A stretch of DNA of 64,000 bases from an uncultured Ruminococcus sp. (GTDB taxonomy: Bacteria > Bacillota > Clostridia > Oscillospirales > Acutalibacteraceae). The translations under genes and the position numbers were made by a program. The DNA lies in NCBI GenBank assembly GCA_902785425.1, contig CACZYP010000001.1, positions 1-64,000 on the forward strand, written 5' to 3'. Below are positions 1-64,000 of this stretch, piece by piece; position 1 is the first letter of the stretch; each line of letters starts with the position of its first letter. A model generated the notes under the pieces. That model ran no database searches and was not told the DNA's origin. It worked only from the letters and a program-made list of their open reading frames with translations.

Positions 1-99
1 CTTGTGTAATGGTTTTGTTAGCACTTACATTTTACACTATTGATGCTATGTTGTCTATTTTTATTTTACTGTTGCACTTCAAATGATAACCTATCCAGC

Positions 100-146
100 G
101 CCCTTGGCTGCCGGAGGCGAGTTGCGGAATTGTCAATTGTCCATTG
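100..146. repeat. Family A repeat fragment, right-end type: ggcgagtt-gcggaattgtcaattgtccattg.
   Basis: It matches the right-end module of the other copies (…ggcgagttccgaaattttccattttcaatt). Confidence 0.6.
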
Positions 147-147
147 A

Positions 148-176
148 AAAAAGAGGACAACTTTCGCTGTCCTCTT
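148..176 (-). terminator. Rho-independent terminator downstream of the permease gene.
   Basis: The hairpin is gaggaca-actttcgc-tgtcctc, followed by a T-run on the minus strand. Confidence 0.6.
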
Positions 177-204
177 TATTCCTAATAACACATTAAATTG
201 AAAC

Positions 205-1458
205 TTATTCGTATCTGAGTGCGTCTATCGGGTTGAGATTTGCCGCTTTGATCGACGGAACAAGACCGAAGATTATGCCGACGCCCATCGAGAAGCCTAC
301 CGATATCGCAATTGCGCCAACACTTATTACGGTTGTCATTCCGACTATAACGCCGATAAGCTTTGCTATGCCGATCCCTATCAGCACGCCTATAAGTCCG
401 CCGAGACTTGTCAGAACGACCGATTCCGTAAGGAACTGACCGAGTATTACTCTGCGCTTTGCGCCGAGGGCCTTTTTAAGACCTATCTCTCTCGTTCTTT
501 CCGTTACCGAAACGAGCATGATGTTCATAACACCGATGCCGCCTACAAGAAGCGATATGCTTGCAATGCCTACGAGCAGCATGGAGGTTATCTTCATGAT
601 CTCTTTGAGATACTCGGCGTCTTCCGTGAGCGAGCCTGATTTGTATTCGTATTTATCCGGCTCTGTAAGTGTTGCGTTGAGCACTTCCGAAGCTGCCGTT
701 GAAGCCGTAACGATGTTGTCACGATCTTCTATCCTGATAACGAGCGACTGTATGTCATCGTAGCCTGCGGCGTCGTTCCATGAAGTGTACGGTACCATAA
801 CGGATTTATCGCCTATGCCGAGATTTATCATGTAGTCGGAAAGGTTTTCGATCTCGGAATAATCGACAGGCTTTGTAACAACGCCCACTATAGTGAACAG
901 CTCGTTGCCGAACTGCACCGTTTTGCCGATGGGGGATTCGTTGTTGAACAAAGACGAGGCAATGGAATCCGATATGATCATAACGTTGTTGTGATCGTCG
1001 TAATCACGCTGAGTGAAGAATCTGCCCTCGGAAAGAAGCTTTCCGCAAAGTGGCAGATAATCAAGTCCGACGCCGTAAGATGTGCAGTAGGCCGATTGGC
1101 TCAGATATTTCACTTCGAGCGAGTATTCCTTGCAGTAGATAGCGGCAGCTTCACTGATGCCGTCTAATTCCTTAACTTGTTCAACGCATTCCTCGGGGAT
1201 CGTTGTAACACCGGTTATCGGTCCGTTGTTAGATGCGTCGTAAGGCTGATACTTATCGTTTTTGTCAAAAAAGCTGATAGTAACTGTGTTGGTGCTGTCG
1301 CCGACCATTTCTTCTTTGAGCTGTTCGCTTGCGCCGTTTATGATAGAAACGATTATGATGATGGCTGCAATACCGATTATGATACCGAGCATCGTAAGTG
1401 CCGAACGCATTTTGTGCGAGCGTATGCCCCGAAACGAGAGCATTACATTTTCAAACAT
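205..1458 (-). CDS. ABC transporter permease, MacB/FtsX-like, with an N-terminal TM helix, a large extracytoplasmic MacB-like core and C-terminal FtsX TMs. The start is placed at M22 because it has a GGGAGG RBS.
   Basis: The translation shows a MacB_PCD-like region and an FtsX C-terminus (LVGGIGVMNIMLVSVTERTREIGL). The gene is last in an operon with an ATPase and two HlyD adaptors. Confidence 0.85.
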   Translation of the reverse strand: MFENVMLSFRGIRSHKMRSALTMLGIIIGIAAIIIIVSIINGASEQLKEEMVGDSTNTVTISFFDKNDKYQPYDASNNGPITGVTTIPEECVEQVKELDGISEAAAIYCKEYSLEVKYLSQSAYCTSYGVGLDYLPLCGKLLSEGRFFTQRDYDDHNNVMIISDSIASSLFNNESPIGKTVQFGNELFTIVGVVTKPVDYSEIENLSDYMINLGIGDKSVMVPYTSWNDAAGYDDIQSLVIRIEDRDNIVTASTAASEVLNATLTEPDKYEYKSGSLTEDAEYLKEIMKITSMLLVGIASISLLVGGIGVMNIMLVSVTERTREIGLKKALGAKRRVILGQFLTESVVLTSLGGLIGVLIGIGIAKLIGVIVGMTTVISVGAIAISVGFSMGVGIIFGLVPSIKAANLNPIDALRYE

Positions 1459-1471
1459 ATTATACCTCCCA

Positions 1472-3172
1472 TTAGTAGAACAGACCGAAGTCGTAGTACA
1501 TACTGTCGAAATCGGTATCAACTGTTTCGCTGCCTACCTTTGCCTTGCCGTAGGGGAAGCAGATCATGTCGTCGCCTGTGATACCTTCGGTGACGAGCGC
1601 CGTTTCATACTCTTTTTTGCCTACCTTTACGTAGCGCTTTTCAAGCCGGCCGTCTTCGCCTTTGATAAGCACATAAGAGCGGCTGCCCTCTGTTCTGATG
1701 AGTGATGTCGGCATAACGCAGCCTTCCGTGCCGTCGTTGTTCCTGACAACGAGCTGTACTTCACTGTCGGCGCCGATCTCCATATCGTTGTCGAGCGTTA
1801 CTGTGAATTCGTACTGAGATTCAAGGCTGCCGTTGTTCGATTCATCCGAGCCGACCTGTGAGCTCGGTTCGGGATTGATATATGTGACAGTACCGGTGCC
1901 TTCTGTGCCTGTTTCGTAATTGGTGATATCGACAGCCATACCCTCGGCTACCTTGTCGAGAGAGAATTCGCCTACCGTTGCGGTAACGCTCATGCCCGAA
2001 TCATTATTGACCGTCATGTATGCGCCCGATTCGGAGAGATGCTTGATATCCTTTGCAACGAATGTTACCTTGCCGTCGATAGTTGCTACTTCGCCGCCTG
2101 TCTGGGCAAGCTTCTTTGCTTTCTTTACATTAAGCTCTGCCTGACGCTCCTGAAGATCAAGGTCTGCCTTGCTCTTCTCTTTTTCTTTTATCATGTCACG
2201 CAGTTCCTGAGCCGAGAACTTGTAATTGTCGTCAAGCGTTATCTCTGCGGAAACGTTGGCATTGCCTTCCGGAAGTTCCGATAGCTGCGGTATCTCGCTC
2301 ATATCGTAATAATTGTCGGGGAGAGTATAGTCGCCGGGGTTCTGAGGAGCAGCGGCGCTCATCGTAAGGAACGAGGCGAAACCAACGGAGCTGCCGCCGA
2401 AAGCGATCATGCCGTCGGGAGTTACCGTTACGCCGTCCATAAGAGGATAATCCTGTACCGAGGCGGCGTCTATTTTCGAGCCGTCGATAAGCTTTGCAAA
2501 AAGCTGCATGTCGTCTTCGGTGCAAACGTAAAAGACTGCTGTTTTACCGCTGAGTTCCGAAAGAAGTTCCTTTGAAACGACGCTTGTCTGACCTGCTATG
2601 TAAATGAACGGGTCTTCGGCTGTGCCTGTGCCGGCAAGCGGAATGCTCGTTTTTGTTATACGGGCTTCGTACTTTGATTTAGGAGCCTGGTCGGGAGTGG
2701 AGTCGGAATCTGTGTCGCTGTTCTGGGGCTCTTCCTCCTCTTCTTCCTGCGGAGCATTTTCCGAAGGCTGGAGACGTTTTAAAACATCAAGCTCATTGTC
2801 AACGATCTGGATATTGTTTTTGAGCGTTTTAACGAGCAGCTCGGCGTCTTCAACACTGTCCTTGAGCGAGTGTGTATCGTAGCTTATGAGGACATCGCCC
2901 TTCTTGACAATGTCGCCCTTTTTGAAGTTTACGCTTTGTATCTTAAGTTCGGGCGATACCTTTACATTTATAAAGCTGCCCTTTTTGAGTTTTCCGTAAA
3001 ATGTGTCGCCGCTTGATGAAAGATCTGTATAGTATACGTCGGCAGCTGCGGAAACAGGCGCCACCTTTATGATCTTTTCCGAGTTCTTTGCCTTTGTCCA
3101 GCCGAAAATACCGCCGCCTGCAGCCAGCACGATGAGCGGTATCACTATGTAGCGTGCTTTGAATTTACCCAT
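1472..3172 (-). CDS. HlyD-family periplasmic adaptor subunit (membrane fusion protein) with an acidic linker.
   Basis: It has an N-terminal TM, a biotinyl-lipoyl-like motif (NVKVSPELKIQSVNFKKGDIVKKGDVLISYD) and a coiled coil. GGAGG sits 9 nt before the M14 start. Confidence 0.8.
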   Translation of the reverse strand: MGKFKARYIVIPLIVLAAGGGIFGWTKAKNSEKIIKVAPVSAAADVYYTDLSSSGDTFYGKLKKGSFINVKVSPELKIQSVNFKKGDIVKKGDVLISYDTHSLKDSVEDAELLVKTLKNNIQIVDNELDVLKRLQPSENAPQEEEEEEPQNSDTDSDSTPDQAPKSKYEARITKTSIPLAGTGTAEDPFIYIAGQTSVVSKELLSELSGKTAVFYVCTEDDMQLFAKLIDGSKIDAASVQDYPLMDGVTVTPDGMIAFGGSSVGFASFLTMSAAAPQNPGDYTLPDNYYDMSEIPQLSELPEGNANVSAEITLDDNYKFSAQELRDMIKEKEKSKADLDLQERQAELNVKKAKKLAQTGGEVATIDGKVTFVAKDIKHLSESGAYMTVNNDSGMSVTATVGEFSLDKVAEGMAVDITNYETGTEGTGTVTYINPEPSSQVGSDESNNGSLESQYEFTVTLDNDMEIGADSEVQLVVRNNDGTEGCVMPTSLIRTEGSRSYVLIKGEDGRLEKRYVKVGKKEYETALVTEGITGDDMICFPYGKAKVGSETVDTDFDSMYYDFGLFY

Positions 3173-3884
3173 TTGTGTTACCTCCGTGTCTGCGCTTTGA
3201 ACGTGCTTCAAAGTCGGAAAGCGACATCAGCTCGCCGTCGTAGATGACGACGATGTTGTTTGCACATTCTGCTACCGTTTTTTCATGCGTTATCATTACG
3301 ATGGTAACGCCCTCTTTGTTGAGAGATGAAAACAGATCCATTACCTGTTCGCCCGAAGCTGAGTCGAGTGCGCCGGTAGGCTCGTCGGCAAGCAGGATCT
3401 TCGGGGAATTTGCTATTGCTCTTGCGATAGCGACACGCTGCTTCTGTCCGCCCGAAAGCTGAGTGGGGAAGAACTTCATTCTGTCGGCAAGACCTACTTT
3501 TTCAAGAGCGGCTGCGGCGATCTCTCTGCGCTGACGCTTCTTGATGCCTGCGTAAAGCAGGGGAAGCTCCACGTTTGCAAGTGCTGTTTCTCTCGGCATG
3601 AGGTTGAAGTTCTGAAAAACGAAGCCTATGCCCTTGTTTCTTATAGCGGAAAGCGAGCGGTCGTTCTGAACCGAAATGTCTATGCCGTCGAACATATACG
3701 TTCCGCTTGTGGGCTTGTCAAGCAGACCGATAATATTCATCAGCGTACTTTTGCCCGAACCTGAGGGACCCATTATCGAAAGATAGTCGCCCTCTTTTAC
3801 CTGTAGATTTATATTTTTGAGAACGGGTACTTCAAGGTCGCCCGCCTGGTAGTTTTTATAGATTTCCTGAAGATCAAGTATCAT
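3165..3884 (-). CDS. ABC transporter ATP-binding protein, MacB/LolD type.
   Basis: It has Walker A GPSGSGKST, signature LSGGQKQRVAIARA and Walker B ILLADEPT. Confidence 0.9.
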   Translation of the reverse strand: MILDLQEIYKNYQAGDLEVPVLKNINLQVKEGDYLSIMGPSGSGKSTLMNIIGLLDKPTSGTYMFDGIDISVQNDRSLSAIRNKGIGFVFQNFNLMPRETALANVELPLLYAGIKKRQRREIAAAALEKVGLADRMKFFPTQLSGGQKQRVAIARAIANSPKILLADEPTGALDSASGEQVMDLFSSLNKEGVTIVMITHEKTVAECANNIVVIYDGELMSLSDFEARSKRRHGGNTNG

Positions 3885-3896
3885 TTGATTACCCCC

Positions 3897-5108
3897 TTAG
3901 CCTGCAATGTCGTCGGGGATCATTATATCTTCTTCGATGGAATTCCCGGAGATCTCGGCGCTTTCGTCATAGCCTTTTATTGTCTCCATGCCCTCAAAGA
4001 AACGATCTTCGGGGAACGCTACGTAATCATCGTTAGTGAGTCCGGAAATGATCTCGTAACGGAAAAGTTCATTATCATGCTCGCCGAGCTTTACGCTGCG
4101 CTTTGCAAGCTTGCCGTTGTCGTCTGTCCATACGTAAGGTGCCGTAGTGGCGTCGCAAACGAAGCTGTCATCTATATAAACTTTGTCGTCGTCCTCTTTG
4201 TCTGCTGTGCTGTTACCCCTTGCTTCTTCAACTGTAACATGCTGACCGATGAGAAGACCGTCAATGCTGTCAAGAGAAATGTAAACCGGATACTTTGTAG
4301 TGGTTTCCAGACCGTAAACAGGATTGCTGTTTGAAGGCTTTGCCGTGTCGATGGAAACGACGGAGCCTGTCCATGTTTTGGACTCATCTACTCTTGAGCG
4401 GATAAGTATAGGCTCGTCTACGAAAAATTCTCCGATGTGCTCTTCGCTTACGCTTGCCTTAACACGGTAGTCGCCCGATGAAGTGATCGTTATGTACGCT
4501 TCGGCTGTGGGGTCGTCTACGGAGCGGATAATACCGTCGATAGAAGATTTCACAACGGCGTTCTTGATGGAGTTTTCCGATTTTACGATCGTCTTTTCGA
4601 CTGTGCTCTTGTTGTACTCCGCCTTTTTAAGACCAAGCTTTGCGGCTTCGATCTGATTTTCAAGCGTCAGGCGCTGGTTCCTTGTAGCTGTGCTCTGCTC
4701 CTTTTCAAGAGCGGCTATCTGATCGTTGTACGACTTGATCTCGGCTTCTGCCTGCTCACGGTCAAGCTTGTACTGGTCGAGCTGATACTGAAGATCTTCG
4801 ATATCGTATTCAAAAAGCTTGTCGCCTTTTTTGATCGGGTCGCCCTCTTTTACGTATATAGTTTTGATCTTTTTCTCGCTGTCGGAATCGACCGATATGA
4901 CCTCCTGCGATTCGATCACCGCACTGTAGCGGTTAGAGAGGAAGATGATGTTGTCATTAGTGCCGCCGAGACGGTTGACGTATGCAACGTTTTCGTTGAA
5001 GTCGCTGCCGCCTTTGACAAGCGGTACAACAACGAACCACCCTACCGCAAGAACGGTTGCCGCCAATAACAGGATAAAAATGATTTTCAATACCTTTTTC
5101 ATGTTCAT
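3897..5108 (-). CDS. Second HlyD-family periplasmic adaptor subunit, first gene of the efflux operon.
   Basis: It has an N-terminal TM and a lipoyl-like motif (IYVKEGDPIKKGDKLFEYD) with coiled-coil segments. An RBS GGAGG is present, and the alternative ATG at 5102 has better spacing. Confidence 0.8.
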   Translation of the reverse strand: MNMKKVLKIIFILLLAATVLAVGWFVVVPLVKGGSDFNENVAYVNRLGGTNDNIIFLSNRYSAVIESQEVISVDSDSEKKIKTIYVKEGDPIKKGDKLFEYDIEDLQYQLDQYKLDREQAEAEIKSYNDQIAALEKEQSTATRNQRLTLENQIEAAKLGLKKAEYNKSTVEKTIVKSENSIKNAVVKSSIDGIIRSVDDPTAEAYITITSSGDYRVKASVSEEHIGEFFVDEPILIRSRVDESKTWTGSVVSIDTAKPSNSNPVYGLETTTKYPVYISLDSIDGLLIGQHVTVEEARGNSTADKEDDDKVYIDDSFVCDATTAPYVWTDDNGKLAKRSVKLGEHDNELFRYEIISGLTNDDYVAFPEDRFFEGMETIKGYDESAEISGNSIEEDIMIPDDIAG

Positions 5109-5143
5109 ATGCCTCCAATGAATGTTCTATTTGGTATAATACA

Positions 5144-5172
5144 ATTATACACTTCCGCATATGCCGTGTCAA
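5144..5172 (-). promoter_or_regulatory. Sigma-A type promoter for the efflux operon: TTGACA-17-TATAAT on the minus strand.
   Basis: The reverse complement reads ttgacacggcatatgcggaagtgtataat about 30 nt upstream of the RBS. Confidence 0.55.
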
Positions 5173-5211
5173 TACTTAAATTGTTAAATTTCTAACAAAC
5201 CATTATATACC

Positions 5212-6072
5212 GAACCTCGCCTGCGGCGAGGTTCTTAAATTGAAAATGGAAAATTGAAAATGGAAAATTGAAAATGGAAAATTGCAGAGTCGCTGCGCTC
5301 CTGATTTTATATTGGTGTTTTCAAGCCGAATAATTATCACTCGGCGGCGAGTGAAGTATGGATTTATGATGACTAATACAAATTCACCTCGCCCAAGGCG
5401 AGGTTCTTAAATTGAAAATGGAAAATTGAAAATGGAAAATTGCGGAGTCGCTGCGCTCCTGATTTTATATTGGTGTTTTCAAGCCGAATAATTATCACTC
5501 GGCGGCGAGTGAAGTATGGATTTATGATGACTAATACAAATCCAACTCGCCGAAGGAGAGGTTCTTAAATTGAAAATGGAAAATTGAAAATGGAAAATTG
5601 CGGAGTCGCTGCGCTCCTGATTTTATATTGGTGTTTTCAAACCGAATGATTATCACTCGGCGGCGAGTGAAGTGTGGATTTATGATGACTAATACAAATC
5701 CAACTCGCCTGCGGCGAGGTCCTTAAATTGAAAATGGAAAATTGAAAATGGAAAATTGCGGAGTCGCTGCGCTCCTGATTTTATATTGGTGTTTTCAAAC
5801 CGAATAATTATCACTCGGCGGCGAGTGAAGTGTGGATTTATGATGACTAATACAAATCCGACTCGCCGAAGGAGAGGTTCTTAAATTGAAAATGGAAAAT
5901 TGAAAATGGAAAATTGCAGAGTCGCTGCGCTCCTGATTTTATATTGGTGTTTTCAAACCGAATAATTATCACTCGGCAGCGAGTGAAGTATGGATTTATG
6001 ATGACTAATACAAATCCAACTCGGCGAAGCCGAGTTCCATAATTTTCCATTTTCCATTTTCAATTTTCCATT
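5212..6072. repeat. Head-to-tail tandem array of the family A element, about 5.4 copies with a 158 bp period. The first unit carries an extra 14-bp GAAAATGGAAAATT. The array ends with an inverted heptamer block aattttccattttccattttcaattttcc.
   Basis: Unit starts fall at 5229, 5401, 5559, 5717 and 5875. Each unit contains the hairpins CCTCGCC-tgcg-GGCGAGG and TCACTCG-gcg-GCGAGTGA plus the core ttgcggagtcgctgcgctcctgatttta. Confidence 0.95.
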
Positions 6073-6080
6073 AAAAAAAA

Positions 6081-6107
6081 GCCACCCACACAAATGTGTG
6101 GAATGGC
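6081..6107 (-). terminator. Terminator downstream of ackA.
   Basis: The hairpin is gccacccacaca…tgtgtggaatggc, followed by 8 Ts on the minus strand. Confidence 0.55.
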
Positions 6108-6130
6108 TTTGGTTTGTTTGAGATTTGAGA

Positions 6131-7339
6131 TTAAAGTGAACCTTCAACGATCGCTTTTGTGTCTCTTGCGATAACGAGCTCTTCGTTTGTCGGGATAACA
6201 AATACCTCGATCGAAGAATCGTCTGCGGAGATCTTGCCGGCGTTGCCGTGGATCATTGCGTTGTTCTTCTCTTTGTCTACCTTTACACCGAGGCAGGAGA
6301 GGTATTCGCAGATCTTTTCACGGAGAGTTACCTGGTTTTCACCGAGGCCTGCCGTGAATACCATGCCGTCGCAGCCGCCGAGAGCTACATAGTAGCCGCC
6401 GATGAACTTTGCGATCTCATAGTAAAGGATCTCATGAGCGAGGTGTGCTCTTTCGTTGCCTTCTTTTTCTGCCTTGGAAACGTCTCTGTCGTCGCTCGAA
6501 ATACCGGAAATACCGAGAAGACCGGACTTCTTGTTGAGCAGGTCGCTCATCTCGGAGGGAGAGAGGTTCTCTTTCTCTGCGATGAATGTTACAACGGAAG
6601 GATCGAGTGTACCTGTTCTTGAACCCATCATGAAGCCGTCAAGCGGAGTAAGACCCATAGATGTGTCGATTACCTTGCCGCCGTCGATAGCTGTAATGGA
6701 AGAACCGTTGCCGATGTGGCATGTGATGAGCTTGAGGTCTTTGATATCCTTGCCCATCATGTTTGCGCATTCGCCGCTTACATAACGGTGCGATGTGCCG
6801 TGGAAGCCGTAGCGGCGGACCTGGTACTTCTCGTAATACTCATAGGGAACAGGGTAGATGTATGCCTTTTCGGGCATTGTGGAATGGAAAGCTGTATCGA
6901 ATACAACGACCTGCGGAAGAGTCTCGCCGAACACTTCTACGCATGCTCTGAGAGCCTGAACGTGACCCTTGTTGTGGAGCGGTGCAAGCGGGATAAGGCT
7001 TTCGATGCCCTTGATGACCTCTTCGTTAACGAGAACGGACTTGCTGAAGATAGCGCCGCCCTGCACGATTCTGTGACCGATAGCCGAAACTTCGGAAAGA
7101 TCGGAGATAACGCCGTACTCGCTGTCTGTAAGTGCGTTCTTTACCTCCATGAAAGCTGCTCTGTGGTCGGGAAGAGTTACTTCCTTCTTGAACTCTTTGC
7201 CGTCAGCGTTTTTGTAGCCTACAAGACCGTCGATGCCGATCCTTTCGCAATTTCCTTTTGCAAGAACCTTTTCGTCCTCCATGTCGATAAGCTGGAACTT
7301 AAGGGACGAGCTTCCTGCGTTGATAACTAATATTTTCAA
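6131..7339 (-). CDS. ackA: Acetate kinase.
   Basis: The translation has (M)KILVINAGSSSLKFQL and conserved ackA motifs throughout. The start is placed at TTG, preceded by AAGGAGAG. Confidence 0.92.
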   Translation of the reverse strand: MKILVINAGSSSLKFQLIDMEDEKVLAKGNCERIGIDGLVGYKNADGKEFKKEVTLPDHRAAFMEVKNALTDSEYGVISDLSEVSAIGHRIVQGGAIFSKSVLVNEEVIKGIESLIPLAPLHNKGHVQALRACVEVFGETLPQVVVFDTAFHSTMPEKAYIYPVPYEYYEKYQVRRYGFHGTSHRYVSGECANMMGKDIKDLKLITCHIGNGSSITAIDGGKVIDTSMGLTPLDGFMMGSRTGTLDPSVVTFIAEKENLSPSEMSDLLNKKSGLLGISGISSDDRDVSKAEKEGNERAHLAHEILYYEIAKFIGGYYVALGGCDGMVFTAGLGENQVTLREKICEYLSCLGVKVDKEKNNAMIHGNAGKISADDSSIEVFVIPTNEELVIARDTKAIVEGSL

Positions 7340-7382
7340 TGGTATTCTCTCCTTGTGCGTTACCGCCATTATTTCATCTATA

Positions 7383-7411
7383 ATAATAGTACAAAATCAC
7401 AAGGATTTCAA
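7383..7411 (-). promoter_or_regulatory. Candidate promoter TTGAAA-17-TATTAT upstream of ackA.
   Basis: The reverse complement reads ttgaaatccttgtgattttgtactattat. Confidence 0.4.
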
Positions 7412-7463
7412 TATTTTCTTGCAATTTTTTTCAGAGAAGTCGTTTGTGTCGTGCTTTCAGTGA

Positions 7464-9206
7464 TTACAGCGCTTTCGTTCTGATCTCTTCGAGAACGTCC
7501 GAAAGGAACTTCTCAACGCTCATAGCGCCGATGTCGCCCTGCTTTCTCGAACGAACGGAAACAGTATTGGCTTCGATATCCTTGTCGCCGCAAAGGATCA
7601 TGTACGGGATTTTCCGGAGCTGTGCTTCTCTGATCTTGTAGCCGATCTTTTCGCTTCTGTCGTCGATCTCAACACGAAGACCCTTTTCTTCAAGCTTTGC
7701 TTTTACCTCGTTGATGTAGTCAAGGTGTCTGTCTGCGATGGGCAGCAGCTTTACCTGAACGGGAGCAAGCCATGTCGGGAATGCACCTGCGAAATGCTCC
7801 GTGATTACTCCGATAAAACGCTCGATCGAACCGAGAACGACTCTGTGTATCATAGCAGGGCGATGCTTTTCGCCGTCTGCACCGATGTATTCAAGCTCAA
7901 ATCTTTCGGGCAGCTGCATATCGAGCTGTATCGTGCCGCACTGCCATGTTCTGCCAAGTGAATCGGAGAGATGGAAATCAAGCTTAGGTCCGTAGAATGC
8001 GCCGTCGCCTTCATTTATAACGAAAGATTTTCCGAGATCCGTACATGCCTGTTTTAACGTATCCGTAGCAAAATCCCATGTAGCAACGTGACCGAGATGA
8101 TCTTCGGGCATTGTCGATACTTCGATCTGATAGGAAAGTCCGAAAACGGAATAGACCTCGTCAAACAGGTTGATAACATTTTTGATCTCATCTCTCATCT
8201 GCTCCCATGTCATAAATACATGAGCGTCGTCCTGTGTAAAGCAGCGGACACGGAAAAGACCGTGAAGCGCACCCGAAAGCTCATGCCTGTGAACAAGACC
8301 CAATTCGCCGATTCGCAAAGGCAGCTCTTTGTAGGAGTGCGGCTCCGATTTGTAAACGAGCATTCCGCCGGGGCAGTTCATCGGCTTGATGCAGAACTGT
8401 GTGTCGTCTATCATCGTGGAATACATATTCTCGCTATAGTGCGCCCAGTGACCCGATTTTTCCCACAAAGCCTTATCAAGCATTATAGGCGTGGATATTT
8501 CAAGGTAATTGTAGCGCTTATGAACTTCACGCCAGTAATCTATGAGCGTGTTTCTCAACACCATGCCTTTCGGTAGGAAGAACGGAAAACCGGGGCCTTC
8601 GTCCATAAGAACGTACAGACCAAGCTCTTTGCCGAGCTTGCGGTGATCTCTTTTTTTTGCTTCCTCGATCCTTTGCAGGTATTCGTCAAGCTCCGCTTTG
8701 CTCGGATAAGCTACGCCGTATATGCGCTGTAAAGCCGCTTTTGAAGAATCGCCTCTCCAGTAAGCGGAGTTACAGGCTGTAAGCTTTACCGCATTTGCTT
8801 TTACTCTGCCTGTGGAATCAAGGTGCGGTCCTGCGCACAAGTCCGTAAACTCTCCCTGCTTGTAGAAGCTGATAACGGCGTCGTCGGGAAGATCGTTTAT
8901 AAGCTCGATCTTGTACGGCTCGGACTTCATAAGCTCCAAAGCCTCTTCACGGGGCAGCTCAAATCTTTCAAGCTTCAGTTTTTCTTTGCAGATCTTTTTC
9001 ATTTCGGCTTCGATCTTTTCCAGTATCTCCGGCGTGAAGCTGAACGGAGCGTCCATATCGTAATAAAAGCCGTTGTCTATTGAAGGACCTATCGCAAGTT
9101 TTACTTCCGGGTAAAGTCTCTTGACTGCCTGCGCCAGTATATGAGAGCAGGTATGCCAATACGTCCTCCTGTATTCTTCATTTTCAAACGTTGATTTGTT
9201 TTCCAT
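7464..9206 (-). CDS. thrS: Threonine--tRNA ligase paralog 1. It lacks the N-terminal TGS domain and begins at the N2 editing domain (WHTCSH).
   Basis: Class II aaRS motifs and a ThrRS anticodon-binding C-terminus are present. AAGGAGG sits 8 nt before the M18 start. Confidence 0.9.
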   Translation of the reverse strand: MENKSTFENEEYRRTYWHTCSHILAQAVKRLYPEVKLAIGPSIDNGFYYDMDAPFSFTPEILEKIEAEMKKICKEKLKLERFELPREEALELMKSEPYKIELINDLPDDAVISFYKQGEFTDLCAGPHLDSTGRVKANAVKLTACNSAYWRGDSSKAALQRIYGVAYPSKAELDEYLQRIEEAKKRDHRKLGKELGLYVLMDEGPGFPFFLPKGMVLRNTLIDYWREVHKRYNYLEISTPIMLDKALWEKSGHWAHYSENMYSTMIDDTQFCIKPMNCPGGMLVYKSEPHSYKELPLRIGELGLVHRHELSGALHGLFRVRCFTQDDAHVFMTWEQMRDEIKNVINLFDEVYSVFGLSYQIEVSTMPEDHLGHVATWDFATDTLKQACTDLGKSFVINEGDGAFYGPKLDFHLSDSLGRTWQCGTIQLDMQLPERFELEYIGADGEKHRPAMIHRVVLGSIERFIGVITEHFAGAFPTWLAPVQVKLLPIADRHLDYINEVKAKLEEKGLRVEIDDRSEKIGYKIREAQLRKIPYMILCGDKDIEANTVSVRSRKQGDIGAMSVEKFLSDVLEEIRTKAL

Positions 9207-9381
9207 TTTGTTTTCCTCCTTGTCTCCGGCTTGATGTGAAACATAGTTATCAAGCACAGTAATTATAAAAATGTTGATAAAAACTGTTTAGTTTTTATGA
9301 TTTAGGGTAAAAAAATACCGGCAGCAGACAGCGGTGAGATACTCAAAGACCGATCATCGGAAAGCGCAGGGTATTATCGGT

Positions 9382-9508
9382 GTGACGGGTTGTTACGGGT
9401 TTTCAGCGTTTTCTAACTCTTTTTACTAAAAATATAAATGGTAAATAATGGTATATAGAAATAGTAAAAGGTTTTGGAAATTCACAAAAACCCGTCACAA
9501 CCCGTCAC
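9382..9508. repeat. Long inverted repeat with an approximately 22-bp stem, gtgacgggttgttacgggtttt / aaaacccgtcacaacccgtcac, around an 82-nt AT-rich loop between the thrS paralogs.
   Basis: It is directly visible, with one mismatch between the arms. Confidence 0.8.
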
Positions 9509-9602
9509 AGCTCAAAGATCAATGCTTCCGATGTACCGTTCAGGATGAATACCGCATCGTTTTGCTGTCATCTGTGCCGTTAGTAACACATTAAAGAGTA
9601 GC

Positions 9603-11543
9603 TTACAGTGCCTTCGTTCTGATCTCTTCGAGAACGTCTTCAAGGAACTTCTCAACGCTCATAGCGCCGATGTCGCCCTGTTTTCTCGAACGAACGGAAA
9701 CAGTATTGGCTTCGATATCCTTGTCGCCGCAAAGCAGCATGTAAGGAACCTTTTCAAGCTGTGCTTCTCTGATCTTGTAGCCGATCTTTTCGCTTCTGTC
9801 GTCGATCTCGACACGAAGACCCTTTTCTTCGAGCTTTGCTTTTACCTCGTAGATGTAGTCAAGGTGTCTGTCTGCGATGGGCAGGAGCTTTACCTGAACG
9901 GGAGCGAGCCACATCGGGAATGCGCCTGCGTACTTCTCGATAAGAAGCGCAAGTGTTCTCTCGTAGCAGCCGATAGATGTTCTGTGAATGATGTAGGGGT
10001 TCTTTTTTGTACCGTCTTTGTCAACGTATTCCATGCCGAACTTCTCTGCGAGCATCTGGTCGATCTGTATGGTGATGAGCGTATCCTCTTTGCCGTGAAC
10101 GTTCTTGATCTGAATGTCGAGCTTCGGACCGTAGAATGCAGCTTCGCCGATACCGATCTTGTATGTTACACCGAGATCGTCAAGGATAGTCTTCATGATG
10201 CCCTGAGCTTCGTCCCACTGCTCTTCGGTGCCGATGTACTTTTCACGGTCGGTCGGATCCCACTGCGAGAAGCGGTAGGAAACATCGTCCTGAAGACCGA
10301 GCGTTGTGAGCATGAATGTGGTAAGTTCGAGGCACTTCTTGAACTCGTCTGCAAGCTGATCGGGACGGCACATAAGGTGTCCCTCGGAGATGGTGAACTG
10401 ACGAACTCTGATAAGACCGTGCATCTCGCCGCTTGCTTCGTTTCTGAACAGGGTAGAGGTCTCGTTGTAGCGCAGCGGAAGATCTCTGTAAGAGCGCTGC
10501 TTGTTGAGATATGCCTGATACTGGAACGGACATGTCATCGGGCGGAGAGCGTAGACCTCTTTGTCCTTTTCCTCGTCGCCGAGAACGAACATGCCGTCTT
10601 TATAGTGATCCCAGTGACCCGAGATCTTGTAAAGGTCGGACTTTGCCATGAACGGAGTTTTGGTGAGAAGCCAGCCTCTCTTCTGCTCCTCGTCCTCAAC
10701 GAAACGCTGTAAAAGCTGGATAACTCTTGCACCCTTAGGAAGCATGATCGGCAAGCCCTGACCGATATAATCTACGGTCGTGAAAAGCTCCAGCTCACGG
10801 CCGAGCTTGTTGTGATCTCTCTTCTTTGCCTCTTCGAGCATAGTGAGATGCTCTTCAAGCATAGACGCTTTCGGGAAAGCGGTTCCGTAAACTCTGCAAA
10901 GCTGAGCGTTGTTTGCGTCGCCTCTCCAGTAAGCGCCTGTACATGCGGTGAGCTTGAATGCTTTGAGCGGAGAAACGTTCATAAGGTGAGGGCCTGCGCA
11001 AAGATCGGTAAAGTCGCCCTGCTTGTAGAACGAGATTTTCTCGCCCTTATCGGAATGCTCCTTTGCAAGCTCTACCTTGTAAGGTTCGCCCATCTCTTCA
11101 AGAAGCTTTACAGCCTCATCGGGAGCAAGCTCAAAACGCTCAACTTCGATGCCGCTCTTTACGATAGCCTTCATCTCTTTGGTGATAGCTTCAAGGTCTT
11201 CGGGCGAGAATGCCTTTTCTACGTCGAAATCATAGTAAAAGCCGCCGTCGATAGCAGGACCGATAGCAAGCTTTGCGTTCGGGTAAAGATGCTTTACAGC
11301 CTGTGCAAGAACGTGCGAAGCGGTATGCCAGAATACCTTCTTGCCGTCCTCATCGTCAAAGGTTACGAGTTCAAGCTTGCAGTCCTTTGTAAGCGGAGTG
11401 CGGAGATCGCATACAACGTTGTCGATGCGTGCAGCGCAGCAGGACTTGTAAAGACCCATGCTTATAGATTTTGCGATTTCAGCAGCGGTAATGTTTTCTT
11501 CATACTGATTAACAACTCCGCCTTTAAGTTCAACATTGATCAT
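9603..11543 (-). CDS. thrS: Threonine--tRNA ligase paralog 2, full length with TGS, N2 editing, catalytic and anticodon-binding domains.
   Basis: The N-terminus is MINVELKGG…, with HTASHVLAQAV and class II motifs. It has an RBS GAGGTG. Confidence 0.93.
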   Translation of the reverse strand: MINVELKGGVVNQYEENITAAEIAKSISMGLYKSCCAARIDNVVCDLRTPLTKDCKLELVTFDDEDGKKVFWHTASHVLAQAVKHLYPNAKLAIGPAIDGGFYYDFDVEKAFSPEDLEAITKEMKAIVKSGIEVERFELAPDEAVKLLEEMGEPYKVELAKEHSDKGEKISFYKQGDFTDLCAGPHLMNVSPLKAFKLTACTGAYWRGDANNAQLCRVYGTAFPKASMLEEHLTMLEEAKKRDHNKLGRELELFTTVDYIGQGLPIMLPKGARVIQLLQRFVEDEEQKRGWLLTKTPFMAKSDLYKISGHWDHYKDGMFVLGDEEKDKEVYALRPMTCPFQYQAYLNKQRSYRDLPLRYNETSTLFRNEASGEMHGLIRVRQFTISEGHLMCRPDQLADEFKKCLELTTFMLTTLGLQDDVSYRFSQWDPTDREKYIGTEEQWDEAQGIMKTILDDLGVTYKIGIGEAAFYGPKLDIQIKNVHGKEDTLITIQIDQMLAEKFGMEYVDKDGTKKNPYIIHRTSIGCYERTLALLIEKYAGAFPMWLAPVQVKLLPIADRHLDYIYEVKAKLEEKGLRVEIDDRSEKIGYKIREAQLEKVPYMLLCGDKDIEANTVSVRSRKQGDIGAMSVEKFLEDVLEEIRTKAL

Positions 11544-11639
11544 TTAGATACACCTCATTAAAAATTGACAGTTGATAATATACAATTGAAATTGTATAAG
11601 CGAATATCGCTGACGTGGCATACGGCAATAGTTTTTGGA

Positions 11640-11990
11640 AAAAACAAAAACTGCGCCCCTTACAAAAGGGACGCAGTAATACTTTACCCGTGATTCCACC
11701 CAGATTCGGCATTATACAAAAAAGTATAACACCCTCATTGCGACGTTTAACGGAGTCAACCGTTCCGGCTTGTTACTGCCGGACTCTCGGAGGTGGTGTG
11801 CTTATCTGCTGTATTTACAAGCGCTCCCAGCCAATGACGCTTGCTCTCCGGAAATACCTCTGCAAAAAGCCGTCCTCGTCAACGATTTCGATCTATTGAG
11901 TTCATATTATCACAATCGGCAGCGGTTGTCAAGCATAAATAAAAGGATTTTAAGAAAGGTTCAAAAAAAGCGACTAAATGGAGCACTGTT
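11640..11990 (-). promoter_or_regulatory. T-box riboswitch leader of thrS paralog 2.
   Basis: In the minus sense the T-box core AATCTGGGTGGAATCACGGG is immediately followed by the terminator hairpin ctgcgtccc-ttttgtaa-ggggcgcag and a U-run (plus coordinates 11651-11710). Confidence 0.55.
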
Positions 11991-12395
11991 ATTGCGCAGA
12001 TAAAACGGACATCATCACAGATTGTCTGATGCGATCCGTACCGAATTCGATATATGTTAACAGCGCCAAACATTACAATGAAATTTATAGCAAGATGACA
12101 TAAATACAAACAATGCAAGTTTTGTGTTAAAAAAGTATTGCACATTTTGTTTTTACATTGTATAATATATCTAAATTCGCATCGTAAATAAAACGAAAAC
12201 AATGTTACGAACTTTGCAAAAACAGCGTATATCATTACACGTCAAATCAAGGTGAACTCTCGCCAACTATCACTTGGCTGCAAAATTAGCAGTAAAGCGC
12301 CATGCAAAACAAAGCTGCATCGGTACTGCCTGCGACTGCATGAACGCCTGATTTTGCGTGTTTTTTATGACAATTCAAAAACGAGGTGATTATTA

Positions 12396-14555
12396 ATGAA
12401 ACTAAAAAAAATGACGTGTATCATCTGTGCAGCCGCAATGCTTTCGACATTTGCCGCAGCACCCATCGGTCAGGCGAGTGCGTACACCATTGATGTGCAG
12501 GCAAGCACAAATCAGGAAACACCCGATGACGCACCGCACAATGAAGAAACTTTCACAAGCGGCGGCTATGAATATGTGACCGCCGAAAGCGGCGTAAAGA
12601 TCATAAAGTACACCGGCAGCGATAAAAACATTGATGTACCGTCAGAGATCGACGGCAAGAAAGTAACGACGATCGGCAGAGAATGTTTTGCTGACAACAA
12701 CAATGTTGAATCTATAACCATCCCCGAAGGCGTTACATCAATTGAAGATCAAGCTTTCAAGGGGTGTACATCGCTCAAAAACATATCTCTGCCCGATTCG
12801 CTCGTGCATTTTGAAAGCGAGGTATTTCAGGACTGTACTGCTATCGAAGAGGTAACGCTTCCGGACAACATAGACCCAGAGCAAATGGGCATCGGCACTT
12901 TCAGAGGCTGCTCATCGCTCAAAAAGGTAACACGTCCGCAGTACACTGCGTCTATCTATGAGTATTACGGCTGTTCCTCACTTGAATATGCTCCGCTCGA
13001 TGAAAATGCAATAGTGATCCCTCACTGCGTTTTCGAGGGCTGTACAAGTCTTAAAGAAGCTGCTATTCCCAAAGAAACAGAAAAGATTTTTCAGAGCGCA
13101 TTCAAAGACTGCGTAAATCTTGAAAAAGTCGTATTTGAGGGCAATACGGAAATAATAGACGGTGATTCCGAGGGCGACAACCCCGTATTCCACAACTGCC
13201 CGAAACTCACGATCTACGGCCACGACGGCAGCAACGCCGAAAAGTACGCAATAGAGCATGAGATACCGTTCGTTTCGCTCGATGTTTACACAAGCGGCGA
13301 TTATGAATACTGCATCGTTGACGGCACACTGAAAATAATGAAGTACAACGGCAGCACCGAAAATATAGAAGTTCCTGCCGAGCTTGACGGCATCAAGGTA
13401 ACATGGATATCGCTTGAAGTATTCGCAGGACATGAAGAGATCGTTTCCGTAAAGATACCGGAAGGCGTTATGCAGGTCGGTCATCAGGCATTTATGGGAT
13501 GCACGAATCTGAAAGAAGTGCAGTTCCCGAGCACGCTCAAAATACTCGGAAGCGGCGTTTTCAGAGATTGCAGATCTATCGAAGAGGTAACTATCCCCGA
13601 TTCCGTTGAAGATATGGGCATCGGAATGTTCCAGAACTGCAGCTCGCTCAAAAAGGTTACGCTGCCGAACTACAGCGTTTCGCCGTATATGTATTCGGGC
13701 TGTATCGCTCTTGAGTATGCTCCGCTCGACCTGAGCGAAGAAGCAGGCGACGTTATGCCGCTGATACCACACCGTGTATTTGAAAAATGTACAAGCCTAA
13801 GAGAAGTCACTATCCCGGTATACATGGAAAAGATATACGAGGGTGCATTTGCAGACTGCGAAAACCTTGAAAAGGCCGTATTCCTCGGCAACACCGAGAT
13901 AATCGACGGCACCGAGGGCGGCGACGAAGACGTATTCGTTCGCTGCCCGATGCTCACGATCTACGGCCACGACGGCAGCAACGCAGAAAAGTACGCCGCA
14001 GAGCATGAGATACCGTTTGTTTCGCTCGATAAGCCGCAATATAACACCTCCGACGAAGATTTGAACTGGGATTACGGAAAAACAGACGGCATAACATTAT
14101 CCGTAAAGCTCAGCAACGGAGCAAGTGCCGAAAAATTTGAGAGCTTTGAGATCGACGGCAAAACAGTAGATCCTAAGTATTACACCGTTACATCTTCCGA
14201 TGACGGCGTAAATATTACGCTCGATTACGAATACATGCAGACATTCGGCGTAGGTCTTTATAACTTGTGTGCGAAATTCGCCGACGGAGAGGTAACAACA
14301 AACCTCGTTGTTGATGCTGCGCCCGAGCCAAAAGGCATTTACGGCGATATAGATGGCGACGGTTTCATAACCGCAGCCGACGCTCTTGCGGTGCTTCGTG
14401 TCAGCGTAGAATTGGACGAATTCTCTCCCGAAGATCAAAAGAAAGCAGATATAGACAGTGACGGATCGATAACGGCGGCCGATGCGCTTGCTGTATTGAG
14501 ATTCAGTGTAGGAATATCTGACCAGGGTTCGATGATCGGGTCTGAAATAAACTGA
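12396..14555 (+). CDS. Secreted cell-surface protein with a signal peptide, two blocks of BspA-type leucine-rich repeats and a C-terminal type-I dockerin pair.
   Basis: The N-terminus is MKLKKMTCIICAAAMLSTFAAAP. Repeated LRR segments are present (EGVTSIEDQAFKGCTSLK…), along with two dockerin repeats (DIDGDGFITAADALAVLR and DIDSDGSITAADALAVLR). Confidence 0.8.
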   Translation: MKLKKMTCIICAAAMLSTFAAAPIGQASAYTIDVQASTNQETPDDAPHNEETFTSGGYEYVTAESGVKIIKYTGSDKNIDVPSEIDGKKVTTIGRECFADNNNVESITIPEGVTSIEDQAFKGCTSLKNISLPDSLVHFESEVFQDCTAIEEVTLPDNIDPEQMGIGTFRGCSSLKKVTRPQYTASIYEYYGCSSLEYAPLDENAIVIPHCVFEGCTSLKEAAIPKETEKIFQSAFKDCVNLEKVVFEGNTEIIDGDSEGDNPVFHNCPKLTIYGHDGSNAEKYAIEHEIPFVSLDVYTSGDYEYCIVDGTLKIMKYNGSTENIEVPAELDGIKVTWISLEVFAGHEEIVSVKIPEGVMQVGHQAFMGCTNLKEVQFPSTLKILGSGVFRDCRSIEEVTIPDSVEDMGIGMFQNCSSLKKVTLPNYSVSPYMYSGCIALEYAPLDLSEEAGDVMPLIPHRVFEKCTSLREVTIPVYMEKIYEGAFADCENLEKAVFLGNTEIIDGTEGGDEDVFVRCPMLTIYGHDGSNAEKYAAEHEIPFVSLDKPQYNTSDEDLNWDYGKTDGITLSVKLSNGASAEKFESFEIDGKTVDPKYYTVTSSDDGVNITLDYEYMQTFGVGLYNLCAKFADGEVTTNLVVDAAPEPKGIYGDIDGDGFITAADALAVLRVSVELDEFSPEDQKKADIDSDGSITAADALAVLRFSVGISDQGSMIGSEIN

Positions 14556-14621
14556 TAAGATCCGGGGCAGCAACATCACAATCGCTGCCCCGGAATATAA
14601 TTATAAAGGAGGCTGTCACTG

Positions 14622-16487
14622 ATGAGTGAAAGCAAAATAAAACGAGCCGGAAGTATTGCCGCAGCGCTGACTATGCTGCCGCTTGGTATGTTCTTCTCTT
14701 CGCAGACTGCTCTTGCTGCGGACAATTTGTCGGAGGATACAGTTATCCTCTATACTAACGACGTTCACTGCGGCATTGATACCGCCATCGGCTACGACGG
14801 ACTGAAACTCTATAAACGTGAGATGGAAGCAACGCATGAAAATGTGCTTCTTGTAGACGCAGGAGACGCTATCCAGGGCGGCCCGATAGGTACGCTTTCG
14901 GAAGGCGCCGATATCATCGAGTTTATGAACGCAGTCGGCTACGATGCCGTTGTCCCCGGCAACCACGAGTTTGATTACTCGATCCCGACTCTTCTTAAAC
15001 GCTCGCAGGAACTTGAATGTAATTATCTGTGCTGTAATTTCTTCGATACACGTACAAATGAGTCTGTTTTTATGCCGTATGAAATTTTTGATACAGGCGA
15101 CAGCAAGGTGGCATTTGTGGGGATAACGACGCCGGAAACTTTCCTCTCTTCCACCCCGACTTATTTTCAGGACGAAAACAGGAATTTTATCTACAGCTTC
15201 AGCGAAAGCGGTAATGATCTGTACGACGTCACTCAGAAAAGCATAGACAGCGCCCGTAACGACGGCGCAGATTACGTTATTCTGGTGGGGCATCTCGGTG
15301 AAACAGATAACGGCACAAACTGGCTTGCTATGGATGTTGTTGAGCACACAAACGGGGCAGATGCTCTTATCGACGGTCACTCACATCAGGAAACGCCGAT
15401 GCTCATGACAAAAAACAAAGACGGCAAGGAGATACCTGTTTCACAGACGGGAACGAAGCTCAATAACATAGGTAAAATGACCATATCATCGGACGGCAGC
15501 ATATCTACCGAGCTTATAGATACCGTACCGAAGCCATCTGATGATATGGATATATCTTCAGACAGCTATATAGAAAAAGTAGACGGCACGTACGGCGACA
15601 AAGAGATAAATGAAATGATCGCTGCAAAAAACAAAGAACTAAACGATATACTCGGCGAGGTGATAGGTACTGTATCATTTGAGCTTTACGACAGCGATCC
15701 CTCCACAGGTATCCGCAAAGTACGATACGGTGAAACAAATTTAGGCGATTTCATAAGCGACGCTATCAAAAACTACGCAGGAGCAGAGATAGGCTTATTT
15801 AACGGCGGCGGTATAAGAAGCAATATACCGGCAGGCGATATCACATACAATGATATCTGCACAGTGTTTCCGTACCGCAATAAGTTTGCTGCAAGCATGT
15901 TAACGGGACAGCAGATCCTTGATATACTTGAAGTAGGCTCTATGGTCTATCCTTCGGAAAACGGCTCATTTATACAACCCTCGGGTCTTGAATATACGAT
16001 AGACGAGAGTATACCAAGCTCTGTAAAGCTTGACGACCACCTGTGCTTTATCGCCGTTGACGGCGAATACCGTGTGAAAGATGTAAAGGTAAACGGCGAA
16101 CCTCTTGATCTTGACAGAATTTACTCCGTTGCCTCCTGCTCATACATGCTTATAGACGGCGGCGACTCGTCCGTAGTTTCCGGAAAGGTAACTCCCTACA
16201 AAAATTTTGAAGCCGCCGACGCCGATATAATTACGGAGTACATAAAAAACTATCTCAACGGAGTTATTCCCGAAAGCTATAAAGATCCTTCCGGTTCGGA
16301 CCGAATAAAGATCATCAACAGCAAAACAGACAAAACGGAAGAGAGCCAAAACGAAAGTACGCAAAACAGTGCTTCTCAGCCTGTTAAGTCGCCGAACACG
16401 GGAAGAAATACACCTATAGCGGCATCATGTGCGCTAATATTGATTTTCGGTGTATCGGCTGCGGCCGCACGAAAGAAGATAAAGTAA
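14622..16487 (+). CDS. Cell-wall anchored 5'-nucleotidase/metallophosphoesterase with a C-terminal SPNTG sortase motif.
   Basis: It has a signal peptide, a calcineurin-like phosphoesterase domain (GNHEFD), a 5'-nucleotidase C-terminal domain and a KSPNTG motif followed by a hydrophobic stretch and an RKKIK tail. Confidence 0.8.
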   Translation: MSESKIKRAGSIAAALTMLPLGMFFSSQTALAADNLSEDTVILYTNDVHCGIDTAIGYDGLKLYKREMEATHENVLLVDAGDAIQGGPIGTLSEGADIIEFMNAVGYDAVVPGNHEFDYSIPTLLKRSQELECNYLCCNFFDTRTNESVFMPYEIFDTGDSKVAFVGITTPETFLSSTPTYFQDENRNFIYSFSESGNDLYDVTQKSIDSARNDGADYVILVGHLGETDNGTNWLAMDVVEHTNGADALIDGHSHQETPMLMTKNKDGKEIPVSQTGTKLNNIGKMTISSDGSISTELIDTVPKPSDDMDISSDSYIEKVDGTYGDKEINEMIAAKNKELNDILGEVIGTVSFELYDSDPSTGIRKVRYGETNLGDFISDAIKNYAGAEIGLFNGGGIRSNIPAGDITYNDICTVFPYRNKFAASMLTGQQILDILEVGSMVYPSENGSFIQPSGLEYTIDESIPSSVKLDDHLCFIAVDGEYRVKDVKVNGEPLDLDRIYSVASCSYMLIDGGDSSVVSGKVTPYKNFEAADADIITEYIKNYLNGVIPESYKDPSGSDRIKIINSKTDKTEESQNESTQNSASQPVKSPNTGRNTPIAASCALILIFGVSAAAARKKIK

Positions 16488-16493
16488 TAAAGC

Positions 16494-16526
16494 AGCAGCG
16501 ACCTGATGATCGCTGCTGTTTTTATT
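16494..16526 (+). terminator. Rho-independent terminator after the 5'-nucleotidase gene.
   Basis: The hairpin is agcagcga-cctgatga-tcgctgct, followed by gtttttatt. Confidence 0.7.
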
Positions 16527-16558
16527 AAAAAATTTTTTTGAAAATATGTAAAGCACGC

Positions 16559-16587
16559 TTGACATTAAATGTAAAGTGTGCTATACT
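16559..16587 (+). promoter_or_regulatory. Promoter TTGACA-17-TATACT for the XRE regulator.
   Basis: It reads ttgacattaaatgtaaagtgtgctatact. Confidence 0.5.
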
Positions 16588-16634
16588 TTTATTGTAAAGT
16601 TAACTTTACCTTTCACGGAAGGAAGGTGATATTG

Positions 16635-16841
16635 GTGAAAAACAAAATACAAGAGCTTCGCAAGGCACGAAAGGTCACTCAGCAGGAGCTTGCCGATGCG
16701 CTGAACGTTACACGGCAAACTATCATCTCGCTTGAAAACGGGCGCTACAATGCTTCTCTGACGCTTGCGCACAAGGCGGCTCAATTCTTTTCGACTACGA
16801 TCGAAGAATTGTTCATTTTTGAAGACGAAGAAAACATTTAA
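16635..16841 (+). CDS. Small XRE-family helix-turn-helix transcriptional regulator of about 68 aa, with a GTG or TTG start after GGAAGG.
   Basis: It has the HTH region VTQQELADALNVTRQTIISLENGRY. Confidence 0.75.
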   Translation: MKNKIQELRKARKVTQQELADALNVTRQTIISLENGRYNASLTLAHKAAQFFSTTIEELFIFEDEENI

Positions 16842-16870
16842 TCATTGGTTACTTAACGGAGGATATCATT

Positions 16871-17302
16871 ATGGAAGAATTCAGAACAAAACTTCAGAGA
16901 AAAACAACAATAGTTACAGTTTTATGCTGTCTGCTGCCAATCATCACAATAGCGGCAAAAATGTTCTTCAAGCTTGAAAATGATTTTTCAAGCGGCATGA
17001 CGCTCGGCATTTGCTGCGGTTCAATGCTCGTTGTAGTGTATTATCTCGTCAGAAATTTCATGATCCTGCACAATGAAGAAAAGCTGAAAAAGCTTTATAT
17101 CGAGCAGACCGATGAGCGCAACGAAGCCATCTGCAAGGAAGCGATGAAAACATCAAGCTTTATTCTTATAATCGTTTTCGGCATCGCATCCATCATAACG
17201 GGCTTTATAGATCAGACGATCTGCATGACGCTCTGCGCCGTTATTTACACATCTGCTTTTGTAACAGTAGTTGTAAAGAAATACTACAGCTCAAAAATGT
17301 AA
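16871..17302 (+). CDS. Small membrane protein with 3-4 TM helices, partnered with the XRE regulator.
   Basis: It has an RBS ACGGAGG. The pairing of an HTH regulator with a membrane protein is a conserved gene-pair architecture. Confidence 0.6.
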   Translation: MEEFRTKLQRKTTIVTVLCCLLPIITIAAKMFFKLENDFSSGMTLGICCGSMLVVVYYLVRNFMILHNEEKLKKLYIEQTDERNEAICKEAMKTSSFILIIVFGIASIITGFIDQTICMTLCAVIYTSAFVTVVVKKYYSSKM

Positions 17303-17437
17303 AAACATACCGAACAAACAGCACCGGGAACGGCATTATGTAAGCCGTTCCCGGTATTTTTGCTAAATTTGAAACAAAAAGACTTTCTTTACTATATCAT
17401 TCTTTTGACAACCAAACGATTGACTTTATACAATATC

Positions 17438-17483
17438 AAGCGGCAAAGCCGCTTCTGAAATTGTCCATTGTCAATTGTCAATT
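17438..17483. repeat. Family A fragment (hairpin gcggcaaagccgc followed by gaaattgtccattgtcaattgtcaatt). It supplies the last codons and the TGA stop of coaBC.
   Basis: It matches the heptamer end of the family A elements. Confidence 0.6.
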
Positions 17484-18670
17484 CTGTTAAGGATCTCGTC
17501 AAAGATCCTGTTCGCTGCTTCCGTTTTTGTCATAAGGGGCAGAACGGTCGAGCCTGACTGCGTTATCAGTGTGATAACATTCGTATCAACACCAAAGCCT
17601 GCGCCCTCCGTTTTCAGATTATTTGCGGCTACCATGTCGAGATTTTTCTTTTGCAGCTTCTTTGTCGAGTTTTCCACAAGATCTTCCGTTTCCATGGAAA
17701 AACCGCAGAGGAACTGCGTCGTTTTGCGTCTGCCAAGCTCGGCAAGGATATCGGGGGTGCGCTCGAATTCAATGGTAAGAGCGCCGTCGTGCTTCTTTAT
17801 CTTATTGTCTGCCGTTGTTTTCGGGCGGTAATCGGCAACAGCCGCAGCCTTTACAACGATATCCGTATTATCAAACCGCTCTGTAACTGCATCGTACATT
17901 TCCTGCGCAGTAGTAACATTGACAACATTTACAAACATAGGCAGCTTTGCCTCGGTGTGAGCAGCAACAAGCGTTACCTCAGCGCCTCGAAGCATTGCTA
18001 TTTCCGCTAAAGCGATACCCATCTTTCCGGTCGAGTGATTCGTAACAAAGCGCACGGGGTCAAAAGGCTCTCTCGTAGCGCCTGCCGTAATAAGAACTCG
18101 TTTTCCTGTCATATCCTTTTCAAATGCGCACTCACGCAGGATATATTTGAACAGAGTATCTTCATCGGGCATTCTGCCGTCACCCATGTCGCCGTTTGCA
18201 AGCATACCGTGCGCAGGCTCGACTATCTCATAACCGAAGCGCCTGAGCTTTTCGATATTGTCCTGCACGATCGGGTTGTGATACATATTGTGATTCATGG
18301 CAGGGGAGACTATTTTTTTGCATGTGCATGCCATAACGGTAGTTGTCAGCATATCGTCGGCAATGCCGTTTGCGACCTTTCCGATAACGTTTGCGCTTGC
18401 CGGAGCGATCATAACAACATCGGCACGCTTTGCAAGAGCGACGTGCTCAACGCTGTACCTGAAATTCCTGTCAAACGTATCGATAAGGCACTTGTTGCCT
18501 GTGAGTGATTCAAACGTTATCGGGTTGATAAAATTTTCGGCGTTTTTAGTCATGAGCACCTGTACGTCTGCACCTGCTTTTTTGCACATACGTGCAAGAT
18601 TTGCGATCTTATACGCCGCTATGCTGCCCGTAACTCCGAGAACGACCGTTTTGTTTTCAAGCATTTTCAT
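17471..18670 (-). CDS. coaBC: Bifunctional phosphopantothenoylcysteine decarboxylase / phosphopantothenate-cysteine ligase.
   Basis: It has a flavoprotein N-terminal domain (GVTGSIAAYK) and a DFP C-terminal domain. Confidence 0.92.
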   Translation of the reverse strand: MKMLENKTVVLGVTGSIAAYKIANLARMCKKAGADVQVLMTKNAENFINPITFESLTGNKCLIDTFDRNFRYSVEHVALAKRADVVMIAPASANVIGKVANGIADDMLTTTVMACTCKKIVSPAMNHNMYHNPIVQDNIEKLRRFGYEIVEPAHGMLANGDMGDGRMPDEDTLFKYILRECAFEKDMTGKRVLITAGATREPFDPVRFVTNHSTGKMGIALAEIAMLRGAEVTLVAAHTEAKLPMFVNVVNVTTAQEMYDAVTERFDNTDIVVKAAAVADYRPKTTADNKIKKHDGALTIEFERTPDILAELGRRKTTQFLCGFSMETEDLVENSTKKLQKKNLDMVAANNLKTEGAGFGVDTNVITLITQSGSTVLPLMTKTEAANRIFDEILNRIDN

Positions 18671-19067
18671 CGCTGCCGCCGTCCTTTCGCTTTGCGTTTG
18701 TCTTTGACATGAATTTATCGGCGTCCACTATAAAACGCTCGTGAACACCTCTGCCAACTTCACCGCACTCGTCGGAAACTACAGCCTCAAAAACGAGCCT
18801 TCTGCGGTCGATCTCAATAAGCTTCGTTTCGCATGTAACGGTCATGCCCAAAGGCGTTGCGGCAGTATGAGCTATATCAAGCTTTGTCCCTACCGTAGTC
18901 ATGCCATCGTCAAGCTTATCCGAAACGCTTTTCCATGCAGTCTCTTCGATAAGTGCGATCATTGCAGGCGTTGCGAAAACATCAAGCACGCCGCTGCCCA
19001 TTCTTTTGGCGGTAAGCTCTTCTGTTACTGTTTTTGTTATCTTTCCTGTTATACCTGTATCCAACAT
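18657..19067 (-). CDS. Hotdog-fold thioesterase family protein.
   Basis: The roughly 137-aa translation (MLDTGITGKITKTV…) has GGGGG as its RBS. It overlaps the coaBC start by 14 nt. Confidence 0.65.
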   Translation of the reverse strand: MLDTGITGKITKTVTEELTAKRMGSGVLDVFATPAMIALIEETAWKSVSDKLDDGMTTVGTKLDIAHTAATPLGMTVTCETKLIEIDRRRLVFEAVVSDECGEVGRGVHERFIVDADKFMSKTNAKRKDGGSDENA

Positions 19068-19229
19068 GTCATAACCCCCGGATCTGTAATAGTAAATTGT
19101 ACATAGCAAGCAGAATTCCTTCTTGATAAATTCATTTTACCATATTAATACTTCGTTGACAAGCGAATAAAATGTTTGTATGCATTTTTTCTGTCTGTCT
19201 GTAAGAGTAGTCAAATTGAAAGTAAAATC

Positions 19230-19258
19230 TTGACACGCTTTGTTGTCGGTGCTATTAT
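19230..19258 (+). promoter_or_regulatory. Promoter TTGACA-17-TATTAT upstream of aspS.
   Basis: It reads ttgacacgctttgttgtcggtgctattat. Confidence 0.5.
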
Positions 19259-19333
19259 AATAAGAGGCAAAAAAATTCGGTTAAACCGCCGAGATTTGCA
19301 GATTTACAGAATACTCACAGCGGAGGAATATAT

Positions 19334-21124
19334 ATGGCAGAATTTATGACAGGCTTGAAGCGCACCTGCTACTGCGGCGAGCTTCGCCTTTCCGATGTCG
19401 GCAAAGAGGTAACGCTCTTTGGGTGGACAGCTAAACAGAGAGACTTGGGTCAGCTCGTTTTCATCGACCTCAGAGACAGAACAGGTATCGTTCAGCTTTC
19501 TTTTGACGATTCTACAGATAAAGAAGTTTTCGAGAAAGCTCAGAAGGTTCGCAGCGAGTTCGTTCTCGGCGTAGTCGGCACGGTAATGGAGCGCAGCGCA
19601 AAAACAAACAAGATCGCAACAGGTGACGTTGAAGTTAAGGTAACAGAGCTTCGCATTCTCGGCGAAAGCGAGACGCCGCCTTTTGAGATCTCCGATAAAT
19701 GCACGGCAGGCGAGCCGACAAGACTTAAGTACAGATATCTTGACCTTCGCCGCCCCGAGCTTCAGCATAATATCATTCTTCGCCACAAGATCGCAAAGTC
19801 TACAAGAGACTATTTTGATGAGAACGGATTTATCGAGATCGAAACTCCTATGCTCATAAAGTCTACTCCCGAGGGCGCAAGAGACTTCCTCGTTCCTTCA
19901 AGAATACATAAGGGCAGCTTCTATGCTCTTCCGCAGTCGCCGCAGATCTACAAGCAGCTTTGCATGGTTGCTGGCTTTGACAGATATATGCAGCTCGCAC
20001 GCTGCTTCCGTGACGAGGATCTTCGTGCAGACCGTCAGCCCGAATTTACACAGATCGACCTTGAGATGTCGTTCGTTGATATGGACGATGTTCTTAAACT
20101 CGGCGAGGGCTTTATCAAGCGTGTATTCAAGGATGTTCTTGATATCGATATCCCGACACCGTTCCCGAGATATACATATAATGAGGTTATGTCTCGCTTC
20201 GGCTCCGATAAGCCCGACACACGTTTCGGAATGGAGCTTTTTGATCTTACAGAGACAGTAAAGGACTCCGAGTTCGTTGTATTCAAGAACGCTGTTGAAA
20301 ACGGCGGTTCCGTTCGTGGTATTACAGCTAAGAACGCAGTAAAGACATATTCGAGAAAGGTCATCGACAAGCTTATCGAAACGGCAAAGGGTATAGGCGC
20401 AAAGGGCGTTGCATGGATAAGAATGACAGATGACGGCATTGCTTCCTCGTTCTCGAAGTTCATGACAGATGAGCAGATGCAGGCTATCGTTGAGAAAGCA
20501 GGCGCAGAGACAGGCGACGTTGTATTCATCGTAGCAGATGAAAACGATACAAGCGTTATGTCCATTCTCGGCGCACTTCGTCTTGAAGTTGCAAATAAGC
20601 TTGAGATCAAGCGTGAGGGCTTCAACTTCCTTTGGGTAGTAGAGTTCCCGTTCTTCGAGTACGACAAGGAGAGCGGTGAGTGGCTTGCAATGCACCACCC
20701 GTTCACATCGCCGACAGACGAGGCTATGAAGCATCTTGAGGGTGACAAGAGCAAGGTTTACGCAAAGGCTTACGATATGGTGCTCAACGGAATCGAGCTG
20801 TCGAGCGGTTCTATCCGTATCACGAACCCCGATCTTCAGAAGCGCATGTTCAGCATGCTCGGCCTTTCCGATGAAGAGGCTTACAGAAAGTTCGGCTTCC
20901 TTACGGACGCTTTCAAGTACGGCGCACCGCCGCACGGCGGAATGGGCATCGGTCTTGACCGTCTTGTAATGCAGATGATCGGCGCTTCTACGCTTCGTGA
21001 CGTAGTTGCATTCCCGAAGGTACAGAACGCAAGCGAGCTTATGACGAACGCTCCATCGCCCGTAGACGGCGACCAGCTTTCCGAGCTTGGCATCGGCGTG
21101 ACCGTTCCGATGAACGAAGAATAA
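19334..21124 (+). CDS. aspS: Aspartate--tRNA ligase.
   Basis: It has an OB-fold N-terminus and class II motifs (FRDEDLRADRQPEFTQID, GGMGIGLDRLVM). Confidence 0.95.
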   Translation: MAEFMTGLKRTCYCGELRLSDVGKEVTLFGWTAKQRDLGQLVFIDLRDRTGIVQLSFDDSTDKEVFEKAQKVRSEFVLGVVGTVMERSAKTNKIATGDVEVKVTELRILGESETPPFEISDKCTAGEPTRLKYRYLDLRRPELQHNIILRHKIAKSTRDYFDENGFIEIETPMLIKSTPEGARDFLVPSRIHKGSFYALPQSPQIYKQLCMVAGFDRYMQLARCFRDEDLRADRQPEFTQIDLEMSFVDMDDVLKLGEGFIKRVFKDVLDIDIPTPFPRYTYNEVMSRFGSDKPDTRFGMELFDLTETVKDSEFVVFKNAVENGGSVRGITAKNAVKTYSRKVIDKLIETAKGIGAKGVAWIRMTDDGIASSFSKFMTDEQMQAIVEKAGAETGDVVFIVADENDTSVMSILGALRLEVANKLEIKREGFNFLWVVEFPFFEYDKESGEWLAMHHPFTSPTDEAMKHLEGDKSKVYAKAYDMVLNGIELSSGSIRITNPDLQKRMFSMLGLSDEEAYRKFGFLTDAFKYGAPPHGGMGIGLDRLVMQMIGASTLRDVVAFPKVQNASELMTNAPSPVDGDQLSELGIGVTVPMNEE

Positions 21125-21132
21125 TTATTTAT

Positions 21133-21168
21133 GCCGCAGTGTTTTTCGGAAATGCTGCGGCTTTGCCT
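21133..21168 (+). terminator. Terminator after aspS.
   Basis: The hairpin is gccgcag-tgtttttcggaaatg-ctgcggc, followed by tttgcc. Confidence 0.55.
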
Positions 21169-21174
21169 TGCAGT

Positions 21175-21430
21175 GAAAAATCGCATAGTCAAAAGTTTTT
21201 TGCGCAGCTTTTTTTCAAAAAAGCTGCCGGGGTGTGGGGCGAGCAGCCCCACAAAGAAACTACATGATATAGAGTAGTTTGGAGCGAAGCAATAATAAAA
21301 GCGTGCGAAGCACCAAAAATGAAAGAGCCCTTACCGAAAAAACAGGCACGAGGCGAAGCCAATGTGCCGGATGGAAATGCTTAGTGAATGGTTGCTTTTT
21401 GTGCGGTATTGTTTTACGAAAGGAGAGATT
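21175..21430. repeat. Family B hairpin-rich repeat, copy B1, inverted relative to B2.
   Basis: The reverse complement matches 24620-24840, including ccggcacattggcttcgcctcgtgcctgtttt, ggtgcttcgcacgc and ccccggcagcttttttgaaaaaaagctgcgcaaaaaac. Confidence 0.8.
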
Positions 21431-21532
21431 TCACATGTCTGTGGTTTTTAGAACGAGATTCATTTGATGCAAAAACCGATTAAATGGTTTTTGCGTAATC
21501 ACAATTACTATTTAATTTAGGAGATTGTATTA

Positions 21533-22180
21533 ATGAATATCAAAGACAATGTTATTAAGGAATACTTGAAGAACGTTTATTTTATCACGGGGACACCGTG
21601 CGGAGGAAAAACAGTTACGTCAAGAGCACTGGGGGCAAAGTATAATATCCCTGTGTACGATGTTGACGAGCAGTTCCCCGGTCATCAACGGATCTCCGAT
21701 AAAGAACATCAGCCCTGCATGAACAAGTCGTTTAAGAATGCCGATGAGTTTTTCGGACGAACTGTTGAGGAGTATAAGAATTGGCTGATTGATAATACAA
21801 GAGAACAGTTAGAGTATGTAATAATGGATCTGATAAAGCTTTCGCAGAATGGTCCTGTTATATGTGATTGTCACCTTACAATAGATCAGTCGGATGTACT
21901 TACTTCACCGAACAGGATCGTATTCATGCTGAAGGAACCGGTTGATTTAGTGGACGATTATTGCAATAGACCGGATCATCAGGGATTCAGTGATTATATC
22001 CATAGTACAACTGATTTTGAAAAGGCGAAGAAAACATGTAATGAAACGCTTTATAGTCTTAATGCCAATAAGTATCATGATGTTAAAAACAGCAGATACT
22101 ATTGGCTTGAGCGTGATCCCAACAGAAGTGTCGATGAAACGGTTATTCTGGTTGCCAAGCATTTCGGTTTGGAACGATAA
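21533..22180 (+). CDS. Uncharacterized P-loop NTPase, nucleotide/nucleoside kinase-like.
   Basis: It has Walker A GTPCGGKT and an RBS AGGAG. Confidence 0.55.
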   Translation: MNIKDNVIKEYLKNVYFITGTPCGGKTVTSRALGAKYNIPVYDVDEQFPGHQRISDKEHQPCMNKSFKNADEFFGRTVEEYKNWLIDNTREQLEYVIMDLIKLSQNGPVICDCHLTIDQSDVLTSPNRIVFMLKEPVDLVDDYCNRPDHQGFSDYIHSTTDFEKAKKTCNETLYSLNANKYHDVKNSRYYWLERDPNRSVDETVILVAKHFGLER

Positions 22181-22203
22181 AAAAGAATATAGCAGTAAAA
22201 AAA

Positions 22204-22234
22204 GCCCCGAAACGATCGTCTGAATCGTTTTGGG
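22204..22234. terminator. Bidirectional terminator hairpin between convergent genes.
   Basis: The hairpin is ccccgaaacgat-cgtctga-atcgttttgggg. Confidence 0.6.
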
Positions 22235-22242
22235 GCGAATTC

Positions 22243-22425
22243 TTATTTTCTCATATCTTTGTGTTCCCAAGGCTCGTAATCCGAAAAGTCCTTGTTCGAG
22301 TCATCGATGTCGTATTCACTGTTTTTAAAAAGGCCACGGCCTGCCGAATATCCTTCGCCTGTTTTTTTATAGCCTCCCCAGAAGCCTATAAGTACCATTA
22401 CTATTAAAAGAAAGATCCAGAACAT
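22243..22425 (-). CDS. Small membrane protein of 60 aa, downstream of the flotillin gene.
   Basis: AAAGGAG sits 8 nt before the ATG, and there is one TM helix. Confidence 0.5.
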   Translation of the reverse strand: MFWIFLLIVMVLIGFWGGYKKTGEGYSAGRGLFKNSEYDIDDSNKDFSDYEPWEHKDMRK

Positions 22426-22445
22426 AATATTTCTCCTTTCTTAAT

Positions 22446-22497
22446 CCAATTGAAAATTGACAATTTCGGAAGCGCTTCGTGCTTAATTTATATTAGT
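22446..22497. repeat. Family A fragment (left end plus core hairpin ttcggaagcgcttcgtgctt).
   Basis: It matches the family A core. Confidence 0.7.
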
Positions 22498-22643
22498 GTA
22501 TCATATCTTTCGGATTTCTGCAATACTGAACATCCAAAAGTTTTTTAGATCTCTACCGCCGCAGCACAACAGAAATGTTATGCTGCAGCGGTTATCTATA
22601 CCTTTTTCCAAACCGGGTCAATGCTTACCTGTTATAAGCATTC

Positions 22644-24215
22644 TTATTCATTATCGGGCAGTGTTTTCTGCTCCGGGTGTACACATTCGTTGATGGTTGT
22701 GTTGTTTGAGAGAAGTCCCTTTGCAGGCTCTGCGATGCTTGCAACAAGGTTTCTCAGCTCGTCGTTGTACGGTCTGCCGTTGAGAGCCTGATTTTCTACG
22801 TCAAGCTTCTTCATCAGCTCGGGTACGCTTGAAAGTGTGTCGATAAGAACATTGCCCGTGCCGCCGGAAGCTGTGCCGTTTCCGCCGATATTTACGAACT
22901 CTGCATTCTTGCCGATGCTTGCCATGATCTCTGCTGTCTTTGTTGCGATCGTAACTTTAGCTTCCGTTTCGATCTTGATCTTTTCGATCTCGAAGTTGAC
23001 TTTCTCATTGGAAGCACGAGCCTCTGCGAGCGCTCTTTCACCTTCTGCTCTTGCGATCAGCTTTTGCTTTTCGACCTCAGCTTCTGCAAGACCTTTCTGA
23101 CGGATTACCTCTGCGTCTGCAAGACCTTTCTGCTTCGTTACGTCTGCAACAGCCGTACCTTCCTTGCGTGTTTTCTCTGCAGCTGCGTCTGCGGTGATCT
23201 TAACTGCGTTTGCCTCACGCTCTGCTACCTGAACAGATGCGTCTGCGCTTATCATGCGGACATTTGCCTGAGCTTCTGCGTCGATCCTGTTCTTCTGCTT
23301 TGCAGCTTCTGCACGGGTTGCGATAACCTCTTTCTCCTTAACGGCTGCGAGGTTTGCCTGCTCCTGCTCGATTACCTTGATCCTACCTTGCTGCTCGGCA
23401 ACTTCCTGCTGTCTGATCGTGTGCTGGAGTTCGCCTGCGATAGCTGCGTCGGCGTCTGCCTTGTCTGTTTCTGCCTTGAAGCCTGCGATCTTAAGGTTGT
23501 TGTCTCGCTGCTTTTCTGCAACTGCAAGCTGCGAAGAAAGCTCGTTCTGAGAAGCGATCTTCTCGGATTCTGCCTTCTGTGTACGTACAGCCTCATCAAC
23601 TACGCTCTTCTTGTTTTCTGCCTCACGGCGCTTGTCTTCCATATCAAGAGCGGCGATGTTGTCGTAGTAGCGGTTGTTGTCGGTGATGTCCTGGATATTG
23701 AGTGAAACAAGCTCCATGCCCATGTTTACCATCTCGTCGGCAACGATCTTCTTAACGTTCTCGGCAAATACTACCTTGTCTCTGAGAACCTCTTCCGGAG
23801 TCATGGAAGCCACGATATCACGAACTGCGCCTGTAAGTGTAAGGCGAACGTCGTTTTTGATACCTTCCTGGCCTCTCTCCTTGAAGGAAATGATAGCTTT
23901 TTTCAGATTGTTGATATCTTCCGTATCGGGTCTGATCTGAGCTGTCCAGTCAATGATGATCGGAACGGAGGTCTTTGTTTTTACCTCGTCTTTGTCTGCG
24001 GTAACTGTGAGCATGCATAGATCAAAGTACTGCGCTTTGCGGAAGATCGGGATAACGAACGAACCGCCCGAAACTTTGATGATCGGTTCTTTGCCGCCTG
24101 TGATAATGAGAGCCTTGTCGATATCTGCGACTCTGTATATCATACACAGGAACACCACGAGCAGAATAACTGCGATTACTATGGGAATGATGATCGGTAA
24201 TAATGTTGCTAACAT
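22644..24215 (-). CDS. Flotillin-like SPFH/band-7 protein (FloT/YqiK-like).
   Basis: It has an N-terminal TM, an SPFH domain and a long Ala/Glu-rich coiled coil, with an RBS AGGAGG. Confidence 0.85.
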   Translation of the reverse strand: MLATLLPIIIPIVIAVILLVVFLCMIYRVADIDKALIITGGKEPIIKVSGGSFVIPIFRKAQYFDLCMLTVTADKDEVKTKTSVPIIIDWTAQIRPDTEDINNLKKAIISFKERGQEGIKNDVRLTLTGAVRDIVASMTPEEVLRDKVVFAENVKKIVADEMVNMGMELVSLNIQDITDNNRYYDNIAALDMEDKRREAENKKSVVDEAVRTQKAESEKIASQNELSSQLAVAEKQRDNNLKIAGFKAETDKADADAAIAGELQHTIRQQEVAEQQGRIKVIEQEQANLAAVKEKEVIATRAEAAKQKNRIDAEAQANVRMISADASVQVAEREANAVKITADAAAEKTRKEGTAVADVTKQKGLADAEVIRQKGLAEAEVEKQKLIARAEGERALAEARASNEKVNFEIEKIKIETEAKVTIATKTAEIMASIGKNAEFVNIGGNGTASGGTGNVLIDTLSSVPELMKKLDVENQALNGRPYNDELRNLVASIAEPAKGLLSNNTTINECVHPEQKTLPDNE

Positions 24216-24344
24216 AAGAATACCTCCTTATCTTGAAAACCAAGACTACATAAATAAAATAATATTATATCTTATTCGATACAAAATCGAATGATATACA
24301 GAAAAAATTAGTGAAAATCACTCTAAAAAGGGTAAAAAAATAGC

Positions 24345-24483
24345 TGCCAGATTTGACAGACCCCACCAATACTAATTGAAAATTGAAAATGGAAAATTGA
24401 AAATTTTTCGATCTTCGGTTTCAATCAGAAATATTCGATTTTCAATAAAATAAGGGTCTGCCAAATTTGACAGACCCCACCAA
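24345..24483. repeat. Minimal 87-bp family A element (24371-24457) flanked by 26-bp direct repeats ctgcca(g/a)atttgacagaccccaccaa.
   Basis: The element has heptamer inverted ends (attgaaaattgaaaatggaaaattgaaa … tttcaatcagaaatattcgattttcaat). The direct repeats lie at 24345-24370 and 24458-24483. Confidence 0.8.
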
Positions 24484-24597
24484 AATTTCTATTCTGTTTT
24501 GAACCGCCCTTTGGGTCGGATGATTCATTGATACATATATTACACTGTTTGTCGTGTTTTGTCAATAGCTAATTGTGAACAAATTGTAAATTCGGTA

Positions 24598-24900
24598 TTC
24601 GGATGATTTCCGGCATTGTTTTTTATAGTCCGGCACATTGGCTTCGCCTCGTGCCTGTTTTATCCGTAACGCCGGTTATGTTTTTGTGCTTCGCACGCTG
24701 TGTCTCCGACGGGCAGGGGTTCCGTCTCGGCTGCCGCCTCGGTCGGTGCTTCTGCTGCGCAGAGGTCTCCACCGGAGACCCGCACCCCTGCACCCCGGCA
24801 GCTTTTTTGAAAAAAAGCTGCGCAAAAAACTTCCTGCTGCGCTTTTCTTATGAACAAACCAACGCCCTGCGAATCTCTTCACAGGGCGTGTTTTCAACAT
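24598..24900. repeat. Family B repeat, copy B2.
   Basis: See B1. It contains the hairpin ggtctccaccggagacc and the palindrome gcttttttgaaaaaaagc. Confidence 0.8.
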
Positions 24901-24923
24901 TATGTTTGTTTATTGTGGAAAAC

Positions 24924-27320
24924 TCACTCTACCGGCTTGAGTCCCCAGATATCGTCTGCATAGTCTCTGATCGAGCGGTCTGCTGCGAAGATACCTGCAT
25001 TTGCGATGTTGATGAGCGAGGACTTGTTCCAATCCTTCTTGTTGAGATACATCTCGGATGCTCTCTTCTGAGCCTGAGCGTAATCTGCGAAGTCTGCAAG
25101 AACCATGTAAGGATCGTTCTCTGTGAGGTTCTTTGCAATATGGTTGAAGCCTGTGGAGTTAAGCTCGTCGATAGCCTTCTTGATCGTCGGGTTGTTTACG
25201 TAGTAATCCATCGGGTTGTAGCCGTTGGCTTTAAGTCTGCCTACCTCGGGTGTTGTAAGACCGAAGAGGAACATGTTGTCGCTGCCTACTGCGTCGTGGA
25301 TCTCAACGTTAGCGCCGTCGAGTGTGCCGAGTGTAAGTGCGCCGTTGATCATGAACTTCATGTTTGAAGTACCGGAAGCCTCTGTGCCGGCAAGAGAGAT
25401 CTGTTCGCTGATCTCGGAAGCGGGCATGAGCTTTTCTGCAACTGTTACACGGTAATCCTCAAGATAGATGACCTTGAGCTTCTCGTTAAGAAGCGGATCG
25501 TTGTTGATGCGCTCTGTCATCTTTACGATGAACTGAATGATCTCCTTTGCGAAATAGTAGCCCGGAGCTGCCTTAGCGCCGAAGATGTATGTTTTCGGAA
25601 CGAACGGTGCGTTCGGATTCTCACGCAGATACTGTGCGACCGAAAGGATATGAAGAGCGTTCATGAGCTGACGCTTGTATTCGTGCAGACGCTTTACCTG
25701 TACGTCAAAGATCGAATCGGGATCAACGATAACGCCGTTGTGCTCTTTGATGTACTCTGCCATAACGATCTTGTTTGCACGCTTGATCTTTGCAAGCTTA
25801 TCGAGTACGGCGGAATCGTCCTTGTACTTCATAAGATCGGTGAGTTTCGATGCGTCTGACTTGAAGCCGTCGCCGATAAGGTCTGTGATGAGCTCCGAAA
25901 GCTTCGGATTCGACTGACACAGCCAGCGGCGGTGAGCGATACCGTTTGTAACGTTTGTGAACTTCTCGGGAGTTACCTTGTAGAAGTCGTTGAATACTGT
26001 ATCTTTAAGGATCTGGCTGTGCAGCGCAGATACACCGTTTACCTTGTAGCTTGCCATAACAGCGAGGTTAGCCATCTTAACAACGCCGTCGTTGATGATA
26101 GCCATTCTGCCGACCTGATAGCCGTCGATGCCCTGAGCATGGAGCGACTCGCAGTAGCGGCGGTTGAGCTCTGCAACGATCTGATAGATTCTCGGGAGCT
26201 TGTTGCGGAACATATCCTCGCCCCAGCACTCGAGAGCCTCACGCATAACTGTGTGGTTCGTGTATGCGATAGTCTTGGATACGATATCCCATGCCTCGTC
26301 CCAGCCGTAGCCGTAGTCGTCCATGATGATTCTCATAAGCTCCGGAACTGCAAGAACGGGGTGAGTGTCGTTCATGTGGATAGTTACCCAATCGGGGAGA
26401 GTTGTCATATCACTGCCATGATAAAGAATGTGGCGGCGAACGATATCCTGGATAGTTGCAGATACAAGGAAGTACTGCTGGTTAAGTCTGAGGCTCTTAC
26501 CCTCTGCGTGATTGTCTCCCGGATAAAGTACCTGAGTGATAGCAGAAGCCATAGCCTTCTGCTCCATAGCACGCATGATGTGACCCTCGTTGAAGAGGTT
26601 CATGTCGATGTTGTCAGCCTGAGCTGCCCAAAGACGAAGTCTGCTCGTGCCCTTGCCGTCTGCGCCGGAAATGTACATATCGTAAGGAACAGCCATAACC
26701 GTAACGGGGTTAACGAGCTTTACTGTACATTTACCGTCGCCCCATGTTTCTTCAACGCTGCCGTTGAAACGAACGGGCATAGCCTTGTCGGGATGAGACT
26801 GGAGCCAAACGCTGCCGCCGGGGAGCCAGTTATCGGGAAGCTCCGTCTGCCAGCCGTCAACAAGGCTCTGACGGAAGATACCCATTTCATATCTGAGTGA
26901 ATAGCCCATCGAAGAGTAGCCCTGTGAAGCAAGACCGTCAAGGAAGCATGCTGCAAGTCTGCCCAGACCGCCGTTGCCGAGGCCTGCGTCGGGCTCTTGT
27001 TCGTAAATGTTGTCAATAGATGTTCCGAAGCTCTTGAGAGCCTTTGCGAAAGTGTCCTCAAGGCCGAGGTTGCAGACGTTGTTTTTGAGAGAACGTCCGA
27101 GCAGGAACTCCATGCAAAGATAGTAAACGGTCTTTCTCTGCTGAGCAAGAGCGTTGTCTTTGAACTCCTTGTAGCCCTTTCCCATAAGGTCACGCATAAC
27201 GAGTGCAGTCGCCTTGTAGAAGTGCTCGTCTGTGGCGTCCTTTGCCGAAACGCCCATGTTGTGAGAAAGCTTTGCCGAGATCAATTCCTTTGCCTGATCG
27301 ACAGTTAAATTATAGTTCAT
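24924..27320 (-). CDS. glgP: Alpha-glucan (glycogen/maltodextrin) phosphorylase.
   Basis: It has the PLP site EASGTSNMKFMINGALTLGTLDGANVEI. The start is at MNYNL, with GGAGG 7 nt upstream. Confidence 0.93.
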   Translation of the reverse strand: MNYNLTVDQAKELISAKLSHNMGVSAKDATDEHFYKATALVMRDLMGKGYKEFKDNALAQQRKTVYYLCMEFLLGRSLKNNVCNLGLEDTFAKALKSFGTSIDNIYEQEPDAGLGNGGLGRLAACFLDGLASQGYSSMGYSLRYEMGIFRQSLVDGWQTELPDNWLPGGSVWLQSHPDKAMPVRFNGSVEETWGDGKCTVKLVNPVTVMAVPYDMYISGADGKGTSRLRLWAAQADNIDMNLFNEGHIMRAMEQKAMASAITQVLYPGDNHAEGKSLRLNQQYFLVSATIQDIVRRHILYHGSDMTTLPDWVTIHMNDTHPVLAVPELMRIIMDDYGYGWDEAWDIVSKTIAYTNHTVMREALECWGEDMFRNKLPRIYQIVAELNRRYCESLHAQGIDGYQVGRMAIINDGVVKMANLAVMASYKVNGVSALHSQILKDTVFNDFYKVTPEKFTNVTNGIAHRRWLCQSNPKLSELITDLIGDGFKSDASKLTDLMKYKDDSAVLDKLAKIKRANKIVMAEYIKEHNGVIVDPDSIFDVQVKRLHEYKRQLMNALHILSVAQYLRENPNAPFVPKTYIFGAKAAPGYYFAKEIIQFIVKMTERINNDPLLNEKLKVIYLEDYRVTVAEKLMPASEISEQISLAGTEASGTSNMKFMINGALTLGTLDGANVEIHDAVGSDNMFLFGLTTPEVGRLKANGYNPMDYYVNNPTIKKAIDELNSTGFNHIAKNLTENDPYMVLADFADYAQAQKRASEMYLNKKDWNKSSLINIANAGIFAADRSIRDYADDIWGLKPVE

Positions 27321-27663
27321 GGTAAATGCCTCCGTTTTTCGGGGCGGCTTGCTGCAAGCCGTGCCCGTTATTTTTATGACACACACAGCAGATGACCATT
27401 ATATCTGCATAGTATAAATCCATTATACTACAACAGTAAACAAAAAACAATAGCTATCCTGTTTTTTTATATGGCATTTGTTGCGAAATGTGGGGGATAA
27501 TTTTTTTATAAAGAAATTTTGCATTTGCCGGCGGTCAGACAAGCATGTGAAACAAAGTTTTGCTGCCATGAGCAAAATTTACTTGTAATTATTTGTTTTG
27601 TGATGTATAATGAAAACATAGTTTCAAAATTCTACAAAAATTTTTGAAAGGAATGTGGATATT

Positions 27664-28293
27664 ATGGCAAAGCACGCTGTACGCATTATGAATTACAACC
27701 TTACTCTGACCTCGGATGACGATAAAACGTATATTGAGAGCGTTGCAGAGAGGGTCGAGCGCAACGTAAAGGCTCTTTCGACCGCTATGCCGACACGAAA
27801 TATGACAGAGGTAGCTCTGTTTGTAGCTATGGACTACTGCGACCGTTATATGAAGTCTATCGGCGACGGTACTTCTATGAGAGGCCAGATAAAGGATTAC
27901 CTTAAAGACTCCGGCGCTGCACGTCAGCAGCTTGAAGAGACAAAAAAGGAAAACGAGCTTCTCCGTGCGGAAAATGAGAAGCTCAGAGCAAGAATAAACG
28001 GTACCGCCGAGGCTGAGACGAAGAAAGAAGAAGCAGAGAAGGAGCCTGAGATCGAGACGCCTGCACCTATAGAAGAGGCGCCCGCTGCTGCCACACCGGT
28101 TTCGGCAACGTTAAAGACAGATGTAACCGACCAGCTTTTCTCACGCAAGAAAAACAAGGGCAAAAAAAAAGAAAATAAGCAGGCGGCTCCCGTAAGAGGA
28201 ATATGGGGTGCAGACGCATTCTCCGAAAGCGCAGACTCCGCCGACGATATCATGAGCTTTTTTGAAGAAAAATCATTCTCGGACGAAGACTGA
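27664..28293 (+). CDS. zapA: ZapA-like cell division protein with a long charged C-terminal extension.
   Basis: It has a ZapA N-domain (AVRIMNYNLTLTSDDDKTYIESVAERV…ALFVAMDYC) and a coiled coil. It is followed by a U32 peptidase, as in other Firmicutes. Confidence 0.7.
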   Translation: MAKHAVRIMNYNLTLTSDDDKTYIESVAERVERNVKALSTAMPTRNMTEVALFVAMDYCDRYMKSIGDGTSMRGQIKDYLKDSGAARQQLEETKKENELLRAENEKLRARINGTAEAETKKEEAEKEPEIETPAPIEEAPAAATPVSATLKTDVTDQLFSRKKNKGKKKENKQAAPVRGIWGADAFSESADSADDIMSFFEEKSFSDED

Positions 28294-28298
28294 CTTTA

Positions 28299-28424
28299 AA
28301 TGGAAAATGGAAAATTGCGGAAGCACTTCGTGCTTGTTTTATTAACCTTGTACTATAAAAACAGGAGCGAAGCGACTCCGCAATTGTCCATTATCAATGG
28401 TCAACTGTCAATTGATAGTTGATT
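28299..28424. repeat. Complete small family A element of 126 bp. The left end is GGAAAAT-type plus hairpin aagcac-ttc-gtgctt. The right end is an inverted GACAATT-type plus core gcggagtcgcttcgctcctg.
   Basis: It is directly visible. Confidence 0.85.
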
Positions 28425-28469
28425 GCAGTTCCCCCAAATGCGTAATCTTCTAAAGAAGGGTGTTTTGTA

Positions 28470-30536
28470 TTGAAAGCGAATAATAAGATCGAAGTGCTTG
28501 CTCCGTGCGGGTCTTTCGATGCGTTGACGGCGGCGGTACGTTCGGGTGCCGACGCCGTTTATATTGGTCTGCAAAGTTTCAGCGCACGGGCGTATGCCGA
28601 TAATTTCGGCGGCGAAACACTTAAAGAAGCGGTGCGCTATTGCAGACTGCACGGCGTAAAGGTGCATACGGCAGTGAATACGCTCGTTTCAGATGATGAG
28701 ATAGAAAAAGCGTTGGCTGCTGCACAGGAAGCATACTCGGCAGGCGTTGACGCATTTATCGTTCAGGACTGGGGCTTAGCCAGGCTTATAAAAAAAGCCT
28801 GCCCCGATGCGGAGCTTCACGCTTCAACTCAGATGACGGTACACACTCCGTTTGCGGCACGTTTTCTGTATGAGAACGGTTTTGACAGAGTTGTGCTCGC
28901 AAGAGAGATGAGTAAAAAAGAGATCGAAGAGGTCGTTAAAAGCAGCCCTGTGGAAACGGAGGTTTTCGTTCACGGGGCTTTGTGCATGTGTGTTTCCGGT
29001 CAGTGCTATTTGTCCGCTATGCTCGGCGGCAGAAGCGGCAATCGTGGGCGCTGCGCTCAGCCGTGCAGACTGCCTTTTTCGGTAAAGGGCGGCACGGGTC
29101 ATGACCTGAGTTTAAAGGATAACTGCACGATAGGCAAGCTTTCGGAGTTGTCAAATATCGGTGTTTCAAGCGCAAAGATCGAGGGCAGAATGAAGCGCCC
29201 CGAATACGTTGCGGCGGCTGTAAGCGCTTGCAGAACGGCTGTGGATACAGGCAACGCCGATAAAAAGGAGATAGACCGCCTACGTTCGGTCTTTTCACGA
29301 AGCGGCTTTACAGACGGATACTATACGGCAAATTTAGGACGTGATATGTTCGGCACACGCTCAAAGGACGACGTTACATCGGCTACAGACAAGCTTTTGT
29401 CTCAGATCAGAACGGAATATAAGGACGAAAGAAGAGATCGTGCTGCGGATATAACTCTTACCGTAAAAAGGGGAGAGGCGGTACATATTACGGTGTCGTG
29501 CGGCGATGTTTTTGCGGAAGCTTTCGGCAGCGAGCCGGAAGAAGCGCTGAAAGTTGCTTTGACGAGCGAGAAAGCTGAGCAGCAGCTTTGCAAAACGGGC
29601 GGTACGGCATTCTATCCGCAGAATGTTAAAGCAGAGATAGATGACGGACTTACACTGCCCATGTCGGCTATAAATGCGCTCAGAAGAGAAGCGTTTGACA
29701 AGCTTTCGGAAAAACTCAGCGAGCCGCCGAAAAGAGAACAGGTGAGCGTAACGCTTGAAAAACCTGTGCCGCACAGAAGAAGCGGCAGCCTGTCTATTCG
29801 TGCAAGCTTTTCAGACTGCGATATCCCCGATGTTTTTCGTGAATGCGAGCTTGTGTTTGTACCTCTTTTTTCTGAGCTGGAAGATATTATCGGTCTGAAA
29901 GAAAAAAGATTTAATGTAGGCGTGAAAGTTCCGAGAGTTATTTTCGGCAGGGAAGAAGCGGTAAAGGAGCGTCTTTCAAATCTGAAAGATGCAGGAATTA
30001 CAGATGTTTGGTGCGGCAACATAGGCACGGCTGCGCTTGCTGTTTCTCTGGGGATGTCTGTTCACGGCGGTTTTTCGCTCAATGTGTTCAATACGCATTC
30101 GCTCAGCTTCCTGCAAAAGTCGGGGCTTGCCGACTGTGAAGTATCGATGGAACTGACGGCAGGAAAGATCAATTCTCTCGGCGGAACAATAAAAAGAGGT
30201 ATGATCGGTTACGGTCATCTTCCTTTGATGATAATGCGCAATTGTCCGAACAAAAACGGACACGGCTGCAAAGCCTGCGGCGGAAAAAGCGTTATCACCG
30301 ACAGAAAGGGAAATAACTTTACTCTCATGTGCGACGGCGGCTGTACCGAACTGTTAAACGGAGATGTTCTTATCATGTCCGATAAGCTTGACGATCTTTC
30401 GGGAGCGGATTTTATTACGCTTTCGTTTACATATGAATCACACTCCGAACGTGAACGGATATTCGGGATGTATAAAAACCGTGAAAAGCCTTCCGGCAAA
30501 CTTACGAGAGGATTGTATTACAGGGGCGTTGAGTGA
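28470..30536 (+). CDS. Peptidase U32 family protein (collagenase-like PrtC) with a TTG start.
   Basis: It has the U32 N-terminal signature (IEVLAPCGSFDALTAAVRSGADAVYIG), and AGAAGGG sits 9 nt upstream. Confidence 0.85.
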   Translation: MKANNKIEVLAPCGSFDALTAAVRSGADAVYIGLQSFSARAYADNFGGETLKEAVRYCRLHGVKVHTAVNTLVSDDEIEKALAAAQEAYSAGVDAFIVQDWGLARLIKKACPDAELHASTQMTVHTPFAARFLYENGFDRVVLAREMSKKEIEEVVKSSPVETEVFVHGALCMCVSGQCYLSAMLGGRSGNRGRCAQPCRLPFSVKGGTGHDLSLKDNCTIGKLSELSNIGVSSAKIEGRMKRPEYVAAAVSACRTAVDTGNADKKEIDRLRSVFSRSGFTDGYYTANLGRDMFGTRSKDDVTSATDKLLSQIRTEYKDERRDRAADITLTVKRGEAVHITVSCGDVFAEAFGSEPEEALKVALTSEKAEQQLCKTGGTAFYPQNVKAEIDDGLTLPMSAINALRREAFDKLSEKLSEPPKREQVSVTLEKPVPHRRSGSLSIRASFSDCDIPDVFRECELVFVPLFSELEDIIGLKEKRFNVGVKVPRVIFGREEAVKERLSNLKDAGITDVWCGNIGTAALAVSLGMSVHGGFSLNVFNTHSLSFLQKSGLADCEVSMELTAGKINSLGGTIKRGMIGYGHLPLMIMRNCPNKNGHGCKACGGKSVITDRKGNNFTLMCDGGCTELLNGDVLIMSDKLDDLSGADFITLSFTYESHSERERIFGMYKNREKPSGKLTRGLYYRGVE

Positions 30537-30550
30537 GCAGAGAACAGGAA

Positions 30551-30595
30551 ATAGTGGATAGTGGATAGTGGATAGTGTCGGAGTCGCTGCTGATT
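30551..30595. repeat. Family A fragment: 4x GTGGATA heptamers followed by gtcggagtcgctgctgatt.
   Basis: It is visible. Confidence 0.75.
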
Positions 30596-30618
30596 AAAGT
30601 ATTATAGAACAAAAGAAA

Positions 30619-30644
30619 AACGGCGGTGCAAAAGCATCGCCGTT
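30619..30644. terminator. Bidirectional terminator hairpin.
   Basis: The hairpin is acggcg-gtgcaaaagcat-cgccgt with flanking A/T runs. Confidence 0.55.
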
Positions 30645-30657
30645 CACTTGTTTAGTT

Positions 30658-31047
30658 TTACTTGTCTTCGTCAGCAGGGATCTCTTCGTAGATATACTGG
30701 TTGCCGTCTTCGTCTTCGTAGATGTACTCATACGAATTCTTGCCTCTGCCCTTTGCCTTCAATGTCTTGATGTCATGATGCTCGGACTTGTTCTCGTTGA
30801 CTGCTTTCTTAGTGAACCACCACTGGAGTCCGAAATAAAGAAGCTCAGCCGTGAAGATGAGAGCGATGATAACAAATGTTGCGGTAAAGTCGGTCTTTCC
30901 GTCAGAAGCGTTGATCGCATGGAGGATAGCCCAGCCCAGCAGGAAGATCATAACATATGCCCATGCTATTCTGATCGACTGGATCGTGACTTTCATTTCC
31001 ATCTCATCGGAAGCTCTGAAGCCCAGCTTTCTGATATACTTGTTCAT
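30658..31047 (-). CDS. Hypothetical small membrane protein with an acidic C-terminus.
   Basis: It has two TM helices and no recognized family. Confidence 0.45.
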   Translation of the reverse strand: MNKYIRKLGFRASDEMEMKVTIQSIRIAWAYVMIFLLGWAILHAINASDGKTDFTATFVIIALIFTAELLYFGLQWWFTKKAVNENKSEHHDIKTLKAKGRGKNSYEYIYEDEDGNQYIYEEIPADEDK

Positions 31048-31531
31048 AACTACTGCCCCTCTCGGATAAATAAACTTACACTTCTATTATATCAATTTTT
31101 TGCAAAATTTCAAGTAAAAAGTAAAAGTTTTTATACTGAATTTATATAAAATCGTAATTTAGTGAAAATTCACCAAACGAAACAAACAATTGCACAAGAA
31201 TAAATGCAAGAAATTGGCAAAGGTGAACAACACCTGAAAATTTTGCAAGTGCGGGTAAGTTTAAGGAAGCACTGATTAAATCGAGTGCCCATATTGTGCC
31301 GTCAGATTTGCGGACAGTGTCCGCAGACAGATATGCATTATACACTTTGATTTATGATAGCTTGCTCCGTACGCAAAAAAGCTTTCAATTATGATTCTTT
31401 AAGTGCGTTCTGCAAGCGGGTGCATACCCGCCTGACGTATTTCAAGGGAGTTGAGTGTAATATGACAAAAATATGCAAGCAAGATAGGTGCTCAGCCCGT
31501 AGGGCGTGATTTATTCAGTGGTTCCTTAAAT

Positions 31532-32371
31532 CTATCTGTATAGATAATCCTCGAACGGAGCGATAAGGTTTTCTATCCCGTCGATTATCTCTTTGCCGTC
31601 TGCGCCGCATACTTCAAACATCGTTTCCGAAAGGATCCCGAAGCAAACGAGCGAAAAGCACAACGGCACCTGAAATCCGTCAAGGCTGCCGCTTGAGGGA
31701 ATGCTTGTCTCGTCGAGTATCGTTCCGAAGCGGACAGCATTGCCCACAACGCCGGAGTGCGCCCTGTAGCAGGAAAGTACGTAGAGGATTTTTAAGTTTT
31801 CAAGAGTCATCTCGTTCTGGATAGCGCCGAAATTTCTTGTCGGCAGGATATCGCCGATCCACCAGTAGTCGTGAAGATAGTTGCTTTGTCTGTTGTATGA
31901 CAGAAAATCGGAGTATTTCTTTTTGAGCTTGTTGTGCTCCTTGCGTGCGGCTGATTTATTGCGCTGCGCTTCTTCACGTTCCTCCTCGTCCTGCGAGTAT
32001 TCGAGGATATAGCTGTAGTATTTTATTCTGTCACGGGATACTTTTACGTAGAAATCATCGGTGTAGCGCTGGAGAAGATCTTCGTTGTCACGGTGAGCAT
32101 ATAAAAAGCGCATTACGACCATAGATTCATACAAAATTCGTGAAAGGGCCATTGCCCCCTCGGGGTAGCCGTTGTAAAGCAGGATCAGTATTTCTTTAGT
32201 TGTGATGATAGCCTTGGAGTATGCCTCGCTCATTATGCGTGCGAAGGCGTCATGTGATTTTGATTGTTCGTTTTCTTTCCAGAGCTGTTCGCAGTCTTTG
32301 ACGAGCGATACAGCACCGTCATAATTCCATACAGCAGCATTTTTTTTCAGCTGCTCAGGTGTAAAGTCCAT
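31532..32371 (-). CDS. Hypothetical protein of 279 aa, monocistronic in an AT-rich island.
   Basis: It has no recognizable motifs and is flanked by 415-480 bp AT-rich spacers. Confidence 0.5.
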   Translation of the reverse strand: MDFTPEQLKKNAAVWNYDGAVSLVKDCEQLWKENEQSKSHDAFARIMSEAYSKAIITTKEILILLYNGYPEGAMALSRILYESMVVMRFLYAHRDNEDLLQRYTDDFYVKVSRDRIKYYSYILEYSQDEEEREEAQRNKSAARKEHNKLKKKYSDFLSYNRQSNYLHDYWWIGDILPTRNFGAIQNEMTLENLKILYVLSCYRAHSGVVGNAVRFGTILDETSIPSSGSLDGFQVPLCFSLVCFGILSETMFEVCGADGKEIIDGIENLIAPFEDYLYR

Positions 32372-32768
32372 GTCATCACCCCGATATCGAATTTCTGTTA
32401 AGTCTTGTTATAATTTGCAAAAAAAGAATTATATTTGTCTTTATATAATAATTATAGCAGTGTTGGATTTGAAATAATACGTTTTATTAGAAAAAAGGTA
32501 TACAAATTTTTTGGAATTTTCCATAAGTTTTTTTACGTCTGAGTAAACGCTGATTTGCTCCAAAAAGTACCGCCTTGAGGCTTTACACGACAGCGTCGTT
32601 TGTCGCTATTTACGCTTTCGCTTTATAGATACACGACATATTGAGATGCGACAAACGCAGTGCGACAGATTGCTTTGGCAGTTCGATGTACAATAACAAT
32701 TGCTTTAGTGCATATTTTAAGGAGTCACTGAATAAATCACGTCCTGCGGACTGAGTGCCTTCTTGATT

Positions 32769-32798
32769 CTCCATTATCCATTGTCAATTGTCCATTAA
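32769..32798. repeat. Family A fragment (inverted heptamers ccattatccattgtcaattgtccatt) directly upstream of the spoIIE RBS.
   Basis: It is visible. Confidence 0.6.
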
Positions 32799-32814
32799 CA
32801 ACGGGGGGATTGTT

Positions 32815-35136
32815 ATGAGAGCTGTTCAAAGGAGTATGCCGGCGATATCGGAGATCGTTTCGGCGGTGTCGGATAAGTCGCTGTTGATGAGAGCCTTGTA
32901 TTTTTTCAGCGGTCTGCTTGTATCAAGGGGAGCAATGTTCGGAGACTTTGTTCCGTTCGGAGTGTCGTTTGCGGCGGCTGTGCCGTATGAGAATGTTATC
33001 GAAGCGTCGATAGGTTCGCTCTTGGGCTACATACTGCTGCTAAAGGGCGCAAGCTTTCGCTGTGCGGCTTCGGTCATTACCGTGTTTGCGCTGCGGTGGC
33101 TTTTCAGCGATCTGCCGAAAATAAACGGCAGCCGTGCATTTGCACCGCTTATATCGTCCATGCCTTTGCTCTGCACGGGCTTTGTGATGATTATAGCAAC
33201 GAGCAAAGGAAGCAGCGCCGTTGTGATGTGTGTGCTTGAAGCTATGTTTGCGGCAGTGGGAGCGTATTTTCTCAATGAGACAGTTATCGTATCATCGGGA
33301 CGTTCCGGGATCAGAACGTTCGATCAGCAGGAGATCGCCTGCATTTTTATGACGGGGTGTATTTTTCTGCTTTCGGTAAGCTCACTGACGATAGGCGGGA
33401 TCTCGGCAGGCAGGATAATTGCAGTTACAGCCGTGCTTTTTTGTGCGTATTACGGTTCTGTTGCAGGCGGCTGCGTCGGCGGAACTGCGGCAGGCGTTGT
33501 GTTCGGGCTGAGCGGTGAGAAGTATTCGTTTCTTACACTGAGCTATGCTTTCGGCGGCCTTATGTCAGGACTATTTTCTTATGCCGGGCGAATAGGTTCG
33601 GCAGCGGCTTTTCTGCTGTGCAGCGCTGCTTTGTCGATCAAAGACGGCGTAACGAAAGAGTCGGCTGCCGTGTTTTACGAAACTGTAATAGCGCTGCTGC
33701 TGTTTCTGTTTATACCTAAAGAAACGGGTGTAAGGATCGCCGAGGTGTTTACGCCGAAAAGAAAAAATGCCGACACCGAAAGCTTACGGCGTGGCGTTAT
33801 AATGAGGCTTGATCTTGCGTCGAGAGCTATAAAGGGGATAAACGAAGCTGTTAATTCCGTTGCAAGGCGGCTCGGGGAGTTTTATTCAAACGAGATAAAC
33901 GGCGTGTTCAGCAGAAGCGTTGACGAAAACTGTACACGCTGCGGCCTCAGACAGTTTTGTATGAGTGAGGGTGAAGAGACTCATATAAATTCTCTTGCAG
34001 CAGTAGCGCCGATACTTGAAAAGACAGGCAGCGTAGATGAGGACGATCTCGGCAAGGTTTTCAATAAGCGCTGCTGCAAAAAGTCCGAAATGGCGGAGTC
34101 GGTAAACGCAAACTATGAAACGTATGTAGGCTTTCTTGCGGCGCAGGCGAGAGCATCGCAGGTCAGGGGCGTTGTGGCAGGTCAGTTTTCGGGATTGGCG
34201 GAGATACTTTCCGGATTAAAAGATGAATTCGAGAGGTACGAAAGCTTTGATGAGGCGGCTGCCGACAGGATAACGGCAGCGCTCAGAGTGAAAGGCTTTT
34301 TTGCGCTCGGCTGCAGCGTAAGAACAGATACATTCGGCAGGCTTACCGTAGAGCTTGAACTTGCCGACGAGAACAGAAGGCTTTTAAAAAGCGGCGATCT
34401 TTCACGGGAGATATCTTCTCTTTGCGGCAGACGTCTTTCACCGCCCGTGATATCGCCTGCCGGAAATCGGGTAAGAGTTACACTGAGCGAACGTCCTATG
34501 CTTGACGTTCAGATAGGTTCGGCACAGCATGTTTGCTCGGACGGCAGACTGTGCGGCGACAGCTTCAATTATTTCCGTGACGGTCAGGGCAGGTTCATCG
34601 TTGTTATAAGCGACGGCATGGGTACGGGAGGACGAGCCGCTGTAGACGGCAGCATGGCGGTGAGCATCATATCTCGTCTTGTAAAATCGGGCTTGGGGTT
34701 TGACGCCTCGCTCGGCGCTGCAAATGCCGCCCTTATGTGCAAATCTGACGATGAATCGCTTGCTACCGCAGATATCCTGAGCCTTGATCTCTTTTCGGGA
34801 GAAGCGGAGATAATGAAAGCCGGAGCGCCTGTTACATTCTTCCGGAAAAGCGGCAAGGTGTGCCGGATAGAGCCTGCAAGTCTGCCTGCCGGTATTCTTA
34901 CTGATATACGCCTTACGCACGACGAAATGGAACTTTCCGACGGCGACCTGATAGTTATGGTGTCTGACGGTGCGATAGCGCTCAGCGACGAGTGGATAGG
35001 CGCAATGATGCGTGATTTTGAGGGCGACGATGTTCAGGAGCTTGTAAACGACATCATAGACGAAGCGACGATAGGTTCGTCATTCGGCAGAGACGACGAT
35101 ATCACGGTGATAGGCATTCGGGTGATGGACGACTGA
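32815..35136 (+). CDS. spoIIE: Stage II sporulation protein E, a membrane PP2C phosphatase.
   Basis: It has about 10 N-terminal TMs and a C-terminal PP2C domain (GDSFNYF…VISDGMGTGG…MVSDG), with an RBS GGGGGG. Confidence 0.88.
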   Translation: MRAVQRSMPAISEIVSAVSDKSLLMRALYFFSGLLVSRGAMFGDFVPFGVSFAAAVPYENVIEASIGSLLGYILLLKGASFRCAASVITVFALRWLFSDLPKINGSRAFAPLISSMPLLCTGFVMIIATSKGSSAVVMCVLEAMFAAVGAYFLNETVIVSSGRSGIRTFDQQEIACIFMTGCIFLLSVSSLTIGGISAGRIIAVTAVLFCAYYGSVAGGCVGGTAAGVVFGLSGEKYSFLTLSYAFGGLMSGLFSYAGRIGSAAAFLLCSAALSIKDGVTKESAAVFYETVIALLLFLFIPKETGVRIAEVFTPKRKNADTESLRRGVIMRLDLASRAIKGINEAVNSVARRLGEFYSNEINGVFSRSVDENCTRCGLRQFCMSEGEETHINSLAAVAPILEKTGSVDEDDLGKVFNKRCCKKSEMAESVNANYETYVGFLAAQARASQVRGVVAGQFSGLAEILSGLKDEFERYESFDEAAADRITAALRVKGFFALGCSVRTDTFGRLTVELELADENRRLLKSGDLSREISSLCGRRLSPPVISPAGNRVRVTLSERPMLDVQIGSAQHVCSDGRLCGDSFNYFRDGQGRFIVVISDGMGTGGRAAVDGSMAVSIISRLVKSGLGFDASLGAANAALMCKSDDESLATADILSLDLFSGEAEIMKAGAPVTFFRKSGKVCRIEPASLPAGILTDIRLTHDEMELSDGDLIVMVSDGAIALSDEWIGAMMRDFEGDDVQELVNDIIDEATIGSSFGRDDDITVIGIRVMDD

Positions 35137-35138
35137 AT

Positions 35139-35206
35139 AAATGGAAAATTGAAAATGGAAAATGGAAAATTGCGGTCAGGCTCGCTGCGCTCGCCTTTTT
35201 TAATAA
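35139..35206. repeat. Family A fragment (left heptamers plus core gcggtcaggctcgctgcgctcgcc followed by a T-run).
   Basis: It is visible and may serve as the spoIIE terminator. Confidence 0.7.
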
Positions 35207-35261
35207 TAGAGGAGTCAATTTTTTAGGACGGTAAAAAAACGCATATTCGAAAGTGTTTGCC

Positions 35262-35342
35262 AAGCCCTTTTAGGGGTGAATTTCCAAAACAGTCAGGCGG
35301 ACTGTTTTGGAAAGAAGGGCATTCTGGCAGGAATGCCCCTAA
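35262..35342. repeat. Family B repeat, copy B3.
   Basis: Hairpins ccaaaacagtcaggcggactgttttgg and gggcattctggcaggaatgccc match B4 in inverted orientation. Confidence 0.75.
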
Positions 35343-35405
35343 GCTGTTGCTTACATTTGTTTTCTCGCCGCTCCAAGGCGACAAAAAACTATTTCGATAT
35401 ACTAT

Positions 35406-35440
35406 ATCGGCAGCCGAAATGTCCGGCTGCCGATTTTTTG
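35406..35440 (+). terminator. Strong intrinsic terminator with an 11-bp perfect stem and 6 Ts, sitting 270 bp after spoIIE and just after B3.
   Basis: It reads atcggcagccg-aaatgtc-cggctgccgat-tttttg. Confidence 0.7.
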
Positions 35441-35535
35441 AGTTATGATCGTAAATCGCAGAAGAAATATTGTCAACCCGTTTATAATATGATATAATTC
35501 TTTCGGACACAATTATTTAAAGTGAGGTGCGGTAT

Positions 35536-36312
35536 ATGAAAGAAATTCTGAAAGTCGATAGCGTTACAAAAACGTTTCGGCTGACATCTAAACAGCAGCG
35601 GCAGCGAAAACTTGATCAAAAGGTGCTTACGGCTGTCGATAACCTTTCCTTTACGGCGTATGAGGGCGAGATTTTCGGTCTGCTCGGGCCGAACGGTGCA
35701 GGAAAAACAACAACTCTGCGAATGCTTTCCACTCTCATCAAGCCCGACAGCGGCGACGCTCTTATAAACGGTCTGAGCATCGTAAAACAGCCGGCAGAGG
35801 TTCGCAGGAATATAGGATTCCTGACAAGTGACGTTAAGCTTGAGGATTTCTTTACTCCCGATTATCTTTTTGACTTCTTCTCCGATATGCACTCGGTTCC
35901 CGATGATGTGAGAAAAGAGCGCAAGGAAACTTTGTTCAAGAGGTTTGGTATCGATAAATTCTCGCAGGTGAAGGTTGCCGATCTTTCAACGGGCATGAAG
36001 CAGAAAACGTCTCTTGTTGTATCGCTTGCTCACGATCCCGATATAATTATCTTCGACGAGCCGACAAACGGTCTTGACGTTATCACGGCGAAAGTAGTTA
36101 CCGACTTCCTCGGCGAGCTTCGTCAGAGCGGCAAAACTGTAATCATATCTACTCACATTTTCAGCCTTATTGAAAAAGTCTGCGACAGGGTGGGCATCAT
36201 CATTGACGGCAAGATGATAAAATGCTCTTCGCTCGATGAGATCACCGCCGAAAAATCGCTTGAAGACGTGTTCTTTGAGCTTTATCGTGAAAGGAAAGGT
36301 GACGAGATATGA
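35536..36312 (+). CDS. ABC transporter ATP-binding protein.
   Basis: It has Walker A GPNGAGKTT, signature LSTGMKQK and Walker B IIFDEPT, with an RBS GTGAGGTG. Confidence 0.9.
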   Translation: MKEILKVDSVTKTFRLTSKQQRQRKLDQKVLTAVDNLSFTAYEGEIFGLLGPNGAGKTTTLRMLSTLIKPDSGDALINGLSIVKQPAEVRRNIGFLTSDVKLEDFFTPDYLFDFFSDMHSVPDDVRKERKETLFKRFGIDKFSQVKVADLSTGMKQKTSLVVSLAHDPDIIIFDEPTNGLDVITAKVVTDFLGELRQSGKTVIISTHIFSLIEKVCDRVGIIIDGKMIKCSSLDEITAEKSLEDVFFELYRERKGDEI

Positions 36313-37502
36313 AAAACGGTGCATTGATCGTCTTTAAAAAGGAGCTTGCCAGGTTCTTCGGCGACAGAAGACTTTTGATAACCTCGGTCATAATGCCGGG
36401 CTTGCTGATATATCTGATCTACTCTTTCATCGGAAGCAGCATGAATACTCTTGTGGAGGACAGCACAGCCTCCTACAAAGCGGCGGCTGTAAATATGCCT
36501 GCCGTTATAGCGGCTCAGCTTGAACAGATGAATTTTGAAATTGAAACAATAACGCCGGATCAGACGGAACAATACAAAGAAAAAGTAAGGTCAAAGGACA
36601 TATCGCTTTGCGTTGTCTTTCCCGATGATTTTGAGAGCGTTATGGCAAATTACAATTCAAAAACGCCTTCTTCCGATGTGCCTAATGTCAGCGTGTTCTA
36701 CAATTCATCTGACATCAATTCTTCAAACGCATATCCTCTTATGATAACTACGCTCGATTCGGTCGAGAAGGAACTCAGCAACGTATTCGATGTTAACGCT
36801 TTGACAGATGATATCTCATACGACGTTGCAACGGAAGAGGACACAACGGGAACGCTGATGGCGATGATACTTCCCGTAGTTATAATGACGCTTTTGTATT
36901 CGTCTTGCGTGGCTCTTGCTCCCGAAAGCATAGCAGGCGAAAAGGAAAGAGGCACGATAGCTTCGCTGCTTATAACACCTGTTCCGAGATCGCAGATAAT
37001 TCTCGGTAAGGTGTGTGCGCTTTCTGTGATGTCGCTGCTTGGCGGTATGTCAAGCTTTTTGGGAACATTTCTTTCGATACCTAAGCTTATGCAGGGAATG
37101 GATGGTGAAAGCGGCTCTATAAAGACCGACGTATACGGGGCAAAGGAGTATATTTGCCTGATAGTTCTTATACTCAGCACGGTATTGCTGCTCATCACGG
37201 TCATATCGATCATATCAACGCTTGCAAAGAGCGTTAAGGAAGCAGGCACGATGGTAATGCCTCTTATGATGGTAGTAATGCTCGTGAGCTTTTTGACAAT
37301 GTATCAGACGGAAGTAAAAACAGAGTTTTTCTGGTATTGTATTCCTCTGTACAACACGGTAGAGTGTATGAAAAACGTATTCTCGTTCTCGATAGTTTCG
37401 CAGAATATCGCCGTAACATGCGCAGCGAACATATTGTATTCCGGTGCAGGAATATTCGTGCTTACAAAACTGTTCAATAATGAGCGTGTGATGTTTGGGT
37501 AA
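36309..37502 (+). CDS. ABC-2 family transporter permease.
   Basis: It has 6 TMs and overlaps the ATPase stop. Confidence 0.8.
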   Translation: MKNGALIVFKKELARFFGDRRLLITSVIMPGLLIYLIYSFIGSSMNTLVEDSTASYKAAAVNMPAVIAAQLEQMNFEIETITPDQTEQYKEKVRSKDISLCVVFPDDFESVMANYNSKTPSSDVPNVSVFYNSSDINSSNAYPLMITTLDSVEKELSNVFDVNALTDDISYDVATEEDTTGTLMAMILPVVIMTLLYSSCVALAPESIAGEKERGTIASLLITPVPRSQIILGKVCALSVMSLLGGMSSFLGTFLSIPKLMQGMDGESGSIKTDVYGAKEYICLIVLILSTVLLLITVISIISTLAKSVKEAGTMVMPLMMVVMLVSFLTMYQTEVKTEFFWYCIPLYNTVECMKNVFSFSIVSQNIAVTCAANILYSGAGIFVLTKLFNNERVMFG

Positions 37503-37584
37503 AAACAGTTCAATAATAAACAATAAGCCCCGAAGTGATTTGATCATCGCTTCGGGGTGTTGTGTTTATAAATTTTTCACTTGT

Positions 37585-38823
37585 TCACGCCAGCGTAAGC
37601 TCTGCCGTAAACGTTATCATCTCGTCGGCGGAGTATGCAGCGTAAAGCCTGCCTTTGTGGTTCCTTATTATCATAAGCGCCATTGAAAGCCCTATCCCGT
37701 AGCCGCCCGTCTGCGTGCTTCGTGAGCTGTCGCCTCTGTAGAAGCGGTCGAAAAACTTCGGGACGCTTTCTTTGTCAAGCCCCGTGCAGGAGTTCGTTAT
37801 CTTCAGCACTGCTTTTTTTGAGCGTGTGTAAAGCTTTACCGAAAGCTTTTTTCTGTCGTCGGTGTACTTTATCGCATTGTCAAGCAGTATTCCGGTTACT
37901 CTTATGATGTCTTCAAGGTCGCCCATAACGGCAATGTCGGGAGCAATATCGGCTTCGATGGCAATGCCTTTGCTCTCCGCCGGAACGGCGAAAGATTCCA
38001 CTGAATTTGCAACTATTTCGGAAAGAATGATACGCTGCTTTTCTTTTTCGGAAAGAGTCTGTTCGTCCATCTTTGAAAGCTCCACAAGACCTTTGACGAG
38101 CTTGCTCATGCGCTCTGTCTGCTGCTTGATGTTTGTGAGCCATTTGCTTTCGCCGTCGATCATTTCAAGCACTTCTGTGTTAGATTGTATAATGGCGATA
38201 GGAGTTTTCAGTTCGTGTCCTGCGTCCGTTATGAATCTGCGCTGCTTTTCACGGTTTTCCTCAAACGGGCGAAGTACCCTGCCCGAAAATACAAGCAGCA
38301 GTGTGAGAACTATCACGATACACGTCAAGATCGTAATGAGCGTGATAGCACCGAGAAGATCGACTGTGGTAAGATCATCTGTGCAGTCAACGCCGATGAT
38401 CATTGAGCCGTCGCCGTAATCGAACCGCCCGAAGCGATATAAGCCGTTGTAGCCTTTTTCCTTGCCGGATAAGGCGATATCGTTTATCTGTGTTGTAATA
38501 CTTTCAATGTTTGAAAGTGCAATGTGGCTGAAATCGGCTCTCACAAGAGTTCCGTCGCTGCTTATATATGCGGCGTAGTAACGTGTTTTGTACGGCGTTT
38601 CGGAATGCAGGAGCTTCGGCTTTTCTTCATCAAGGTTTTCCTCTGCATAATTGAAAAGAGGGAATTGGCCGCCGTTTTCGTAAAGAGTTTCGATTATCTC
38701 ATCGGTGCTGCGTGATATCTGACAGCGAAGCGTTATGTTTACCGCCGCAAATGCGATTATAAGAGTTGCTGTCATGGATATCATAGCAAGCAGGATAAAG
38801 CGGAATTTCAGCTTTTTAAGCAT
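37585..38823 (-). CDS. Sensor histidine kinase with 2 TMs and an extracytoplasmic sensor domain.
   Basis: It has an H-box (AGHELKTPIAI) and a HATPase_c G-box (GGYGIGLS). Confidence 0.88.
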   Translation of the reverse strand: MLKKLKFRFILLAMISMTATLIIAFAAVNITLRCQISRSTDEIIETLYENGGQFPLFNYAEENLDEEKPKLLHSETPYKTRYYAAYISSDGTLVRADFSHIALSNIESITTQINDIALSGKEKGYNGLYRFGRFDYGDGSMIIGVDCTDDLTTVDLLGAITLITILTCIVIVLTLLLVFSGRVLRPFEENREKQRRFITDAGHELKTPIAIIQSNTEVLEMIDGESKWLTNIKQQTERMSKLVKGLVELSKMDEQTLSEKEKQRIILSEIVANSVESFAVPAESKGIAIEADIAPDIAVMGDLEDIIRVTGILLDNAIKYTDDRKKLSVKLYTRSKKAVLKITNSCTGLDKESVPKFFDRFYRGDSSRSTQTGGYGIGLSMALMIIRNHKGRLYAAYSADEMITFTAELTLA

Positions 38824-39502
38824 TTTTATCCACCTCTAAGATGTAGCCTCTGCCTCGAAGAGCGGAGATCTGAACGTTTGCGTCAAGCGCCGCAAGCTTC
38901 TTTCGCAGATACGAGATATATACCCATACAACGTTTATCTCGGCTTCGCTGTCGTAGCCCCAGATGCGTGTCATGAATGCATCGGTAGAGATAGGCTGCG
39001 ACGGGCTTTTCATGAGCATTTCCATCATCAGAAATTCTTTGCGTGAAAGTCTGATGCCGCCGTTTTTTGTTGAAAGCTCAAAGCTTGTGCGTGAAAGCGT
39101 TACGTTGCCTGCCGTAAGATCGTCGGGTAAGAGCGTTCCCTTGCGGCGTGTGAGCGCACCGACTCGTGCTACAAGCTCGGGCATTGCAAACGGCTTTGCA
39201 AGGTAATCATCGGCGCCCGAATCAAGTCCTTCTACCTTGTCGGAAATTTCCGATTTTGCTGTAAGAAGCAATACAGGCGTATCGATACCCTGACTGCGAA
39301 TTTCTTTCAGAACATCGATACCGTTTTTCTTTGGCATCATCACATCGAGGATTATACCATCGTAAACATTGCCGTCGGCAAGGATAAAATCAAGAGCCTC
39401 CTGCCCGTCGTAAACTGCGTCTACGATATAGTTTTTACGTTTAAGTATTTCCGAAACCGCCTCGCTCATAGCAAGCTCGTCCTCGGCATAAAGTATTTTC
39501 AT
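38816..39502 (-). CDS. OmpR-family response regulator.
   Basis: It has a receiver domain (ILDVMMP) and a winged-helix C-terminus. Confidence 0.9.
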   Translation of the reverse strand: MKILYAEDELAMSEAVSEILKRKNYIVDAVYDGQEALDFILADGNVYDGIILDVMMPKKNGIDVLKEIRSQGIDTPVLLLTAKSEISDKVEGLDSGADDYLAKPFAMPELVARVGALTRRKGTLLPDDLTAGNVTLSRTSFELSTKNGGIRLSRKEFLMMEMLMKSPSQPISTDAFMTRIWGYDSEAEINVVWVYISYLRKKLAALDANVQISALRGRGYILEVDKNA

Positions 39503-39522
39503 GAGTTTTTGTCACCCCGATC

Positions 39523-39652
39523 ATAATTGACAATTGACAGTTGACAATGGACAATTAATGGAGCACTGCGTGCTTGTTTTATAATAATATGGATCAACTC
39601 GCCGAAGGCGAGTTCCTTAATTGTCAATTATCCATTGTCAATTGTCCATTGA
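39523..39652. repeat. Complete family A element with GACAATT-type heptamers at both ends.
   Basis: It reads attgacaattgacagttgacaatggacaatt … aactcgccgaaggcgagttcc ttaattgtcaattatccattgtcaattgtccattg. Confidence 0.85.
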
Positions 39653-39655
39653 AAT

Positions 39656-40324
39656 TCATCTCATCGCTCTTAGCAGATCGAGTGCCCAGACGTCGTCTAT
39701 AATGAAAACTCTGTCCTCGGCGTAGCTTGCTTTTCCGCCGTATTTGTCTTCGATCTCTTCGTATATTTTCTTTGAAACGGGGGAGACGAACGCTTTGCCT
39801 TTTTCGGTGTACATCTCGATGTGCTTTTCACCGTTGCGGTTTGAAAAGAAAGCGGCGGCTATGTTGTCGTCACGAAGCGTCCGCTGTGCTTCCTTTGCGT
39901 AGGCAAGCTTCAGTATCTCGATCATCTTGTCGTCAAGACCGCTGTCGAATATCATGATCTTTTCTCTGAGCGATTCGGGCGACATAACTATCCTGCGGCG
40001 GCAGTTTTCATCTACCTCTTCACCGTTTTCGTCGTCTACTATGTCGTTCTTGCTCGATTTGAAATAGTCGATCGTGTTTTTTACTGACTCATCATCGTAA
40101 ACGAGCCAGATCATATAGCCCTGCTTCGTGTCGTTGTAGAGCAGGGGATAGCCGATCTTTGTTTCTTTGCCGCACTTGGGGCATTTTGCCTTGAAGAGAG
40201 TTCCTTCAAGTATCTTGAGCTTTTGCTGCGGATTCTTTTCGCCGTTTACGGCGGTCCATTGCTCCGCTTCAACGTTTGCATTACATTCGGGACATTTGAA
40301 GTTGACCTTTGAACGCATTGCCAT
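39656..40324 (-). CDS. CpXC domain protein.
   Basis: It has two CPxC motifs (CPECNANV and CPKCGKET) at the N-terminus. Confidence 0.65.
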   Translation of the reverse strand: MAMRSKVNFKCPECNANVEAEQWTAVNGEKNPQQKLKILEGTLFKAKCPKCGKETKIGYPLLYNDTKQGYMIWLVYDDESVKNTIDYFKSSKNDIVDDENGEEVDENCRRRIVMSPESLREKIMIFDSGLDDKMIEILKLAYAKEAQRTLRDDNIAAAFFSNRNGEKHIEMYTEKGKAFVSPVSKKIYEEIEDKYGGKASYAEDRVFIIDDVWALDLLRAMR

Positions 40325-40450
40325 GATATCACCTTCCGATTAAAATCTTATATATATTATAGAATTAAAAGCTTCGGCGGTCAAGAAAAAGTTCTTCATA
40401 AAACAGGGAAAAGCTGCCGATAGACTTTTTTTCTATCAGCAGCTTTTATA

Positions 40451-41593
40451 TCACTCTCCAAAAAGCTCTTTAAGCTTGTTGAAGAAGCCTTTTCTGTCTG
40501 TGTAATTCTTTTCGCTCGACTGTCCGTCGAATTCCTGCAAAAGCTCCTTCTGACGCTTTGAAAGATTCTTCGGAACTTCGATGGTTACTCTTACGTATTC
40601 GTCGCCCTTGCCACGTCCGTTGAGACTCTGTATTCCTCTGCCTTTAAGACGGAATGTGTCGCCGGGCTGTGTGCCTTCTTTAACGGAATACTTAACCTTA
40701 CCGTCAAGCGTGGGCACAACTACCTCTGCACCGAGGCACGCCTGGATAAATGTAAGGGGCAGCGTGCAGTAAACGTCGTTTCCTTTGCGCTCGAAGATGG
40801 GGTGAGGGCGAACTGTGATGTCTATGTAGAGATCGCCCGCAGGACCGTGATTTATGCCTGCATTGCCCTTGCCGCTTACGGAAAGTCTCTGACCCTCGTC
40901 AACGCCTGCCGGAATGTTGAACTCTTCTTCAAGCGTATGGCGGATACGTCCCTTGCCGTCGCATTTCGGGCAGGGGCTTTCAACCGTCTTGCCCTTGCCG
41001 CCGCAGGCGTCGCACGCCTTTGAAGTCTGAACAACGCCGAACGGTGTTCTTGAATTTATCGTAACACGTCCCGTGCCGCCGCAGGAAGAACACGTTTTCG
41101 GAGATGTGCCCTTTCTTGCACCCGAACCGCCGCATTCGTCACAGTTGTCGATGCGCTGGAACGATACTTTCTTCCGGCAGCCTTTTGCAGCTTCTTCAAA
41201 CGAAATGCTGCATATAGTCTCAACATCGGAGCCTCTTCTCGGTGCGTTCGGGTTCGACTGTCTTCTGCCGCCGAAGCCGCCGAAGAAGCTTGAAAAGATA
41301 TCGTCAACGTCAAAGCCGCCCGGATATCCGCCGTAGCCGCCGGCACCGCCTGCGCCGTAGTTCGGGTCAACGCCTGCATGACCGAACTGATCGTAGCGTG
41401 CTTTTTTGTCTTTATCGGAAAGCACCTCGTAAGCTTCGTTTACTTCCTTGAAGCTTTTTTCTGCTTCCTTATCATCGGGGTGCAGATCGGGGTGATACAT
41501 TTTTGCTTTTTTTCTGTATGCTTTTTTTATCTCATCATCGGACGCCGATTTCTCAACGCCCAATACTTCGTAGTAATCTCTCTTGTCAGCCAA
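40451..41593 (-). CDS. dnaJ: Molecular chaperone DnaJ.
   Basis: It has a J-domain with HPD, a G/F region and 4x CxxCxGxG. Confidence 0.95.
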
Positions 41594-41725
41594 GATAATT
41601 CCCTCCCGTATGTAATGCGGTACATTTCTTTACTTTAAAACTAAAAAGAATTATTAGTTTCAGTCTGTCAATAAAATTTTTTCATGGCCTTGGAGCGGCG
41701 ATGAAAACTAATGCGTTTGGTAACT

Positions 41726-41890
41726 TAGGGGCATTTTCTGCCAAAATGCCCCTCTTTCCAAAACAGTCCGCCGGACTGTTTTGGAAATTCACCCCTAAAA
41801 GGGCGTGAACATGCCTCCGGCGGGCAAGGGCGCTGCCCTTGCAACCAGCCCGCTTTTTGAAAAAAGCGGGGCAAAAACTTTACGCTATAA
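41726..41890. repeat. Family B repeat, copy B4, between dnaK and dnaJ.
   Basis: It contains gggcattttctgccaaaatgcccc, ccaaaacagtccgccggactgttttgg and gctttttgaaaaaagcggggcaaaaac. Confidence 0.75.
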
Positions 41891-42037
41891 TCTTTCTTTG
41901 CTTTTTCGACAAACTGAAAATGATTATTCCTTTATATTTACACTCAATAAGATATTCTAAACGATTTTAGCATGAAATGCAAGTGCCTTGAATGCAAATA
42001 TAAAAAAATAATTTCCGATCTCTTTTTCTGCATTCAC

Positions 42038-42065
42038 AGGGGACGCTTTTATACAAGCGTCCCCT
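42038..42065. other. Hairpin aggggacgc-ttttatacaa-gcgtcccct just downstream of dnaK with no U-tract. It may be a processing or attenuation site.
   Basis: It is visible. Confidence 0.35.
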
Positions 42066-42088
42066 GCGGACAAAATGTCAATTATTTA

Positions 42089-43933
42089 TCAGTCAACGTC
42101 CTTAAAATCTGCGTCGTAAACGTTGCCGCCGTCTTCTGCTGCTGCGCCTGCTGCACCGGGAGCGCCTGCGGGCTGTGCGTCGTTAGCCTGAGCTGCTGCT
42201 GCGCCTGCCTGATAGAGCTTTGTGGAAACGCCCTGAACTGTCTTTTCGAGGTCTTCTCTTGCAGCCTTGATCTTGTCGATATCATCGGACTTGATAGCGT
42301 CTCTTACGTTAGCTGCCTTTGTCTCCATCTCTGTCTTATCGGAAGCGTCGATCTTGTCGCCGTTCTCCTTGATGAGCTTTTCTGCAGCGTAAGCCATGTT
42401 CTCTGCTGCGTTCTTCTCGTCAACAGTCTCTCTGCGCTTCTTGTCTTCTGCTGCGTACTTCTCAGCCTCTGCGACAGCCTTGTCGATGTCGTCCTTGCTC
42501 ATGTGTGTGTCGGACTTGATAGTAACCTTCTGCTCCTTGCCTGTGCCGAGATCCTTAGCGGATACGTTAACGATACCGTTGGAGTCGATGTCGAATGTTA
42601 CTTCGATCTGCGGGATTCCTCTCGGAGCCGGAGCAATACCGGAGAGAATGAAGTCGCCGAGCTTCTTGTTGTCTCTTGCGAACTCACGCTCACCCTGGAG
42701 CACGTTAATCTCAACCTGCGGCTGATTGTCTGCTGCTGTGGAGAAGATCTGGCTCTTCTTTGTCGGGATAGTTGTATTTCTCTCGATGATCTTTGTCATG
42801 ATGCCGCCCATTGTCTCAACGCCGAGTGAAAGCGGAGTTACGTCGAGAAGGAGAAGACCCTCAACTTCACCGCCGAGAACGCCTGCCTGGATAGCTGCGC
42901 CGATAGCAACGCACTCATCGGGGTTGATGCCCTTGAACGGCTCTTTGCCGATGAAGTTCTTTACAGCGTTGATAACTGCGGGGATTCTTGAAGAACCGCC
43001 TACCATGAGGACTTTGTCGATGTCGTTGATGGAAAGCTTACTGTCGTTGAGTGCGCTCTTAACGGGACCCATCGTCTTCTCAACGAGGTCAGCTGTAAGC
43101 TCGTCAAACTTAGCTCTTGTGAGTGTGAGGTCAAGGTGCATCGGGCCGTTTTCGTCCTGCCAGATGAACGGAATGTTGATAGATGTGCTTGTAACGCCGG
43201 AAAGGTCGATTTTTGCCTTCTCTGCGGACTCTTTAAGGCGCTGCATAGTTGTCTTGTCCTTGCTGAGGTCAACGCCGTTCTCTTTCTTGAACTCTGCGAT
43301 CATCCAGTCGATGATCCTCTGGTCGAAGTCGTCGCCGCCGAGACGGTTGTTACCTGCTGTTGCAAGAACTTCCTGAACGCCGTCGCCCATCTCGATGATA
43401 GATACGTCGAACGTACCGCCGCCGAGGTCATATACCATTACCTTCTGATCGTCTTCCTTGTCGATACCGTAGGAAAGAGCTGCTGCCGTAGGCTCGTTGA
43501 TGATTCTCTTTACATCAAGGCCTGCGATCTGACCTGCGTTCTTTGTAGCCTGACGCTGTGAGTCTGTGAAGTATGCGGGAACTGTGATAACAGCCTGAGT
43601 AACAGTCTCGCCGAGGTAAGCCTCTGCGTCTGCCTTGAGCTTCTGAAGGATCATTGCGGAGATCTGCTCCGGAGTGTAGCTCTTGTCGTCGATAGTTACT
43701 TTGTAGCTTGTGCCCATCTCTCTTTTGATGGAGCTTACCGTCTTTGCGGGGTTGGAAACTGCCTGACGCTTAGCGATCTGACCTACAAGGCGCTCGCCTG
43801 TCTTGGAAAAGCCTACTACGGACGGAGTTGTTCTTGCACCCTCTGCGTTAGCGATAACGACCGGCTCGCCGCCTTCGATTACTGCTACGCATGAATTTGT
43901 TGTACCAAGATCTATACCTATTGTCTTTGCCAT
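42089..43933 (-). CDS. dnaK: Molecular chaperone DnaK.
   Basis: It has Hsp70 signatures ([16 protein letters not shown]). Confidence 0.97.
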
Positions 43934-44013
43934 GATAAATTTCTCCTTTTTCTTTAATCGTATTGTTTATATTATTTTTAATTTGTTTTCATGTATCGAA
44001 TTTCAATCTTCAA

Positions 44014-44616
44014 TTAGTTGACTGTCTGAACCATTGCGTGGCGAATGATCTTATCGCCGACTTTGTAGCCTTTCTGATAGACCATAGCGATCGTATCGGA
44101 TTCAAGCTCGTCATTGTCAACGCTTGAGATAGCATTGTGGAACTCCGGATCAAACGGCTCGCCGACCTCACCGAAGCTCTCGATGTTGAGCTTCTCGAAT
44201 GACTTTGCAAGCTGCGAAGCGATCATTTCAAGACCCTTGCGGAACTCTTCGGGAGCGTTCTTTGAAGCTTCCAAAGCTCTGTCGATATTGTCTGCGATCG
44301 GAATGATCTCGTTTATCGTATCGGAAACGGCGTTTGCATAAATGCCTGCCTTTTCACGCTCGGAGCGTGCTCTGAAATTTGCGTACTCGGCAGCTGTTCT
44401 CAGAAGCTTATCCTTTTCTGCGGCAAGTGCTTTTTCAAGCTCAGCCGTTTTGTCGTCGGCTTTTTCTTCCGCTTTCTCTTCTGTTTTCTCTTCTGCTTTC
44501 TCTTCTGCGGGAGCTTCTTTAACTTCCGCTTCCTCGGCAGCTTCTTCTGCTTTTTCCTCTGCTGCCTCGGCTGTCTTTACTTCTTCTTCCGTTTTCTTTT
44601 CTTTGTTCTTACCCAT
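44014..44616 (-). CDS. grpE: Nucleotide exchange factor GrpE.
   Basis: It has a GrpE C-terminal domain, and its N-terminus is rich in Glu, Lys and Ala. Confidence 0.9.
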   Translation of the reverse strand: MGKNKEKKTEEEVKTAEAAEEKAEEAAEEAEVKEAPAEEKAEEKTEEKAEEKADDKTAELEKALAAEKDKLLRTAAEYANFRARSEREKAGIYANAVSDTINEIIPIADNIDRALEASKNAPEEFRKGLEMIASQLAKSFEKLNIESFGEVGEPFDPEFHNAISSVDNDELESDTIAMVYQKGYKVGDKIIRHAMVQTVN

Positions 44617-44632
44617 CTATATCGATCCTTTC

Positions 44633-45661
44633 CTATTCGATCATCAGTATCTCTCTGAGCAGCCTGCCGGAGCATTCCGCAACGTATTGAAGCACCGCCG
44701 AAGCGTAAGCGTAGTCATATCTCATCGGAACTATCGCCGTTATGAATCCGCCGCTCGTCGGTTCGATCGTGTACGGTTCTGCTATGAAGCTGTGGTCTGC
44801 AAGAGCTTCGTTTCCCGTTTCGCTGCCTATCAGGATATTCTTTCCCGTGCGCAGCCTCAGCAAAAGTGTTTCGAGCTGTTCGTCCGAATGAAGAAGCTGA
44901 GTTAATGCTCTCATCCCCAAAACATCATCTTCACGGTCAAGCAGCGCCGTTCTTCCCGTTACCGTCATGCTGAATCCGCCGACCTCTCTGCAGGCGTCCA
45001 TTATGGCTGAAAGAACGCTCGGAACGAGCATTGCGATCTCACCTAAGCTGACAGCCTGAGTCTGAATGTAAGCCGGAGTTACGCTTTTAACGGGTAAACC
45101 TTCCATTTCTCGGTTGAATATCGTTTCATATATATTCACGATATCGGGCGTTATTACATAGTCGCACTTGAACAGCTTCGTTTTTATTAACCCCGTAGAC
45201 GTTATCAGAACCACCATGCACGTCTGTCTGCCTGTCTGAACGAAGCGCAGCGTTCGTATCCTGGCGTTTTCCGAAAACGGTGTAGTGGTCACACAGACCG
45301 TTTCAAGAAGCTCCGAGGCGACCTCGCCTGCTGCGGATAAAAGCTTTTCGGGATCGTCGCCCTTTGAACTCAGCTCGTTTAAGATCAGCGCTTTAGTGCT
45401 GCCCGAGAGCGTTTTTTTGTCCATAAGATGTTCAACGTAATACCGAAAGCCGTCTTCCGAAGGCTGTCTGCCTGCCGAGGTGTGAGGCTGTGTGAGAAGA
45501 CCCATCTCCGAAAGCTCCGCCATTTCATTTCGTATCGTTGCGGAAGAAACGGGAAAGCCGAGAGTGTTTACAAGCAGTTTTGAGCCAACAGGCTCGCCGC
45601 TTTTTACATATTCTTCGACGATCGCCTTGAGGATCTTGCGTTTCCTCTCTTTCGTCTGCAT
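44633..45661 (-). CDS. hrcA: Heat-inducible transcription repressor HrcA.
   Basis: It has an HrcA winged-helix N-terminus (ILKAIVEEYV), and AGGTGAG serves as its RBS. Confidence 0.9.
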   Translation of the reverse strand: MQTKERKRKILKAIVEEYVKSGEPVGSKLLVNTLGFPVSSATIRNEMAELSEMGLLTQPHTSAGRQPSEDGFRYYVEHLMDKKTLSGSTKALILNELSSKGDDPEKLLSAAGEVASELLETVCVTTTPFSENARIRTLRFVQTGRQTCMVVLITSTGLIKTKLFKCDYVITPDIVNIYETIFNREMEGLPVKSVTPAYIQTQAVSLGEIAMLVPSVLSAIMDACREVGGFSMTVTGRTALLDREDDVLGMRALTQLLHSDEQLETLLLRLRTGKNILIGSETGNEALADHSFIAEPYTIEPTSGGFITAIVPMRYDYAYASAVLQYVAECSGRLLREILMIE

Positions 45662-45681
45662 CTGCTCACCTCGCTTTTGAA

Positions 45682-45708
45682 TTAGCACTCTGTTGCGCTG
45701 AGTGCTAA
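45682..45708. promoter_or_regulatory. CIRCE operator with a perfect TTAGCACTC-N9-GAGTGCTAA, placed between the promoter and the hrcA start.
   Basis: It reads ttagcactctgttgcgctgagtgctaa. Confidence 0.92.
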
Positions 45709-45718
45709 TCTACTTTTA

Positions 45719-45746
45719 ATTATACATTTATACTGCGATTTGTCAA
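45719..45746 (-). promoter_or_regulatory. hrcA operon promoter TTGACA-16-TATAAT.
   Basis: The reverse complement reads ttgacaaatcgcagtataaatgtataat. Confidence 0.65.
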
Positions 45747-45782
45747 GGGATTTATTCAAGAAATTTATTAATTATTTGTAAA

Positions 45783-45809
45783 AAAGCACTTAGCGCCGGT
45801 AAGTGCTAA
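45783..45809. promoter_or_regulatory. Second, degenerate CIRCE-like palindrome upstream of the -35.
   Basis: It reads aaagcactt-agcgccggt-aagtgctaa. Confidence 0.5.
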
Positions 45810-45821
45810 GCCCTTATAAAT

Positions 45822-45972
45822 AAATGGAAAATTGAAAATGGAAAATGGAAAATTGCAGAGTCGCTCCGCTTCTGATTTTATAAGTGTGGAGTGTGGATCT
45901 TAGATAGCTAATACAAATCAACTCGGCTAAGCCTGTTCCTCAATTTTCTATTTTCCACTTTCAATTTTATTT
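45822..45972. repeat. Complete family A element with GAAAAT-type heptamers at both ends.
   Basis: It reads aaatggaaaattgaaaatggaaaatggaaaattgcagagtcgctccgcttctg … caattttctattttccactttcaatttt. Confidence 0.85.
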
Positions 45973-46109
45973 TGTCGTTGGTTCATTAAATTTATGTTGA
46001 TTCGGAATGTTTTTGTGTTTATGTGCGTATTGAAAACACCGGACGGGAGTAGTATAATAGTTTTGCTTGAAGGAAAAGCATATATAAAAAAGAAAAGAGA
46101 TTGTGTAAA

Positions 46110-47414
46110 ATGGATTTTGAAGTTATGAGGATCGTTTATTATCTGGCGATCATTCTGTTTGCAACGAAGCTGCTCGGCATGGGTACACGAAAGCTCGGTC
46201 TGCCGCAGGTAGTGGGCATGGTCATAGCAGGATTGCTTATAGGCCCTGCGATATTTTCACAGCTTCCCGGAAGCTTTAACGGCATTATTGCGCCTACGGA
46301 AGTGGAAATGGACGTGCTTAAAACGTTTTCGCAGATCGGCGTTATACTTATCCTGTTTTCAAGCGGACTTGAAACAGATCTCAAAGACCTCAAAACAAGC
46401 GGCTTTGCTTCAACGATGATCGCTTTGTGCGGTGTGGTTGTTCCGCTTGCTTTAGGAACGCTTATGGCTGCGCTGTTTATGGGCGGTATCTCCGAAACAT
46501 TCAACAATACCGATAAACTGATGAACGCTCTCTTTATCGGCTGCATACTGACTGCAACGAGCGTCGGCATCACGGTCGAAACGCTCAGGGAACTTGGAAA
46601 GCTTAACACAAAACTCGGAACAACAATACTCAGCGCCGCTATCATCGACGATGTTATGGGCATTATCGTTCTGAGCCTTATCACTTCGCTCAAAGGCGGC
46701 GGAAACCCGGCGTTCACTCTGCTGAAAGCTGCATTGTTCTTCCTGTTCTCCATAGGTCTTGGCGTTGTGCTTCGTATCATATTCAAATGGATAGAGGCAA
46801 AATATCCCCACAAGAGAAGAACAGGCATATTCGCTCTTTCCATGTGTTTTATCTACGCTTTCTGTGCCGAAACATTCTTCGGTATCGCCGCTATCACGGG
46901 TGCATATATGGCAGGCGTTATGCTCAGCGGACTGAGTGATACGAAATTCGTCGATAAAAAAGTCCTTGTCAACGGCTATATGATCTTCTCGCCGATATTC
47001 TTTGCATTTATCGGTATAAGCGCAGATTTCAGCAACTTCAAGCCCGATGATTTTATTTTTGCGGCAGCTTTTGCGATCGTCGGTATTGCGGCTAAGATCA
47101 TCGGCTGCGGCGGTATCGCAAGGATACTCGGTTTCAAGGGCAAGGAAGCGGCTGCTGTCGGCTGCGGAATGATAGCAAGAGGCGAGGTCGCACTTGCCGT
47201 TTACTCAACTGCGGCATGGCTCATCTGCTTTGAAAACGGCAAGCTTACGGGTATTGATCCTCTTTTTGCAACGATCGTTCTGATAATCTCAACGTCGATA
47301 CTCTGCCCCGTTTTCCTGAAAATACTTCTCAAAGATCACTCCGACACCGAACACGGCAGTACCGTCAAAGCCGAAGACTACGTTTCGGTTAGTGCGGCAA
47401 TGAGCGAGAACTGA
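46110..47414 (+). CDS. Cation:proton antiporter (CPA2 / Na+/H+ exchanger family).
   Basis: It is a roughly 12-TM protein with an N-terminus typical of Na_H_Exchanger proteins. Confidence 0.8.
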   Translation: MDFEVMRIVYYLAIILFATKLLGMGTRKLGLPQVVGMVIAGLLIGPAIFSQLPGSFNGIIAPTEVEMDVLKTFSQIGVILILFSSGLETDLKDLKTSGFASTMIALCGVVVPLALGTLMAALFMGGISETFNNTDKLMNALFIGCILTATSVGITVETLRELGKLNTKLGTTILSAAIIDDVMGIIVLSLITSLKGGGNPAFTLLKAALFFLFSIGLGVVLRIIFKWIEAKYPHKRRTGIFALSMCFIYAFCAETFFGIAAITGAYMAGVMLSGLSDTKFVDKKVLVNGYMIFSPIFFAFIGISADFSNFKPDDFIFAAAFAIVGIAAKIIGCGGIARILGFKGKEAAAVGCGMIARGEVALAVYSTAAWLICFENGKLTGIDPLFATIVLIISTSILCPVFLKILLKDHSDTEHGSTVKAEDYVSVSAAMSEN

Positions 47415-47420
47415 TCTTTT

Positions 47421-47582
47421 AATGTGGAAAGTGGAGTGTGGAATGAAGAAGTCGCTTCGCTCTTAGATTATTAAAACTGACTGCATATTTCTCGGCAGAA
47501 AATTGGTTGTAGTTTTTCAAGAACTGATATAGATTCAACTCGCCGCAGGCGAGTTCCGAAATTTTCCATTTTCAATTTTCCT
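47421..47582. repeat. Complete family A element. Its left end is GTGGAAA-type and its right end is an inverted GAAAAT-type.
   Basis: It reads aatgtggaaagtggagtgtggaatgaagaagtcgcttcgctc … caactcgccgcaggcgagttccgaaattttccattttcaattttcc. Confidence 0.85.
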
Positions 47583-47693
47583 CGTTCTGCATTTAATGAA
47601 AATCTATTGCAAATAAAAATTTTTGTGCTATAATAAATTTCGTACTGTATTGTATCCGGCGCTGATGCCGGAATGATAACAAGGAGGATAAAA

Positions 47694-48365
47694 ATGAATA
47701 GTAAGAAGAAAGATATCCGTTGGATGGTAAGTGTTGCACTTATGGCGGCGATCATCGTGCTTTTGGCTAATACGCCTCTCGGTATGATACAGCTGCCTGT
47801 GATCAAGGCGACAACCGTACACATTCCCGTGATCATCGGCGCAGTGCTTCTCGGACCTCTTGCAGGTGCGATCCTCGGCGCAACGTTCGGCATCTGCTCC
47901 ATCGTGAGCAATACGATGACGCCTACACTGCTGTCGTTCGCATTTTCTCCGTTCCTCAGCACAACAGGTCCCGTAGGAGCTTTAAAGGCTCTGTGGATCG
48001 CTGTAGGCTGCCGTATCCTTATCGGTGTTGCAGCAGGCTGGCTGTGGATCCTTCTCAAAAAGGTAAAGGTCCCTGCTCCCGTAGGTCTTGCAATAACAGG
48101 CTTTGCAGGCTCTATGGTGAACACAATTTGCGTTATGGGAAGCATATACTTCCTGTTCGCTCAGCAGTATGCAGAGGCTAAGGAAGTAGCTCTTTCAGCT
48201 GTTTTCGGCCTTGTAATGACTACTGTTACGGCGTCGGGTATCCCCGAGGCGATAGCTGCTGCTGTTCTTGTGGACGTTATCGGTTTTGCACTTCTTAAGG
48301 CAATGCCTCAGATAATGCCCGAAAAGAAGAGCGACAGCGAGATCGTTCAGGCAGAAGCGAAATAA
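47694..48365 (+). CDS. ECF transporter S component, likely for pantothenate given the adjacent coaX.
   Basis: It is a 6-TM small integral membrane protein with an RBS AAGGAGG. Confidence 0.6.
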   Translation: MNSKKKDIRWMVSVALMAAIIVLLANTPLGMIQLPVIKATTVHIPVIIGAVLLGPLAGAILGATFGICSIVSNTMTPTLLSFAFSPFLSTTGPVGALKALWIAVGCRILIGVAAGWLWILLKKVKVPAPVGLAITGFAGSMVNTICVMGSIYFLFAQQYAEAKEVALSAVFGLVMTTVTASGIPEAIAAAVLVDVIGFALLKAMPQIMPEKKSDSEIVQAEAK

Positions 48366-48382
48366 AACGGGAGCATTCGGAT

Positions 48383-49150
48383 ATGGTCATAGCGGTTGAT
48401 ATAGGAAATTCAAACATAGTGATAGGCTGCTTTGAAGATGAAAAGGTTCTTTTTATCGAGCGCCTTTCGACAAATCAGCAGTGTACGTCGCTTGAATATG
48501 TTATCTCTGTCAAGAATATCATGGAGATAAACGGCATTGAGCTGTCTGCGATAGAGGGCTGCATAATCTCGTCCGTTGTGCCGAGCGTTACCGAAACGGT
48601 AAAGACGGCGCTCGAAAGGCTTACTCATACAAAAGTAATGATCGTAGGCCCCGGTATAAAGACGGGTCTAAAGATAATGCTCGATAATCCCGTTCAGCTC
48701 GGAAGCGACAGAGTTGCAGACGCTGTGGCGGCAGTGAACCTTTATCCCACGCCGCTTATTATAATAGATATGGGAACAGCTACGACCGTTTCCGTTATCG
48801 ACAAGGATAAGAACTACCTCGGCGGAATGATAATCCCCGGTCTTCGTGTGTCGCTCGATTCGCTTACGATGAGAACGTCGCAGCTTCCCAAGATAGGCAT
48901 CGAGCCGCCGAAAAGAGTTATCGGCGCCAATACTATAGACTGTATGAAGAGCGGTATCGTTTACTATTCCGCAGCAGGCATAGACGGCGTTATCGACCGT
49001 ATCGAAGAAACTCTTCAAAGCAAGTGCACCGTAGTTTCAACAGGCGGCCTTGCAAACAAGATCATACCCCACTGCAGGCGTGAGATCACAATTGACGAAC
49101 AGCTTTTGCTAAAGGGTCTGATGATAATTTACAATAAGAATAAAAGATAA
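48383..49150 (+). CDS. coaX: Type III pantothenate kinase.
   Basis: Its N-terminus reads MVIAVDIGNSNIV, with a second motif GGMIIPG. Confidence 0.92.
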   Translation: MVIAVDIGNSNIVIGCFEDEKVLFIERLSTNQQCTSLEYVISVKNIMEINGIELSAIEGCIISSVVPSVTETVKTALERLTHTKVMIVGPGIKTGLKIMLDNPVQLGSDRVADAVAAVNLYPTPLIIIDMGTATTVSVIDKDKNYLGGMIIPGLRVSLDSLTMRTSQLPKIGIEPPKRVIGANTIDCMKSGIVYYSAAGIDGVIDRIEETLQSKCTVVSTGGLANKIIPHCRREITIDEQLLLKGLMIIYNKNKR

Positions 49151-49583
49151 TTCATCATAAAACAAAACAGTACAGATAAATATATTATTTCAAAGAAAAA
49201 GCGCTTGTGATATCCGAAATCATGAGCGCTTTGTTGTCATTTTTAGGGCGGTTTATTGCCGGTTGAGCAATATGACAAAATCGCACAACGCTTATTGGTC
49301 AAAATGACAGATAAAGTTACAATGCACATTAATGGACAAAAACGGTAAAATGTGTACAAAATCAATTAAAATGCTATTACAGAAATAACATTGTTTTTAT
49401 TTTTTGAAAGATATAGCCCCGTGAAAATAACAGCGAGATTACCTGTGGTGAAACTTTTGTCATATTTAGCAATATGCTTTTATTATTGCACTTTTTATGT
49501 TATAATTAACCGTATCTAAATTAGTATGGTGTATTATGCAAAGTGCGTACAGGTGAAATCCTGGGGCACAAGATGGGGTTATT

Positions 49584-50360
49584 TTGTTTATGGAAAAACA
49601 CACTGAAGAAAAAAACAGACGCCAGAGCGATGTTATCTTTGGCAGAAATCCTGTTTTTGAGGCCGTCAAAAGCGGCAGACCGATCGAATCGATCCTTATA
49701 GCGGCAGGCTCAAAGGGAGGCACCGTTTCGGTGATACTCGCCAAGGCAAAGCAGCAGGGGATCGTAATCAAAGAAGTAAATCCGAAAAAGCTCGACTTTA
49801 TGTGCGGCAGCACGGCGCATCAGGGCATAGCGGCTATCGCTGCGGTGAAAGAGTATTCCACCGTTGAGGATATCCTTGACTATGCGAATGAAAAGGGCGA
49901 AGATCCTTTCATCATTATCCTTGATGAGCTTGAAGATCCGCACAATCTCGGCGCAATTATCAGAACGGCGGAATGCGTCGGCGCTCACGGTGTTATCGTT
50001 TCACAGCGCAGAAGCGCAGGCCTTACGTTCGCCGCAGGCAAAGCGTCTGCAGGTGCTGTGGAATATCAGCGTGTTGCGAGAGTCGTCAATATGGCGAATA
50101 CGATCGAGCAGCTTAAGAAAAAAGGCGTGTGGGTATATGCCGCCGATATGGACGGCTCGCTTTATACGTCTACCGATCTGACAGGCCCTGTGGCTATCGT
50201 CATCGGCAATGAGGGCAAAGGCGTAAGTCCTCTCGTTGCGAAAAAGTGCGATGCAGTCATTTCGCTGCCTATGGTCGGGAAGATCAATTCACTGAATGCA
50301 TCAGTTGCGGCAGGCGTGCTTGCCTACGAGGTGTTCAGACAAAGATCTTCAAAAAAATAA
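49584..50360 (+). CDS. rlmB: 23S rRNA (guanosine-2'-O)-methyltransferase RlmB (SpoU/TrmH family).
   Basis: It has SpoU_sub_bind and SpoU methylase motifs (IILDELEDPHNLGAIIRTAE, GNEGKGVS). The start is either TTG at 49584 or ATG at 49590. Confidence 0.88.
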   Translation: MFMEKHTEEKNRRQSDVIFGRNPVFEAVKSGRPIESILIAAGSKGGTVSVILAKAKQQGIVIKEVNPKKLDFMCGSTAHQGIAAIAAVKEYSTVEDILDYANEKGEDPFIIILDELEDPHNLGAIIRTAECVGAHGVIVSQRRSAGLTFAAGKASAGAVEYQRVARVVNMANTIEQLKKKGVWVYAADMDGSLYTSTDLTGPVAIVIGNEGKGVSPLVAKKCDAVISLPMVGKINSLNASVAAGVLAYEVFRQRSSKK

Positions 50361-50412
50361 ATTGAAATTAAGATAAGTTTACGTAATAAACGTTATAAAA
50401 ATAACGAAAGGG

Positions 50413-53400
50413 GTGAAGTGTGTGTCTGATCGTGACGATATTGATGTAGTTAAAACAGCGGAGAAAAACTCCGCCGACGATACAATACGTCAGAATTACC
50501 CCATAGATGATACCGAAAACGGTACGAAAAAGAAGCTCGGTTTTCTCAACATGGTAAAAAAGATGCTTTCGACGGACGAAGATCCCGAAGCCGAAAGCAG
50601 TGAGTCCGTAAGCGAGGACGACAATATGTTCGGCTCTCTTATCGGGCGTCTGAAAAAGCCGTCGGAGAAAAGCGGGGAAGCACCATCTTCCGAGAGCTTC
50701 GATTCCGATACACCAAACGATAAACAGACATTCGATAATATAGCGGCAGAAAACAGCAAGCCAAAGCAAGCTGAAAAGCCGCAGCCCGAAAAGGAGAACG
50801 ACTCCGCCGAAGAGGAAGAGCTTCTTATGATAGATGCTTTCTTAAGCGGCGAGGAATATACTCCGGAGAAAAAAGAAGAACCCGACTTGAGCGGCGCTTT
50901 TGAAGAGGAAGAGGTCGTATTCGTTGATTTTGACACCGACGATGATGCGCAAGAGGTGAGCGGTGATGATACGCCTGAAAGCAAGGACGAAACTGAACCT
51001 GCTGAAACAAGCGGCGAGGCTGACTCTGCCGCTGAGGATAGTGTGCTCACTGAAAAGACCCGGCTCGCCGAACAGACTGATAATAGCGAGGGTGAAGCTG
51101 CCGAAGTCTCTGATGAAGAAAAATCAGATCCCGAAGCTGCGCTCGAAAAACAAGTCGAGAGTGAAGATATTGAAAACGCTGATGCTTCCGAAAAGCCGAA
51201 CGATGCTGATAGCAGTAAGAGTGACGGGGAAGCGGCAGAAATAGAAGAGGACGAAGAGTTCGTTCTTGAAGAAGAAAAGCCCTTCGACGAGGAAGACGAT
51301 CTTTCGGCGCACGCAGAGGAATCCGATGATTTCAGCGACCTTTCCACAATTTTTGAAGACGATGAGGAAAAGTCGGAGAAGAAAGAAAAAGAGCCCGATA
51401 CGAAGGAATACGAAGCCGAGCCGATCGACATAGACAACGGCGAAAGCGGCGAAGATCCCGAAAGCGATATAGCCGAGGACGATTCCGACAAAGCAGAAGA
51501 AACCGAAAAATCCGAAGAAACATCGGATAATAAGGCAGAGGATAAGACGGAAGAAAAAACCGAGGACAAGACCGAAGAGAAGTCCGATGAAAAATCCGAG
51601 GAGAGATCCGAAGAGCCTTCTGCCGAAAAAGAAGAAAAAGAGGAAGAACAAGGCAAGTCCGAGGGAAAAACTGAAGAAAAGCCCGAAGACAAGCCGCAGG
51701 AAAAGCTTGAAGAGCCTGCTTCCGAAGAGGCAAAGACCGATAATGAATCGGCTGACGATAAGGCGTCGGAAGAAAAAGAGCCGGAGAAGAATCCCGCAAA
51801 CGGAGCAAAGGTCTTTTTCGGACGTGTGAAGTCTAAGCTTGCAGAGCTTTGGAACGCCAAGAACGAGCAGGAAAAGGCTGCCGATAATAATACGGAAGAC
51901 CCGTTCGTATCGGAGCTTATTTCCGACACAAATACGGAAGAAAAAACCGAAACGGCTTCCGAAGATACTGCGCAGGCAAATTCCGAGGAGAAATCGGAAG
52001 AAAAGCCTGCGGAAGCTTCCGAAGAGAAGCCTTCCGAGGAAAAGCCGGAAGAAAACACCGATAAAAAACCGGAAGAGCAGCAAAAAGCCGAAGCCGATGA
52101 GCAGAAGCTGTCGGAAGGTTCAGCTGTAGACGCACCGTCTGAGAAAACTCAAAAGGATACGGAAACAGACGCTTCCGAAGAAACAAAGTCCGAAGCAGCG
52201 ACCGAAAACGACGTCGCCGAGGACGAAAAGGACGATAAGACAGAAGAAGATCAGACGGAGCGCAAAGTTCCGATGATCTCCGTTATCAAGAACGAAAACG
52301 TTACAAAGACGGAGTTTGACGAAGAAAAGCTCAGAGGCAGCCTTAACGTTATCGAACGCAAGGCTACCGATGTTCTTACAGACGAGCAGCGCCGTGAGAT
52401 CGAGCAGAGCAAGCGTGAGCTTGAAAAAGTGAGCGAGCTTGAAGAAAAAGCAACCGCCGAGCGTGAGGAGCTTCGCCGTGAGAAAGAGCTTCGCAAGGCT
52501 AAAGAAGCGGAAGCTGCAAGGTCGATCGTCACAGAGCTTGATGTTGGCGGATATCGTCCCGAAGACAGGAAAAACTCCATCAAGTTCCCGACAGGTAAGT
52601 TCAGCGATTCGGTAAGAGCCGAATATGAATGTATCGTCAACTACAACCGCATGATAAGCGTTTCGACCGACGAAAACCTCATCAAAGAGATCAAAAAGGT
52701 CGAAGCCGAGAGCAGCACTCCCGCAGAGCAGCCGAAAAAAGAAGCTGAGGCTGTTGCCGAGTCGGGAGAAAGCAGTGCAAACGAGATACTTAAAGAAGCC
52801 CGTGATTACGAAAGAAATCACGATAAGGTAGAAAGCCTGGGCAACAAGCTCGATTATCAGGATAAGAAAAATCCCGAGCCTGTTGAGTACAGAACTGAAA
52901 CGGATGACGCCGAGGTAAAGAGTTATCTGACTAACAGACGTAAATCCGATTTCCTTACGTTCGGCATCACGGCAGGACTTACGGCCGCAGCGTTTATCTT
53001 CTCGCTGTTTGCAGCTAAGTTCACGGTAGGCGCAGGCACGTCTGCTGCTGCCGGTCCGCAGAGAATATTTGCGCTGATAAATCTTCTGCTGTACGCAGGC
53101 GCTGTATTCTTCTGCAAGGATATGATAATAAGCGGTCTTATGCCGCTCAAAAAGTTCAAGGCTACTCCCGACACGGGCGTTGCACTGGCGAGTGCGGCGG
53201 CGGCGCTGCAGTCTTTGCTTGCGCTCATAACGCCGAAGCCTTTCATGACGCAGGGACTTAACGTGTATACGCTTGTTGTTATGCTTGCACTTACACTGTT
53301 CACTGCGGGCAGATACTTAAATTCCGACAGAGCTTTGTCGAACTTCCGTTTCGTTTCCGATTCGGAGCAGAAATATGCAGGTAAGTTCTTTACCGACGCA

Positions 53401-54633
53401 AGAACTGTAGCAAAGCTTCTGAGCGGTACAAAGAACGAGAAAACAGAGTTCTCGTTCCAGAAGAAAACAGCATTTCTTTCTCACTTTGTGAGACTTTCCA
53501 ATGCCGAAGATCCCGGCGACAAGCTTGCCGCATCGTTCTCGCTTGCGGCTCTCATAGCAGCTGTATTCGCCGCATTGATCGCAGGCATTATGTCAAAAAG
53601 TTTCTTTGACGCAATATCGGTTATTTGCATCATGCTTTGCGCAGGCATACCGATAAGCTCAAGAACGCTCGGCTCATGGCCGCTGAGAAAGCTCGCAAAG
53701 CGTGCTCTTGTCAACAAGTCGATGGTTGTAGGTTATCCTGCAGTTGAGACGTTCTCCGAGAGCGCAGCTGTAATGATCGACGCCAAGGATCTTTATCCGG
53801 CAGGCTCGATCGAGATAACACGCTCCATCAAATATGACAGCATTCATTGGCAGAACGGCATATACGCTGCGGCAGCTGTTACACTCGCTGCAGGCGGAGC
53901 TGTTTCGGGCGTATTCGAGCAGCTTGTCAAGGATAACGGCCAGTTCAGCATACCTACCGCCGAGGGCGTAATGTATGAAGACAACAAGGGTCTTCTCGGC
54001 TGGGTAAACGGCGTACGTGTTCTTGTGGGCAACAGACAGCTTCTTCTGAGCCATGTCGTTCCGGTTGTTTCCGAGGGTCAGGACGATGAATATAAAGCAA
54101 ACGGCGACGAACCGCTTTATATCGCATACGGTCAGAAACTCGTTGCGGTAATCACGGTTCGATACTCGGCAAGCCGACGTGTTTCCGATACGCTCAAGCG
54201 CATGGAAGCAAGCGGAATGAGCCTGCTTGTCCGCACAACGGACGCAAATATCACAGCCGAGCGCATCTCGAAAGATTTCGGCGTGAGAAATCAGAACATA
54301 AAAGTTCTTGAACAAAAGGTATTTAACTACATTCGTGACGAGATGGTCGGCAAGGAGCGCACATCGCCTGCGTATATCGCAACAAAGGGCGGCGTTACTT
54401 CGTTCGGGCTTGCGGTCAGCGAATGCGTTCAGACGAAGCGTGATATCTCGCTCTCAACCGCAGTGGAGATAGCAGGCACGCTTATCAAGATGCTCATAAT
54501 CTGTGCGATCGTTCTCTTTGCGGGAATACATCAGATCGGCGCAGTACAGCTCTTCATCTTCTCGCTTATGTGGGCAGCCGTAGTTCTCTGCGCTCCCGCA
54601 CTTGTTCAGAAGGTACAGGGAGCGAAACACTGA
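50413..54633 (+). CDS. Giant two-part protein of 1406 aa. The N-terminus is an approximately 820-aa polyacidic low-complexity region, and the C-terminus is a membrane domain resembling a catalytically degenerate P1B-type (heavy-metal) P-type ATPase.
   Basis: The tail aligns by eye to CopA-type signatures, but every catalytic motif is altered. CPC in the TM6 equivalent becomes CAG (MLCAGIPISS), DKTGT becomes DAKDL (VETFSESAAVMIDAKDLY), TGDN becomes TDAN (LLVRTTDANITAERISKDFGV), and the A-domain is shortened with no TGES. The alternative GTG start at 50422 follows AAAGGGG. Confidence 0.7.
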   Translation: MKCVSDRDDIDVVKTAEKNSADDTIRQNYPIDDTENGTKKKLGFLNMVKKMLSTDEDPEAESSESVSEDDNMFGSLIGRLKKPSEKSGEAPSSESFDSDTPNDKQTFDNIAAENSKPKQAEKPQPEKENDSAEEEELLMIDAFLSGEEYTPEKKEEPDLSGAFEEEEVVFVDFDTDDDAQEVSGDDTPESKDETEPAETSGEADSAAEDSVLTEKTRLAEQTDNSEGEAAEVSDEEKSDPEAALEKQVESEDIENADASEKPNDADSSKSDGEAAEIEEDEEFVLEEEKPFDEEDDLSAHAEESDDFSDLSTIFEDDEEKSEKKEKEPDTKEYEAEPIDIDNGESGEDPESDIAEDDSDKAEETEKSEETSDNKAEDKTEEKTEDKTEEKSDEKSEERSEEPSAEKEEKEEEQGKSEGKTEEKPEDKPQEKLEEPASEEAKTDNESADDKASEEKEPEKNPANGAKVFFGRVKSKLAELWNAKNEQEKAADNNTEDPFVSELISDTNTEEKTETASEDTAQANSEEKSEEKPAEASEEKPSEEKPEENTDKKPEEQQKAEADEQKLSEGSAVDAPSEKTQKDTETDASEETKSEAATENDVAEDEKDDKTEEDQTERKVPMISVIKNENVTKTEFDEEKLRGSLNVIERKATDVLTDEQRREIEQSKRELEKVSELEEKATAEREELRREKELRKAKEAEAARSIVTELDVGGYRPEDRKNSIKFPTGKFSDSVRAEYECIVNYNRMISVSTDENLIKEIKKVEAESSTPAEQPKKEAEAVAESGESSANEILKEARDYERNHDKVESLGNKLDYQDKKNPEPVEYRTETDDAEVKSYLTNRRKSDFLTFGITAGLTAAAFIFSLFAAKFTVGAGTSAAAGPQRIFALINLLLYAGAVFFCKDMIISGLMPLKKFKATPDTGVALASAAAALQSLLALITPKPFMTQGLNVYTLVVMLALTLFTAGRYLNSDRALSNFRFVSDSEQKYAGKFFTDARTVAKLLSGTKNEKTEFSFQKKTAFLSHFVRLSNAEDPGDKLAASFSLAALIAAVFAALIAGIMSKSFFDAISVICIMLCAGIPISSRTLGSWPLRKLAKRALVNKSMVVGYPAVETFSESAAVMIDAKDLYPAGSIEITRSIKYDSIHWQNGIYAAAAVTLAAGGAVSGVFEQLVKDNGQFSIPTAEGVMYEDNKGLLGWVNGVRVLVGNRQLLLSHVVPVVSEGQDDEYKANGDEPLYIAYGQKLVAVITVRYSASRRVSDTLKRMEASGMSLLVRTTDANITAERISKDFGVRNQNIKVLEQKVFNYIRDEMVGKERTSPAYIATKGGVTSFGLAVSECVQTKRDISLSTAVEIAGTLIKMLIICAIVLFAGIHQIGAVQLFIFSLMWAAVVLCAPALVQKVQGAKH

Positions 54634-54652
54634 CAAAAAGTGCGGCGTTATA

Positions 54653-54683
54653 TAAAAGTGCGGTCTTATGACCGCACTTTTAT
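54653..54683 (+). terminator. Terminator after the giant gene.
   Basis: The hairpin is aagtgcggtc-ttat-gaccgcactt, followed by ttatc. Confidence 0.6.
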
Positions 54684-54685
54684 CA

Positions 54686-54925
54686 ATGGAAAATGGAAAA
54701 TTGAAAATTGAAAATTGCGGAGTCGCTGCGCTCCTGATTTTATATCAGTGGTTCCTTAGTTTATTCAGACTAAATAGTTATCTCACGGCAGTGAATAAAG
54801 TATGGTATTAGGAGGACTAATACAGATTCAACTTTCCACACTTCACATTCCACATTAAAAAACAGGAGCTAAGCGACTCCGAAATTGTCCATTATCAATT
54901 GTCAACTGTCAATTGCCAATGGTAC
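54686..54925. repeat. Long compound family A element of about 240 bp. It includes the internal module ttattcagactaaatagttatctcacggcagtgaataaagtatgg and a second inverted end module.
   Basis: It is visible, and the same long form occurs at 60888-61073 and 63742-64000. Confidence 0.85.
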
Positions 54926-54992
54926 AAGTACGTTCAAAAATGCGCTTTATTTTAGAGTTTTAAAGAGATATTTTAAAGGGAGGATCTTATTC

Positions 54993-55643
54993 ATGAAAAT
55001 TGCACCGTCATTTTTATCGTGTGACTTTTCAAAGCTCGGTGAGGAGCTTGTAAGGATGGACAAGGCAGGGGCGGATCTTATCCACCTCGACGTTATGGAC
55101 GGACATTTTGTTCCGAATATCACATTCGGTGCGCCCGTTATCAAGTGGGGCAGACCGTACACAAAACTGCCGTTCGACGTTCACCTTATGATAAGCGAGC
55201 CGCACAGATACATCAAGGATTTTGCGGAAGCAGGTGCGGATATCATTACTATCCATGTTGAGTGCGACAGCGATATCGGCGAGACGCTTGACCTTATAAA
55301 CAGCTATGGCATCAAGGCTGCTCTTTCCGTAAAGCCTAATACGCCTGCAAGCGCAGTGTTCCCGTATATCGACAAGCTTTATATGGTGCTTGTTATGACG
55401 GTAGAGCCGGGTTTCGGCGGTCAGTCGTTCATGGCTGATATGCTTCCGAAAGTAAAAGAGATAAAGGATTACGCAAAGAGCGTGGGACATGATATCGTTA
55501 TCGAAGCGGACGGCGGCATAAACGAGGCAACTATTGCTCAGTGCAGCGAAGCCGGCATCGACATCAGCGTGTCCGGTACAGGCGTATTCAAAGCAGACGA
55601 CGCAGCGGCGGCTATCGCTGATCTTAAGAAATTAAGCAAATGA
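54993..55643 (+). CDS. rpe: Ribulose-phosphate 3-epimerase.
   Basis: The start reads MKIAPSFLSCDFSKLGEEL. Motifs HLDVMDGHFVPN and GGQSF are present, and GGGAGG serves as its RBS. Confidence 0.92.
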   Translation: MKIAPSFLSCDFSKLGEELVRMDKAGADLIHLDVMDGHFVPNITFGAPVIKWGRPYTKLPFDVHLMISEPHRYIKDFAEAGADIITIHVECDSDIGETLDLINSYGIKAALSVKPNTPASAVFPYIDKLYMVLVMTVEPGFGGQSFMADMLPKVKEIKDYAKSVGHDIVIEADGGINEATIAQCSEAGIDISVSGTGVFKADDAAAAIADLKKLSK

Positions 55644-56437
55644 AGAACGGTTCAGTAAAGCTTGACAATACGGAAATGTACTACGTTTCTTTCGGCAGCG
55701 GCGAAAAAACGCTTATTGTTCTGCCCGGCCTTTCAGACGGGCTTATGACAGTCAAGGGCAAAGCACTGCTTCTTTCAAAGCCGTATAAGCCGTTTTTTAA
55801 AGAGTACACCGTATATATGTTCAGCAGAAAAAACGATATGCCGAGCGGCTATTCCATAAAGGATATGGCGGCGGATCAGGCGAAAGCCCTGAAAACTCTC
55901 GGAATTGAAAAGACTTCTGTGCTCGGAGTATCGCAGGGCGGTATGATATCACAGTGCTTTGCGATAGACTATCCCGAGCTTGTCGAAAAGCTTGTTGTGG
56001 CAGTGTCTGCTCCGTATGCAAACAAGACTGTTACGGAAAACGTCAGCAGGTGGATAGAGTACGCCAAAGACGGAGATCATAAGAACCTTATGATAGACAC
56101 CGCCGAAAAGGGCTACTCGCCGCAGTATCTTAAAAAATACCGCAAGTTCTATCCGTTTATAGGCTTGTTTGCAAAACCGTCCGATTACGGCAGATTTTTG
56201 AAAAACGCCGAGGCTATACTTCGCTTCGATGCTTTATCCGAACTTGAAAACATCAAATGTCCGACACTGATAATAGGCGGAGATATTGATGCAACAGTCA
56301 CCGCCGAGGCTTCATATGAGATGCATGAGCATATTAAGGGCAGTGAGCTGTATATGTATGAAGGACTCGGTCATGCGGCTTACGAAGAGGCGAAGGACTT
56401 TTATGATAGAGTGTTCGGCTTTATAATTGACAATTGA
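55640..56437 (+). CDS. Alpha/beta hydrolase fold protein.
   Basis: It has the nucleophile elbow GVSQGG. The last codons (…IIDN) and the TGA stop are supplied by a family A heptamer block. Confidence 0.75.
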   Translation: MKNGSVKLDNTEMYYVSFGSGEKTLIVLPGLSDGLMTVKGKALLLSKPYKPFFKEYTVYMFSRKNDMPSGYSIKDMAADQAKALKTLGIEKTSVLGVSQGGMISQCFAIDYPELVEKLVVAVSAPYANKTVTENVSRWIEYAKDGDHKNLMIDTAEKGYSPQYLKKYRKFYPFIGLFAKPSDYGRFLKNAEAILRFDALSELENIKCPTLIIGGDIDATVTAEASYEMHEHIKGSELYMYEGLGHAAYEEAKDFYDRVFGFIIDN

Positions 56438-56462
56438 CAATTGCGGAAGCACTTTGTGCTTG
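56423..56462. repeat. Family A fragment (left end gacaattgacaattgcggaagcactttgtgcttg).
   Basis: It is visible. Confidence 0.75.
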
Positions 56463-56508
56463 ATATAATAAGACCCGAAAGCATACAGCTTTCGGGTCTT
56501 ATTATATC
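56462..56508. terminator. Long palindromic bidirectional terminator.
   Basis: It reads ataataagacccgaaagc-atac-gctttcgggtcttattat. Confidence 0.65.
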
Positions 56509-56926
56509 AGTATTTACCTTTAACCAATAATCCGATAGGGAAAAAGATAACTAAAACGCCGATCCCGATAAACACAAAACCGATTATCGAAAAGATCTTT
56601 GTCATCAGCTGCTCTTCAACGGGAACGCTGATGTGCGTCGGGTCGTCGGGTTCAACCATGACCTTGTTTTCCGTTCCGAGAGCAGGCGGCTTGTTAGCGT
56701 ATACAGCCGAATGAGCCGTGTATTTTTTGCCGTCCATCTCAAACTCGTAAACGGGAGCGAAGTTTTCATTTTCATCATCGGGAACGTAATCTATAACAAC
56801 GCCCGTTGTTTCGTATGTGCAGTCCGCATTCAGCTTGCTTATAAGACCTGAAACGCCAAACGCAAACAGCGAACCGATAGAAATAAAAATTACCGCCAGA
56901 AGTGCTTTTACACCACGTGCTGTCAT
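56507..56926 (-). CDS. DUF3592-family membrane protein.
   Basis: It has two TMs and a central beta-rich domain, matching the DUF3592 architecture. Confidence 0.6.
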   Translation of the reverse strand: MTARGVKALLAVIFISIGSLFAFGVSGLISKLNADCTYETTGVVIDYVPDDENENFAPVYEFEMDGKKYTAHSAVYANKPPALGTENKVMVEPDDPTHISVPVEEQLMTKIFSIIGFVFIGIGVLVIFFPIGLLVKGKY

Positions 56927-56942
56927 ATCATAATACCTCCTG

Positions 56943-57767
56943 TCAGTCGAGTGTCAGGTCTATCCTGTTGTATCTTGCCACGCTCAGAACGAGGCTTGTC
57001 ACAGTTATAAGAAGTCCTGCCGCAATGCCGACAAGATACATTCTGCTTTCGCCTGCGATTATGCCGAACACGCTGATATATGTGTACGGCGAAAGGACCT
57101 TCAGAACGCTGAGCGCTTTTGAAAGCGAACCGAGAAGACCGAACAGCACCGTAACGGTAACGACTACAGCCGAAATGCTCGAAGCCTGCGAGCCGCTGTT
57201 CATGAATGTTGCGAGCAGAAACGATATCGCAAGATAGATTATCTCAATGAGCATAAATGCACCGACTGCCAGAAATACCTTGCCGATAAAGCTCATCTTG
57301 TTGTTTGCATAAAGAACGCCTGCCGAAACCACAGCAACGACGATGTTGTAGCAGAACAGCACCGCAAGCTGCGAAACGAAGCTTGTAAGCACGGCGCATA
57401 CTCTTGAAACAGGCAGTGAGTAAACGAATGTTATGTCGCTGTCGCCTCTGCCGTTGGTGTTTGCGGACGCCCCGAGATAGCTTGCATAAACGCAGCCGAC
57501 TATGAGCATAAGCTGCATACATACGCCGAAGTTTACGCCGAAATCCTTAAAGTCGGGCGTTGCTGTGCCTGCACTGCCCGAAACGGAACCGGGAATGCTT
57601 GCGAGCATGTCGCTCACAAAATCGGGAAGTCCTGCGCTCAGAAGATTCGAGAACATTACGACTATCAGAATGAACAGGCACAGTGAGATCGTAGACCACA
57701 CAATAAAATTCTTTGTTCTGCCTTTCAGCTTATAGCCGAGCAGCGGCACGGAAAAATACTCGTTCAT
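56943..57767 (-). CDS. ABC-2 type transporter permease.
   Basis: It has 6 TMs and is coupled to an upstream ATPase. Confidence 0.75.
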   Translation of the reverse strand: MNEYFSVPLLGYKLKGRTKNFIVWSTISLCLFILIVVMFSNLLSAGLPDFVSDMLASIPGSVSGSAGTATPDFKDFGVNFGVCMQLMLIVGCVYASYLGASANTNGRGDSDITFVYSLPVSRVCAVLTSFVSQLAVLFCYNIVVAVVSAGVLYANNKMSFIGKVFLAVGAFMLIEIIYLAISFLLATFMNSGSQASSISAVVVTVTVLFGLLGSLSKALSVLKVLSPYTYISVFGIIAGESRMYLVGIAAGLLITVTSLVLSVARYNRIDLTLD

Positions 57768-58672
57768 TATCTGTCACCTCCGTTTTCCTGCTCCATCTTT
57801 TTCTCGTAGTAGCGCACAAGCGCATCGCCGAGCGACGGCAGCGTTATTTGCAGGTCGTCAAGGTGATATTTTGTAAGTGCGCTTACAAGATCGTTGATGT
57901 CCTTTTTGTAAAGGAACGAGATGTAGCCGTTGTCCTCTGTTACCTCCGTTATGTGGAAGTAGGTGTAGAGTGCCGAAAGATCATCGCTCGTCTTTACGCT
58001 TACTCTTCTTGTGTCGCTCTTCAGCAGCACCTTCTTTTCCGATATCTCAAGCAGCGAGCCTTTTCTCATTATGGCGATACGGGAGCATATCTGCTGCAGA
58101 AGGTCAATGTTTCTGTCACTTATGATGACCGTAACGCCCTCTTTGTTGAGATCGAGAAGATAATGAGCAAGCTTGTTCTTCGTGTCTTTGTCGAGCGCCA
58201 CGAATGCGTTATCCATGATAACGAGCTTCGGGTTTCCCATCAGCGCAATTACGATAGCGATCTTCTTTCTGTTTGAAAGCGGCAGGCTGCCGATTCGCTT
58301 GTTTTTGTCAACGCTGAAATGCTTGCACAGCGACATTACCGATTCGTTGTCGGTTATGCCCTTGATCTTCGCCGCCGTTTTTACAACGTCGATAGCTTTC
58401 ATCGTTTCGCTGTACGTCGGGTTTGACGGCATGTAGCCGATGTTTCTTTTTCTGTCTGTCGAAAGTGAGGTCGAGCGCTGACCCATCACGGTGATATTTC
58501 CGCCCGTCGGTCGGATAAAGTCCATCATCAGGTTTATCATGGTGGACTTGCCGCTCTTCTTCGGGCCTGCTATGCCGAAGAAGTCGCCCTTGTTGACGAC
58601 AAAGGTCGTGTCGCCGAGAGCGGGGCGCTTGGTGTAATATTTAGAGACCTTGTCAAAGGTTATCATTTCCAA
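57767..58672 (-). CDS. ABC transporter ATP-binding protein.
   Basis: It has Walker A GPKKSGKST and Walker B VIMDNAF. Confidence 0.85.
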   Translation of the reverse strand: MEMITFDKVSKYYTKRPALGDTTFVVNKGDFFGIAGPKKSGKSTMINLMMDFIRPTGGNITVMGQRSTSLSTDRKRNIGYMPSNPTYSETMKAIDVVKTAAKIKGITDNESVMSLCKHFSVDKNKRIGSLPLSNRKKIAIVIALMGNPKLVIMDNAFVALDKDTKNKLAHYLLDLNKEGVTVIISDRNIDLLQQICSRIAIMRKGSLLEISEKKVLLKSDTRRVSVKTSDDLSALYTYFHITEVTEDNGYISFLYKKDINDLVSALTKYHLDDLQITLPSLGDALVRYYEKKMEQENGGDR

Positions 58673-59075
58673 CTTATTTAAACGCTCCTTTTCTATAGAT
58701 TCTTTTCATTTCTTAAGAAATTGTAATTTCTTTCCATATTAGATTATACTTAATTTTTGAAAACATTTCAACATATATTTTCGGATTTTCAAATTTTATT
58801 TTTTCCGGAGTTACAAAAAGAACCGAAAAATCGCACAAATAAAGGCTTTTTTGCAGTGGCTTCTTTAAAAATTCCGTAAGGAGTGCAGTTCGCACAAATT
58901 ATTATATGAAACAGGGGGATAATATCTATATGCAAACCGCTATTGTTACAAAGTTGTAATCGTCTGAAATCTTTACAAAGCTGCAATAATAGGGTATTAT
59001 TAGTATGTGTCCGAATATCGACATAAAATGACAAGTATATGAAATATCAGACGTTTTGAAGAAGAAGGAAAGAGA

Positions 59076-60815
59076 ATGAATAAGGAGATATCAAAAAAAG
59101 ACGCTGCTTTGGAAAACAGCGCCGAAGCTCCGTCGAAAGAAGCCGGCAAGAGCAAAAAGGCTAAAAGTCCTTTGCTGCGTATTGCGGCTCCGATCGGTAT
59201 CGCCGCAGTTGTTCTGGCGGCAGGTATCATTGCTTCCGGTGTAAGCATGGGGTTGTTTTCGGGTAAAACGTATGACGCATTTATTGCAACGCCGCAGAGC
59301 GACGTTGAGCTTGCAGCACCGCAGGGCATATTCCTTGAGGGTATATCCGTAGCGGGCGTAGACCTCGGCGGTCAGACAATGAAAGCCGCACGGGATCTGC
59401 TTATGGTGCAGGAGTCGCAGCTCATCCCTTCGATGAACTACACGCTCAGCTGCAACGACAAGATAATCTATCTCAGCGAGGACGATTTTGAATTCAGCTT
59501 CGACACCGTTCTGAGGCTCAATGAGGCTTACGAGTACAGCGAGTATATGCGCAGCATACTCAACGAGAGCGGAAGAGCGACATTAAAGAATTCGGAAAAA
59601 AAGGATTATCCGATCAGCATGACGTTTGACGAAGATTCCGTCAGGAAAGCATGCGAGGGCGTAGCCGAAAAGGTAAATGTTCCGATGCAGGACGCTCACG
59701 TTACGAACATCGACGTAACTAAAGAAGATGTTGCAGATATGTTCACCTTTGCAGAGGGCGTAACAGGCTCGACTCTCAATGTGGACGATCTTGTAAATCA
59801 GATAAATACGCTTCGGAGCAATCAGCAGTACACTGCCGATATCATAGGCGAGATGGAGAACTTAGAGCCTTCAATAAGCCTTGAAGATCTTAAAAAGAAT
59901 CTTGTTCTTATCTCTCAGTACGTTACCTATTCGGGCAACACATGGGCAGGCAACATGAACATGATGACTGCAATGGAGAGTATGAACGGCACTATCATAA
60001 AGCCGGGCGAGGTGTTCTCGTTCAACGAAAAGACGGGCAACTCGAACCTTGCCGAAAACGGTTACTATGCGGCAGGCGTTATCGTGAACGGACGTTCCGC
60101 AGACGGCATCGGCGGCGGTATCTGTCAGGCGGCGACTACTATCTACAATGCGGCTATCAGAGCAGATATGACGGTAGTAGAGCGTGAGCCTCACACATGG
60201 CCGTCTGTTTATGTTCCGATAGGCATAGACTCCGCTATCGACTATGGCAACATTGACATGAAGTTCCGCAACGACACGGAGCATGAGATATATCTCATCT
60301 GCTATATGGACGGCGCAGCACTCAATGCGTTCATTTACGGCTATAAGCCGACGACATATGATGAGATCTGCATTTCATCGTGGTTTACAGGCTACAGCGG
60401 AAACGGCTTCGGCGCAGTTGCGGAAAGAAACTACTACAAGGGCGGCAAGGTCGTCAAGACGGAAGATCTTCCTGCTTCCTACTACTCCAACGGCGGCGGT
60501 ACGAGCTACAGCCACGAGGAGATGCCGAGCGGCTACGTGTTCAAGCGTGTTTACACCGATAAGCAGGCATCCGACGCTAGCGTAGGCGCACCGACAGACA
60601 CCGATACCGATAAGTCCGAAACAGAGGATAGTGTAGAGTCGAAGACCGAGGAAGACGGCGAAGCTGCGGAAGAAGTTTCCGAGCAGGCTGCCGAAGAGTA
60701 TACTGAAGCGCCTGCGGCAGAAGCTGTTGAAGAGGCTGTAGAAGAAGCTGCCGAGGAACTTGCCGAAGAGCCTGTCGAAGATGCGGCCGCAGAAGAGGAC
60801 GTTATAGAAGAATAA
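59076..60815 (+). CDS. VanW-family protein with an N-terminal TM anchor and a C-terminal polyacidic tail.
   Basis: It has the VanW core (GVIVNGRSADGIGGGICQAATTIYNAAIRA). Confidence 0.75.
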   Translation: MNKEISKKDAALENSAEAPSKEAGKSKKAKSPLLRIAAPIGIAAVVLAAGIIASGVSMGLFSGKTYDAFIATPQSDVELAAPQGIFLEGISVAGVDLGGQTMKAARDLLMVQESQLIPSMNYTLSCNDKIIYLSEDDFEFSFDTVLRLNEAYEYSEYMRSILNESGRATLKNSEKKDYPISMTFDEDSVRKACEGVAEKVNVPMQDAHVTNIDVTKEDVADMFTFAEGVTGSTLNVDDLVNQINTLRSNQQYTADIIGEMENLEPSISLEDLKKNLVLISQYVTYSGNTWAGNMNMMTAMESMNGTIIKPGEVFSFNEKTGNSNLAENGYYAAGVIVNGRSADGIGGGICQAATTIYNAAIRADMTVVEREPHTWPSVYVPIGIDSAIDYGNIDMKFRNDTEHEIYLICYMDGAALNAFIYGYKPTTYDEICISSWFTGYSGNGFGAVAERNYYKGGKVVKTEDLPASYYSNGGGTSYSHEEMPSGYVFKRVYTDKQASDASVGAPTDTDTDKSETEDSVESKTEEDGEAAEEVSEQAAEEYTEAPAAEAVEEAVEEAAEELAEEPVEDAAAEEDVIEE

Positions 60816-60887
60816 CAATTATTCGCAAGCCGTTCCGCATTGACTGCGGAACGGTTGATTTTTTCATATTTATCTGCTATCATTAAT

Positions 60888-61073
60888 AATGGAAAATTGA
60901 CAATTGACAATGGACAATTGCGGAAGCGGCTGCGCCGCTTGATTTTATATTAGTTTATTCAGAACTTAATAGTTATCTCATGGCTGTGAATTTGGGATAG
61001 CTAATATAATCCAACTCGGCGAAGCCGAGTTCCATAATTGTCAATTATCAATTGTCAATTGTCAATTGATGAA
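60888..61073. repeat. Long family A element. Its end runs into the tmcAL start region.
   Basis: It reads ggaaaattgacaattgacaatggacaattgcggaagcggctgcgccgcttg … aactcggcgaagccgagttccataattgtcaattatcaattgtcaattgtcaattg. Confidence 0.85.
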
Positions 61074-62306
61074 ATGGGGGTCGGCGCATTGAAAACGGCG
61101 GGTATTGTTGCAGAGTTTGATCCGTTTCATAACGGGCATAAATATCTTGTCAAACGCGCCCGTGAAAACGGCGCACAGTTTGTTGTGTCCGTTATGAGCG
61201 GTAGCTTTCTCCAGCGCGGCAGCTGCGCTGTTCTCGGAAAGTATGAGCGGGCGGAGGCGGCTGTCCTCGGCGGAGTAGACCTCGTTCTGGAGCTGCCGCA
61301 GGTTTTCGCCTGCGCGAGCGCAGAAACGTTCGCAAGGGGCGGTGTGGGTGTGCTTAAAGCGTGCGGATGCGTCGATACGCTTTGCTGCGGCGCTGAGTAC
61401 CTTGACGGAAGGGTGAGATGGCGCGCGCTTGATATTCTCGAAGGTGCGGACGTGCGCCAATTTCTCATTAAGGGATACAGCTATCCCCGCGCCGTCTTCG
61501 CGGCAGTCGAAAGGTCGGGCGACCTTGAGGCGGCAAAGCTTTTTCGCTCCCCGAATGACGTTCTCGCGCTTGAATATCTGAAGGCGGGCAGAGATGACTT
61601 CGACTTTCTGACCGTTCGCCGCACGGCTCCACACGACGGGGATATCCCTGCGGAAAACGGCGTATATCCCGCGTGTTTCGGGGTGGACGATAGATTTATT
61701 TCCGCTTCGGCTATCCGTAAAATGATGATATCCGGCGATGATACATACAAGGAATATGTTCCCGAAACGACTGCTCGTATTATTGAAAAAGCGCTTGAAG
61801 GCGGGTGCTGCCCCGTGAGCTTTGAAAACAACGAGCGAGGCGTTCTGTCCGTTCTGCGCCGAATGACGGCTGACGAACTGAGAGAATTGCCCGACGTATC
61901 CGAAGGCCTTGAAAACAGGCTCTATAAAGCTGTACGAAGTGAGAATACAGTTTCGGACATTATAATGAATGTCAAGTGCAAGAGATATACGTATGCACGC
62001 CTTGCAAGGATCGTAGCGTGCGCATATCTCGGTATAAAAAAGAGCGATATCACAAAGCCTATGTATATCAGAGTGCTTGCGTTCAACGACAAAGGCGCAA
62101 GGCTCCTTAAAGAGATGAAAACGAAAGCGTCACTTCCCGTTGTGATGAGCGCACGGGATATAAAAACTCTTAACAGTGACGCAAGACGAATGATAGATAT
62201 TGACATCAGAGCGAACGACCTTTTCGGATTGTGTACGCCGGCGGCCATGCCGTGCGGTGAAGACTATTACACGGGCGCTTTGAAGATCGATGATAACGGG
62301 AGGTAA
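61074..62306 (+). CDS. tmcAL: tRNA(Met) cytidine acetate ligase (TmcAL/YlbM, UPF0348).
   Basis: It has the signature GIVAEFDPFHNGHKYL. The start is uncertain between ATG at 61074 and TTG at 61089. Confidence 0.8.
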   Translation: MGVGALKTAGIVAEFDPFHNGHKYLVKRARENGAQFVVSVMSGSFLQRGSCAVLGKYERAEAAVLGGVDLVLELPQVFACASAETFARGGVGVLKACGCVDTLCCGAEYLDGRVRWRALDILEGADVRQFLIKGYSYPRAVFAAVERSGDLEAAKLFRSPNDVLALEYLKAGRDDFDFLTVRRTAPHDGDIPAENGVYPACFGVDDRFISASAIRKMMISGDDTYKEYVPETTARIIEKALEGGCCPVSFENNERGVLSVLRRMTADELRELPDVSEGLENRLYKAVRSENTVSDIIMNVKCKRYTYARLARIVACAYLGIKKSDITKPMYIRVLAFNDKGARLLKEMKTKASLPVVMSARDIKTLNSDARRMIDIDIRANDLFGLCTPAAMPCGEDYYTGALKIDDNGR

Positions 62307-62308
62307 AT

Positions 62309-63559
62309 ATGGAACTTTACGAGAATGAACAGAAGCCCCAGAGAGCGCTGCTCATAAGCGTTGATTACGGCGCATTTGACGCAGAAGCTTCGATGGAGGA
62401 ACTATATGCGCTCGCCGAAAGCGCAGGCGCAGAGGTAGTCGGCTCGATGATACAGAAGCTTGATAAGCCTATCGGTGCAAGTTATGTCGGCAGCGGCAGA
62501 CTTGAGGAGATAGCCGAGCTTTGCAAAACGCAGGAGATAGATCTTATAATCGCCGATGACGAGCTTACTCCTGTACAGATAAGAACGATTGAAGATACGG
62601 CAGACGTTCGTGTTATCGACAGAACTATGCTGATACTCGATATTTTTGCGCTAAGGGCAAACTCAAAAGAGGGCAAGCTGCAGGTAGAAACGGCGCAGCT
62701 TCGCTATATGCTCCCAAGACTTACCGGTAAAGGCATACAGATGTCTAAGCAGGGCGGCGGTATCGGCACAAGAGGTCCCGGCGAGACGAAGCTTGAAACA
62801 GACCGCCGCCATATAAGGCGCAGGCTCGACGCTCTCGGCGAAAAGCTTGACGAGATAGAAAAGCGCCGTGAGCAGCTTCGCCAAAGAAGAAAAAAGGACG
62901 GAGTTATCACCGCCGCTATAGTCGGCTATACTAATGCAGGAAAGTCTACGCTTATGAATTTCCTGACCGATGCAGGAGTGCTTGAAAAGGATCAGCTTTT
63001 TGCAACGCTCGATCCCACTTCCCGTGCGTTGAAGCTTCCGAACGGCGTGAGCGTTATGCTCATAGATACGGTCGGCTTCGTCCGCAGACTGCCGCACCAG
63101 CTTGTAAAGGCTTTCCGTTCAACTCTTGAAGAAGCCGCAAGCGCCGACATCATCATAAACGTGTGCGATGCATCGAACGAAGAGGCTTTGCTGCATCTTG
63201 ATGTTACGCAAAAGCTTCTTGAAGAACTCGGCTGTGCCGATACGCCCGTTATCACGGTGTTCAATAAAAGCGATCTGATAGAAGACCCGTCGATCATTCC
63301 GAATATTTCAAAAGGCGTTCGCATAAGCGCCAAAAAGGGAACGGGCATAGATGCGCTGCTTACGGCTATTGAGGATAATCTCCCCGTAAGAATGCACCGT
63401 GTAAAGCTTATGCTGCCGTTTGCAAAGGCAGGCATTTCCGCCGAGATACGCAAAAGCGGAACGCTGTTTTCGGAAGAATACACGGCGGACGGCATTGAAG
63501 TCGATGCGCTCGTTGACGATATACTATATGCCAAAGTCAAGGAGTTTGCGGAGGAATAA
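62309..63559 (+). CDS. hflX: GTPase HflX.
   Basis: It has an HflX N-domain and a G-domain (GYTNAGKST, DTVGF, NKSD). Confidence 0.93.
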   Translation: MELYENEQKPQRALLISVDYGAFDAEASMEELYALAESAGAEVVGSMIQKLDKPIGASYVGSGRLEEIAELCKTQEIDLIIADDELTPVQIRTIEDTADVRVIDRTMLILDIFALRANSKEGKLQVETAQLRYMLPRLTGKGIQMSKQGGGIGTRGPGETKLETDRRHIRRRLDALGEKLDEIEKRREQLRQRRKKDGVITAAIVGYTNAGKSTLMNFLTDAGVLEKDQLFATLDPTSRALKLPNGVSVMLIDTVGFVRRLPHQLVKAFRSTLEEAASADIIINVCDASNEEALLHLDVTQKLLEELGCADTPVITVFNKSDLIEDPSIIPNISKGVRISAKKGTGIDALLTAIEDNLPVRMHRVKLMLPFAKAGISAEIRKSGTLFSEEYTADGIEVDALVDDILYAKVKEFAEE

Positions 63560-63561
63560 CT

Positions 63562-63744
63562 ATGGATATTCGTGTAGGCGATATTCTTACGCTTAAAAAG
63601 CCGCACCCGTGCGGAGGGAAAGATTTCCTCGTCACCCGTGTAGGCATGGATTTTAAGATACAATGCAAAAGCTGCGGCAGAGAAGTAATGGTGCCGAGAG
63701 CGAAGATAGAAAAGAACATTAAATCAGTCCAAAGGGCGGATTAA
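63562..63744 (+). CDS. DUF951 family small protein.
   Basis: It contains GDILTLKKPHPCGG…CKSCGREV. The stop TAA is the first triplet of the following family A element. Confidence 0.7.
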   Translation: MDIRVGDILTLKKPHPCGGKDFLVTRVGMDFKIQCKSCGREVMVPRAKIEKNIKSVQRAD

Positions 63745-64000
63745 TTGACAATGGATAATTGACAATTGACAATTGCGGAGTCGCTTCGCTCCTTTCTTTT
63801 AATGTGGAATTTGGAAAGTGGAAAGTGGAATGTCGGAAGCACTTCGTGCTTGATTATATTAGTGTTTTCGGACTTAATAGTTATCTCACGGCAGTAAATA
63901 AAGTGTGGTTTTTGAGATAACTAATACAATCCAACTCGCCGCAGGCGAGTTCCGCCATTCGCCATTCCACTATCCACATTTCACATTCATAAAAAGGGCG
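63742..64000. repeat. Long compound family A element (GACAATT-type left end, a second GTGGAAA block with hairpin aagcac-ttc-gtgctt, and an inverted GTGGATA/GTGGAAT right end). It may continue past the window edge.
   Basis: It is visible. Confidence 0.85.

Follow-up and report, generated by a model that had tools for sequence, protein, structure and literature searches.

A family of P1B-type ATPase derivatives, very probably catalytically inactive and bearing disordered N-terminal tails, encoded next to rlmB in Oscillospirales

The window analyzed here is a stretch of 64,000 nucleotides from the genome of an uncultured Ruminococcus sp. (contig CACZYP010000001.1); all features described below lie on its forward (+) strand. 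An ORF check recovered a GTG-initiated frame of 1406 aa at 50413..54633, with exactly the coordinates, strand and length given in the initial annotation. The preceding gene (49584..50360) is rlmB, encoding the 23S rRNA Gm2251 2'-O-methyltransferase (240.6 bits for TIGR00186, whose cutoff is 160, with matches to PF08032 and PF00588). A ribosome-binding site, GAAAGGGG (50406..50413), was read directly from the sequence; it abuts GTG 50413 and lies 8 nt upstream of a second GTG at 50422, from which a protein of 1403 aa (MSDRDD...) would be translated. GTG 50422 may be the true start because of its better spacing from the ribosome-binding site and its agreement with the "MSDE" starts of homologues, and GTG 50413 stays a candidate since "MKCVS" is conserved in close relatives. 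The gene is followed by an intrinsic terminator hairpin (54652..54683; inverted repeat I2) with a perfect 14-bp stem (−23.1 kcal/mol, z −6.4). Thus, the gene does have its own ribosome-binding site and terminator, as had been proposed, but it does not appear to be an autonomous unit. The 52 nt that separate it from rlmB contain no promoter-like site, which makes transcription together with rlmB probable; a promoter-like site, TTGTCA-18-TATTAT, is located upstream of rlmB at 49457-49486.

On the opposite strand, the purine-rich, low-complexity coding sequence also gives rise to two long but spurious ORFs of 520 and 319 aa, as might be expected of a decaying pseudogene or of an ORF mis-called through low-complexity sequence. 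This explanation is effectively refuted by the intact 4.2-kb frame, equipped with a ribosome-binding site and a terminator, and by the same architecture, found in 151 species or more, with a core 58-82% identical to close relatives and tail islands that are conserved.

As for the C-terminal core of the protein, hydropathy analysis showed eight hydrophobic segments arranged as 4 + 2 + 2, as in P1B pumps, in agreement with the heavy-metal P-type ATPase layout suggested earlier. Helices MA, MB, M1 and M2 occupy 52951..53322 (aa 847-970; AlphaFold2 helices with pLDDT of 85-94), M3 and M4 occupy 53515..53673 (aa 1035-1087), and M5 and M6 with a short C-terminus were placed by hydropathy and AlphaFold2 at 54445..54630 (aa ~1345-1402). 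The MB-M1 region contains a P1B-like "platform", GLMPLKKFKATPDTG (nt 53134-53178; aa 908-922), and NSDTG aligns under the NMDS of CopA in the alignment with a CopA-type pump. In M1/M2, polar residues are conserved at the NSDTG Asp and at two invariant positions, a Gln and a Tyr.

Homology to P1B ATPases was significant in sequence searches. The NCBIfam CopA model matched with an E-value of 1e-12, though with a score far below its trusted cutoff; against TIGR01525 the protein scores 29 bits, the cutoff being 346, and a Pfam search of the protein gave no E1-E2_ATPase or Hydrolase match. In a phmmer search of the PDB, the match was 3rfu, LpCopA (1.2e-9), and the family profile reached 1.1e-19 against the PDB with Cu-type P1B pumps as its only matches. 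According to the Foldseek analysis, the structural match was 4bbj (5.9e-21), and the top 15 matches were all P1B pumps. Identity to Cu(I) P1B-1 ATPases is ~13-14%. The Foldseek and profile results confirm the P-type ATPase fold proposed in the initial annotation; of a Cu-type P1B pump, the protein keeps the eight membrane helices, the folds of the P- and N-domains and the proline in M4.

Motifs were assigned by alignment with a genuine CopA-type pump, and family columns were taken from 82 aligned sequences. The former phosphorylation site, DAKDLYPAGS (53779..53808; aa 1123-1132), aligns to DKTGTxTxG, which bears out the earlier observation that DKTGT has become DAKDL. Asp is still present in 52 of the 82 relatives (63%), including this protein (D1123), and is replaced by Asn (18), Ser (5), Glu (3), Lys (3) or Thr (1) in the others. 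The DKTGT Lys is never present in the family, Ala (64) or Ser (18) standing in its place, and DKTGT was found at this site in none of 148 cluster representatives or 120 proteins of the Oscillospiraceae branch. The positions of the former active site are taken by conserved residues that are not catalytic: L-(Y/F)-P-x-G follows the Asp position almost without variation, Tyr replaces the Asp of the CopA "AD", and Leu, Tyr, Asn or Phe takes the place of Lys. The motif-III Lys of the HAD fold is lost. In the hinge RTTDAN (54232..54249; aa 1274-1279), aligned to LTGDN, Thr (T1275) and Asp are kept and Gly is lost, again as the TDAN reading had it; across the family, Thr is found in 79/82 and Asp in 80/82 sequences. 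The Mg-binding GDGxNDxP motif is deleted together with ~25-30 flanking residues, and its place is taken by ATKGG (54379..54393; aa 1323-1327), where T-(R/K)-G is invariant and neither Asn nor Asp occurs.

The other cytoplasmic domains are reduced as well. The actuator (A) domain remnant (53323..53514; aa 971-1034) is ~55 aa shorter than in CopA, half of the domain being gone, with the TGES phosphatase loop replaced by Y-A-G-K-F (aa 988-992), so that the truncation described previously holds; AlphaFold2 models it as a small hairpin and helices with low to moderate pLDDT. In the N-domain remnant (53890..54033), SEHPL corresponds to AGGAVS (aa 1160-1165) with loss of the adenine-binding His, and in the GxG region YEDNKGLLGWVNGVRVLVGN (aa 1188-1207) the second Gly is invariant and the first is present in 41/82 sequences. 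One assignment had to be corrected: the metal-binding CPC is represented not by CAG but by I1079-P1080-I1081 in M4 (nt 53647-53655), according to the family alignment. The helix-breaking Pro is present in 76/82 relatives, flanked by I/V and V/F/I/M and never by Cys. Therefore, the protein is very probably a conserved, catalytically dead P1B derivative, and the pseudo-enzyme interpretation of the initial annotation is upheld: fold and topology are those of P1B, every catalytic motif is lost, and these losses are common to a large family.

A still active P-type pump with unconventional chemistry could be imagined, given the presence of D1123 and of hinge residues T1275/D1277, and one relative is called "cation transport ATPase" in a JGI record, an automatic name. 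This is very improbable, since nothing is left of TGES, of GDGxNDxP, of the motif-III Lys or of the Lys, Thr, Gly and Thr of DKTGT, since the Asp itself is N/S/E/K/T in 37% of relatives, and the scores in the NCBIfam and Pfam searches are those given above. More plausible, though still unlikely, is a role in passive conductance or as a ligand sensor ("transceptor"). Uncoupled from the ATPase cycle, the P1B membrane domain would let ions or metals through by leak or uniport, or would bind metal or lipid and pass a signal through the tail. Retention of the M4 proline, which unwinds the ion-binding helix, of the MB-M1 platform with its NxD motif and of several invariant polar transmembrane residues is consistent with such a role, as is the AlphaFold2 model, in which the whole 8-TM bundle is predicted with high confidence. 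However, both CPC cysteines are aliphatic residues in 82/82 sequences, the P1B ligand signatures of M5/M6 have no counterpart in the reference alignment, the middle of the membrane shows no evident conserved charge there, and conservation of Pro and Gly would equally be expected from maintenance of the fold alone.

The N-terminal tail (50413..52950; aa 1-846) is disordered and polyacidic (33% D+E, net charge ~−155), with variable spacers and conserved islands. The extremely acidic, low-complexity character reported for its first ~820 residues was confirmed: aa 1-820 contain 22% E, 11% K, 11% D and 10% S, with 269 D+E and a net charge of −154, and acidic residues are densest at aa 100-460 (41% D+E). 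Repeats are short and imperfect (9-18 nt only) and do not form a clean array. Identity to close relatives is 10-60% per 50-aa block of the tail versus 58-82% in the core. The alternative raised in the initial annotation, a species-specific frame-shifted repeat expansion, does not describe this tail, which is in frame and has islands conserved across species. In AlphaFold2 models of a long and a short family member, most of the modeled tail residues have pLDDT <50. The tail is predicted to be cytoplasmic from the topology of P1B pumps and from RRKSD, a flank rich in K/R that precedes TM-A.

Several short elements stand out within the tail. Basic amphipathic motifs are found at 50533..50571 (KLGFLNMVKKMLS; aa 41-53; hydrophobic moment among the highest of the tail), at 50626..50658 (MFGSLIGRLKK; aa 72-82; recognized by conservation in relatives, motif pattern and hydrophobic moment) and at 51811..51861 (VFFGRVKSKLAELWNAK; aa 467-483; conserved in the close clade and in P0001, P0003 and P0004). 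A sequence related to the third motif, FEKLFGKAK, was seen in an 850-aa clade. These motifs may resemble membrane-targeting helices of the MinD/SepF type. The pattern [GS]-hydrophobic-hydrophobic-x-[RK]-hydrophobic-[KR] has 69 matches in 315 non-redundant tails versus 3.3 (maximum 9) in shuffles, a ~20-fold enrichment that is inflated, the pattern having been drawn up post hoc. An acidic-hydrophobic island, EEELLMIDAFLSGEEY (50812..50859; aa 134-149), is conserved in relatives L035, L013, L008 and L019; similar N-terminal motifs such as EEYSLEDI(M/L)xEFG are present in other branches, their equivalence being judged by eye. A further island, EEFVLEEEKPFDEE (51253..51294; aa 281-294), was identified by comparison with close relatives. 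A long charged helix (52354..52515; aa 648-701), conserved in the close clade, is predicted with moderate confidence (model residues 17-63, pLDDT ~75-85). The motif IKFPTGKFSDSVRAEYECIVNY (52579..52644; aa 723-744) is conserved across Ruminococcus/Acutalibacter branches, and its pattern G[KR]F[ST]..V...EY recurs in diverse family members. In the AlphaFold2 models, no tail motif was docked confidently onto the core, IKFPTGKFSDSVRAEYECIVNY having pLDDT <50.

Across the family, tails measure 115-1190 aa, are 12-35% acidic and carry net charges from +21 to −194; their composition and repeats differ between lineages. The degenerate motifs proved to be family-wide, but the giant acidic tail is limited to some clades, the ~830-aa form with a net charge of ~−155 being a trait of the rumen clade of the window and a few others. 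This range of lengths and charges does not support the initial notion of a deliberate pairing of a dead pump with a family-defining giant polyanion. What is conserved is a disordered cytoplasmic tail with short linear motifs. Since this feature is conserved and acidity varies, cation binding would be at most a clade-specific add-on. It is accordingly doubtful that function resides in the tail in this clade, with the dead pump only anchoring at the membrane a buffer of high capacity and low affinity for Ca2+/Mg2+ (or polyamines). The 269 D+E per 820 residues, the presence of tails just as acidic (net −100 to −194) in the nearest relatives and in several cluster representatives, and the topological replacement of the metal-binding domains of P1B pumps by the tail would suit a buffer; against it, the spacers evolve fast, no EF-hand or other defined cation site was matched in Pfam, and the conserved elements are non-acidic motifs.

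Database searches at E<=1e-30 yielded 2052 clusters (50% identity), and the gene was found in at least 151 species genomes, all Oscillospirales. The Oscillospiraceae branch contributes 640 further matches, with clusters of up to 3846 members. This is a large family without a name, not an oddity of one genome: thousands of proteins limited, as far as sampled, to Oscillospirales of gut and rumen. Its intact ORFs of 736-1681 aa and strongly conserved core speak for selection. No Pfam or NCBIfam model covers the family, its source names are all "hypothetical protein" except for the single automatic JGI label, and a literature search for this architecture found no paper, in accordance with the initial statement that no such family had been described.

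In 66 of 70 complete loci, the gene immediately upstream is a SpoU/RlmB gene in the same orientation, with gaps of 3-80 nt in 57 of these 66. Among the four remaining loci, three start too near a contig end to judge, and the fourth is L079. The SpoU/RlmB gene is upstream in every clade examined, including the most distant branch examined, Oscillospiraceae (4/4 loci, three distinct proteins), and in one clade the stop and start overlap. This pair is the sole neighborhood feature conserved over every branch examined, kept even for proteins only ~20% identical when all other neighbors differ, and, together with the short gaps and the lack of a detected internal promoter, it might point to functional coupling to RlmB or large-subunit ribosome biogenesis. 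The membrane-anchored tail would then localize or buffer partners at the membrane, its often polyanionic sequence acting as a nucleic-acid mimic that binds RlmB, basic ribosomal proteins or assembly intermediates. Such coupling is rather improbable: all carriers belong to one order, so that adjacency may be inherited housekeeping-operon gene order, many tails are non-acidic, with net charges reaching +21, so that mimicry of RNA becomes less credible, and the RlmB encoded in the window is an ordinary protein of 258 aa without any additional domain.

Among known systems, the best PDB sequence and structure matches are exclusively Cu(I) P1B-1 ATPases (CopA; Legionella LpCopA 3RFU/4BBJ, A. fulgidus CopA, ATP7B, HMA4). 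Common to both are the 8-TM layout (MA, MB, M1-M6), the MB "platform" with its kink and the NxD motif after it, the proline in M4, the fold of the N-domain, and a P-domain with a Rossmann core and TxD hinge. Unlike these pumps, the window protein lacks DKTGT, TGES, CPC, the SEHPL His, the motif-III Lys and GDGxNDxP; the family has lost ~55 aa of the A-domain and ~25-30 aa of the P-domain, and carries the 115-1190-aa disordered tail instead of HMA metal-binding domains. KdpB, the P1A subunit of KdpFABC, differs in being catalytically intact, having 7 TM helices and being encoded with kdpA and kdpC; no kdpA/kdpC-like partners are encoded beside the window gene. The FUPA ("Functionally uncharacterised P-type ATPase") families of TCDB and the Saier-group surveys are prokaryotic, bioinformatically defined and not known to have identified substrates, but their definition generally includes the signature motifs of P-type ATPases. 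A precedent for a non-canonical P-type ATPase module within a larger protein is given by the P4-ATPase-guanylate cyclase chimeras (P4GC) of alveolates and stramenopiles, in which the DKTGT Asp and A-domain Glu are altered or lost with the fold kept in Cryptosporidium, gregarines, P4GC-beta and Tetrahymena (PMC13466520). However, P4GC belong to the eukaryotic P4 (flippase) lineage, unrelated to P1B pumps beyond the superfamily level, and are fused to a catalytic cyclase, and their motif loss is partial and lineage-specific. The Pseudomonas PcrP/PA2803 subfamily is reported to have a bacterial HAD-superfamily fold acting non-catalytically (PMC12632274); these are small soluble proteins, not P-type ATPases, and the likeness is loose.

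Taken as a combined statement, a non-catalytic P1B-type ATPase serving as a membrane scaffold or tether is given a probability of about one in two, and the scaffold mechanism specifically is proposed only tentatively, at somewhat less than even odds. The protein would be unable to run the E1-E2 phospho-enzyme transport cycle, and its core would form a stable polytopic membrane anchor or docking platform. The cytoplasmic tail would show short linear motifs, namely basic amphipathic helices like membrane-targeting sequences and acidic-hydrophobic motifs, to the membrane surface or cytoplasmic partners, with low-complexity spacers setting reach and charge. In the rumen clade of the window, spacers would have expanded to the ~830-aa polyanion. 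Its possible added effects are electrostatic repulsion by the anionic membrane, exclusion of an entropic kind or the binding of cations at low affinity.

The D1123-type Asp persists in 52/82 sequences and the Asp of the TxD hinge is nearly invariant, so the P-domain may have kept some function related to a ligand or to phosphate. Similarly, the conserved polar residues of M1/M2 could line a pathway.

The gene between rlmB and rpe occupies positions 50413..54633 of the plus strand, exactly where the initial annotation had placed it, begins with a GTG codon and encodes a protein of 1406 aa. A ribosome-binding site (GAAAGGGG) adjoins this codon, and a perfect 14-bp terminator hairpin (54652-54683, -23.1 kcal/mol, z = -6.4) is located 3' of the stop codon. 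Translation may alternatively start at GTG 50422 (MSDRDD...), which is plausible given the better spacing from the ribosome-binding site and the match to the 'MSDE...' N-termini of many homologues; the conservation of 'MKCVS' in close relatives speaks for the start at 50413. The first 820 residues contain 22% E, 11% K, 11% D and 10% S (33% acidic residues, net charge -154), with D+E reaching 41% at aa 100-460, and the composition of aa 820-1406 is ordinary for a membrane protein. DNA repeats in the region encoding the N-terminal part are short, imperfect and only 9-18 nt long; the tail of the window protein is thus low-complexity sequence, and a clean array of KTEEK repeats was rejected. Two long Ser/Phe/Leu-rich ORFs opposite the acidic tail, 50496-52058 (-) and 51124-52083 (-) (520 and 319 aa, respectively), arise from the purine richness of the coding strand (AT skew up to 0.53) and are not genes.

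A Pfam search with the full window protein gave no match at E<=1, including PF00403, the HMA (CxxC) metal-binding domain that is common but not universal in P1B pumps. Nothing significant was found with the C-terminal core of the protein or with five other members of the family, in one of which the best match, PF00702, remained below the cutoff (E = 0.012). The NCBIfam matches were sub-threshold only (CopA PRK10671, 47 bits vs. a cutoff of 1316; TIGR01525, 28.8 bits vs. 346), so that none of the curated P1B thresholds (TIGR01525, PRK10671, PF00122/PF00702) was reached. According to the phmmer comparison with PDB sequences, similarity was detected with the Legionella CopA (3rfu, 1.2e-9); the family profile reached 1.1e-19, and all 11 of its PDB matches were copper-type P1B pumps. 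An AlphaFold2 model of aa 641-1406 had a mean pLDDT of 74 (~80-93 across the membrane and cytoplasmic core). The Foldseek search with this model aligned 665 columns with 4bbj (E = 5.9e-21, 14% identity), and its top 15 matches were P1B pumps throughout, followed by KdpB. Hydropathy analysis identified eight hydrophobic segments, four at aa 847-970, two at aa 1035-1087 and two at aa 1345-1402, and this 4 + 2 + 2 layout is that of P1B pumps; the eight transmembrane helices, including the extra MA/MB pair, are indicated by hydropathy, by the AlphaFold2 helices and by the alignment of the MB-M1 motif. The M, P and N domains with the fold of the P-type ATPase superfamily are likewise present. Both the sequence profiles and the predicted structure identify the core as an extremely diverged P-type ATPase homologue, in agreement with the resemblance noted initially, and Cu(I) P1B-1 pumps are closest to it by sequence and fold.

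The catalytic motifs were compared with those of P0049, a genuine CopA-type pump from the same search, and of the LpCopA sequence; family columns were counted in a core-only alignment of 82 non-identical sequences. In the window protein, DKTGT corresponds to D1123-A-K-D-L (DAKDL), TGES is absent with YAGKF as the aligned residues, SEHPL is replaced by AGGAVS and LTGDN by RTTDAN, and GDGxNDxP is missing together with ~25-30 residues, with ATKGG at the junction. The loss of catalytic motifs claimed in the initial annotation was therefore borne out. Its reading of the CPC motif as 'CAG' was one or two residues off, the real position being I1079-P1080-I1081, and its observation that metal-binding cysteines are missing holds.

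The same losses extend across the family. The column of the phosphorylated Asp contains D in 52 of the 82 sequences, N in 18, S in 5, E and K in 3 each and T in 1; the Lys of DKTGT is replaced by A or S in all of them and the last Thr by Leu in 81. The M2-M3 loop carrying the A-domain is shortened by ~55 residues (~64 aa vs. ~120 in CopA) and reads YAGKF / (L/V)SG, without Glu, at the place of TGES. The TxD hinge is kept (T in 79/82, D in 80/82) with loss of Gly, GDGxNDxP has become T-(R/K)-G after the deletion, and the Lys of HAD motif III is replaced by L/Y/N/F. In the N-domain, the His of SEHPL is absent from all 82 sequences and the Glu is replaced by G/N/K/D; the first Gly of GxG is found in 41/82 and the second in 82/82. 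The Pro of the M4 CPC motif is present in 76/82, flanked by I/V and V/F/I/M, and no Cys, His or Ser was found beside it in the alignment. A passive pathway or a sensor function via the membrane domain, with its eight predicted helices and altered metal site, appears unlikely.

No DKTGT was detected at the motif site of 148 cluster representatives or of 120 proteins of the Oscillospiraceae branch, where the residues at this position are (V/L)-T-(D/E)-x-D-L-(F/Y)-P. The string 'DKTG' occurs once in one representative (P0058) and was rejected as an intact motif; it lies elsewhere in that protein, since its motif site reads DAKEL. The alignments show that the window protein has lost every residue of the sites for phosphoryl transfer, dephosphorylation, Mg2+, adenine and metal binding, a state ancestral to a large conserved family. 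At the same time, L-(Y/F)-P-x-G after the old Asp, the hinge Thr and Asp, T-(R/K)-G, YED..G(L/V).G and the MB-M1 'platform' GL.PLKKFK.NSDTG are conserved, a pattern that, judged from sequence, is that of a pseudo-enzyme selected for structure and not of a pump. An unconventional active pump on the retained fold is very improbable in view of these columns, and an artefact can hardly be credited. The window protein is thus best described as a conserved dead P1B derivative (probability about 0.9), which was also the core of the initial interpretation. Since every catalytic test failed and no curated threshold was reached, the annotation 'cation-transporting ATPase' would be wrong for it.

With the core as query, a word-indexed search retrieved 47 close relatives (850-1060 aa) from Clostridia and Ruminococcus MAGs, all named 'hypothetical' and none with a Pfam domain. 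The exhaustive profile search of 1.84 billion representatives yielded 2052 cluster representatives at E<=1e-30 (~650-1778 aa), and a scan of one genome per species found a relative in 151 genomes; all 80 genomes retrieved from these 151 belong to Oscillospirales. The carriers, many of them from rumen and gut, include Ruminococcus, Pseudoruminococcus massiliensis, Ruminococcoides intestinihominis, Acutalibacter and Acutalibacteraceae. The nearest relatives originate from rumen MAGs (loci L035 and L013, 61-65% identity), and a very divergent branch with ~20% identity (P0048, P0212 and others) occurs in Oscillospiraceae and Ruminococcaceae MAGs, some of its clusters having hundreds to thousands of member sequences. 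Cluster look-ups returned no informative names for the family; one relative in a JGI record bears the automatic label 'cation transport ATPase', and such naming would mislead metabolic and transport reconstructions. In addition, different family members, both truncated by the contig start, occur on two contigs of the MAG RUG11832 (L012 and L014, 1231 and 1186 aa, respectively); they could be paralogues or reflect a bin of heterogeneous strains.

We propose these proteins as a family of rlmB-linked pseudo-P1B ATPases of Oscillospirales, defined by the core signature (D/N/E/S)-(A/S)-x-(D/E/Q)-L-(Y/F)-P-x-G, (R/S)-T-x-D, T-(R/K)-G and YED..G(L/V).G, by a disordered N-terminal tail and by rlmB directly upstream. 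The window protein has DAKDLYPAGS, RTTDAN, ATKGG and YEDNKGLLG, a disordered tail and rlmB 52 nt upstream.

The tail is located where P1B pumps have metal-binding domains and is predicted to be cytoplasmic, as judged by homology with the P1B topology and by the K/R-rich residues that flank the first helix on its N-terminal side. In 70 complete loci, the pre-membrane region measures 164-1114 aa (median 330) with 12-34% acidic residues and a net charge of +15 to -189; in 149 cluster representatives, it measures 115-1192 aa with a charge of +21 to -194 (median -23). Very acidic tails of 700-950 aa are found in the clade of the window protein (L008-L019, L035) and a few others, and other lineages have neutral K/E/N/S/P-rich tails. 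Repeats of EPVKQAVVEEKA occur in Pseudoruminococcus, of EPPQQEYGEQSAYV in Acutalibacter intestini and of AAPAAPEPTVK at locus L068. The tails of L031/L040, L085 and L068 contain lineage-specific perfect or near-perfect peptide tandem repeats; the sequences indicate that repeat expansion was recurrent and independent. A cation buffer specific to the clade, as its acidic composition might suggest, would be a rather improbable role, and the emphasis initially placed on a polyacidic domain should give way to a variable disordered tail with conserved motifs. Consistent with disorder, the AlphaFold2 model of a typical 872-aa member has pLDDT <50 at residues 40-300, except for one N-terminal helix.

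Within the clade of the window protein, the tails align in frame, with 10-40% identity in the spacers and with conserved islands, namely, GFLNMVKKMLSTDE, EEELLMIDAFLSGEEY, DEEFVLEEE.PFDE, FFGRVKSKLAELWNAK, a charged helix at aa 648-701, TGKFSDSVRAEYECIVNY and a juxtamembrane segment. The tail is therefore not a frameshifted or meaningless expansion, the outcome that the initial annotation had named as weakening a functional reading. A basic amphipathic motif, [GS]-hydrophobic-hydrophobic-x-[RK]-hydrophobic-[KR], recurs in the tails of many lineages (e.g., GIFGRIKKK, SIFDRIKKLM), with 69 occurrences in 315 non-redundant tails vs. 3.3 (maximum 9) in shuffles, an enrichment that is optimistic because the pattern was defined after examples had been seen. 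Its three copies in the window protein (aa 41-53, 72-82 and 467-483) are among the more amphipathic, positively charged segments of a strongly negative tail. Presumably, they resemble the amphipathic membrane-targeting helices of MinD, FtsA and SepF, and motifs of the KLGFLNMVKKMLS type are putative membrane binders by this analogy. Another tail motif, (A/T)GKFS..V..EY, was considered as completing the truncated A-domain or docking on the core; neither is supported, since its pLDDT is <50 in the AlphaFold2 models of both a long and a short member. Five proteins of the distant branch (P0048, P0198, P0204, P0212 and P0214) share the conserved EEYSLEDI(M/L)xEFG(G)W at ~20-40 residues from their N-terminus, ahead of Pro/Glu-rich spacers; it may be a partner-binding linear motif. 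Acidic-hydrophobic motifs similar by eye are present close to the N-terminus of proteins from other clades.

The gene upstream is a genuine rlmB (240.6 bits with TIGR00186 vs. a cutoff of 160). Of 70 complete loci, 66 have a SpoU/RlmB gene as the immediate upstream neighbour in the same orientation, with a gap of 3-80 nt in 57 of the 66; three of the four remaining loci start too near the contig end to judge, and the fourth is L079. In the P0046 clade, the rlmB stop overlaps the start of the family gene. In the distant Oscillospiraceae branch, rlmB is located 10-15 nt upstream though rpe is absent and other neighbours differ (FtsH upstream). The rpe gene follows the target gene in the window and is next after the family gene in 72/87 loci. 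A promoter-like site precedes rlmB (49457-49486), and a scan for sigma-70 promoters found no consensus site in the 52-nt gap, so that an autonomous promoter was rejected; the ribosome-binding site and the terminator, both ascribed to the gene initially, stand. The upstream conservation and the lack of a promoter site in the gap make rlmB and the target gene a conserved unit, probably read as one transcript. This linkage might point to a role tied to RlmB and ribosome biogenesis; however, since all carriers belong to one order, inherited gene order and functional coupling are indistinguishable in the present data, and such a role is given only a small chance.

For the dead P1B derivative, a scaffold or tether mechanism is suggested tentatively. 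The protein would be unable to pump, its conserved core would serve as a membrane anchor or docking platform, conserved short motifs of the disordered tail would bind the membrane or partners, and the spacers would tune length and charge, forming a polyanion in the clade of the window protein. A bolder version is a long shot: the first recognised bacterial pseudo-P-type ATPase family, order-wide and abundant (thousands of clusters, including those of very common gut Oscillospiraceae), would have kept a dead Cu-pump scaffold for a task other than transport, linked to RlmB as the invariant operon partner. By means of a disordered and often polyanionic tail whose amphipathic motifs bind the membrane, it could, e.g., tether or regulate factors of 50S-subunit maturation, or further basic or RNA-binding proteins, at the membrane.

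Few membrane enzymes have been studied as thoroughly as P-type ATPases, and pseudo-enzymes are well known among kinases, phosphatases and proteases. A literature search on pseudo, inactive or uncharacterised P-type ATPases in bacteria revealed nothing relevant, nor any account of dead P-type pumps as a conserved family in bacteria; the searches likewise gave neither a paper nor a Pfam or NCBIfam model for the present family, as the initial annotation had supposed. The closest precedents in concept are guanylate cyclases of alveolates, whose P4-ATPase modules have lost DKTGT in some lineages (PMC13466520), and, more loosely, soluble HAD pseudo-enzymes such as PcrP (PMC12632274). Dead pumps are not discussed in a 2023 review (PMC10654040). 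The family branches off from P1B ATPases as a non-catalytic form with disordered tail and rlmB linkage; it is large, lacks a model and occurs in lineages that dominate gut and rumen (Ruminococcus, Acutalibacter, Oscillospiraceae), and thus represents sizeable unannotated core biology. Its order-wide distribution in these bacteria would surprise specialists in P-type ATPases. It offers a natural experiment on what the P-type fold can do without the catalytic cycle and illustrates the extreme, lineage-specific expansion that a disordered tail can undergo on a conserved membrane anchor; the strict linkage to rlmB provides a concrete, testable lead and a clean experimental handle.

Elsewhere in the window, the 24-mer AATTGCGGAGTCGCTGCGCTCCTG forms a dispersed repeat with 10 copies vs. 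0 expected. Five copies are located in a tandem array at 5251-6034 (+) (158-nt unit, 5.0 copies, 95% identity), each unit of which begins with AAATTGAAAATGGA-type heptad repeats, and single copies are found near 28362 (-), 45851 (+), 54713 (+), 54863 (-) and 63771 (+). Between the target terminator and rpe (54684-54915), two copies of the repeat make up an inverted repeat of 58 nt (79% complementarity, spacing 116 nt), which delimits an element of ~232 nt with a folding energy of -65 kcal/mol (z -5.4). It looks like a MITE/REP-like insertion, since the gap to rpe is <50 nt in 43/72 homologous loci (range 1-494). Rfam and tRNA scans within the window found nothing. At 47673-49150 (+), an ECF-transporter S-component (PF12822), for which NCBIfam returned no name, lies directly upstream of coaX, encoding type III pantothenate kinase (PF03309), and this pairing suggests that the S-component is pantothenate-specific. 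The region 42089-45688 (-) contains a heat-shock operon with dnaK (PF00012) and hrcA (PF01628), and the 200-aa ORF between them (44014-44616) is presumably grpE.
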